Of a stretch of DNA of 64,000 bases, positions 1-64,000 are shown in pieces. Within the stretch, counting starts at the first letter, position 1, and the number at the start of each line of letters is the position of its first letter. A program made the translations under genes and the position numbers. The stretch covers positions 31,868,001 to 31,932,000 of the forward strand of contig OZ024747.1 of NCBI GenBank assembly GCA_964016885.1, in the 5' to 3' direction. The stretch is from Eledone cirrhosa. Its lineage: Eukaryota. The notes under the pieces were generated by a model. It had not been told where the DNA came from. It saw nothing but the letters and a program-made list of their open reading frames with translations, and did not search any database.

Positions 1-316
1 ATTAGGTCAATAATACTAAAAATTCTTTCTCCGTCATAGGATACATGATATTATTTTGTTATATTTTATCTGTAAAAGAATTATAATAAAAAAAATTATA
101 ATAAAAGGTTAAACTAAATTAAAAAATTATAATAAAAGGTTAAAATAAGTTAAAATTAATCTATAAATTAAATTACTGAATATATATTAGTAATATTTAA
201 AGGTTTTTCAAAATTAATGATTACATAATATTTTCTCATCTGTAATAAAATATTAATTAAATTAAATTTATAGGTTAACTAACATTTAAATTAAATTAAA
301 TTCTAGAATAATGTTA

Positions 317-2248
317 TTAATTAGGTTTATAATATTTAAATGTTTTTTTTAGTTTATGATTACACGATATAATTAATTCCTGTCTTTTATTTAATAAGAT
401 ATCCCTAGACTTCATTATTTCAAATAGTTCTTGGGAACATAATCTACATTCCTTTCTATTATTTTGATAAGGGGTGGCTCTTTTGAGCACACTCCAGGTC
501 AAATCATATTTTATATTTTTATTTTTATAACTATTGATTTTTTCTGCTAGAGATGTTGTATTAGCCAGTGCGGCATTTTTAAAGCTATGTTTGTGGGTAT
601 TATACCTTGTCTTAAAATTGTTAGAGGTAGCTCCTATATATGAGCAAATAGAATCTTTAGTTTTAACATTACATTTATAGACTATGTTGTTAACAAGACA
701 ATTCCCTTTTAATGGGCAGTTTGTTTTGTTTCTACAGTTACATCCTTTCGTTAATTCTGTATTTGAGGAGATATTATTGTTAATTTGATGTACTGGTGGT
801 ATACTTATAGTTTTCTTACATTTATATGCATTATATGCACTTATATTTTGTTTTATGTTATTTGTTGTAGAATATGAGAATTTAACTGTAGACCTATTTA
901 AGATTTGATGGTATTTGTGGTTTGGCGGGAAGTTTTTCTCAAGGATATAAAAAAATTTTTTAGCAATATTATCCTTAACTTGTAAATTAAAAGGAGCATT
1001 ATACCAAGTAACTCGTCTATTACGGTTTCTATGTTGTTTATTATTTTTATTATTTTTATATGTTGTATCATGATTTTTACTAGGAGGAATAATGTTAATG
1101 ATCTCACCACAACTATTTTTAGTTATATTTGTAGATTTAGGTGTTTTATCTTTTTTATTAGGAGTTTTATTATTAATATTTATTATAGTCTTATGATGAG
1201 TAGTTTTTTGAGGGTTACTATACTTTATATTAGAAGATTTAGTATTTTGGGGTATACTGTGGGTGGCATTTAGGTGTGTACTTTTCATTTGGTGTTTGTT
1301 GGTAATATTATGCTGTATGTTTTCAGTATTTTTAGTAGAAGTTATATACTCTAATCTATTTTTGTGGCCACTTCTATCTAGAGCTTCATTATAAAAGGTC
1401 GCATTTTTATCAAATACATCTTGGTTAGAAGAAAGGTTAGAAATTCTAAGTGATATATTATATGCAAGGTTTTTAAGGATAGATTTAGGGTGATTAGATT
1501 GTGAGTGTATGTAATGTAAGTTTTGGTTAGGTTTATGGTAAGGTTGGTATATACCCGTAGCTAAATCTAAAGTTATATCTAGGAAATTTACTACTTTACT
1601 TGTTTTTTCAAAAGTAATATTAAGATTATAATAGTCTTTAAGGAAAGTTCTAATATGCTTTTTGTTTTTTTCGATTTCTGAAAGGCTAAGGTTGTTAGAA
1701 AGAAGAAGACAGTCATCACGATATAAACCACCTTTGAGGTGGGGAAAAGAGGCATTTATGTTGAAAAGGAGAAAGAGGCCCACAAGATCAGTAATTTGGG
1801 CAGAATCGCTTGAACCCATAGTAATATCAAAAAGATTACTATAAGTGTTTCTGGTCCAGTATTCATTCTGAAATTCAATAAGTGTTTGTCTAGCATGTGT
1901 AATAATGTTAATGTCATCCGAAGTTAAATTAGATCTATTTTTAGCAAATATTAATGCTTTGTTCAGGAGTATGGGTGATATAGAAGAATAATAATTATCT
2001 ATATCAAACTGTAGGAAAGAAGCAGAAGATTTACACCTAATATTTTTAAACCAATTAATTACCTGGGAGGTGTTTTCCCAGAGTGGTAAAATAACGTATT
2101 TTCTTATTTGTGGGATGACTCTATCTAAAATTTTTTTGCTAATTATTCCAATATCTGATTTGGAGGGACATATAAGTCTAATAGAAGGATTAGAGTTAAA
2201 GTTAGATTTGTGATCTTTCAGGTTGAAGTGTGGACTTCTCAAGTCCAC
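317..2248 (-). CDS. Mirror copy of the same Penelope-like RT/GIY-YIG ORF on the left palindrome arm
   Basis: Translation identical to 2230..4161 from SPHFNLKDHK onward. Confidence 0.92.
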   Translation of the reverse strand: MDLRSPHFNLKDHKSNFNSNPSIRLICPSKSDIGIISKKILDRVIPQIRKYVILPLWENTSQVINWFKNIRCKSSASFLQFDIDNYYSSISPILLNKALIFAKNRSNLTSDDINIITHARQTLIEFQNEYWTRNTYSNLFDITMGSSDSAQITDLVGLFLLFNINASFPHLKGGLYRDDCLLLSNNLSLSEIEKNKKHIRTFLKDYYNLNITFEKTSKVVNFLDITLDLATGIYQPYHKPNQNLHYIHSQSNHPKSILKNLAYNISLRISNLSSNQDVFDKNATFYNEALDRSGHKNRLEYITSTKNTENIQHNITNKHQMKSTHLNATHSIPQNTKSSNIKYSNPQKTTHHKTIININNKTPNKKDKTPKSTNITKNSCGEIINIIPPSKNHDTTYKNNKNNKQHRNRNRRVTWYNAPFNLQVKDNIAKKFFYILEKNFPPNHKYHQILNRSTVKFSYSTTNNIKQNISAYNAYKCKKTISIPPVHQINNNISSNTELTKGCNCRNKTNCPLKGNCLVNNIVYKCNVKTKDSICSYIGATSNNFKTRYNTHKHSFKNAALANTTSLAEKINSYKNKNIKYDLTWSVLKRATPYQNNRKECRLCSQELFEIMKSRDILLNKRQELIISCNHKLKKTFKYYKPN

Positions 2249-4161
2249 ACTTCAACCTGAAAGATCACAAATCTAACTTTAACTCTAATCCTTCTATTAG
2301 ACTTATATGTCCCTCCAAATCAGATATTGGAATAATTAGCAAAAAAATTTTAGATAGAGTCATCCCACAAATAAGAAAATACGTTATTTTACCACTCTGG
2401 GAAAACACCTCCCAGGTAATTAATTGGTTTAAAAATATTAGGTGTAAATCTTCTGCTTCTTTCCTACAGTTTGATATAGATAATTATTATTCTTCTATAT
2501 CACCCATACTCCTGAACAAAGCATTAATATTTGCTAAAAATAGATCTAATTTAACTTCGGATGACATTAACATTATTACACATGCTAGACAAACACTTAT
2601 TGAATTTCAGAATGAATACTGGACCAGAAACACTTATAGTAATCTTTTTGATATTACTATGGGTTCAAGCGATTCTGCCCAAATTACTGATCTTGTGGGC
2701 CTCTTTCTCCTTTTCAACATAAATGCCTCTTTTCCCCACCTCAAAGGTGGTTTATATCGTGATGACTGTCTTCTTCTTTCTAACAACCTTAGCCTTTCAG
2801 AAATCGAAAAAAACAAAAAGCATATTAGAACTTTCCTTAAAGACTATTATAATCTTAATATTACTTTTGAAAAAACAAGTAAAGTAGTAAATTTCCTAGA
2901 TATAACTTTAGATTTAGCTACGGGTATATACCAACCTTACCATAAACCTAACCAAAACTTACATTACATACACTCACAATCTAATCACCCTAAATCTATC
3001 CTTAAAAACCTTGCATATAATATATCACTTAGAATTTCTAACCTTTCTTCTAACCAAGATGTATTTGATAAAAATGCGACCTTTTATAATGAAGCTCTAG
3101 ATAGAAGTGGCCACAAAAATAGATTAGAGTATATAACTTCTACTAAAAATACTGAAAACATACAGCATAATATTACCAACAAACACCAAATGAAAAGTAC
3201 ACACCTAAATGCCACCCACAGTATACCCCAAAATACTAAATCTTCTAATATAAAGTATAGTAACCCTCAAAAAACTACTCATCATAAGACTATAATAAAT
3301 ATTAATAATAAAACTCCTAATAAAAAAGATAAAACACCTAAATCTACAAATATAACTAAAAATAGTTGTGGTGAGATCATTAACATTATTCCTCCTAGTA
3401 AAAATCATGATACAACATATAAAAATAATAAAAATAATAAACAACATAGAAACCGTAATAGACGAGTTACTTGGTATAATGCTCCTTTTAATTTACAAGT
3501 TAAGGATAATATTGCTAAAAAATTTTTTTATATCCTTGAGAAAAACTTCCCGCCAAACCACAAATACCATCAAATCTTAAATAGGTCTACAGTTAAATTC
3601 TCATATTCTACAACAAATAACATAAAACAAAATATAAGTGCATATAATGCATATAAATGTAAGAAAACTATAAGTATACCACCAGTACATCAAATTAACA
3701 ATAATATCTCCTCAAATACAGAATTAACGAAAGGATGTAACTGTAGAAACAAAACAAACTGCCCATTAAAAGGGAATTGTCTTGTTAACAACATAGTCTA
3801 TAAATGTAATGTTAAAACTAAAGATTCTATTTGCTCATATATAGGAGCTACCTCTAACAATTTTAAGACAAGGTATAATACCCACAAACATAGCTTTAAA
3901 AATGCCGCACTGGCTAATACAACATCTCTAGCAGAAAAAATCAATAGTTATAAAAATAAAAATATAAAATATGATTTGACCTGGAGTGTGCTCAAAAGAG
4001 CCACCCCTTATCAAAATAATAGAAAGGAATGTAGATTATGTTCCCAAGAACTATTTGAAATAATGAAGTCTAGGGATATCTTATTAAATAAAAGACAGGA
4101 ATTAATTATATCGTGTAATCATAAACTAAAAAAAACATTTAAATATTATAAACCTAATTAA
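2230..4161 (+). CDS. Penelope-like element ORF, 5'-truncated: reverse transcriptase + CxCx5Cx5C linker + C-terminal GIY-YIG endonuclease
   Basis: RT motifs LKDHK..IRLICPSK, QFDIDNYYSSI, ITMGS, LYRDD, VNFLDITL, YHKPN, SNHP. Linker CNCRNKTNCPLKGNC. Endonuclease IVY..YIG..FKTRY..H, CRLC..E, LNKR.E..CNH. Uninterrupted but starts at GTG in the palindrome loop with no N-terminal domain. Confidence 0.92.
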   Translation: MDFSSPHFNLKDHKSNFNSNPSIRLICPSKSDIGIISKKILDRVIPQIRKYVILPLWENTSQVINWFKNIRCKSSASFLQFDIDNYYSSISPILLNKALIFAKNRSNLTSDDINIITHARQTLIEFQNEYWTRNTYSNLFDITMGSSDSAQITDLVGLFLLFNINASFPHLKGGLYRDDCLLLSNNLSLSEIEKNKKHIRTFLKDYYNLNITFEKTSKVVNFLDITLDLATGIYQPYHKPNQNLHYIHSQSNHPKSILKNLAYNISLRISNLSSNQDVFDKNATFYNEALDRSGHKNRLEYITSTKNTENIQHNITNKHQMKSTHLNATHSIPQNTKSSNIKYSNPQKTTHHKTIININNKTPNKKDKTPKSTNITKNSCGEIINIIPPSKNHDTTYKNNKNNKQHRNRNRRVTWYNAPFNLQVKDNIAKKFFYILEKNFPPNHKYHQILNRSTVKFSYSTTNNIKQNISAYNAYKCKKTISIPPVHQINNNISSNTELTKGCNCRNKTNCPLKGNCLVNNIVYKCNVKTKDSICSYIGATSNNFKTRYNTHKHSFKNAALANTTSLAEKINSYKNKNIKYDLTWSVLKRATPYQNNRKECRLCSQELFEIMKSRDILLNKRQELIISCNHKLKKTFKYYKPN

Positions 4162-4671
4162 TAACATTATTCTAGAATTTAATTTAATTTAAATGTTAGT
4201 TAACCTATAAATTTAATTTAATTAATATTTTATTACAGATGAGAAAATATTATGTAATCATTAATTTTGAAAAACCTTTAAATATTACTAATATATATTC
4301 AGTAATTTAATTTATAGATTAATTTTAACTTATTTTAACCTTTTATTATAATTTTTTAATTTAGTTTAACCTTTTATTATAATTTTTTTTATTATAATTC
4401 TTTTACAGATAAAATATAACAAAATAATATCATGTATCCTATGACGGAGAAAGAATTTTTAGTATTATTGACCTAATTAATATACATTTTGGAAATATAT
4501 TTATTATTTGGTTTTAGCTTTAATCAACCTAAAACTTTAATTTTAATTTTAATTTGCTTAAAATTAGTATCCTTGTACAGACGAATTGCAGAATTTCATG
4601 TAATCATAGAATGGGAGGTGTTTTTGGATATATACCTAGTTAATATATTCTGTGCAAATTTTTTGAAAAAG

Positions 4672-6003
4672 ATATGTATATCTATATGTATATGTATATG
4701 TGTGTATTGTATGTGTATCTGTATGTATATTTATGTGACTATATATGTATGTATGTGTATATATATGTATATATATATATATATATGTGTATGTATATGT
4801 ATATGTATGTGTATGTGTATGTATATGTATGTGTATGCGTATTAATTTTGATTTTTATTTGCATATAATTATATTATGCTATTGATGAAATACAATATCT
4901 GCTTTATGTATTGTATACCTAATTAACATATACTAATTAACATATACTATTGAAATAAATATATAATTTTTAACTTAGTTAACATATAATTTATATGCTA
5001 CTACCGATGTAATACTTTATTTTATTTTTATTTGGGTTTCTTTTCCCTATTACTAAATTCATCTCCTAATATTGATACCATAACGTTATTAACTTTAATT
5101 TAGTTATAATGTAATTAATAATCTACTACTGTTTGACTTCATAATTCTGCTTCAAATATTATAAACCTAACTAATTTACACCTTGGAAATCAATATGTTG
5201 ACTATCTTTGGTTTAGTTGACATATGATTAATGGTATACTTTTTTATTTTGTGATGCATAGATTTCGTATTTCCTAGCACTGAAAATATGTAAGAACATA
5301 CATTGAATTAAGATATGGAAAATATTATAGGTTTCTTGAAACATATATTTACTTTGATCCCCTTCTCCAAACCCCCCCCTTTCCCCCATACTATTATCAT
5401 CTGTTTTTGTAAGTGTATATGTATGAATATATGTGTAGATGGGTGTCTATATAGTTTTTTTTGGTTTTTATTTCTAAATATAAAAATACATATATGAGCA
5501 TGTAAATATGAATGTAAGATTGAGTGTGTATATATGATTGTACATACATGTGTATGTATATATATGTATATATATGTATTATATATGTACGTGTATGTGA
5601 ATGTGTGGTATATATATGTGTATGTATATGTATATATGTGTGTGTATGTGTATGCTTGTATATAGGAATATATATGTGTGTATATATGTGTATATATATG
5701 TATATGCGTGTTTGTATGTATGTATATGGGTTCTGTAAATATTTGTATGTCTCTCTATTTATATGTTTATCTTCGTATCTATGTGATATATGTGTGTGTG
5801 TGTGCACGTATGCATATGTATGTGTTTGTGTGTGTTTGTATGTGTGTGTGTATATATATGTATGTATTTGCGCACACTCACATACACATATATATATATA
5901 TATATATATATATGTGAGTGTGTATGTGTGTCTGTATGTGTGTGCGTGTGTGTATATGTGTATATATATATATATGTGTATGTATGTGTATGTGTGTGTA
6001 TAT

Positions 6004-6041
<38 letters not shown>

Positions 6042-6180
6042 ATATAGGTGTCTATGTGTGAATATATGTCTTTATTCGTATGTGTGTATTTATATATGTT
6101 TATATCTAGGTGTATGTATGTATGTGTATGTATGTATGTATATGTATGTATATGTATGTATATGTGTATATGTGTGTATA

Positions 6181-6211
<31 letters not shown>

Positions 6212-6426
6212 TATTCTTTATTATTATTGTAATATAACTTATGTGTATATGTGTATAAGTGAGGTTGTGTATGTATATATACTATGTGTATATATAAGAG
6301 TAATGAAATATATATATATATATATATATATGTGCATGTCTGTATTTTATGTGTGTGTGTATATATATGTGTGTATGTGTGTATATATGTATGTATATAT
6401 ACATATATGTGTACGTGTGTGTATGT

Positions 6427-6469
<43 letters not shown>

Positions 6470-6578
6470 TGGATGTTTGTATGTGTTTTCATGGTGGTAT
6501 GAGTGTGGGATATATATGTTTATGTATAAGTATATGTATGTGTATGTATATATATATGAGTCTATGTGTGTGTGTATA

Positions 6579-6619
<41 letters not shown>

Positions 6620-6815
6620 ATGTGTGTATGTGTTGCGCGTGTGTGTGTCCGTATTTTTATCTTTTTATATGTGTATGTGTATGTTCGTGTAAATGTATGG
6701 GTGTGTATGACAGTATAGGTATGTGTGTATGTATGTATGTGTGGATATCTCTATGTGCGTGTACATGTATGTATGTGTATGTATATCTGTATGCGTATGT
6801 ACATTATATTATATG
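4672..6815. repeat. Degenerate (TA)n/(TG)n/(TATG)n microsatellite tracts (4672-4841 and ~5490-6815) with an AT-rich spacer
   Basis: Direct reading of the sequence. Confidence 0.9.
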
Positions 6816-7387
6816 TAATATATTTTATTGTTTTTATTTTTTTATTTTTCATAATTTATAGATACATTTATATTAGGCTGTCTGGTCTGACAACCTAATA
6901 CTGACCCCTCCCCCCCCCTCCCACCTAATTTCTGTATCTTGATCTTGAAATGTGTGTACCAGTGTGTTTATGTGAGTGACTTAATTTCTATTTGCTTATG
7001 ATTTTATATCCACATATATAAATGTGAGTGGGGGAGTGTGTGTGTTTGTGTGTTCGTGGTTATGTGTATATTTATATATATACGCACATGTATGTGTGAT
7101 TATACTGATATGTGTGAGTATGAAAAAAATATATTTATATGCTTGACTCCATAAGTATCATTGCGTATCTTATCAGCGCATTAAGCTTACAGAGATATTA
7201 ACCTTGAAATTTTTTATTTGCATCCATCTTTTTAGTATGCACATACAAATTATACACACATTATTGTAAAATGTGTGTAGTGTTTTACATGTATATACAC
7301 ACACCAAACTGCTTTTTAACCCTTTGTGTTTTCATTGGTCAATTTTGAACTGATATTTTGAATTGTTGTTATTATCAATAAATATAC

Positions 7388-7542
7388 TTCATTATTTCTG
7401 AAGACGGCGTATATATGAGTTAGGTATGTATATTTAATCTTGATAATTTGTATAATTTTGTATAATTTTGTACATAGATCTGTTAAATATGCATACCAAT
7501 TATAACACATATATACCCTAGAAACGATCGTTAAATAGTGAA
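7388..7542 (+). ncRNA. Type I hammerhead ribozyme with a long stem II (family A), in a PLE pseudo-LTR-like unit ending at 7730
   Basis: Stem I TTCATTATTT/AAATAGTGAA; core CTGAAGA 7398-7404; ~115-nt stem II (GTATATATG..GGTATGTATATTTAA / TTAAATATGCATACC..CATATATAC); GAAA 7521; stem III C-GATC-G; GUU cleavage triplet. Homologues at 18090-18293 and 44671-45170. Confidence 0.8.
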
Positions 7543-7730
7543 CTTTTTTTGTTTAATATAAGGAATTGTTTGTTCATTATTTGTTTAATATTTTATCTTG
7601 ACTCTGTATACCGTTTATCTTTCACCGAAATTGGATTTTCATTACATCTCTTCTTTCCATGATATCCGGAATACATTGAGTTCTTCATACGGATTGGACA
7701 CTACCGTAAACTCTTGGTAGATTTATCTAC

Positions 7731-11367
<3,637 letters not shown>

Positions 11368-11693
11368 AGTTGAAAAAAATGAAAACGAAATTTCATTTCT
11401 CACTCTTAGTATGGCACTTACTTAAATGTAAGTATGTATGTATACGTACATACATATATGTATACAGACGTACAGTAGCATGCATATATATACACATATA
11501 TATATATACATATATATACATATATATACACATATACATACAGGTACACATACATATATGCACGCATCAGTTTAGCGGACGTTTATTACAACGCCGCTTT
11601 GTTCGTTTGTTTGTCAACAAACCGAACAGCCTGAATTTATGCCATACGGTGTTAAGGCAACCACGTCACCTTTTTGTTCAACACTGACACAGG

Positions 11694-11738
11694 AACGATG
11701 TACTAGTTTCAAGCTTGTTAGCTTTCATCAGCACCGTT
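11694..11738 (-). ncRNA. Minimal type I hammerhead ribozyme, copy 1
   Basis: Minus strand: AACGGTG-CTGATGA-AAGCT-AACA-AGCTT-GAAA-CTAG-TA-CATCGTT. 7-bp stem I, 5-bp stem II, 1-bp stem III with palindromic CUAG loop, GUA site. Confidence 0.9.
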
Positions 11739-12181
11739 TACCCATCTGCCAGATAGTTGAACGTTCGAAAGTATATACTTTCCTTATGAAAATTAACGGC
11801 TGAGCAGCCTAATTTGCATATTGAGTGAGTTAAATCGGTCAGGCATACCGAAAACGATAAGTTGAAAAAAATGAAAACGAAATTTCATTTCTCACTCTTA
11901 GTATGGCACTTACTTAAATGTAAGTATGTATACGTACATACATATATGTATACAGACGTACAGTAGCATGCATATATATACACATATATATATATACATA
12001 TATATACATATATATACACATATACATACAGGTACACATACATATATGCACGCATCAGTTTAGCGGACGTTTATTACAACGCCGCTTTGTTCGTTTGTTT
12101 GTCAACAAACCGAACAGCCTGAATTTATGCCATACGGTGTTAAGGCAACCACGTCACCTTTTTGTTCAACACTGACACAGG

Positions 12182-12226
12182 AACGATGTACTAGTTTCAA
12201 GCTTGTTAGCTATCATCAGCACCGTT
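12182..12226 (-). ncRNA. Minimal type I hammerhead ribozyme, copy 2
   Basis: As copy 1 but stem II begins TAGCT, giving a U.U mismatch at the first pair. Confidence 0.85.
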
Positions 12227-12673
12227 TACCCATCTGCCAGATAGTTGAACGTTCGAAAGTATATACTTTCCTTATGAAAATTAACGGCTGAGCAGCCTAA
12301 TTTGCATATTGAGTGAGTTAAATCGGTCAGGCATACCGAAAACGATAAGTTGAAAAAAATGAAAACGAAATTTCATTTCTCACTCTTAGTATGGCACTTA
12401 CTTAAATGTAAGTATGTATGTATACGTACATACATATATGTATACAGACGTACAGTAGCATGCATATATATACACATATATATATATACATATATATACA
12501 TATATATACACATATACATACAGGTACACATACATATATGCACGCATCAGTTTAGCGGACGTTTATTACAACGCCGCTTTGTTCGTTTGTTTGTCAACAA
12601 ACCGAACAGCCTGAATTTATGCCATACGGTGTTAAGGCAACCACGTCACCTTTTTGTTCAACACTGACACAGG

Positions 12674-12718
12674 AACGATGTACTAGTTTCAAGCTTGTTA
12701 GCTATCATCAGCACCGTT
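12674..12718 (-). ncRNA. Minimal type I hammerhead ribozyme, copy 3
   Basis: Identical to copy 2. Confidence 0.85.
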
Positions 12719-12853
12719 TACCCATCTGCCAGATAGTTGAACGTTCGAAAGTATATACTTTCCTTATGAAAATTAACGGCTGAGCAGCCTAATTTGCATA
12801 TTGAGTGAGTTAAATCGGTCAGGCATACCGAAAACGACAACTTATCGTTTTCG

Positions 12854-14010
<1,157 letters not shown>

Positions 14011-14736
14011 TAAGGCGGGTAAAATTCCCGAGATCCATGGACGAGTTCTCTCCAGCGGTCTCTGTCCCTCATTATCGCTGCCATATCCTGCATCTCCAAC
14101 AGACCAGTGTCTGTCATTAGGGCATCAACATATGTTAACCTTGGTCTTCCTCTTCTAGTGTGTCCATGTAGGGGCTCTCAAAGGAGCACTGAGTGCAATG
14201 TCAACTCTGGATGTCGGTGAGCATGTCCAGCCAACCTCAGTCTCCTCTGTGTCACTTTTGAGCTGACTTTTGGGATGCTCCCATACAGCTCTGAGTTTTT
14301 CATCCTCAGTGTATACTGATTAATGTTCAGAGCCATCCTCAGCATTCTCGTGTAGCACCCATCCACCATCTGAGTGAGTCTCTTGGTCAGTGTCTAAGTC
14401 TCAGACCCATACAGCAGCACAGACTCCACTACAGCAATGAAGAGGCGGATTTTCAGGTCTCTACAAAGGTCCGACTTCCACACCGATCTCAAGCTGTGAC
14501 ACGCCGCCCAGGCCTTGCTCTTCCTCTCAACCACATCATCTTCCGTATTCCCAATCTTTGCTCCCAAATGCAGGAAGTCCTCAACCAATTCCAGCGGCTT
14601 CCCACCTACATTAGTGATCCCCTCTGGCTTCTCAACATTCTCTACCAGATATTTTGTTTTAGTCTCATTCATTCTCAGCCCCACACTCATCGACACAGTC
14701 TCAACCTCCCGCATCAAATCCTCTGCCTCCTTCACT
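14011..14736 (-). mobile_element. 3' fragment of an RTE-like non-LTR retrotransposon (RT thumb and C-terminus), disrupted
   Basis: VGLRMNETKTKYL..VEDFLHLG..KAWAACHSLRSVWKS..KIRLFIAVVESVLLYGSET*..DGCYTRMLRMALN..RRLRLAGHAHRH. Flanked by (TA)n on both sides. Confidence 0.85.
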
Positions 14737-14767
14737 GTATATATATATATGTATATATATATATATA

Positions 14768-15949
14768 GGAAAATACCCGGTGTTACCGGAGGTTTATATA
14801 GAGATGACATGCTTTTACTTATTGAAAATAATAACTCTGAACTAAATAAGAAAAGAAAACAAATTATACAATTTTTTAATTACCTTAATCTAAAAATAGA
14901 AATTGAGAATAACCATAGAATAGTCAATTTCCTAGACATAACATTTAATCTCAACACATGTCTTCACTATCCATTTCACAAGTTAAATGAAAACTTGAAT
15001 TATGTCAATTTTAGCTCCAATCACCCCAGATCAGTCAAAAATACTATAGTGAACTCTGTTCAAAAACGTATCTCTAGAATCTCTTCCAATAAAAATATTT
15101 TTGACGAAAAAGCCCAGTATTATAATGAAGCTTTAGCTAGAGCAGGATATAGTGATAAAATTATGTACATCGATAATAGACAAACTAACCAAAATAACAA
15201 CAATTTTAATTACAGTAACAACTTTAACAACTATAATAGAAAGCACTACAATAATTTCAAAAACCAGAAAAGAAATAGAACTAGAAATATAATATGGTTT
15301 GCCCCCCCTTTCTCACTAAACATTAAAACCCACATTTAATGCTCTTGACAAACGCTTCCCTAGAACACATAAGTATCACTCAATTTTTAATAGACATACT
15401 ATAAAATTAACATACTCGTCCACCAAAAATTTAGCACAAAATATTAATAGAATAAATAATAGGAATCTAAAACCTAGCCAAAATACCGAAAATAGCCTAA
15501 ACAATATTCAACTAAAAAACTGTAACTGTAGAGATAGATCTAAATGTCCGCTAAATAACAATTGCTTAGTTAAAAATATAATATACAACTGTAATGTTAG
15601 AACTGATTTAAATTCTTTTAATTATGTTGGTTCCACCTCGACAGAATTTAAACTTCGCTATAATAATCACAAAAATTCTTTCACGGATCCAAATAAAAAA
15701 TCCTCAACATCGCTGTCAGGGTTACTCTGGCAACTTAAGCATGATAAAGTTGGATATTCGATGGTTTGGAATATAGTCTCAAAAGGGATTCCTTTTAATT
15801 CCTCTTCTGAGACTTGTGACCTCTGCGCGGAGGAGATATTCTTTATATTAAAATCTAAAAATTCCCTTAATTTACGAACCAATTTATTCAGCTGTTGCAG
15901 ACATAGATTGAACTCAACATTTAAATATAAATATAAATTTAAGATGTAA
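14768..15949 (+). pseudogene. Second Penelope-like element (different family), 5'-truncated just before YRDD, frameshift at ~15339; putative 3' UTR runs to ~17207
   Basis: GGLYRDD, VNFLDITF, SNHP, IIWFAPPFS; then in another frame CNCRDRSKCPLNNNCL, IIY..YVG..FKLRYNNH, CDLC..E, LNLRT..CCRH. Starts directly after (TA)n. Confidence 0.92.
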
Positions 15950-17207
15950 TATAAAATGTAGTATATTTACTTAAGGTATTTAACTATTTGTGATACTTGG
16001 CGATAAATCTTTCGATTCCTTAAATATATTTTTTTTTTTTTTTTTTAAACCTTTCTGCATGAATATATAATTAATGAGATTAAATAAACTACCCTATAAT
16101 CGGCGTTGTCCCCAATCTTTTGAATACATTTTTAAGCTGGATAAACTTCTATAATAAATATTAGAGCATTTGTAGAATAAGTTTTGAATGATTTCTGCTA
16201 AATAAGGCTTGATGAACAATTTTGGTTTTGTTTGCTTTTGACTCTGATTCTATGACCGATATGCGTGGCATACTATGTTCTCTTGCGTCCCTAGATACTC
16301 TGTGGAGTGACGAAGATATTCTTGGCGTTTTTAATTTTAATATTGATATCTGTTGTCTACTCTATGCTTGATCGATGATCATGCAAGTGGGGCTGGAATG
16401 TTATTTTAGATGTTAATGTATATCTTATATGTTTTGTGTCTATATATATGTATATATGTAAATGTATGTAGGGTGGAATCTTTTCTAACGCATTGAAGTT
16501 TTTCATGAAATATAAGAATCAGTGCAGCGTATCACGTAGGTTCACATGTGCGTCTATATTTATCAACTTGAATTTGAGATAACCTTCTCTTTTCTCTTTT
16601 TTCACGAGAATGCATATATACTTATGTTTGAAGTTTTATCTCAGATTTTGCTTATAGACCTAAGAATTTTTAACTGAGCATGTGGTCATTTTTTTCACAC
16701 ATTATGGATATGTGTCTCATTCATGAATACTGATATTTACATTATAATACCTAATTCATAAAAATTGATAATTCAAATGGATGAGACATAACATATTTTT
16801 AATATATTTTAAATATATCATCTTTCTTTCTTTTTCTCCTATACACTAATTTAACTGTATCCCTTCCCTTAACCTCTCACATATACGATGATCATCTGTC
16901 AAAAAGCAGCCTACTAGGTTTTTTCACCATCAATGTATTTCTCTCTCTCAATGTATTTCTCTCGCTCCGTTGTTTTTCTTTGCATACATCTCTTCATCTT
17001 CTTATTTTTATTTGCATACATCTCTTCATCTTCTTCTTCTCATCTTCGTTTTCTTTCTATATAACTATCATAACAGTTTCACTACAAAATCAACTTTTTA
17101 AAAGGAAGTTGCATTATCACAAGGTATGTCACTAATTATTTATAAAACAGCTTATGTATTGTATTTTGTCTGAGGAAGGCATAACATATTTTTAATATGA
17201 TATCCCA

Positions 17208-20220
<3,013 letters not shown>

Positions 20221-20687
20221 TTGTTATTCCACATCCCTACATGAATACATAATTGACGTGGTGATAGAGAAATGAAATGAGAGAGAGGGGAAGAATATAT
20301 ATGAGGGAATATTGTTATCCACCTCACTACATGAACTATAATTCATGTAGAGATGGCGCAATCTTCGATTGGCAGCTTGAGAGCTTTGACGTTTCAACAA
20401 ACATATATTTAGCGAGAAAAGAGAAGGGAAAATGTAGAGATCAGGGAGAGAGAAAGAGAAAAGGAAAGGTTGACGGAGAGAGAGAAGAGAATGTGTTGAG
20501 GGGGAGAGGGTTGATATAGAACTTGACCCATTCAACTTGACCAAAAATTCTATTGACAGCCAAACAGTTTATTCTATGATGAAGACAATGGTAGAATTTG
20601 AAGAGAAGAGGAGTGAAGAGGAGAGTTAGAGAAAGACAAGGAAAGACACAGTGAGGGTGAGAGTGAGAAGGAGATAGAGATATAATG

Positions 20688-20722
<35 letters not shown>

Positions 20723-21411
20723 CTGATAAGGAAAGAGAGAGATAGAGTGAAAGAATGTAATAGGAATAGAGAGAAACAGTGAATGAGTGAGAGAGAGAGA
20801 TATATTGAAATGTGATAGGGATAGAGAGAAATAGAAACAAAGTGAGAATGTGACAGAGACATTTTTCTTTCAGAGATAGAAAGAGCGACAGAAATGAGAT
20901 AAGGATAGAGAAAAGAGGGAAAGATGTGATAGAGATAGAAAAAAAGAGAAACTAGAATTTGATAGAGATAATGATATGAGAGAGAGAATAAGAAGAATTA
21001 TGTATTCTAACATCAATAGAAAGATTGGAAATTGACAAAAAATAAACCAAAAATAATGATACAACAAAAAGGACAGAAACTATAATCAATATTCCTTACT
21101 AATAAAAGAATTAAGGTAGGAAATGGGGGGCATGGGCAGGGCCAGAAGAAGTGGGTGAGGGGTTGAACGGTGAATAAAAAAAACAGTTAACCAAAAAACA
21201 CAAAACAACAAAAAACAAAAGCCACTCTCTCCTAATGAAAACTCCCACCTCGCACCACACCTACCTACCACCACATACCTAACTCCCTCCTCATACCTAC
21301 CCTCCCACCTCACATCTCCAGAATAAACTGGGATAAAATGAGAAATCAAATCATATAAAATATTGATGTATTTATTTTTCAAGATATATAAAAAAATATA
21401 AAAATAAATAA

Positions 21412-21442
<31 letters not shown>

Positions 21443-21588
21443 AAAACAGAACAGAAGAATTTTTTGTTATATTTTTCTTTGGTTTTCTTTTTTGCTATCA
21501 TTTTTATTTTGTTATTATTATTATTATTGGTACTACTGCTATTAAAATCATCAACATCAACATCATCATCAATTATTATTATTATTAT

Positions 21589-21620
<32 letters not shown>

Positions 21621-21974
21621 TCATTGTTATATTTTTTATTATTATGTATTTTTGTTGGCTTTTGTTTCTTTGGTTCATAATTGTGATATATCTACAACAT
21701 TTCTAACAGATAAGCCATCTTAATGATGAAACACTGCTGCTGCTGCTTCTCTTGTTTTTCTTCTTTTGTCTCTTTTTTTTTTGGCATGCTGTGAAATATT
21801 GCACCATTCTACTTCTTTCTTACTTTGTCTTTCTTCAGTGTCAATCTCCTCCTCTCCCCCTCCTATTCTTTGTAATCTTCCTTTATCTTCTTCATCCTCT
21901 CTCTTTCCCTTCACTCCTTCCTGTGTCTATCTTTTGTTTTTCTTCATCACTTTGAAAACCTATTGGTTCCAAAC

Positions 21975-22448
21975 CAGCAGCAACAGCAGCAGAAGCAGAA
22001 GCAGCAACAGCAGCAGAAGCAGCAACAGCAGCAGAAGCAACAATAGCAGCAACAGCAGCAGAAGCAGCAACAGCAGCAAAAGCAGCAACAGCAGCAGAAG
22101 CAACAACAGCAGCAGAATCAACGCCAGCAGCAGAAGCAACAACAGCAGCAGAAGCAGCAACAGCAGCAGAAGCAGCAACAGCAGCAGAAGCAGCAGCAGA
22201 AGCAGCAACAGCAGCAGAAGCAACAACAGCAGCAGAAGCAACGCCAGCAGCAGAAGCAACAACAGCAGCAGAAGCAGCAACAGCAGCAGAAGCAGCAACA
22301 GAAGCAGCAACAGCAGCAGAAGCAACAACAGCAGCAGAAGCAACAACAGCAGCAGAAGCAGCAACAGCAGCAGAAGCAACAACAGCAGCAGAAGCAACAA
22401 CAGCAGCAGAAGCAACAACAGCAGCAGAAGCAGCAACAGCAGCAGCAG
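21975..22448. repeat. Compound trinucleotide repeat with an 18-bp higher-order unit AGC-A(G/A)C-AAC-AGC-AGC-AGA
   Basis: Direct reading; about 26 units with occasional dropped triplets. Confidence 0.93.
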
Positions 22449-22514
22449 TTAAAGGAAGGTAATCTGATTAAATAATGGTGGCCCATTTATTTCCTTTCAT
22501 TGTTTCATTTACAA

Positions 22515-23093
22515 TGTGTGCTTGTGTGTGTGTAAAGTTATATGTGTGAGGGTGTGTAAATATGGGCAAGTGTGTGAGAGTGCATGTGTGTGTGTGTATA
22601 TATATGCTTACTTACACACACTCACACATATCTATATATATACACACATACACATGCATATATGTATACATATGTACAAATACACATACATATATATATG
22701 CATATATACATACATTTACATACATATGAATACATATATACAAACATGTATATATGTATGTGTGTATGTATGTGTATATATGTATATATATGTATGGATA
22801 TATATATATATATGCATATACACATGCATATATGTATGCATATGTACAAATACACATACATATATATATGCATGTATAGATACATGCACATACATATGAA
22901 TACATATATATATGTATGTGTGTATGTGTATATATGTATATATATGTGTGGATATATATATATATAAATACACATACATATATATATGCATATATACATA
23001 CATGCACATACATATGAATACATATATAAAAACATGTATATATATATATATGTATGTGTGTATGTATGTGTATATATATATATATATGTGTGG

Positions 23094-23125
<32 letters not shown>

Positions 23126-23168
23126 CTGTGAGTGTGTGTCTGTGAGTGTGTGTGCATATATATATATA
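22515..23168. repeat. Degenerate (TG)/(CA)/(TA) tract with internal duplications
   Basis: Recurring AAATACACATACATATATATATGCAT and ACATACATATGAATACATATAT blocks. Confidence 0.75.
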
Positions 23169-23562
23169 GATTATAAGACAACTCAGTATTAGTTTTATCT
23201 TTCAGAATTATGAAACTCCTCAGAATCTTTTTTCAACAGTCTTAAGTAACTCTACATTTTATTATATCAGTCTGGGATTTCTCACTTGACATCTCTTTTG
23301 AAGTCTTAACATATAATAGATGTATTTGTAAACATTTAGCTAGAGGTCTGGTTGTCTGCATGCTTCACAATATTGCTTTGTAATCATATAGGCAGAGCAG
23401 AGATGGCTGAGTGGTTAATGAGTTTGCTTAGCAACCAGTCTTTCTGGGTTTCATTCTTCCTGTGCAACCCCTTGGGCAAATGTTTTCTACAATAGCCTGC
23501 CACTGACTTATGTCTTGTGAGTGGGATTTGGTATATAGAATCTGTAGAAAACGAGCATGTGA

Positions 23563-23594
<32 letters not shown>

Positions 23595-23751
23595 GTATGT
23601 ATGTATATATATATATATATATATACATATATATAATATTAGCCATTATCAGGCTACAATTTCTTTAGACAAAAATACGGCGAGAGCTTCTACTTCTAAT
23701 TTCAATATCGCTCGCTGTTTCTAAGCATACTTACCTCTCTATCTGTATATA

Positions 23752-23843
<92 letters not shown>

Positions 23844-24550
23844 CATATATATACATACACATATATACAGAAACATACACATGCAAAAAAAGGGAACAGA
23901 AAACATGTTTCTTTATAATATATGTATCATCATCATCGTTTTATGTCCATTCTTCCATGCTAGCATGGGTTAGACGAGTTGTCCTGTTATAGGCAATGTT
24001 AGGTCAGGTGACCATGCTTTGCTTATACAGAACTGATTTTGCTTGCTTTCTACAGCTGGATGTCCTTCCTAATGCCAACCTCATTTAAAGTGAGTACTGA
24101 GTGATACATCCATGACCCCTATACAGTGGAAGTTTGGTGTGGGTATATATATATATATACACACATACACGTATGCAAATACATATTTCCTGGTGATTTT
24201 CTTCAAATGAAACAGTTCTAGGCCTCTGGAAGCCATTTCTATATTAAATTTGTTTTATATATATATATAATAACATAACAATACACATATCTTTCTGAAA
24301 GAATCGCGGGCAATTTATAATGTTATCTAAGTATTTGTAATGTTATTTATGTATATATTTAAAACATATTTGTCATGTTATTCTACTGTAAATTTATTTA
24401 TATGCTCTGTATAATAAAAATATGCGTAAGCATACATAAACAAAAAAAAAAAAAAATGAAGTTTTTCCATAGGAAAGGTAAAGGAAAAGAGAGTGCTGTA
24501 TGTAGGCTACAGAGCTTTTTAGTTATTTAATAAACAACATAAGATAATTA

Positions 24551-24638
24551 TTTCATTTACCAAAGGTTTCACGAAGACAGACGAGCCTGACACAGACGAG
24601 CCTGACACAGACGTCTGACTTTCGTGGTCAGAATGAAA
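24551..24638 (-). ncRNA. Decayed type I hammerhead-like motif
   Basis: Minus strand: TTTCATT-CTGACC-ACGAAAG...CTTCGT-GAAA-CC-TTT-GG-TA-AATGAAA. All three stems pair but the CUGANGA core is damaged. Confidence 0.55.
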
Positions 24639-25122
24639 ATTTATTTAAAACTGATGTGAGATATGGATTTCAGAACAAAGTCTAGAACAATTGAAACCGA
24701 GGCTGAAATAAAATATTGGACGTAATGTAAAGGGGAAAATAATAAATATTTATGTATATATATACAAACACACACATATACAAGCACATACGCATATACC
24801 TATATTCACACACTCACACATACATACATGTACGCATACATGCACATACACATACACATACCCATAAATATACACACATATATATATACATATATATATA
24901 TATATACATATATACATATATACATATATATATACATATATATGTATATACACATACACACACTTACATACACGCACACACACTTACATACACGCACACA
25001 CATCCTTATACTTGTGTATATATGTGTCTATGTATCTGTATATATGCGTGTGTATCTATATATGTGTATGTGCGTGTATGTACGGATAATGCGTCTATAT
25101 GTGTATACATATATATTTGTGA

Positions 25123-25155
<33 letters not shown>

Positions 25156-25170
25156 AATATATATATAAAT

Positions 25171-25201
<31 letters not shown>

Positions 25202-25212
25202 TATCATCATTT

Positions 25213-25550
25213 CATCATCATCATTTCATTTTACGTCCGCTTTTTCCCTGCTTGCAAGGGTGGGACGGGAACTGATACTGGCTTGATTTCTACAGCTGGA
25301 TGCCCTTCCTAACACCAACCTCATTTACAGTGAGTACTGGGTGCTTTTTTGCCGTGGCACCTCCACGACCATTTTACAGTTGAATGATAGGGACCCCAGT
25401 CCCTAGCATCTCATTTCTACAGCTGAGTAAACTGGAGCAATGTGAAATAAAGTGTCTTGCTCAAGGAAACAACACATCACCCGGTCTGAGAATTGAACTC
25501 TCAACCTTTCGATTGCAAGGCCAATGCTCTAACCACTAAGCCATGTGCCT
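25213..25550 (-). mobile_element. tRNA-derived SINE (CORE/V-like centre, RTE-like (GAT)n tail)
   Basis: Head GGCACATGGCTTAGTGGTTAGAGC (A box)...GAGTTCAATTCTC (B box); TCCTTGAGCAAGACACTTTA; tail GAAAAAGCGGACGTAAAATGAAATGATG. At least seven similar copies in the window. Confidence 0.88.
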
Positions 25551-25558
25551 CCATATGT

Positions 25559-25609
<51 letters not shown>

Positions 25610-25714
25610 CAATTGTATGTATATGTGAGTGTATATATATATATATATATAAATATGTCCATGTATATGTGTATGTATACATATGCATGTGCATATGTTT
25701 GTATATATGTCCTC

Positions 25715-25776
<62 letters not shown>

Positions 25777-26209
25777 GTATATGTATTTAGGTATGTATGT
25801 ATATATGTTTGTAATTGTGACGAATATTTATTCTTATATGTGTGTGTTGGCGTGAGCCTGTATATATATGTGTGTATGTGTGTGTGAATATATATATATA
25901 TATATAATTTATTATTTTCTTGTTTTTGTCAGCCCCTGTGTTTTAGATGCGTCTTGTGCCCGTTCATTTTTGTCTTTATTTTACTTTATTTTTTATCTCG
26001 TTTTTAATATTGTGTGTGCGTATGTGGTGTGTTGTGTATGTGTTTATGTATATGTGTGTAGATGTATTCATGTGTGTGACTGTGTGTTCATGTATGCATG
26101 TATGTATGTATATGTGTGTGTGCGCCTATATGTATATATGTATATATGGGTGTGTATATGTATCCATATGTGTGTGTCTGCGTGCATGCTTGTGTTCAAG
26201 TGTGCAAGT

Positions 26210-26972
26210 TAATGAGGGTGTCAACCCTTTCAGACGCATCCACCATACAATCTCTTTTACCATGGCCACCAGGCAGATAAAAACTTCCTGCCCTTTCCCG
26301 GCTAAAGGAAGGCAGCAGGGCAATCTTCACGATGGACTCAGCTCATAGCCGGATTCGTCCTACGCGCGACAGCAGGTGTTAGACATAAACCCACAAGTCA
26401 GCAATGCTCGGACACTGGACAAGTGCGTGCAGCATGGTTTCATCGCCCTGCGCGCATCTCGGACATGCCCAGCTGACGGCACCTCCATGCCTGTAGAGTT
26501 TATCCCGAACTGGAAAGGATCCTCGGTAGCACTGCCAGGCCAGGTATTTCTGGAAGTTTTCCATAGGCCCCGGCCCAAAAGTTCTCCAAAAGAGATTGGC
26601 TAGTTGATTTTCATTGACGACCAGAGTCTCCCCAAGTATGTCGTCGCTCTTCCCCTCCACTAATCCTCTATAGAACGCCAAGGTGGAGTTTCCACCGATC
26701 ACATTGCCCGACTGGTCGAGGGCTGTAAGCGCCTGAAGACATTCCAGTCTCCAAGCGCTCCCTCTCGGTCTTTGCATGACCCAGGACTTTGCTTCACTGG
26801 GGAAAGACGCGTCTAGCAAACGGCGACCACACCTGATCACCGTTGAGGAAGAGGTGGAGATGTCGTAGCCTGAGTGCATGTCTGTGCATCATCAGCCACG
26901 GCATGCCCAGCCCTCCACGTAGCGGGTGTTTACAGCAGATGGACAGCCTGACCATCGGAGCAAGTCCCTTCC
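26210..26972 (-). mobile_element. L1/Tx1-type LINE ORF2 C-terminal fragment (zf-RVT region), frameshifted
   Basis: PLRGGLGMP motif, then FPVRDKLYRHG..CPRCAQGDETMLHALVQCPSIADLW. GC-rich relative to flanks. Confidence 0.82.
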
Positions 26973-27186
26973 ACAATATTAATAATAATAATAATAATAG
27001 TAATAATAATAATAATAATAATAAGCCCCGCCACGCTTTTTGGAATGCTTCAAAAGGCATGCTTGCTGGGAACAGCAAGAACCCTCCGATACGTCCTGAA
27101 TATCTGAGCTGCAGGTAGTGGCTTGATATTCATTTCAACAAACTTTCCAGTTAACTAACATCAATGACTGAGACTCAAAGAACAAC

Positions 27187-27235
<49 letters not shown>

Positions 27236-27973
27236 AATGAAAATAAATAATGTCAAATAAATAAACAAACAGAATCCTTTATTCTCTGTGAGACATTCTC
27301 TGTAAAGTACATTTAGGCTTTTTTACTTACCCAGGTAATTTTAGAGCAGTTATATATCACCTTCCTCACCCCTCTCTCTCTATTATATATATATTTATAT
27401 ATATAATCATATAGAGTTATATATATTTATATATATAATCATATAGAGTTATATATAAACACACATATAGAGAAAACGATACATATATACATATACATAC
27501 ACACATAATAGATGTATTCATTTAGTAATATAGTTGTATAGTTTTACAGAGAGGAAGCCTTTATTATCACCAATTACTTTACAGAGTTGACTAGGTGTAT
27601 TTTATTGAGCCATCAGGATTAAAGCATCCCCTCCACGCTATATCAATTTTTATTTAATTATTGATATGTGTGCATGTGTGTTTCCAGTTTAGAACTGATA
27701 CACTATTTCCATGTGTGTTGAAGAGATTAAAAGTGTTAGTTTCAAGAAGGGCATCCTTCTATAAAACGTTGCCTCAAAGATTCCCATCCAACCCATGCCA
27801 GCATGAAATATTCAACAGAAAAATGATGAAGATGATGATATATATAGAAGCATTTCAGTAAAACACATGTATGATACAGAAATCTAAGGTGATATAAATA
27901 TCTCAGGAATGAAGCACTGAATGAACTGTACATGCATTCACATATATCATCATCATCATCATATATATACGTA

Positions 27974-28014
<41 letters not shown>

Positions 28015-29885
28015 ATATATATATATATATATAATCACCATTTAATGTCCATTTTTCCATGCTAGCATGGGTTAGACGAGTTTTCCTGACATTGTGAGAC
28101 AATTCAGATCAGGTAACCATGTGTTGCTCATACATGAAAAAGTAAGTTAACACTATGCCTGATGTATTGAGAGTTTGACCAATATATGATACCAGCAATA
28201 TAACCAGCAATGACTTGGTTTGACCAATATATGATACCAGTAGAAAGATGCTCAATGACTACAAGACATGGAACAGAAATTTCAAACAATTCTAACATGG
28301 TAGAAATTGCTATAAAATGGAGGGGAAAAATTGTCTGAAGATAAGAGAGAGCAAATAAGAAGACAGTTTGTTATGTATTAAGAAGACGAAATAGATTGGG
28401 TAAAGTATGTGGTACAAACAAATGTGGCAATGTATGTGGCATAAATAAATGATGACAGATAGGCAATCTAAGATGTGTACATAATGGAGATCAAGGGGGG
28501 ACAGGTTCATAGTTGAGTAGGGCAGAGGGCTAGATAGTGAAATGAAATCAATAATTTTATACCTATTTACATGGATGAGTTCAGTCCTGGCACGAGATCT
28601 TATGTGGCTTTATAGACCAGACATACTTTTAAAAATCTGTCCACATCAATTGCACATTAGTTTTAGTGCAACTTAGACTGCCTGTGTATCTTGATAAACC
28701 CTGAAATGTCTCTTTAGATCTTGAGATTTGCAGATCTTGTGGCATATGTGGTATTGATAAGGGTGAACTGGTTTGTATGTTCTATAGTCACTAGGAAGTG
28801 CACTATTGTGTGCTCTTACGTGAGACTGAAGTCCAGCCTCTGACAGGCAGATTTTACAACAAACTGTACAAGTGGAAAATGTTGCATTAATTTTGTTTCC
28901 TTACTGGTTGTTTTTTTCTTATATTCCTCTTAATATTTACTTGCATTAACCTGTTTTGCTCAAAGGTTTTCCCACTATTCTATATTTTTGAACGCCAGGT
29001 AGACTTATATATTAGTTCAAGATTTAAATGCACTGTGAGACTTATATATTAGTTCAAGATTTAAAAAGTCAAAAAGATACAATTACACAAACTTTTATTG
29101 GTTCTGCAACTGTGGGAAAAGTAATGTCTCAACATATCTAAATATCATCCTTCATATATATAGGGAAAGCGGGGAGTTATTTTTATGTGTAATATTTTCT
29201 TATTATATTTTCACTTTTCTTCAGTGTTTCTTTTGAGTTTTTTTTTCCTCTGCCTTTTTATTCTCTTCTAGCTGTTATTTAATTATTAGTATTGTTATGT
29301 GTTAGATTTCATTTTTGTTCTATCACTCTCTTTCTCTCTCAACTTTTCCCTCACCTTGACATTCTCCTTTCTCCCACACCCTCCAATTTTTCTCCCCGTT
29401 TCTCAGATCACATTTACTACAAACACCCACACTACCACTCACCTCAGTTACACTCCCTTTTATTAATTCTTCTCTTCCTGCTATTCTACACAGCAATATA
29501 GTTATCTATTCAAAGAGTCTGCCTTACCCTCCAGCAGTAAGATTAGTTCTATAATCTACTTCTGTTAACTTCAAACATGGGGAATAACAACCATTAAGTG
29601 TTTTCAACTTAATTACACTCACTTACGCAACAGTTTATCATTCTCGTTTATTACAGCCTTCTGGTACTCGGATTCAAATTTCTATGTAGAAGAGTCATAG
29701 CTTATGTCACCCTGCCATCGTTTTTAAGGATTAACCAAATGTACTAACAAAAGATACAGAAGCATATTTCAATTAGTATTACCCATGTTATCATCATTCA
29801 TTCTTTCTTTTCTAAAATTGATAAGGTGTGATTTCACAGACACTTTACTGCTATTCCTAACTGTGAATGGTGATGAAAGTAATAA

Positions 29886-30062
29886 TTGTTTCTACTTTTG
29901 ACACAAGGCCAGCAATTACCCAGTGCATTACTGGTACTTTATTTTATCGACCCCGTAAGGATGAAAGGTAAATTTAACCTCGATGGGATTTGAACTCAGA
30001 CCGTAAAGGGACGTAACTATGCTGGAAAGCATGGTGTCCGACCCTCTACCGATACTGCCAAT
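29886..30062 (-). mobile_element. SINE with a Meta-domain-like core
   Basis: Minus strand GAGTTCAAATCCCATCGAGG..TTTACCTTTCATCCTTACGGGGTCGATAAAATAAAGTACCAG. Other copies at ~39121-39222, 39345-39413 and 43844-43980. Confidence 0.7.
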
Positions 30063-30679
30063 TCACCTGTAATAATGATGATAAGGATGATAATCATGAT
30101 AATGATGAAGACATTGATAATGAGGACGAAGTTGAGAATAAGTATAAGTACAACTAACAAGACTAACAGCAATGTCAACAAGATGAAGCAGCAGTGGTAT
30201 AGTGTGATGGCAGTAATGGAGGACTGTTAGTATATTATAATATATACACAAAAGGATTTGAAAATACAAATATTTGTTTGAAGTAAAAAGCAACAAGGCT
30301 TTCTTTGATATTTTCATTAAAAAATATAGAATAAAAAACCTTTTGATTTCCTATTTTATTTATTTATTTATTTATTTACATAATTCTTCTTTTAATATAT
30401 ATAAAGTTTCTATATAAACATTTCTATAATTACTTTTTCTTTGTAACTTTATTCATTTGTTTATTTTGTAACAATTTATTTTTTTGTAACTTTATTTATT
30501 TTGTAATTTTTTTTGTTTTTAGTGAAAACATCTTTGCTTATTTGTTTAAATTGTGGTTAAAACTAATATTCTGATTGGAAGCAGCTCTTAACATATTTAA
30601 TTATCCATTCAGCTCATCAACCTGCACTACTTATTTTAACAGGAAATATTCCAATTGGTCAATTAAATTAATCGCATGA

Positions 30680-31008
30680 CATTAAACTTTTCACAGTTTC
30701 TATATTGAATTTTCCATTATAGCCAGTTTATGCATTCCATCATTATAATCACTCCTAGAGTTAGTTAAAGTCTGTTATAAGGTGAAGGCTCATCAGGCTG
30801 ATGCTTATCCCCAGTTTCATCATCATCATCGTTTAACGTGGAAGATAGACATTAAACGATGATGATGATGAAACTGGCGATAAGCACCAGCCTGGTGAGC
30901 CTTCACCTTAGAACAGACTTTAACTAACTCTAGGAGTGATTATAATGATGGAATGCATAAACTGGCTATAATGGAAAATTCAATATAGAAACTGTGAAAA
31001 ATTTAATG
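30680..31008. repeat. ~157-bp inverted repeat centred on an RTE/SINE 3' tail
   Basis: Arms 30680-30837 and 30852-31008 are reverse complements with about five mismatches. Centre (CAT)n-CGTTTAAC-GTGGAAGATAGAC-ATTAAACG-(ATG)n. Confidence 0.9.
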
Positions 31009-34000
31009 CTCCTTGGTGTTAATTGATTGAGAGTACTAGACTCTCTCTGGATCGGTCGCTACTCTTTAGCAGGATTAACTTCTCGATTACTGTTGGTACT
31101 CACTCTGTGTAATGTAGCAAAGTGAAATAAAGTGTTTTCCTCAAGAAAACACAACGCAGTGGCCTGGAATTGAACTGATGACATTATGATCTGATCTTAC
31201 ATCAAGCATCCTAACCATTATGCCATGAGCCTTTACTGTTACTGTTATGCATCTACTTTTTATGCTTACATGAGTTAGAGGTGTTGTAATATTCTGGGAC
31301 CTGACATGTCAGATAACTACATTTTGCTCATATGGTTTCTATAGCTGAATGCCCCCAGTTAATGCCAATCACTTCATGGCAATCAAGGCCTATGTTTCGC
31401 TACCATGTAGCATTGCAGTTCACAAGCAGGCATTCTGCTAGATGGTTGCTGCAGGTCAATAAAGGGCAGCCTCCAACAAGAAAAGAACCCTGCCAAAATT
31501 ATGGAAAGCATAACAAATAAGATTATTATCTCAAATTGCTGAGACTCACAGAAAGATGATGAAGGAATGCAGCAGTGGAGAGATGCTATGCTGTGCTGAA
31601 AAGAACTCATCCAACCCATGCAAGCATGGAAAAATGGATATCAAAATGAGGATGATATACATATAATGCCTTTACAAGTGTTGCCTTAGACAGGAAACAG
31701 TGTGAACATCACACCACAGCTGGAGTCAAAGCCTGCATCTCCTGCTTGTCAGGTAAATGTGCTACTGGATTTTATTTCCACTTGTAAATTTCTTAGATGA
31801 TTCCCATTAAGAAACATATGAAACAAATGTAAGCTTGCTTTACTATGTTACTATTATACCAAGAGTGCCTGTGTATATATATATGTGCATGTGTATGTGT
31901 GTGTATAAATATATTTATATGTGTGCATACATATACTTGTGTAAGTATTTGTGCAAATAAGAAAAAAATTATACTGCATTGTATTATTTTTTGTTGTAAG
32001 TGAAATAACTAAACCTTTGATTTGAAATCATTCTGTGTATATAAAAAATATAGTACATATTTAGTATAATATATAGTCTGTGTATATGGTATTTATTGTC
32101 TGTTTATATAGTATATATTTAGTATAATATATAGTCTGTGTATATGGTATTTATATAGTATATATTTAGTATAATATTAATATATAGTCTGTTTATATAG
32201 TATATAGTTAGTATAATATAAGAAGAAGCTTTATTCTACAATGCTTGCCAATCCTTTTATATTAAATTACTACTCAACATACATTGTTGCCATCATTTAT
32301 ATTTTCAATAATTTCCATTCTTACTCAGAATATTCACAGACACTAGAAATTGAATGATACCATGCAAAAACAGTAACTGTCTCTCTGCGAGTAATATTTC
32401 ATCTATTATATTCTACAGAACCTGCTTCTTCACATAAATACAATCATTTACCATTAGATACAGTTACTTTCTTCATCTAAGTTTCATATTTTCCATGCAG
32501 CACAGCTAGCTATCTTATTGTAAAATTCCATTAATTTCAACATTACAACCCAAACTCCTGCAGTCAGTATACCATCAGAGGAAATTTAATATCTAATCTG
32601 TTTTCAATGATTTATAACTCTTGCATGTAATATGAAAGAGCATAACTTGTCAAATGGGCTGATTGTGATATGCTAAAATCAATTTACTTTAAACTCCATC
32701 ATCTCTTAATATTTGAATCTCCTAAGATACACATTTTGTCTTTGTCAGTTGTATTAAGTATCCTACTAATTCTTGATAAACAGTATTGCATCAGAGCAGA
32801 GCAGCGCAATAAACAATTTTTGTTAATGGTGTTCAGCTGGAAATCAGTTGATTACGACTACATTACATTATCCACTAGAATAAACTGAGCCTTGACAGAA
32901 GAAATACTGGATAAATCTTGCTACAAAACTTTCTGTATACAACAAATTTATTTTAAGTTTTGTTAGCACATGAAATAAATGTTTAGACATTCTTGTATAC
33001 AGAGAAACCATCTTGAATTATATCTATTCCTTACATAGAACTGCAATACGCTTAATTCTTAGCACATCTGCAGTTACAGAAATTTTCTTCTGTTTATAAC
33101 AACTAATCATAGAGAACAAAATAGAAAAATAGAAAGAAAAAAAAAAGAAAAAAAAAGGCAAGAAGTAAAAATAAAAATTGACATTTGAAAATTAGTTTAG
33201 TGCTTATTTTATCACCCTCACTCTTTCTCACTCCCCCCACTTTATTTTGTTATTTGTTGTTTCTTTTAAAACTATGGTAAATATTACTTTCAAACTCATT
33301 TCCCTCTCTACCTAAAACATGAATAGAAAAAAGTAAGTGAAATTTTGTTTTAAAATGATTCTCCAGCCTTAATATTACTAGTTTGACAGTTAGTTAAGAT
33401 TCATTCATTTGTTAAAAAAGGGGTGGGGGGGGGGGGGGGATGTTGCACAGAATTGACTAAAGTGAAACATAAACAAAGTTAAGGAGAAAGAAAAGGAAAT
33501 CAAATTGTTTGTACAAACGGCAATTATAAGAATGTTTGGATTAGAATATTAGCAGATGTTTGGGGTTGATCCAAGAAACAAGGATACATTTAAGATAAAC
33601 TCAGAGAATAAAGACCATTGTTTTGTTTATTTCCAACCATTGACATGCTTAATATGTTTATACCTTCAAATTTCTACTTGCTAGTATCAAGACGTATGTT
33701 TTTGTGGCTGTATGTTCAAGAAGTTTGCAATGTGCAGGCATTGCTGTGTGGTTAAGAAGTTTGCTTCATAATCACATAGGTTCAGGCACCATCTTACAGT
33801 GTGGCATCTTGGACAAGTGATTTCTGCCAACAACTCAGGCTGATGAGTGCCTTATGATCGAATTTGGTAAATGGAAACTGAAAGAATGGTATCATATACA
33901 GGGTGAGTGGAAAGAAACTCCTTATGTAAAATGTTTGATGACTTAATTATTGGTGGATTTTCATAAAACATGTTTTTTTTAACATTACTACAGTGTTAAA

Positions 34001-35786
34001 ATAGACACCAGCATTGTCCAGTGTTTGTAATCATTTTGGTATGCTTGTGAATATATAGTATATTTTCCCAGAAAAAAATAGGATGTGAAAAATCACTACC
34101 GAACACAAAGCCTCAACTCAAACCATATGGTATATTGTAAATGATAATAGTAGGGGTGTAAATGAAGTGTGTATATAATATGATTATGTGTAACAACATA
34201 CAAGAGTCTTTCTGTAGCTGATGAGAATGCCAGACACAAGTTTCTCAATTATATCCCTCATTGGTAACATTTACGATCACTCAGTACTGAGATAAGAATA
34301 GGCTTTTAGTTTATAGGCCTTGTTGTATGTAAATTGTATGTATGACTGAACTACCGATGTAACATGCATGAGTATTTACAGAATATTTGGTGGTTCTCCA
34401 GCAAAGCCTTTAGCAATTGGCTTAAGAATCTAAAGAACATTGAAGGTATGTTCCAGCTGATTCCATCAATGGAAATGTCAGATCAGGAATTTAACGTATA
34501 AGTGACTGAGCATTCTACAGACAAGTGCACCCTTAATACAGTTCTCAGGGAGATTCAGCATTACAAGACTGGCTCCTTGAATTATGGTTACAACAAATTT
34601 TTGCTAGTTGAGTAGACTGGAGTGCCCTAACTGCTACAAGGGTCAGCTGAAAAGATCCTCTCATGGAATCTCTAAATGAGGGTTATATTTCAACATAGTC
34701 CTGGGAAAGAAACAATACAAGTTGAAATTAATGCATGAAAGATTTCACAGCTCTAGCACCATTCCTTCATAGTCAGCCTATGAACTTTCCATCTGCCTCT
34801 TATATGCCACGTGCCTTCACTACAGCTGACTAACTAATTAATTAATTATCATTAATAAGAATAAATTTGAGCCTACAAACTTTAAGTAATTTCCCTGATA
34901 CCAGAGTCATATAATTCCAAATCAATCATTAAAACAAACAAGTTTATTAAAAACAGAAGAAACCGAGGTTTTCTTTTTTCTTTTTGTGTGTGTGTTTTGT
35001 TTCTTGTTAGATATAAATTAGATTTAGAGTGAGAAAATAATGGTAGAGTGGTATAGAAAATAACTGCAAAGATTTCAATGTGTCCATTGAAAGATTAAGG
35101 AAAACTGAATTATAAATAAGCAGATTTAAACAGTAAAAAAATAGTGGACATGCAATGAAATATTAATGAAGCTCAGTTGCAATGCTGAATGAGGAGAAAA
35201 ATAACAACAGAACATTGAAGTGTTTAGTGAATGAAATATGATTTAAAAATTGGAAGTAAAATAACGAAAGAAAAATATCCATAAGATTCTATTATTTTTT
35301 GAGTGATGAAAATTGTGCTGAGTTTAAGGTGGTAATACTGGTGCCACAATAAAAAGCATTCAGTCCACCTTATAAAAGAGTAGTGTAGGTGCCATGAAAA
35401 ATGCTCCTAGTGTATTCTGTAAAGTGATGTCATGAGAAAAGGCACTCAATCAACCTTGTGAAATGGTAGTGTAGATGTGATAAAATGCTCCCAGTACACA
35501 CTGTAAAGTGGTTGGCATGAGGAAGGGCAACCTACTGTAGAAATCATGCCCGAAAATGGAGCATATAAGCAAGATGTAGTCACCTGATCTACTAAGCACA
35601 GTATGTGTTAGCCCATCTAACCTATGCAAGCATGGAAAATATACATTAAATGATAAGAATGGTGATGATATATATATACCTAATACAATTCGATTAGTAT
35701 CTGCCCTATTGCAGTGACAACTTCAATTTATACCTTATATGTAGATAGCAAAGGTAAAAAATATAACTATTTGCATTCTCTTTGGT

Positions 35787-35822
<36 letters not shown>

Positions 35823-36155
35823 ACGAAGGAAATGTGGTAAGGAACCAGATGGACCATAACGCACCAAAGTACTCAATACTTAGTGTAGTAGAGTGGGTAA
35901 TATATATATATGCCAGAAACAGTTCTGTATGAGCAAGACAGGATCTGGCTTATCTCACAGCAGGACAACTCGTCCAACCCATGTTAGTGAGGAAAAATGG
36001 ACGTTAAACAGTGATGAGGATGATGTTTGTGTGTATGTGTATGTATATATATATGTACGTGTATGTATATGTGTGTGTGTGTGTATGTATATATATATAG
36101 AGAGATATATATAGAGAGAGAGAGCAACATATATATATATACACATATATATATA

Positions 36156-36617
36156 TAACATTGAAAGAGATAGAAGGTCAAACAATGTAAAATGGTGTGT
36201 AAGATGAGGAAACGAAAAGTAAAAGTAAGTTACCTGGTAATCTTTTTTTTTTTTTGTTCTTTTATCTGTTCAATATTTCGGGACATGAAAGTCCCTTCAT
36301 CAGGGTTTAATGAACTTTCAGTGGATAATGTTCCAATTTCCTTTCTTTGGGATAAAATTTTGATTATGATTTAAATTTTTTCTAAGTTGTTTAAAAAAAT
36401 TTAATCAAATTCTAAATTTTATCTGACATAGAGGAAATTGGAACATTATCCACTGAAAGTTTTTGAAACCCTGATGAAGGGACTTTCAGGTCCCGAAATA
36501 TTGGACAGTTAAAAGAACAAAAAAAAAAAAGATTACCAGGTAACTTACTTTTACTTTTCGTTTCCTCATCTTACACTCCATTTTGCATTGTTTGGCCTTC
36601 TATCTCTTTCAATGTTA
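36156..36617. mobile_element. Fold-back PLE pseudo-LTR-like element with an HHR-like core in each arm
   Basis: Arms ~36156-36359 and 36415-36617 with scattered mismatches. CTGATGA-A-GGGAC-TTTCAG-GTCCC-GAAATATT at 36471-36502, mirrored near 36271-36305. Stem I is weak. Donor-like CAG/GTAAC follows at 36538. Confidence 0.72.
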
Positions 36618-36759
36618 TATATTACATACAATGCTTCAAGCAAACTATAACATTTTATTATATATATATATACAATGGGATATTCAATTTGTTGGTAATT
36701 CAACAAATATAAATGTTTATAACTGATTCAGAGCTCTCAACAAGGTTTCTGGAGTATAA

Positions 36760-37102
36760 TATACAATGATATTAAATAAATGGAAACTATATTTATAAAA
36801 CCATATTTATTCTATTATATATATTTCAAGGGTACCAACATTTTGGTACACTATCATCAGATAAAATACAAAATGTTTTATAAATATTTGACATAACCAA
36901 GGATAATATACCTTAATATACCTTTCCAGGGATAACTTGAACCATTAAGGTATATTATCCTTGGTTATGTCAAATATTTATAAAACATTTTGTATTTTAT
37001 CTGATGATAGCGTTACCAAAATTTTGGTACTCTTGAAATATATATAATAGAATAAATATGGTTTTGTAAATATAGTTTCCATTTATTTAATATCATTGTA
37101 TA
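36760..37102. mobile_element. Fold-back PLE pseudo-LTR-like element with an HHR in each arm
   Basis: Arms 36760-36917 and 36944-37102. HHR 36993-37054: TATTTTAT-CTGATGA..TACCAAAATTTTGGTA..GAAA-T-ATAT-A-TA-ATAGAATA. Unpaired homologue at 42927-43105. Confidence 0.8.
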
Positions 37103-37515
37103 TATATATAATATATCATCATCATCATCGTTTAACGTCCATCTTCCACGCTTGCATGGGTTTGGACGGGAGTTTTCCCACTTGAGGCAAGAGTGGTTGT
37201 CTTGCTCGCATAGGACTGTCTGGCGGGTTTTCTACGGCTGGATGCCCTTCCTAACACCAACCACGTTTACAGTGTGGACTGGGAGGTTTTTACCGTGTTA
37301 CCTACACGGCCACATTACAGCGTGGACTGTGTGTTTTTTTGTCGTGACACCTACACGACCTCATTTGTTTCGGACTGGATGTTGTGGTACCAACAATACT
37401 TTACATTGAAAGGGGTGGTATGGATGGGGTGGGGGTAGTATATATATATATTAGAAAAGGGAAGTAAGGTTCTATACAAAACAGTGGATATAGAGATTAG
37501 ATATAGAGATTGGAA

Positions 37516-38406
37516 AAGGTGAGATTGGAAATAGCACGGAATATATATTTAAGGGTTTGTTTTTCTCTTTTTATCGTTTCTTTGATTCGTCAAAGTGACA
37601 TTATTGAAAAGTTGACATTATTGAAAAATGAGAGGGACAATTGTTTTTAAAAAAAAGTTTTATAAAGTATATAAAGTATATAAAGTATTACCGGTTTTGA
37701 TGTATTATTAAAATTCATCTTATCAAATGTTGAGTATTGAAATAAAAATTAAAAATAATTAATAGGAGTTAAAAATTAAAGATTTAAAATTAAAATCAAA
37801 TGTTAGACTAAGTTTTCTTCCATCTTCCTTGCTCAAAATTTTGTGGTAGTGAAGATAGCAGCAGCTGCGGTTTCTTCACAGAACAAAGTTGTTTTTTGGA
37901 AACATCCTGTAAATATGTGTGTGCATATGTGATTGTGTTAATGGATTGGTCAATAGTTCAAAAGGTGATGGGGAATTGTAAGCTAGAAGTAAGTTCTGTG
38001 ACAGCAGCAAGAGTGTAAGAGAAATTCTATTATTGGTATGTGGTTTTAGGGCGTGTGTGTGTATATATATATAGTGTGAGGGTGTTAAAATACACACATG
38101 CGTGTGTGTGTTTTTTTCTTGACCAGTCAATTAACACAATCAGATATATATAACTCCTATTAATTCTTTTTAATTTTTATTTCAATACTCAACATTTGAT
38201 AAGATGAATTTTAATAATACATCAAAGCCGGTAATACTTTATATACCTTATATACTTTATAAAACATTTTTTTAAAAAGAATTGTCCCTCGCATTATTCA
38301 ATAATTTTATCTTTTCAATAATGTCACTTTGACAAATCAAAGAAATGATAAAAAGAGAAAAACAGACCCTTAAATATATTTTCTGTGCTATTTCCAACTT
38401 CACCTT
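37516..38406. mobile_element. Older inverted-repeat element (arms 37516-37791 and 38151-38406) with a decayed HHR-like core
   Basis: Arms are recognisably reverse-complementary. TTGATAA-GATG...CATC-AAA(A/G)-CCGG-TA resembles CTGATGA..GAAA-CCGG-TA. Partial homologue at ~43243-43372. Confidence 0.65.
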
Positions 38407-38450
38407 CTCTCTTTCTCTCTCCCTTCCCCTCTCCCTCTCTCCCTCTCTCC

Positions 38451-38481
<31 letters not shown>

Positions 38482-40267
38482 CGCGCACGCACATAATATA
38501 ATGGTGCATCAACAGTTTGGAGATAGAGTAGTACACAATACATGTTTTGGTGCAAAGCAGATATAGAAATACTGTAAAATTTCTTCTCTATTTTAGAATA
38601 GGATACCTTGTGTTGATATGCTGTGATAACAATAACCCAAGAAATCCTGCTCCGAATTAGTTTCTTCAACTCTTCTTTTGATGAAGAGATATTTACCCGA
38701 AATATTAAGGACTATTGAAAAACTCCAAGTAAATATTCCGACATATTTGTTACAATTATTTTTAACAGTTAATGTCCCATTTGTCTTGTTGTAGCCTTTT
38801 GATATAACACACTAATTTTTATTTAGTTTATTATTTATTTCATATCTATATAAAATATTTCCATTATTTCTCAAACAATTTATACGAGAAACACTAGTAA
38901 TGAGAATCTGGGATTACTGTCTGGAGAAACATGTTGAGAGATTGAAAAATATTAGCAACATTTTCACAATACAAACTAAAAATGAACTTGATTTACCCAT
39001 GTAATAGCAAACCATCTGAAACTAAGCCTGATTTTATGGTACAAAGTTACTTAATTTAAAGTCTTATCTCAAAATATCTCTAAATTATCTCTAAATATTT
39101 ATGTCAAAATCTTTCATAATGGTTTCTAGTTTAGATACAAGGCCAGCAATTTAAAGGGAAGGGAAAAAAGTCAAGTAAATGGACCCCAGTGCCTTACTGG
39201 TACTTTAGTTTATCAACCCCGTAATGTGAAACTAGAGAATAATTTTGATAGATTGGAAAGTATTATTACAAGCTAAAAAATGAGCTTGACGACCATTTTG
39301 ATATATGACTTATGAAGTTATGTTTCAAACATTAACTTAATAATTGTTTCTACTTTAGGCACAAGGCCAGCAATTACCCAGTGCATTACTGGTACTTTAT
39401 TTTATCGACCCCGTCTTAATAACGATTCGATTTCTTGATTATTTTCAAAATGATTTTAAAATACTATGTTACGTTTTCTATTAAGAATAAGGAAATGAAA
39501 GGGTTAAAGTAATTAAATGATGACCTGACCAGACCTAGGTCTGGTGGTGGAGCCAGTTTAGTATTCGACCACTTGATCATAACAAAGGTTGTACAGGGTT
39601 ACAGAGTACTAGTAGCAGGCAGAACCCTGAACTAACAAATAACATTGATCAAACAACTGGAATAATCATAGTTGAAACTGACAAGTCCATTCCATTCCAA
39701 TCTATTTTCCAACTGAAAACTTGCAAGTGATTTAAGGTTTTATAGAAAATTGGAACCTGGAAAGAAATATTGCATGGAAGCATACCAAAATAGATATATA
39801 ACTGTGAGATAACACATATTCTTGTACTACAGTCATCTATAATATTCATGTTTCAGGACTGATTATTTATAGTAAGGAAAATAACTTCAAGACAAATGGA
39901 TTGTGTATCAAATTTACAGCATAATATCCAAAAATACACAAACACACAGAAATAAATAAATAAATTCATATAAATGTGTATATATACATTTGTATGTATG
40001 TGTGCATTTCTTTCTATATGTATTTACATATGTATGGCCGATAGTCACACCTAGCAGGGAAAGCAGATGTTAAAATGATGACGATATATATACATACACA
40101 AACACGAACACATTCATATATATATATATAAATATATATAACTTTTTCACCTACACCTTTCCAGTTTTTATATTTGAAAACAAATTTCTTTACAGACACA
40201 CATATATATATATATATGTAAAAGAGAGAAAGAGATGGTGAGAGAGAGATGTGTGTGTATATATATA

Positions 40268-40670
40268 GGCACATGGCTTAGTGGTTAGAACATTGGGCTT
40301 GCAATCAAAAGGTTGTGAGTTCAATTCTCAGACCGGGTGATGTGTTGTTTCCTTGAGCCAGACACTTTATTTCACATTGCTCCAGTTTACTCAGCTGTAG
40401 AAATGTGATGATAGGGACTGGGGTCCCTATCATTCCACTGTAAAGTGGTCGTGGAGGTGCCACGGAAAAAAAGCACCCAGCACTCACTGTAAATGAGATT
40501 GGTGTTAGGAAGGGCATCCAGCTGTAGAAATCAAGCCAGAATCAGTTCCCGTATGAGCAAGGCATGGTCAGCCGACCGGACACTGCCCACAACAGGACAA
40601 CCTGTCTAACCCATGCTAGTGTGTGCTAGTGTGGAAGAACAGACGTAAAACGGTGATGATGATGATGATG
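40268..40670 (+). mobile_element. tRNA-derived SINE, same family as 25213, with a variant tail
   Basis: Same head and centre; tail GACGTAAAACGGTGATGATG. Confidence 0.88.
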
Positions 40671-40692
40671 AGATATATAGAGAGTCAGAGAA

Positions 40693-40772
<80 letters not shown>

Positions 40773-42766
40773 GTTGAGGATACATGAGAATCGACTCGGA
40801 ATGTAAGCAGGGGTTGAAAAGTTTAGGGTGTGAAGCTTACTAACATATCTATAGAAGGGAACCAAACCTTAAGAGGAATAGAGTTGTGAGGAGGTTGTGT
40901 AAGAAGTGGGGGAAAGAATCAAGGAAACAGAGAAACATAGAATATACAATATGTACTTGAATATAAGTCCATCTCAATATAAGCCAATCCCTATCTTATA
41001 TCTGAGAAATAGGCAAAAATCCAAACTCCATGTATATGACAAGACAGTTAATCAACACATTATATTTAGATGGTGCGGTTTTGATATTTTCATGAATGGA
41101 GAATATATTTATGCAGTTTTAATATTTTGATAATTAAAATGTTTTAAGTGTCGTTTAGCATATAGTTTTTGTTTCACAACACCATTTTGTAATGATCTTT
41201 TATCATTTCATCAGTTTTATAAAGTTTCAATGAGTTTCTTGATATTTTGTTTGCATCTGGCCACATACTAGTGCCGTCTCCTGTATAAACAGATTTTTAT
41301 TTGATATACACATCAAATTTGGGCCTTAAATAACTTGAAAACAATATATTATCATATAAGTATTAAAGCTTTAGGTAGATTTTAAAATTTAAATATCAAA
41401 TAATTTCTGAAAGTTTTGAAGTTTTAATTCAAACCACATCAAAAACAATAGGAAATATTTTTTACCTCCATAGAGACAACTGATGTAATATTCACCTCTA
41501 AATTTGAGAACTCTGTGGATTACCCAAACCCCACTGATTACTTAAAATAATAATAATTTTCAACGGTTTTGAAAGCTAGATTCATTCAAAATATGAGAAA
41601 TGTCATATGAAAAACACAAATTTTAGCATCAATGCGAGAGATGCAATTGTAAAACATTTATCAAGCTTGATATAGTAGCACCTTATTTATTTAGAATTTG
41701 AAGTTGGGGAAAATCAGCAAAATATTGACCCTGAATATTAGCTAACTCCATTTTACCATTGATTTTTTTTGGCCACATATTTCTCAGCTTATATAAAAAT
41801 ATATATGGTAATTGAAATAAAAGGAGCAGGTGAGGAGTATTGATTAAAGTACTAAATTTAGAATATCCTATATATATGTGCACATACACGCACAAATAAA
41901 TACACATGTATTTATATGTAGAGTCTGAGCTGAAGATACACATAAGGTGAAACATTTGTTCTCGGTATGGTGAACTAACTGTCGTGTTACTACTTCTATA
42001 TATATATACATATATATATATATGGTTAGTCATCAGGGCTGTTATATTTATGGATATATATCTTCCCTCTGTTTTCACAGCTACATCACTTTCCTCTCGT
42101 GTGCTTGCGTGTGGGTGCATATATTTGTGTATGTGTGTGTGAGTATACCTACAGTGTATGTACATATGTAACAGCCAAACATATAAAAGGATGTGTATGC
42201 CTACATATATATATTGATTTATGTGTTAGAATACATATGTATCCCCTGCCCCCACATACAATAATGTGTATATGTAAATATATACATTGATATGTGTGAG
42301 AATATATATGAATATACGTAGAGTGTATATACATATATATCCCTTGCCTACATCCAATAATGTGTATGCATACCTATATACATTGATAAGTATGTGTGTG
42401 CATATGTTTATCCATCTGTGTATGCTTAGGCTTGTGGATGTGTTGGTGTATGTGCATGTGTGTATTTGCGCATGTTGCACATTCCCTGACATCTGAAAGT
42501 CAGACCAGAGGGAAATCGAACATAATTAAGTAGCATACTTATATGTGCCTTTTAAAAGATCAATATTTCTGAATCAAGTCATTGGGAAAATGAAAGCAAA
42601 AGAAAACACATCTGAATGTGGGTCATTTAGATACATGCACTAGCATTGATCAATGGTGTGTATATATGTAAATGTGTATTACATATATATACATATATAC
42701 ATGCATATATATATACATACATATATATATATGCTAGCGTGGAAGATAGATGTTAAACGATGATGA

Positions 42767-42805
<39 letters not shown>

Positions 42806-42926
42806 CATTTAATGTCCATCTTCCACACTAGCATGGGTTAGACATATGTATATATATATATACAAACACACATATATATATATACATATATACAAACACA
42901 CATATATATATACATATATATAGATA

Positions 42927-43100
42927 CTATCCAAGGAAAACTTGAACCGTTAAGGTATCTTTTCTTGGTTATGTCAAAATTTATAAAACAAACTTTGTAT
43001 TTTATTTGATGAGTGCGTACCAAAGTTTTGGTACCCTTGAAATATATATAATAGAATAAATATGGTTTTATAAATATAGTTTCCATTTATTTAATATCAT

Positions 43101-43105
<5 letters not shown>
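42927..43105 (+). mobile_element. Single, non-folded copy of the 36944-37102 HHR family, inserted in (TA)n
   Basis: AACTTGAACC.TTAAGGTAT...TTGATGA-GTGCGTACCAAAGTTTTGGTAC..GAAATATATATAATAGAATA...ATATCATTGTA. Confidence 0.8.
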
Positions 43106-43171
<66 letters not shown>

Positions 43172-43173
43172 GG

Positions 43174-43245
<72 letters not shown>

Positions 43246-43843
43246 AAGTTGGAAATAGCACGGAAAATATATTTTAGGGTCTGTTTTTCTTGTGATATTA
43301 TTGGAAAGATGACATTATTGAAAAAACAAGAGGGACAATTCTTTCAAAAAAGAGTTTTAGAATGTATATAAAGCAGGGAAAAGCAGAACTAAAATGATGA
43401 TGATATTGTTATACTTGGGAAGGGTCATAATGTTATAATATTGCCAGAAATAATAACAGAACACACTCACTGTTTGGTTGGTTTTCGCTTCTGTATCTTT
43501 TATATCTCCATAGTTAATTTATTTGGCAATCAATGTTTATCATTGATTGACCAACGGTTAAAAATACAGATATAAATATATATATATAGTCTATCAAAGT
43601 TCTTTCATCACACATCTGCTACAACATTAGTGGTACTATTCTTGCTATAATACTCTTGTTATAATTTTTTGCTATAATTAATAATCGTTATATATAACAT
43701 ATACTCCAATTATTTATATTATAGCTTTAGTACAATTTTTCATTATAATCTTTCATTACAATTTTTCTATCTGTTCAATTTTTTATGATCTTGCTCTATA
43801 ATATATTGATGTTAACACTTATACTTAGTCCTCTAACCTATAA

Positions 43844-43980
43844 TTGTTTCTACATTTGGCACAAGGCCAGCAATTACCCAGTGCATCACTGGTACTTTAT
43901 TTTATCGACCCCGTAAGGATGAAAGGCAAAGTTAACCTCGGCGGGATTTGAACTCAGAATGGCAACGGCCGTAACTCTAT
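43844..43980 (-). mobile_element. SINE with a Meta-domain-like core
   Basis: Close match to 29886-30000. Confidence 0.72.
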
Positions 43981-44018
43981 ACGTCGTTCAAGTGATTAGG
44001 AATATATTTTTTTTAACC

Positions 44019-44077
44019 TTTGTATGCTCCGATGAATCCAGACTTATATCTGGATGAAACGATCGTAGGCTATCAAA
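44019..44077 (+). ncRNA. Type I hammerhead with a U4C core variant
   Basis: ATGCT-CCGATGA-ATCCAGA-CTTATA-TCTGGAT-GAAA-CGATCG-TA-GGCTA. Perfect 7-bp stem II, palindromic stem III, GUA site. Confidence 0.72.
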
Positions 44078-44261
44078 TGTTTTAAACACCATTTAATTGT
44101 TATTTATGTTTTATATACATTTTTTTTTTCAATGTTCAATTATGCTAAGCAGACAAAAAGGAAATTCTTTAAGTGGCTGTGTTAACATGCTGTGTACACA
44201 GAATGGTCAGGTCTTTATAATCACATACAGACACAGGCACACACCCACACACGTATATGTA

Positions 44262-44622
44262 GGCACATGGCTTAGTGGTTAGAGCATTGGGCTTGTTATC
44301 GAAAGGTTGTGAGTTCAATTCTCAGACCGGGTGATGTGTTGTTTCCTTGAGCAAGACACTTTATTTCACATTGCTCCAGTTTACTCAGCTGTAGAAATGA
44401 GATGATAGGGACTGAGGTCCATATCATTCCACTGCAAAGTGGTCGTGGTGGTGCCACGGCAAAAAAGCACCCAGCCCACATTGTAAAGTGGCCGTGTAGG
44501 CACCACGGAAAAAAAGCACCCAGCACTCACTGTAAATGAGGTTGGTGTTAGGAGGGGCATCCAGCCAGAATCAGTTCCCATCCTACCCATGCAAGCAGGG
44601 AAAAGCAGACGTAAAATCATGA
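44262..44622 (+). mobile_element. tRNA-derived SINE, same family, with an internal duplicated segment
   Basis: Same head, centre and tail; CCACGG..AAAAAAGCACCCAGC..CAC..TGTAAA occurs twice. Confidence 0.88.
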
Positions 44623-44634
44623 TTTTAAAAAATG

Positions 44635-44670
<36 letters not shown>

Positions 44671-44675
<5 letters not shown>

Positions 44676-45170
44676 TAAATCCACCAATTAATGGTAGGTT
44701 CTAAACCGTATGAAGAACTTGATGTAATCCGTATGTAGATGTCGTGAAGCAAAGTTTGAAATACAAAATTTTCAACGATACAGAGTAAAAAATACAAATA
44801 GTAAAACAATGAAATTAAACAAAAAGCGGTTAATTTATAGTAAAACTCATTATTTTACGATCGTTTCTGGGGGGTAGTTCCCTGTATGTCCATTCTATTA
44901 TTGATCTATGTAAAATATATTACAAAATATCATAGTAATAAAATATACATACGTCTTCACTACCCGCCGTCTTCAGAAATTATTTCTGAAGACGGCGGGT
45001 AGTGAAGACGTATGTATATTTTATTACTATGATATTTTGTAATATATTTTACATAGATCAATAATAGAATGGACATACAGGGAACTACCCCCCAGAAACG
45101 ATCGTAAAATAATGAGTTTTACTATAAATTAACCGTTTTTTGTTCAATTTCATTGTTTTACTATTTGTAT
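44671..45170. mobile_element. Family A pseudo-LTR fold-back (arms 44792-44980 and 44982-45170, 1-nt loop) with an HHR on both strands
   Basis: Centre CTTCAGAAAT-T-ATTTCTGAAG; two mismatches seen between arms. Plus-strand HHR: ATTATTT-CTGAAGA(44986)..GGGTAGT...ACTACCC..GAAA(45095)-CGATCG-TA-AAATAAT. The longer left arm ends in the same terminus as 7674-7730. Confidence 0.88.
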
Positions 45171-45253
45171 ATATATATATATATATATATACATATACAT
45201 TACATACATACATATACACATACACACATATATACATATGCACACATATATAC

Positions 45254-45288
<35 letters not shown>

Positions 45289-45429
45289 CACACACACACA
45301 TATGCATCATTATATATAAACATACATATATATACATACAAATATATATACAAATACACTTTTATATATATATACATTCATATACCCAAACATATACATC
45401 CCCCCCTCACACACATATTTATATATATA

Positions 45430-46420
45430 CTAGCATTAAAGCCCGGCGTTGCTCGGGGGTCATTAAGTTACTAAAATTAGGTTGCACCACCCATTTTATG
45501 GCAGCACTTTTTTGTCTGCCAGGCACTGGGTGAATGAATTGCAGACCTGGAAGCATGAGCTGCGCCAGCAGTGACAATTGTAGTTTCGCCTATGGATATT
45601 ATCTCTGTGCAAAAAAGTGTTGAAATTTATTGTTTCACAGTACTTGCGCAACACGCACGTAGACGATGCCAGCCGAACAACAGAGCTGCGATGGAGTTGT
45701 TCTGCATGGTTGTCTGTGTGTTTTTCTAAATTTAAGACAGTAGGGAGCGTTGTGATATGAGGGAGAGTTAGCTGTTGTTTCTAGCAGGTTTAGTGACCTC
45801 ATAGAGGATATGTGTTTTCTAAATTTAAGACAGTAGGGAGTGGTGTGATATGGGGGAGATGTTAACTGCTGTTTCTATCAGGTTTAGTGACCCCATAGAA
45901 GATATGTTTTCTAAATTTAAGACAGTAGGGAGTGGTGTGATATGGGGGAGAGTTAACTGCTGTTTCTAGCAGGTTTAGTGACCTCATAGAAGATATGTTT
46001 TCTAAATTTAAGACAGTAGGGAGGGGTGTGGTATGGGGGAGAGTTAGCTGCTGTTTCTAGCAGGTTTAGTAACCTCATAGAGGATATGTGTTTTCTAAAT
46101 TTAAGACAGTAGGGAGTGGTGTGAACGGACAGTATCACCATCAAGCTTGGAAAGAGAAAGTAGCAACAAGTATGAAGTTGTATAGATTTTGAATGGTAGT
46201 GGAAAGAGTTCAGCAGTTTAAATGAGAGAGAAAAATCGTAAAATATTGAGTTTTATCTATTTTTTGCGTAATTGTGGGTGAAATTGAAAAAATTATCTGC
46301 GTCAAGACACAATCGAAGCTATTTCGAATACTGAATTGTAAATTTCAATTGAAGAAATTCTATATCGTAGATTTCTATAACGAAGGAGCATGACCACACA
46401 CTGAGCTTTATAGATTATGA
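45430..46420 (-). mobile_element. Non-autonomous Helitron
   Basis: Minus strand A|TCATAATCTATAAAG ... CCCGAGCAACGCCGGG-CTTTAATG-CTAG|T: 5' TC, subterminal hairpin, 3' CTAG and A/T insertion site within (TA)n. Confidence 0.82.
45718..46124. repeat. ~92-bp minisatellite, about 4.4 copies, inside the Helitron
   Basis: CTAAATTTAAGACAGTAGGGAG starts at 45726, 45819, 45911, 46002 and 46095. Confidence 0.93.
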
Positions 46421-46437
46421 TATATATATATATATAC

Positions 46438-46770
46438 GATGGCTGCCCCCTCGTTATTGAGTATGGCCATTGCACAATATAACATAATTAATAATTATTA
46501 ATTAATTCTATCGTGCAATGCCTGTGCTTTAAGATATATTTTAAAGTGAGGAAAGACTGTGCACTAAACCAATCCCACTCTCTGAGCGACAGTAGCTGTA
46601 ATCCGAAAAGAAGAAAAGATCAACATCATCGGTAACTACTGAGCTGAAGTCATCGGAGTTTCCTCACTTGCCTTTTCCTAGAAGAATGCCCTGACGAAGT
46701 CTAGGGGTCCTTCCCTCCCAGTGGTTTAACCGCGCCATCAGGTATCCAGCCAAATTATTTCTATGTCCCC
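46438..46770 (-). mobile_element. Short non-coding element, probably RTE-derived (bipartite 5'/3' UTR type)
   Basis: Minus-strand end TGGCCATACTCAATAACGAGGGGGCAGCCA matches 19339-19370 (TGGCCGTACTCGAAAACGAGTTGGCAGCCA) and resembles RTE 3' stem-loops from memory. Family assignment is inference. Confidence 0.5.
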
Positions 46771-47074
46771 GTGCATATACAAACACATGTATAGATGTAT
46801 ATACATACACATATATATATATACATGTATATACACACATATATATACTTAAAAACACACATAATCATGTTTGTTATGTTTATGTCTCATATTTGATGCT
46901 CAAATCAATCGGATGGGTTTTCTCCAACTCAATATCTGACCATTTGTTAGCTTTTGTCATATACTTCATTGCATTCAGTCTCTTGAGATTAGCTTTCACC
47001 AATTCTTCCCCCTCTTCTTTGTTTCTTATGCATGATCCCTTCACTTGGTCACTATATTTCTATCTGTATGTATG

Positions 47075-47127
<53 letters not shown>

Positions 47128-47131
<4 letters not shown>

Positions 47132-47978
47132 ACGTAAAGCCTAGAAACAATAGAAGAAACAGACAAAGAAAATACCTATGGTTCAACCCAATATTCAACT
47201 CCTCTATAAAAACTAGACTGCCCTCTACATTCTTTAAACTAATAGATAAACACTTCCCTATCTCGCATAGATATCACAAAATACTCAATAGATTTACTAT
47301 AAAACTCTCATACTCAACAGCAGCAAACATAGAATCACACATACGCAAGATCAACCACAGAAATATCTCTAGTAAATCAACTGCACCTATACATAACGTA
47401 GCACCAAACTATAAGCATAAACACATCACAACATCACAACCGCAAGCGCATACAAACGCGCAGCAGCAAAACCCCATTGGGCATATATCACAACCCACTT
47501 ATAACAGAGTACTAAACAGGAATGTAAAAGCTGCACAAAATAGCGCCTCAAACTGTAACTGTAACCTACCAGATAGGTGCCCATTGGCGAACAGATGTCT
47601 CGATTCGAGCCTAGTATACATGTGCACGGTCATCTCGGATAACTCCACCTGGAATTACATAGGATCCACCGCGGGTTTTTTAAAAAAAGATGGTATGTGC
47701 ACAGGCACTCAATGAAAGACCGTGCACTTATGGGTTCCACAACCCTCGCCAAAAAAATATGGGAACTGAAGGACATCAGCACTAACTACATTATTAACTG
47801 GTCGAAGTTGTCGGCTGCTAAAACCTATAGTACAGGTATGTCCCACTGCGGGCTATGTGATCTTGAACTAATGTATATCCTCAAAAATGTAAAAAGGCTA
47901 CTTAACAATAAGTTAGAAAGATCTATCTTCTGCAGACATAGAATTGCCACTAAATTCATAAGATTCAAACCTCCGTGA
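47128..47978 (+). pseudogene. Third Penelope-like element (another family): linker + GIY-YIG only, frameshift at ~47685; putative 3' UTR to ~49008
   Basis: YLWFNPIF..DKHFP..HRYHKILNRFTIKLSYS, CNCNLPDRCPLANRCL, LVY..YIG, CGLC..E, LNNK..FCRH. Begins and ends at (TA)n. Confidence 0.9.
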
Positions 47979-48667
47979 ATCGAACCAACACAACATAGCT
48001 TTAAATTAGGATACCCACTACCCACAGAAATATACTCATTAAGTATACTCTAGCCTTCACAAGTCTATACCACACAAATGTCTGTAAGTACATAATCAAC
48101 CCACAAACTTATTCCTTCTCAGCTGCTGCCATCATTTGATCCTAAATCCTAGTTTTTCTCAAATCACTACTACAATGTAACTTTACCTTCCTTTTGCCAT
48201 AATTACAATTAGCACGCTTATCTCATTGCATGTATGTATATTTTTGTACGAGTGTATATTGATGTGTATGTATGTGTCTATGTACACATGCATGTGCATA
48301 TATATATATGTGTGTGTGTATAAATATATGCATATATTACCTCCTTAACCTCTGTATTAACTCACCCACTATTTAACTTTGACAGTGTTGTCCCACTCAT
48401 GTATGTTATTGAAGATGAAAAGAAAGACTGTAAACACTGGCTTATCTTTATAATTTAAAATTGATACACACTTCGATACTCTGTACATGCCAAACTTTTA
48501 CTTCTGCCTCATGACAGCTAGTTTTACACACCGAAAGTAATGTCAGGGTCTCCTCAAATAATTTATTAATAGCATTGTTGTAATTGTTGTTATTGTTCTA
48601 ACTGAATGCCATTACTACTTCATATAGTAGCCTGTATATTCTTTTCTTGCCTGTGTATTCTCTTCAT

Positions 48668-48788
48668 TCTCGCATGCTCCGAAGAACTGACTGGTTATAA
48701 TTTTGTATTGGCGATCGAGTAACGTGAAAACAAGCGAATAGCGATCTCTAGACCTACCAGTTCAGAGAAACAATTGTCAGCTATGAGA
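48668..48788 (+). ncRNA. Type I hammerhead with a U4C core variant in the 3' region of the third PLE
   Basis: TCTCGCATGCT-CCGAAGA-ACTGACTGGT...ACCAGTTCAGA-GAAA-CAATTG-TC-AGCTATGAGA; GUC site. Confidence 0.7.
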
Positions 48789-49007
48789 TTAAAAACCTTT
48801 TTTGTATAGCAAACCATGTCAACCTTCTTTCCCGATTTATTATTACTCCAAGTGTTTACAACATAGGAATTACAGCATACCCGCAGCATCACTATGAAAA
48901 CGCCTTGTTGAGTCAAACCAAGCCAAGCGTTGATATCATCCACTACCTGGAATACCATAACTGGACTATACCTAATTGGACTGCATTTAACTGTTATTTG
49001 TTACCCC

Positions 49008-49053
<46 letters not shown>

Positions 49054-50508
49054 GCACAAGGTAGATCAGATGAGTTGATAATACAACTATATAAGGTAGA
49101 GAGATATATTCAAAGCTCGAATGAGATTTTACTATCCTCAGTATAATTTGCAAAAGACATTTCAGAGTTTAATCCAATTTGTAAATTTCCAGTCATAGTA
49201 GTTTTACAACATCACAGAGCATATATAAAAAGAATAAATATATAACCAGTGTTTAATACATTATTTAATTGATTTACATGCATCTCTTTCTTATACAGAA
49301 GGAAGTAGCATTTCAGTCCTTTGTATTGAATCCTTAAATAATACAAAAAGATATTTAATCAACGTTTTCCTGATTAGATGTAAAGTTGTTTACGATTTGA
49401 ATTTTTTCGTGTTTGGAGACATTCAGACATGCAATAAACTATCTTTTTATATTATTTAACGATTCTGAAGATTTCAAATCAAAAGAATAAAATGTTACTT
49501 CCTTATGTATTTGAAAGAAATGCCTGTAAGTCAATTAAATAATGTTATAAACCATGTTTATTTATTTATTCCTCATCATCGATTAACATCTATCTTCCAT
49601 GCTAGTATGGGTTAGACGGGTTTGTCCCATTTAGAGGCAAGTTGGGTCGGGTAACCGTGTCACTCATATAGGGGTGTTACTGGCTCGTTTTCTATGATTG
49701 GATGCCCTTCCTAGTGCCAACCATATTTACAGTGTGTGCTGGGTGCTTTTTGCCATGTCTTTTATATGTCCACTTTACAGTGTAGGCTGGATGTTTTGTG
49801 GTACCAGTATAATATATATACATGCACATATCATGATATACATATATATTTGCGTGCATATACATATACCATATATATATATATTAGGAGATGTCTGTGT
49901 ATTTGTATGTATGTGCATAATGTCAATGAGGGAGTGAGAGGGGAGAGAAAAAAAACAGGGAAGCACAGAATGAGAAAAAGACAGAAAGAAGAGAGAGAGA
50001 ACAAGTTTCTATAGAAGTTGAAAGAGAGGGGAATAGCGGGAGAGAAAGAGAGAGAGAGATGCTGTGTTTGATACTGTATGTATGTGTCAGTATAGATACA
50101 TGTGTGTGGAAATAAGAGGAAGGAAAGCAATAACTATTAATATGTGTGTGTGCGTGGCGTTCCACAGAAAGTAAAAACTATCAACATGTGTGAGTGTGTG
50201 CATATATGTGGACACGCGTGCGTACACGTGGATGTGTGTGTGTTCACGTTTGCATGCGTGTGTGTGTGTGCATGCGGTGTTCCACAATCGACATTTATTT
50301 TAATCACTTTTGTGTCACGTAACTTTCACTCCTTTTTTCATTTATTCCTCATTTTAATTTTCAAAAAAGTTTCTGAGAAAAATGTTCTCCCTCTCTTCAA
50401 GAGGAGACGTGGTAGATGGAGATGATCAGTATTCTACTGTGAAGCAAAGATGTGTACAGGTAGGCAGAGCAAGGTTACTAAAGACCCCTGCACAACGACA
50501 GTAAAGGC

Positions 50509-53500
50509 ATGAAAACGACCGGAGAACTGCTGTATGCAGGGTCAATGAGTTACAAGAGGCAAGAGAGAAACAGTTAGAACAATTACGTCAACAAAATGCA
50601 ATCCACAGAAGCCAAGAGTCAATAAAGGAAAGAGAAAAATATCTAAAGGGTACAAGACAAAGACAAGCTGCCAGAGTTACCAATGCGACAATAGGTCAGC
50701 GAAAGATTAGACAAAGAAAAAATCAGGAGTAAACAGTTGCTGCAAGACTTCGCCAATCCTCAGAGGAGAGACGTTAGCATCTTGATCAAGATAGGCTGAA
50801 TACGTTTAACAAAAGAGTTGCAAATTTCAAGTGGACTTGGAAAAGATCAGCTTTCAACTGTGATCCAAAACATGATTACTCTACAGAGACATTGATTGAT
50901 ATCGGAGCAATGTGAAAAGAGTGCAGTTTTTGGAAAGGAAAGAAATGGGAAAGAGAAATCGCCACTTTGTGCCGGAGAAACGGTTGATCTACCGACAATT
51001 GGTACACTTCCAGATACTTTGAAGGCATTGCTTTTGAGAAACACATCAAGGAGCATGCACTTCTTGAAAAACATTAGGAATTATAATTCTGCTTTCCAAA
51101 TGACCTCCTTTGGTAGCAATATTATAAGAGAAGGGAACATGAAGCCAACTTTTAAAGTTCAAGGTCAAGTATGCCATCGTATTGGATTTTTGTTGCCAAC
51201 TGAAGGTAAAGATCCTCAGTTTTTACAGCTATATTTTGTGGCAAATTACAAGGATAAGGCTTTGCAACGATCATCTAACCTTCCAAATTTGAAAGAAAAA
51301 TTGAAAAAAAAGTTAATCTTTGATCTGCAAGATATGTTGCATGCAAACAATAGCTACATCAAAAGATTTAAGTATGCATTATAATCTGCACTACCCACTG
51401 AATACAAGATAGTTATTGATGCAGACAAAAGGCCTGTCACTGGACTCGGAGGCTGCTACAATGCCCCTGCCACAAATAAAGTAGCAACAATTATTGCGGG
51501 CGGATAAATGCAACCCATCAATTATATGATGCACTCCAGTATCCATGAATCTGTGTATTTGGCTAAGATGGATATCACTTTTGTATTTAAAAAAAACAGA
51601 TCTTAAAACAAGAGGTCCTGCACTGACAAAAAACAGTAAGCTGCATGGAATTCTTCCACCAATATGCAGTTGATATATATATACAAAAATTGAAGGAGAA
51701 AGGCTTCTTTACATTAGAACACACCAGAAAGATCTACATGCATCAGATTATATTCACCTGAGAGATGCAATCAGTAATGAAGGAACATTGGCTGCTGATA
51801 ACATTGGACAGCTTTGTGTTATTCTTCCATCAAGCTTTACAGGAAGTCCACGGTATATGCATGAGCATACCTAAGATGCACTTACATGTGTCAGACACTA
51901 TGGTCGTCCAGACCTCTTCTTTACATTCACATGTAACCCAGCATGGCATGAAGTAAAGAGTGAGTTTTATCATCATCAGGAACCCAAAGATTGCCATGAC
52001 ATTATAGCTGATGGATCTCCTAAAAATTGTTGAAGTCTTTGGACCAGTCAAATGTGACATGTACACGATTGAATGGCAAAAAACGAGGTTTGCTACATGC
52101 CCACATTTTGATTTGGTTACATGAAAAACTTCGGCCAAATGATATTGATTTATTTATCTCATCTGTGTGTCCATCTAGAATGACCAAACAGCCTTACAGC
52201 AAGCACTTTCTGCAAAAGAAACTACCTTTACTGCATTTTTTAAGTTGTTTCAAGAAGATGAAGATGCAAGAAAACTCCTTTACCTAGAATTACCCAACTA
52301 TTACACCTGGAGAAACAATAAATAGCACAAGAAGAAACGTGGGGCTGACGCTCTTGCAAGAGTTTACAGTGTCCACCCAAGCCAAGCAGAATGCTAGTAA
52401 TTATGGCTCCTTTTGCATGAAGTACATGCTCCCAAATCATTTCAAGATTTGAGGAGGATAAATTGTCATGTGTGTGAAACTTATAGGGAAGTTTACTATC
52501 AAAAAGGTGTTTTTAGGAAATGATGATCATTGGGACCTTGCATTGACTGAAGCATCAGTGTCAAATTCTCCAAGGAAACCCCGTAACCTTTTTGCAATTA
52601 TACTGAACATGTGTCAACTTGGAAGTCCCTTACAGCTTTGGATGAAACATCGTGAGGACCTGGCTGAGGGTTTAAAGTATGCAGTTTAACAGGCAAATCC
52701 AGATATCAATATCCAGTTCTCTGAAAAAAATTAACCAAGAACTGATTTAGATTGAGGATCAAGTTTTGGCAAAGGCAAGCAAAAATTTGCAAGAGTCTGA
52801 TTCTGGACTGCCAAAAACAATCCGACAAATTAGTGGTTTAACTTCAAGAGACATAGCAAGAGAGATAAATTATGACATCATAGAGTTGGCTGCATTTGTG
52901 AATGAACATGAACCTAAACTTCTTCCAGAACAACGCTGGGCATATTATGAAATCCTTTTGTCAGTCAGAGAAAAAAGCGGAGGAATTTTTTTTCTTGATG
53001 CTCCTGGTGACACAGATAAAACATTTGTAACAACATTGCTTCTTTCCAAGGTAAGGCAACAAAAATGAATTGTAGTTGCTGTAACATCGTCTTGCATTGC
53101 TATCACCCTTCTCCCAGGAGGACAAACAGCTCATTCTGCTTCTAAATTACTGCTAACCCTGGTCACAAATGACAGTCCAATTTGTAACATAAGCAAAGGT
53201 TCAGCAGAAGTTTTGCATCAATGCCATCTGATCATTTGGGATAATGCACCATGTCACATAGAGGAGCAATGGAAGCTCTTGATAAGATCTTACAGGACAT
53301 AAGAGGCAACAATAAATCTATGGGAGGAGTTACATTAGTTTTATCAGGAGACTTCAGACAGACATTAGCAGTCATTCCGAGAGGAAGAAGAGCTGATGAA
53401 TAAAAGCATGCAATAAGTTTTCTCGCCTATGGAATAAAGTACAGAAATTCTCCTTTAATACTAACATCGAACTTTATTACATGGGGAACAATGTGCAGAA

Positions 53501-54491
53501 CAGTTTTCAACCCAATACCTTCAATTAGGAAATAGAGCAGTACCAATTGATGGGTATGGTTATATAAACTTGACTCATATTACTATCATGGTGAATTCCC
53601 CAGCTGAATTGAAGAACAGGGTATTTCCAGACTTAAGTAATCATTATAATTCATATAAATTGTTGTGTGAAAGGGCAATTCTTGCTAAAAGAAAATGAGA
53701 CAGTAGGAAGGATTAACCATGAATTAACGAATAAGATTCCAACAGTCATTAAGGAGTACAAATCAGTTGATTCAGTCCTTGATGGAAATCAAGCTGTCCA
53801 CTACCCAACAGAGTTCCTTAATTCTCTTGAGCCCCCTGGAACTCCTCCACATAAATTTTTCTAAGGGTAAGAGTCCCAATAATGCATTAAAGAAATTTAG
53901 ATCCTCCTAAATTATGCAATGGGACACCGTTGATTATGAAGACATTATCACCTAATATGATAGAATCTACCATCATTACTGGATGTGACTCTGGGAAAGA
54001 GGTTTTCATTCCAAGAATTCCAGTCAAACCAACAGACATGCCATTTGAGTTCAAACAAACACAATTCCCAGTACGACTTTGCTTCGCAATGTCTATTAAT
54101 AAAGCTCAAGGTCAGACTTTGAAATCTACTGGCTGGCAACTATGGAGCCTTGCTTTTCTCATGGTCAACTTCATGTTGGTTGCTCCAGGGTCAGTAGTTT
54201 ACAAGACTTATTGTCTCAGCTCCAAACCAGAAAACAAAGAATGTTGTTTACCCAGAAGCTCTTATGGAATTTCCTTCAACATTTGTGATAGAATTTATCT
54301 CCCTTCATAAAATTTGTAAATATTGTATTTTTGTTTTTTATTATTATTATTTTTTTTGTATTATGAATTCAGAATTGATTTTATCATGTATCCCAATTGA
54401 AGAACAAATTTCTATACAACATATTACGCTTTTTTCTTCTAATATATAAGGAGCAATTTCATTCCTGGTCAACGCTGGGTGACTGTGCTAG
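50509..54491 (+). mobile_element. Decayed autonomous-type Helitron (Rep/HUH + PIF1-like helicase pseudogene); 5' end not determined
   Basis: FLKNIRNYNSAFQMTSFG..FKVQGQV.HRIG..PQFLQLYF; KRGLLHAHILIWL (HUH motif 2); FFLDAPGDTDKTF (decayed Walker A); YPTEFLNSL; QFPVRLCFAMSINKAQGQTL. 3' CCTGGTCAACGCTGGG hairpin + CTAG|T at 54488-54491. Many stops and frameshifts. Confidence 0.93.
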
Positions 54492-54899
54492 TATGTAATA
54501 CACATAACATACATATATATACACACATAAATATATCATCAACCTTGTTGATTAGCGTCCATCATTCATGGGTAGGACGGATTGACGCTTGTTTAGCTCA
54601 CCTGGGGCAGATTTTGGCTTGGTTTCTACAGCTGGGTTCCCTTCTTACTGCCAATCACATTTACAGTGTGTGCTGAGTGCTTTTTGTCATGTCACCTAGA
54701 TAACCACTTTACAGCGGGGCCTGGGTACTTTTGTTTTGGGTCTAAGGAGGGGGCAAGAAGCTTAGGGAAAATGTGGAGAGGGTAGTAGGGGAGGTATGGT
54801 TACTGCTAAGGGAGGTGAATGAGAGGGGATAGAAGGTTGAGGAAGGTGTTGCCTACTAGTTATAAGCCTCAGCCTTAAATTAATAGAGGGCGAGTCTTC

Positions 54900-55345
54900 T
54901 GTAAAACTGCATAGTGCCAGAGGTCGAGATGCTGTGTCATTGCCTTTCAGAGGTGTAATTGTACAAGGTCAGCTTTCATTACCTCATCCCAAGTCTTCCC
55001 AGGCCTGCCCACGCCATGGTTACCATCACCTTTGAGCGCTCTGCATCTTATTATACAGCTGTCATCCTTTATACGCACCACATGTCCATACCAACACAAT
55101 CTCCTCTCCTTCATGTAACAGCTGATCTCTCTTATGCCTAATTTCTCATGCAGTATATTTATATTTTGCTGTTCACATATATTGCTATTGCACATCCAGC
55201 GAAGCATGGAGGCTTCATTTCTTTCCTATCTTTGCAGGTCCTCAGCACACAGTGCCCAGGTCTCGCTGCTGTGCAACATTGTTGTTCATATACATGCATC
55301 ATACAGTCTGCCTTTCATTTTGAGAGAAAAACCTTTTGTATAAAA
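54900..55345 (-). mobile_element. RTE LINE 3' fragment
   Basis: MLRWMCN..LHEKLGIREI..ERRLCWYGHVVR..GRPGKTWDEVMKAD. Confidence 0.85.
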
Positions 55346-55603
55346 ATGTGACATGGCAAAGAGCGGCTAGCCCACACTGTAAAGTGGTTGTGTAGGAGTC
55401 ATGACAAAAAGCACCCAAAACACTGTAAATATGGTTGGCATTAGGAAAGGTATGCAGCTGTAGAAACCAAGCCAGAAACAGTTCTGTATGAGCAAGACAT
55501 GATCACCTGACCCAACTTTTCTCAAACAGGACAAACCGTCTAATACATACTAGCGAGGAAAAGTGAACGTTAAACAATGATGATGATATATATATAAATA
55601 TAT

Positions 55604-55953
55604 AAATAAAGTGTCTTGCTCAAGGAAACAACACATCACCCAGTCTGAGAATTGAACTCACAATCGAAACGTTGTAAGTTCAATTCTCAGACCGGGTGAT
55701 GTGTTGTTTCCTTGAGCAAGACACTTTATTTCACATTGCTCCAGTTTGCTCAGCTGTAGAAATGAGATGATAGGGACTGGGGTCCCTATCATTCCACTGC
55801 AAAGTGGTCGTGGAGGTGCCACGGCAAAAAAGCACCCAGCCCACACTGTAAATGAGGTTGGTGTTAGGAAGGGCATCCAGCTGGAGAAATCAAGCCAGAA
55901 TCAGTTCCCATCCCACCCTTGCAAGCAGGGAAAAGCTGATGTAAAATGATGAT
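55604..55953 (+). mobile_element. tRNA-SINE with a folded-back 5' end (arms 55604-55663 and 55672-55731)
   Basis: AAATAAAGTGTCTTGC...GAACTCACAA-TCGAAACG-TTGTAAGTTC...GCAAGACACTTTATTT, then the normal SINE body and tail. Confidence 0.88.
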
Positions 55954-56109
55954 GTATTATATATATGTGTGTATGTGTGTGTCCATATCAATATATATAT
56001 ATATGATGTATTATATATATATATATATGCCTCTCTATGTGTGTGTGTGTGTCCATATTATATATAATGCCTCTCTATGTGTGTGTGTGTCCATATCAAT
56101 ATATATATA

Positions 56110-56452
56110 TCATCATCATCATCATCATTTCATTTTACGTCCGCTTTTCCCTGCTTGCAAGGGTGGGATGGGAACTGATTTTGGCTTGATTTCTACAGCT
56201 GGATGCCCTTCCTAACACCAACCTCATTTACAGTGAGTGCTGGGTGCTTTTTAGCCGTGGTGCCTACACGTCCACTTTACAGTGTGGGCTGGGTGCTTTT
56301 TTGCCGTGGCACCTCCACGACCACTTTGCAGTGGAATGATATGGACCCCAGTCCCTATCATCTCATTTCTACAGCTGAGTAAACTGGAGCAATGTGAAAT
56401 AAAGTGTCTTGCTCAAGGAAACAACACATCACCCGGTCTGAGAATTGAACTC
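56110..56452 (-). mobile_element. tRNA-SINE, same family, 5'-truncated at the B box
   Basis: Reverse complement of the 44262-type copy. Confidence 0.88.
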
Positions 56453-57858
56453 ATCATCATATATATGATGATTATTTCATCTTATCGAATGACAGCCGTC
56501 TCATTGCTCAATGTTCAGTCAAGTACCATTGTCATGCATCCTTGCATGCTTCAACCAACTATAAACTACCAATTGTAAACTTGGAAGAACACAAGTATCA
56601 AATATAGAGTGTGACATGTCACATCATGTAGTTCACAGATGTTTTTTAGTGTACAGTATTTATTAGGTGTAGTATCAAGTGGGAACAACTGCCATTAAGT
56701 TATTGCTGAAAAGTTCCTTTAATTTCAATTCTGCAACTGTCTATGCCTTTTACTCTTTATTTACTAATCCGGCCAAAACTGGCTCTGGTTCTATGAAATA
56801 AAACCACCCATTTTAAAAGGTTCTAATTTAAATTAAAATTTTCCTGCATAATTTTATATAAGAACCTTACATTAAGTTAATATCTGAGTAATGACATAAT
56901 TGATAATTTTAGTAAATCCCTCAAAATTCTGCATTAATTGTTTCAAATAGAATGTATTCCATTAGAAATGCAGTCATGAAAGAGTTAAAAGTTATCACCC
57001 CAGTCTTTATAAATTAGGTAGCAGCATTCTATTATATGTACTGATGAAACATTCAAATATTGTTGTGCTACCTCCTGTTGTTCCGAGTCACAAGAAAGTA
57101 ATTTAAAATTTTAAAATGGTGAGTAGTATTGATTAAGATTTTATTGACCTGCTTTTGATTCTTTCTATTAGCACTTTCAATACTTTAGCTGTTTTTAAGG
57201 TCAATTTCATTTAAGACATTCCGCTATTCATGAATTAGTCTTATGCCTATGTAATATTATTGCTCAGAGTGAGGTGTAGTGTCTTTTACTCATCTTCTCC
57301 TTTTCTTTCATTGCTTGATTCTTTCTTTTTTCTTTTTTTCATTTCTTTCTAATTCTTACATTTTTGTTCCCTTTAACAGTGTGTTTTGTTTCTGTATAAA
57401 CAGCTTTTTTTAAAATAAACACAAATGTTATCCACTTATAGTTCTAGTTTCTATCTATCTTTGGAGGTCAAATCTGCCCAAATTAACTATGCTTTTAAAC
57501 TTTCAGATTTGATTAACATGTTTATCAACTACATTACTACCACATGAACCATCAATCTTTTGAGCTTCAGGTCTGAGTAAAGCTGGTGTTAGATTCGAGC
57601 TAGATGTAAAATAAGGGGCCCCCACATAATGTTGATAATAGGCCTGGGCCAGAAGTAAAATGGGCCAGAAGTAAAATGTAGACCTCATTTTAAACTGCTC
57701 ATTAAGTATTTTAGTCATTTAGTGTAAAATACATATAATTTATGTATCAGTTACAGATATATATATGTGAAGTGGATAATGTAATTACAAGTAACAGAAC
57801 AAAATATAGGAAGTAGAAAAAGGGCAGTAGTCCCATTCATGTAGGCCCTTGTCTCCTA

Positions 57859-57903
<45 letters not shown>

Positions 57904-57960
57904 TAATGATTTCATACAATCGCACAATAATAAGTGCATAAACAGCAATAACATTAACCA

Positions 57961-60960
57961 TGTAGGGGCTGCGCACGGTAGTGAGGTAGCTGGTGCGGCC
58001 ATGTGTAAGAACCCCCGACCGTCATCAAGCAATCGCACAACAAGAACAAGAATATGAAGACGTAAAATCTGAGAGTTGCCACACTTAATGTTGGCACGCT
58101 GACAGGTAGATCTGGTGAGATAGTGGAGGTGCTAGAGAGAAGACATGTGCATGTGTCATATCTCAGGGTTTCCACACTTAATGATGGCACCCTGACAGGT
58201 AGATCTGGTGAGATAGTGGAGATGTTAGAGAGAAGACATGTGGATGTGTGCTGCGTGCAAGAGGTGAGATGGAGAGCTGCCTCAGCAAACATCTTAGTTA
58301 TAAGCTTCTCTGGGTAGGTAATGATGATGGGTTAGGTGGAGTGGGCATTTTACTGGCCGAGAGGTGGATCGATAAGACAATAGAGATAGTTAGAGTCAGT
58401 AATAGAATAATTAAGATTAGATTATTTTAGGCAAGAGACTGCTGACAATCATCTCTGCCTATGCTCCCCAGGCGGGCCTAGGTAAAGAAGAGAAAGACTG
58501 CTTTTACGAGCAAGTTTAGAAACAGCAACGATGACAGAGGAGTCGTTGTGCTAGCAGGTGACTTCAATGTTCATGTTGGACAGCTCCAGGATGGATACAC
58601 TGGGGTACATGGTGGGCACGGTTATGGCTCAAGAAACGAAGGAGTGCAGTTTCTTGAATTTTGTGATGCGAGTGCACTAACCATTTGCAACACTAACTTC
58701 AAGAAGCCTACCAACCACCTAATAACCTACAAATCAGGCACGCACATAGGCCAGATTGACTTCTTGCTAGCTACACAGCGAGACAGATTGATGGTGTCAA
58801 ATACTAAGACATACCCGGGGAAGAATGTACTCCACAGCATAGGTTAGTCGTTAGTGACATCTCAATAAGCAAGAGACAAAATGAGACATACAGGAAGGTG
58901 TGGAAAAGAAAAGTCTGGAAACTAAAAGACCTTTCACTAAAATATAAATTTAGGAAAGCCCTTCAAGATGTGTATGACGAGAAAGAAGACGTTTTAGAAT
59001 CATATGACATAGATGATAACTGGAATTTCTTGTGTGATAACTTACTACAGGCTACTGAAGAAACTTGTGGCTGGAGAAGAGCTCTGGCCAGACAGAGAGT
59101 GATCTGGTAGTGGAACAGCACGGTAGATAGGGCCATTAAAGACAAAAGACTAGCATGGAATGCTTGGAAAAATGGTGAGAGTAGGGAAGGATACATAACC
59201 ACTAAGAGAGAAGCTAGACGTCAGGTGTACTTAGCACGCATGGAGGCTAGGAGTAGGAGGTTTGCAATGTCCTGCGATGGGAAGATCAGAGACGTGCAGT
59301 GTTCCGCATTGCAAGGCAGTGTGCCAATGTAAATCAGGATGTTGTTGGAGAAAAATGTGTCCGGAATGATGCTTGAGTACTTAGTGTCAATAATGATCAG
59401 AAAAAGGAGGCCTGGAAATGTCATTATGAGAGAGTGATGAATGTGGAGAACAAATAGGAGAGAGAGAAACTACCCCCAATAGACCCAACAGAGGGACTGC
59501 TGGACCGTCAGGCGTAGTTGCTGAGATACTGAAAGCGTCAGGAGAAGTAGGAACTAAACTGGTTGCATGCATCATCAATCAAGCTATATATGGCGGTATC
59601 ATACCCAAAGACTGGTGCAGCAGTATTCTCATAAATTGCTACAAAGGTAAAGGGGGTACTCTGGAAAGGAGCAATTGAAGAGGCATCAAACCGATGCATC
59701 AGGTTATGAAAGTGGCAGAGAGAATATTAGCGCAACTGATTAGAGAAAGGGTAAAATTAGATGAGATGTAGTTTGGTTTTGTGCCTGGGAAAAGTACAAC
59801 AGATGCCCTCTTCTTTGTGAGACGACTAGAAGAGAGGTTCTTAGAGAAGAACAAGTCAGTATATTGAGCTTTTGTTGATCTAGAGAAATCCTTTGAGAAG
59901 GTACCTCGATCTGTCATCTGGTGGTCCCTAAGGAAACTAGGTGTAGAGAAATGGCTTGTGAGGACAGTGCAAGCTATGTACAGGGATGCTGTCAGTAAAG
60001 TGAGGGTAGGAATGAAGTTTAGTGAGGAATTCCAGATACAGTGTTCGTTCCTCAGCCCGCTCTTGTTCATTATAGTCCTCCAAGCCATAACAGAGGAGTT
60101 TAAGACTGGCTACCCATGGGAACTTCTCTATGCTGACGATCTGGTTCTTATAGCAGAAACAGTAGAGGAGCTAGAGAATAAATTCTGGCTATGGAAAAAA
60201 CAGTTGGAATCAAGAGGTCTGAGAGTGAACCTAGCTAAGAATAAAGTGTTGATAAGTAGAAAAGAGGACAAAACTCTGATCCCATCAGGGAAATGGCCAT
60301 GATTCGATATGTAGGAAAGGAACTGGCATAAATTCTATAACATGTACGCAATGCAGATATTGGGTGCACAAGAGATGTAGTGGGATAGCAGGCAAACTAG
60401 CTGGTAGGGAGAAATAGATATGCAGTAGATGTACAAGGAAATTAGACAGTAGAAGTCGCAGTGACAGACACATTTTTCAAATGCAGGTAGGTTCTATAGC
60501 TTCCGGTTCTATGCAGGTAGGTTGATAGCTTCCGGGACCTAGGTGATCAGATTAGCATGGGAGTGGGGTGTTCCAAGGCTATAGTATCTAGAAGAAGGAC
60601 GGGGAATTTCAGGGAGCTGCTTCCTCTGCTGACAAAGAAGGGTACGAAAGGCTGGTTATATGATGCCTGTGTGGGATGCACAATGCTGCATGGTAGTGAG
60701 ACATGGGCAGCAACTGCGGAGGATATGCGATAGCTGGACCGAAATAAAGCAACCATGCTCCATTGGATGTGTAATGTCAATGTGCGTGAATGACCAAGCA
60801 TAAATGAATTGAGAGAGAAACTGTGTATTAGAGGGATAAGTTGTAGTGTACAGGAGAGAAGACTGTGATGGTATGGACATGTGATACGCAGGGAGGATGA
60901 CGGCTGAGTAAAGATGTGCCAAGAAATGCCAGTAGAAGGAAGACCACGAAAAACATGGAC
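57961..60960 (+). mobile_element. Near-full-length decayed RTE LINE (APE endonuclease + RT) with a 93-bp tandem duplication at the ORF start
   Basis: LRVSTLNDGTLTGRSGEIVEMLERRHVDVCCVQEVRWR, GVGILL, LAGDFNVHVG, QIDFLL, LSPLLFIIVL, LLYADDLVL, GLRVNLAK. CCACACTTAATG at 58079 and 58172. Multiple stops and frameshifts. Confidence 0.93.
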
Positions 60961-62398
60961 CGGGTGCTTTTATTTGTGCCACCAGCACTAGAGAGGGACC
61001 TTCTCCACCCCATAATATTTATGGAAAAATATTTCATAAAAAATGTGTTCCAATTACCTGCTTAATATTGAGAAAGTTAGTTATACAGGAGGCCCCTAAA
61101 GTCTGGACAAGCAGACAAAATGCATATTTTCAATAAAATAAAATTCAACAACATTTTATGTAATTGAAATATTAATAAATAACATTTCAAGTTCGATGCG
61201 CTTTGCAAGATTCATGTGAACCTAATGCATGAACTCCAGATTGCTGGTCAGACTTTAGTGAGACTCTGTATTACTAAATCCCTCCAAATTCTCGATTATC
61301 CTCAAAATTATTTGAAATTCATGGCAACATCTTTCATTAGAAATATTGTAATGAAAGGCTAAACACATATAAGTTTGCCATATCTGCTTGGGTGCTAATA
61401 AGGTAAACAGCCTGAAGAAACACCATGAAAAATGTTTGTACAACATTCTACGAATTCCACCAATCCACTGCTCTGAACTTTATTTTATTGACATTGGAAG
61501 GAAGAAAGACAAAATTGACTTTGGCAGGATTTGGACTCAGAATATAAAAAGACACAACAACGTATGTTTTTCAATGCTAAAATAGTTCTATAATGTTTTC
61601 ACTTATCAAAGCAAGAGATATCAGCTGTGTGTATCCAGTTTAGAATTGGTACATCATATTTCTGCATGTCATAAGGAGCAACTAAAAGGGTTGGTGTCAA
61701 GAAGATGCCTCAAAACATTCTATCCAACCAGAATGGAAATATTGACATGAACACAATGGAAATGATGATATACTACAGAATAAACACACACATTTAAGCT
61801 AGCACTGCATGTGCAAATTAATTGAAATTGACCATGTACACTAAAGAGTGTAATTGTATTTCCTTATACAACGGTGAAAAAAAAAGGTATCAGCTACTTT
61901 CTTTTTATCAGCTAGAAGCTAATTGTGAATAAAGAAATGTATGCATAACTAAACTTAATTTCATATAGAAACAAGCATAAATAAATAAATAAATAAAACC
62001 AAAAGATTCATAAAATCACAACTTAATAGAAAGTTATCTAATTTTATAATATATAACAATATCTTGGAGTTCTCTCTGCTTGAGGAATTTTAGCACCTTT
62101 TGTATTGAGGGGTTTTTGGTCAACAAGTGGATATTTTTACATATCATTAATTTCGTTTTATATATAAATATGATGGGCTTCTGCAGTTTCCATCTACTAA
62201 ATTTTATTCACAAGGCATTGGTCAATCCAAAGCTATAGTCAAAGACACTTGACCAAGGGGCCATATAATGAGACTCAACTCATAACAATGTGATTGCAAA
62301 GTGAACTGCTTAACCACACAGCTATACCTGCACACACACATACACACACACATATGTGTGTATATCATCATAGTCGATTTTAAGTCAGCTTTCTCATC

Positions 62399-62712
62399 AT
62401 TTCATCATTTCATTTTCCGTCCACTTTTCCCTGCTTGCAAGGGTGGGACGGGAACTGATTCTGGCTTGATTTCTACAGCTGGATGCCCTTCCTAACACCA
62501 ACCTCATTTACAGTGAGTGCTGGGTGCTTTTTTGCCGTGGCACCTCCACGACCACTTTGCAGTGGAATGATATGGACCCCAGTCCTTATCATCTCATTTC
62601 TACAGCTGAGTAAACTGGAACAATTTGAAATAAGGTGTCTTGCTCAAGGAAACAACACATCACCCGGTCTGAGAATTGAACTCACAACCTTTCGATTGCA
62701 AGGCCAATGCTC
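62399..62712 (-). mobile_element. tRNA-SINE, same family
   Basis: Reverse complement of 63321-63650. Confidence 0.88.
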
Positions 62713-62734
62713 TATACATATATATATATGTTAA

Positions 62735-63062
62735 GACACGGCTTAGTGGTTACAGAGTCGATTTGCAATTGTATGGCTGTGAATTCGTTTCCCAGGCTTG
62801 GGATGTGTTGTGTCCTTGTGTAAGACTTTATTTCATGTTAGTCCAATCATTCAACTGTAACAATGAGTTGCGACATCACTGGTGCCAAGCTATATAGGCC
62901 TTTGCCTTTACCTCGGACAACATTGGTGGCATGAAGAAGGGAAACAGGTATGCATGGGTGACTGCTGGTCATCCACAGTGACACCTTACCTAGATTTGTG
63001 CCTCGGAGGGGAACTTTCTAGGTGCAAACCCCATCGTCTGTGACTGAAGGGGGTCTTTACCC
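62735..63062 (+). mobile_element. Older tRNA-SINE with a similar head and centre but a different tail
   Basis: GGCTTAGTGGTTACAG head, GTGTTGTGTCCTTGTGTAAGACTTTATTTCA centre, unrelated 3' half ending GGGGGTCTTTACCC-(TA)n. Confidence 0.6.
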
Positions 63063-63234
63063 TATATATATATATATATATATACACTCACACACCTTAT
63101 ACAAATATATAATGTATATATATGCATACCTACAAAGTCCTACAGCTTATTTTCCGGGCGATATGGCGCATTCCGTTAAGGAATGAAACCCACAATTTCG
63201 ATTCTGGTTGAATTCTTTTAATCTATCTTAATTT

Positions 63235-63320
<86 letters not shown>

Positions 63321-63322
<2 letters not shown>

Positions 63323-63650
63323 CACATGGCTTAGTGGTTAGAGCATTGGCCTTGCCATCGAAATGTTGTGAGTTCAATTCTCAGACCGGGTGATGTGTTG
63401 TTTCCTTGAGCAAGACACTTTATTTCACATTGCTCCAGTTTACTCAGTTGTAGAAATGAGATGATAGGGACTGGGGTCCATATCATTCCACTGCAAAGTG
63501 GTCGTGGAGGCGCCACGGCAAAAAAGCACCCAGCACTCACTGTAAATGAGGTTGGTGTTAGGAAGGGCATCCAGCTGTAGAAATCAAGCCAGAATCAGTT
63601 CCCGTCCCACCCTTGCAAGCAGGGAAAAGCGGACGTAAAATGAAAATGAT
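63321..63650 (+). mobile_element. tRNA-SINE, full length
   Basis: A box, B box, centre and tail all intact; follows (TA)n(GA)n. Confidence 0.9.
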
Positions 63651-64000
63651 ATATATATATATATATATATAGATAGAGAGAGAGAGAGAGAGAGAAATGA
63701 ATAGTTAAACAAATAGATAAAATACGATGGTCATAGATGGAACAATGATGCTGATCATAGGTCTGTTCCATCATGGCTGACCTGGAGTTAAACAACAACA
63801 GCAATAACAACGATAAACAACAAACAACAACTGTTTACATTACAAAAGATACAACCCTGAATAGATAAGATTACTTCTCTATTTAATAGACAACATTACT
63901 GGAATTCTTTTTTTTCCTACATTATATAATGGTAAGTCCATTGGATTTCTATAGTACACTGATAGAATATATAACCTTCTAGTCATGAATTCCATTTCTG

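Follow-up and report, generated by a model that had tools for sequence, protein, structure and literature searches.

Head-to-tail hammerhead units beside a (TA)n tract belong to a dispersed family with PLE-type two-arm insertions and a U6-type element upstream of each ribozyme

The window, a 64,000-nucleotide stretch of Eledone cirrhosa DNA analysed here as a whole, contains on its minus strand a trimer of head-to-tail units of 492, 488 and 492 nt, which start at 11365, 11857 and 12345, recur with periods of 492 and 488 nt and together occupy 11365-12836 (Table 1). Each carries a hammerhead (HHR), and only two differences distinguish the units: a 4-nt indel in their internal microsatellite and, where stem II of the HHR begins, a single base substitution. 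The initial annotation had described three near-identical, non-coding HHR units on this strand and was borne out in this respect: open reading frames overlapping the units are confined to those read through the microsatellite and to short ones of no more than 102 amino acids. GC content in the interval 12001-13000 is around 0.36. Positions within the unit, designated q, are counted along the minus strand starting at 12836.

Table 1. Features of the trimer locus, in positions of the window.
Feature	Position	Strand	Remarks
Long-ended arm of a family-A retrozyme insertion	11365..12837	-	units 12345-12836, 11857-12344 and 11365-11856
Type I HHR, first unit	12674..12718	-	U-U mismatch at stem II base; predicted cut after 12681
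Type I HHR, middle unit	12182..12226	-	predicted cut after 12189
Type I HHR, 3' unit	11694..11738	-	private change giving a 5-bp stem II; predicted cut after 11701
U6-type 12-mer	12789..12800; 12297-12308; 11809-11820	-	identical in host U6 and RNase MRP
TATA box	12751..12757; 12259-12265; 11771-11777	-	43 nt from 12-mer start
Internal TA/TG microsatellite of unit	12410..12540	-	~140 nt; long hairpin predicted
58-60-nt 'tail' between the two fixed 3' ends	11365..11426	-	hairpin plus T4/T7 runs
(TA)n tract, insertion target	7724..11367	.	3.6 kb
Stump of second, inverted arm	12838..12856	+	19 nt, equal to unit positions 485-492 and 1-11
Neighbouring two-arm family C insertion	12854..13502	+	~557-nt unit, non-coding, PLE-type

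At its 3' end the array runs, as first described, into the long (TA)n tract. Scattered G residues interrupt the left portion of this tract and C residues the right portion, as if two halves, each coming from the element on its side, faced each other, and at 7151-7730 and 18035-18295 of the window the end of another repeat family, copies of which are present in at least nine of the examined loci, adjoins TA tract. The 19-nt inverted copy of the array's own junction that had been noted on the other side is indeed present, and its interpretation can now be refined: when read against the two-arm anatomy of other loci, set out below, it is the stump of a second arm. A 3-nt overlap marks the point at which the stump is fused with a neighbouring insertion, namely the left arm of a different repeat here called family C. 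A deletion between the two neighbouring insertions is likely the simplest reading of this fusion, and most of the second arm of the trimer locus was likely lost afterwards in this way. Family C itself has a non-coding tandem unit of ~557 nt, 1786 genomic candidates, two-arm insertions in (TA)n and a tail of ~118 nt (window 12854-13502; L209-L219). Neither a canonical type I HHR nor the 12-mer discussed below was found in it; its CUGAUGA core, flanked by a 7-bp helix (window 13230-13280), could be an atypical hammerhead.

The HHR cores of the trimer are positioned at 12711, 12219 and 11731, with the flanking sequences that the initial annotation had given, and a complete type I HHR is present in 3/3 units, with a helix I of 7 bp, a helix II of 4-5 bp and a 1-bp helix III capped by a palindromic tetraloop. 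Cleavage at the predicted sites would release monomers of 492 and 488 nt. In the canonical metazoan type I HHR a 1-bp helix III likewise bears a palindromic loop and the ribozyme is thought to be active as a dimer (PMC4209133), whereas the min-HHR of PLEs is described as having no helix III, a long helix II of 7-8 bp and a short helix I (PMC4209133, Cervera & de la Pena 2014). By the definitions given in the available text of that source, the trimer HHR is, as predicted from its sequence, of the canonical metazoan type and not a 'minimal' PLE HHR. The earlier designation of a minimal, dimer-type, type I HHR therefore holds for the type, the 1-bp stem III and the palindromic loop, but not for the word minimal, the helix II being of 4-5 bp. 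The palindrome of helix III is kept, although with differing letters, in four HHR families of the genome, and the helix III duplex of a dimer has a predicted energy of -4.8 kcal/mol. Helix II has a U-U mismatch at its base, a trait in common with the axolotl HHR_Amex2 (PMC7229834; bioRxiv 10.64898/2026.07.22.740005).

No Rfam family matched the trimer at gathering score; below that score, weak matches to Hammerhead_HH9 fall at all three sites, with E values of 0.019-0.31. The motif does not, however, owe its presence to chance, since an exact 32-nt stretch of the HHR recurs in 11,361 genomic copies, compared to 0 for a reversed-pattern control. The predicted fold of the monomer has a z score of -10.3, a value driven largely by the microsatellite, with -2.0 for positions 101-297 and -1.1 for the HHR region. 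A test for selection on the HHR and promoter yielded 1/17 template-borne as against 22/107 single variants, a difference that is not significant (p 0.19).

Searches of the 3.0-Gb genome assembly place the trimer as one locus of a young, dispersed, non-coding tandem HHR family, hereafter family A. A 308-nt query returned 690 candidates, among which the 40/40 that were scored, on contigs C1-C4, proved 100% identical, and the exact junction of the long end (see below) with TA occurs 393 times in the genome and 0 times in the control. The genome-wide copy search that had been proposed thus found a unit dispersed in thousands of copies rather than a local duplication. Near-identical units beside a long TA tract would fit an expansion introduced in assembly, or a local duplication; this explanation is hardly credible given the dispersed copies, the two places at which the units differ and the occurrence of the family in public sequencing data from four studies (no run being recorded as RNA), contigs of which contain the unit-to-unit junction (loose ends at 12837). 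Contigs of the public runs X1-X3 are too short to span the junction at 12838-12857. One raw poly(A) RNA run, X7, which is labelled as another organism, contained 0 family-A reads, a zero that carries no weight for or against transcription. Our literature search retrieved no description of family A, of a U6-class promoter in a retrozyme or of a pairing of long and short ends with a shared template; such descriptions may reside in Repbase or Dfam, in subscription papers or in supplements.

The anatomy of family-A insertions was read from 11 regions obtained with the 308-nt query and from the first 60 long-end junctions on C1, of which 59 were kept and one (L084) was left out. Most insertions are head-to-head with their 3' ends facing outward into (TA)n. 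These ends do not show the permuted start points that the initial annotation had led one to expect, falling instead at two fixed sites 58-60 nt apart, a short one at ~q430 and a long one at ~q489. An inverted arm abuts the long-ended one in 36 of the 59 C1 loci, all of them anchored on the long end; it ends at the short site into TA in 30/36 cases and at the long site in 0/36, with 6/36 unassignable or of another kind. By our chain rule the other 23/59 loci are without an abutting inverted arm, four of them having short stubs. The pairing of long with short recurs in loci not selected by their ends, being seen in 9/9 young two-arm insertions and in 5/5 with both ends visible. Since the longer arm may be either one of the pair, neither can be regarded as a fold-back copy of the other.

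The inner ends of the arms, by contrast with the fixed outer ones, are scattered over the unit: 1/82 lies at the HHR cut, where 1.6 would be expected. At the centre of the insertion the arms overlap by at least 2 nt in 18/27 insert-free junctions, compared to a null expectation of 17% (p 2e-8). This set leaves out duplicate rows and 14 junctions with inserts, several of which resemble copies of nearby sequence; scoring the 14 as misses gives p 6e-5. Target-site duplications are not readable at family-A insertions since both ends run into (TA)n. An inverted truncated copy, a tail confined to one end and a bias towards (TA)n are the reported features of PLE insertions (PMC8557442; PMC3846280), and by this analogy the layout of family A is a PLE footprint, as had been supposed for the insertion in (TA)n. 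A PLE reverse transcriptase has been described as starting at two internal RNA sites that bound the tail and as nicking and extending both strands, with a dimer predicted (Frangieh 2024, PMC11167929). We are confident that family A represents a retrozyme-type family mobilised by a PLE.

The two arms of an insertion in all likelihood derive from a single source RNA or locus. They belong to the same subfamily at 21/22 callable loci, where chance would give 0.27. With the exact microsatellite string employed as a locus haplotype, identical strings were found, within the same subfamily, in 174/419 same-arm, 36/104 opposite-arm and 180/2928 between-locus pairs, figures to be read in the knowledge that pairs are not independent and that a few loci dominate. 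Arms of 11-15 units with almost no differences between units occur (L067, C2a). At locus L057 two unit types alternate in both arms. A marker of one type has just 8 genomic occurrences, which divide between L057 (6) and L263/L264 (2); the assembly therefore holds no longer alternating source, an observation that fits a dimer circle. At L263/L264 itself the array has five units, whose several types follow one another without periodicity; a linear template of many units, or template switching, would account for this, a single monomer circle would not. At L103 and L094, variants are common to non-adjacent units of one arm, with period 2 and period 6, so that arrays also expand after insertion.

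Such expansion might be thought to account for the arrays as a whole, insertions being born with short arms of one or two units and growing later, in the manner of satellites, by unequal exchange or slippage. This route has been discussed by Li et al. 2026 (bioRxiv 10.64898/2026.07.22.740005) and would explain the periodic sharing just mentioned, yet it is the youngest subfamily that has the longest arrays, their units nearly free of differences (C2a, C3a), the same alternation occupies both L057 arms, and the two fixed ends and microhomology joins would still call for a PLE step. We consider it improbable as the general explanation. On balance we favour circles as the template of the long arrays, for which the nearly invariant arms of 11-15 units, the scarcity of inner ends at the HHR cut and the alternation at L057 all speak, and rolling-circle copying is, to judge by the sequences, likely to lie behind them.

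Alternatively, the same two-site PLE insertion could draw on linear, uncleaved multi-unit transcripts arising through read-through by Pol II or leaky Pol III, in which case the HHR would be a slow or protein-dependent passenger and no circles would be formed. The non-periodic array at L263/L264 is in keeping with such a template, as are the weak helix III with the U-U mismatch and the absence of any pile-up of inner ends at the cut site, which is also compatible with uncut RNA. Cleavage by the HHR was, moreover, dispensable for the anole PLE in vitro (PMC11167929), and 8/9 Xenopus retrozyme dimers did not cleave (bioRxiv 10.64898/2026.07.22.740005). A linear source does not, however, sit easily with the alternation in L057, for which the assembly offers no longer array, or with a template of 15 units, which would pass 14 T7 runs if Pol III were used. 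Furthermore, among 10 loci examined, one of which (L091) holds two insertions, a substitution private to one unit never recurs in the opposite arm of the same insertion, the alternating type of L057 excepted. Linear templates appear to us rather unlikely.

A novelty beyond the initial annotation is the U6-type promoter in each unit. Its elements appear in the order 12-mer, TATA, HHR, with the first two just upstream of the ribozyme. With 0-1 mismatch, the same 12-mer is located at -77 to -79 in host genes for RNase MRP, U6atac and U6 (three independent types of the latter), all of which have a TATA at -30; the U6 and RNase MRP versions are identical to that of the unit and U6atac has one mismatch. 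Allowing up to 2 mismatches, the 12-mer is absent upstream of 8/8 U1 and 6/6 U2 genes examined, and, allowing up to 1, it is absent from 11/11 H2A/H2B spacers examined. U1 and U2 share a short motif near -55 which is not the U6 element. Certain U6 matches (L121, L122, L143-L154) are without the 12-mer and are read as retro-pseudogenes. In U6 copies of the L114 type the 12-mer is displaced by an insertion, and five of six U6atac matches are without it near -78. In some U6 copies ~230 nt of inserted sequence separates the TATA from the gene, and U6, U2 and U1 genes occur in tandem arrays (L110-L120 on C19, L125-L142 on C3, L225-L231 on C2).

The element extends beyond family A. The block q37-86 aligns with the otherwise unrelated HHR family B, and the core order of 12-mer, TATA and HHR yields 18,875 genomic matches, as against 0 for the control; those inspected include family A, an older form of A, families B and D, and the degenerate E and F. 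The layout is common to at least three diverged HHR families, the bodies of B and D not aligning. HHR or HHR-like repeats with a U6-type 12-mer and TATA were noted at L081 (B), L164/L192/L197-L205 (D), L182/L196 (E), L194/L195 (F) and L077, the unit length being ~460 nt in family B and ~310 nt in family D.

If the host rule of TATA at -30 is applied, transcription is predicted to start near 12727 (~q110), some 9-10 nt before HHR stem I. The first T-runs after this start lie at q472-484, within the tail and near the 3' end of the unit, and families B and D are alike in this; for one unit per family, the first run of at least four T is at +362 in A, ~+270 in B and +214 in D. Neither cDNA end coincides with the T7 run, one being situated before it and the other beyond, so that a terminated Pol III RNA would not be the template and read-through would be required. 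With its position ahead of the start, the promoter would be missing from any terminated transcript, and we infer that only read-through to the next HHR could found an active copy. The spacing of the elements departs somewhat from that of the host: families A, B and D place the TATA 42-44 nt from the 12-mer, compared to 47-49 nt in five host genes, a shortfall of 4-6 nt, and only family F has a host-like 48 nt. The 12-mer contains an octamer, whence a Pol II octamer-TATA promoter is a possibility. The match to the host genes nevertheless suggests that a Pol III type 3 promoter is probably in use in family-A units.

The Pol III promoter of the schistosome satellite is of the A/B-box type. Both this Sm-alpha satellite and satellite 2 of the newt resemble family A in being HHR tandem repeats with their own small-RNA-type promoter (PMC2220036). 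The schistosome promoter is situated inside the repeat, whereas the family-A element is of the upstream type; that of newt satellite 2 is an snRNA promoter used by Pol II, whereas family A matches the element of U6, U6atac and MRP, not that of U1 and U2 (PMC2220036).

Many PLE fragments are present in the examined loci, in ~1 Mb of which no autonomous PLE was found to contain the family-A HHR, tail or 12-mer. The PLE termini there have other HHRs and no 12-mer. In 59 of at least 393 long-end loci no unit was fused to a PLE ORF (RT plus GIY-YIG), and in 23 single-arm 5' flanks inspected no shared coding sequence was fused to the unit. Attachment to a PLE ORF as an ordinary pseudo-LTR, against which the initial annotation had suggested checking, was thus not seen in the sampled loci. 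These results bear on the idea that an autonomous PLE has this unit as its pseudo-LTR, heavily 5'-truncated copies of that element forming the arrays. In its favour, the ends have the same anatomy as the PLE termini of this genome, and Xenopus retrozymes resemble pseudo-LTRs (bioRxiv 10.64898/2026.07.22.740005), but the units adjoin one another directly with no ORF between them, and this, along with the differing termini and the flanks in the loci sampled, makes the idea very improbable.

For a non-coding family mobilised by a PLE, the preferred reading, one weak lead to a partner is the L051 group. This is a young RT/GIY-YIG-like family with copies 96-99.5% alike, a TA target and a tail of 59-60 nt; comparison with family A revealed no sequence likeness. 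The RT of the L051 ORF falls below the Pfam cut-off and no Pfam GIY-YIG match was obtained, BLASTP to the GIY-YIG of L039 giving E 4e-5, and an L051 copy has a GIY-YIG-like C-terminus with a cysteine motif, frameshifted. Tails of other families measure ~66, 70, 89, 98 and 118 nt, so the agreement in tail length is one among about six families measured, and a rough estimate puts chance only a little short of even as its origin. At 4690-7830 of the L051 locus, the N-terminal half of a PLE ORF is interrupted by a long stretch rich in asparagine, similar in this to the N-rich inserts known from the Penelope elements of rotifers (PMC3846280). Within the window, a head-to-head pair of 644-aa frames at 320-4158 resembles PLE RT fragments by eye, with no match in Pfam.

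These elements can be assembled into a chain that leads from Pol III-type transcription through a dimeric HHR cut and a circle to two-site PLE priming on (TA)n and a microhomology join, and to the chain as a whole we give slightly better than even credence. Host U6-class machinery, recruited by the promoter match observed, would initiate ~10 nt upstream of the HHR; termination at the U-run would be the usual outcome, with transcription continuing now and then into the following HHR. Two HHRs, paired through their palindromic helix III, would then cut as a dimer. The 490-nt monomer set free in this way would include the upstream promoter, which the terminated RNA would not, and a host ligase would close it. 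Next, in keeping with the insertion anatomy, both strands of the (TA)n target would be nicked by a PLE protein that probably acts as a dimer, one cDNA starting at each end of the 58-60-nt tail and both passing the HHR site for a variable number of rounds. Lastly, annealing of the cDNA ends through the microhomology seen at the centre, followed by fill-in, would leave two head-to-head arms with a long end on one and a short end on the other.

A broader proposition, which we put forward tentatively and hold to be possible rather than probable, is that several retrozyme families have captured the external U6-class Pol III promoter of their host, and that a dimeric Penelope RT rolls one circle from two starts to produce palindromic multimers. 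The captured promoter would then be retained only because HHR cutting and circularisation put it inside the RNA. If true, this would amount to a SINE-like strategy achieved by circular permutation, and would provide a large natural record of the PLE integration mechanism.

Non-LTR retrozymes, their proposed link to PLEs, and the tails and inversions of PLEs themselves are already known. As in the metazoan non-LTR retrozymes (PMC7229834; bioRxiv 10.64898/2026.07.22.740005), family A has non-coding tandem units, each with a type I HHR, and low GC; as in those elements, too, an LTR, PBS and PPT appear to be absent, and mobilisation by PLEs through circles has been proposed for them. The unit of 492 nt is longer than the 150-450 nt retrozymes of Cervera & de la Pena 2020 (PMC7229834) and lies inside the range of 51-972 nt given by Li, Clavereau & Pollet 2026 (bioRxiv 10.64898/2026.07.22.740005). 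Two-arm long/short insertions, (TA)n targeting and a U6-type promoter, all seen in family A, are not described for retrozymes in the available portions of those two papers, and the words 'inverted' and 'microsatellite' have 0 occurrences in the available text of PMC7229834. With EN+ PLEs (PMC8557442; PMC3846280; PMC11167929) family A shares the inverted 5'-truncated copy, the tail at one end, the (TA)n bias, the two internal RT start sites and the microhomology joins. It is unlike them, as described in the available text, in being without an ORF, in the length of the tail (58-60 nt vs 30-40), in that both arms can be many units long, and in the strict pairing of long and short ends with a shared template, here counted over many loci.

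The making of tandem and inverted PLE insertions has been called undefined (Craig et al. 2021, PMC8557442), and the case for mobilisation of retrozymes by PLEs is presented as resting on co-occurrence and pseudo-LTR likeness (PMC7229834; bioRxiv 10.64898/2026.07.22.740005). Family A places the PLE footprint directly on a retrozyme, and adds rules that can be counted: each start site gives rise to one arm, the two arms share a source, and they meet at microhomology. These fit the in vitro model of two start sites, two strands and a dimer, for which the family supplies a 490-nt test substrate. The U6-type promoter, for its part, may explain the need for such elements to be tandem or circular. 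With it, the Pol III upstream element of this animal lineage is defined, which is useful for small-RNA expression tools.

Further repeats were noted elsewhere in the window. Two head-to-head HHR-bearing insertions are located at 36200-36660 and 36670-37100, the second being long- plus short-ended with a tail of ~89 nt, and a single HHR motif occurs at 41930. A CAG/CAA-rich tandem array with a period of 18-54, which could encode a low-complexity stretch, extends over 21975-22445.
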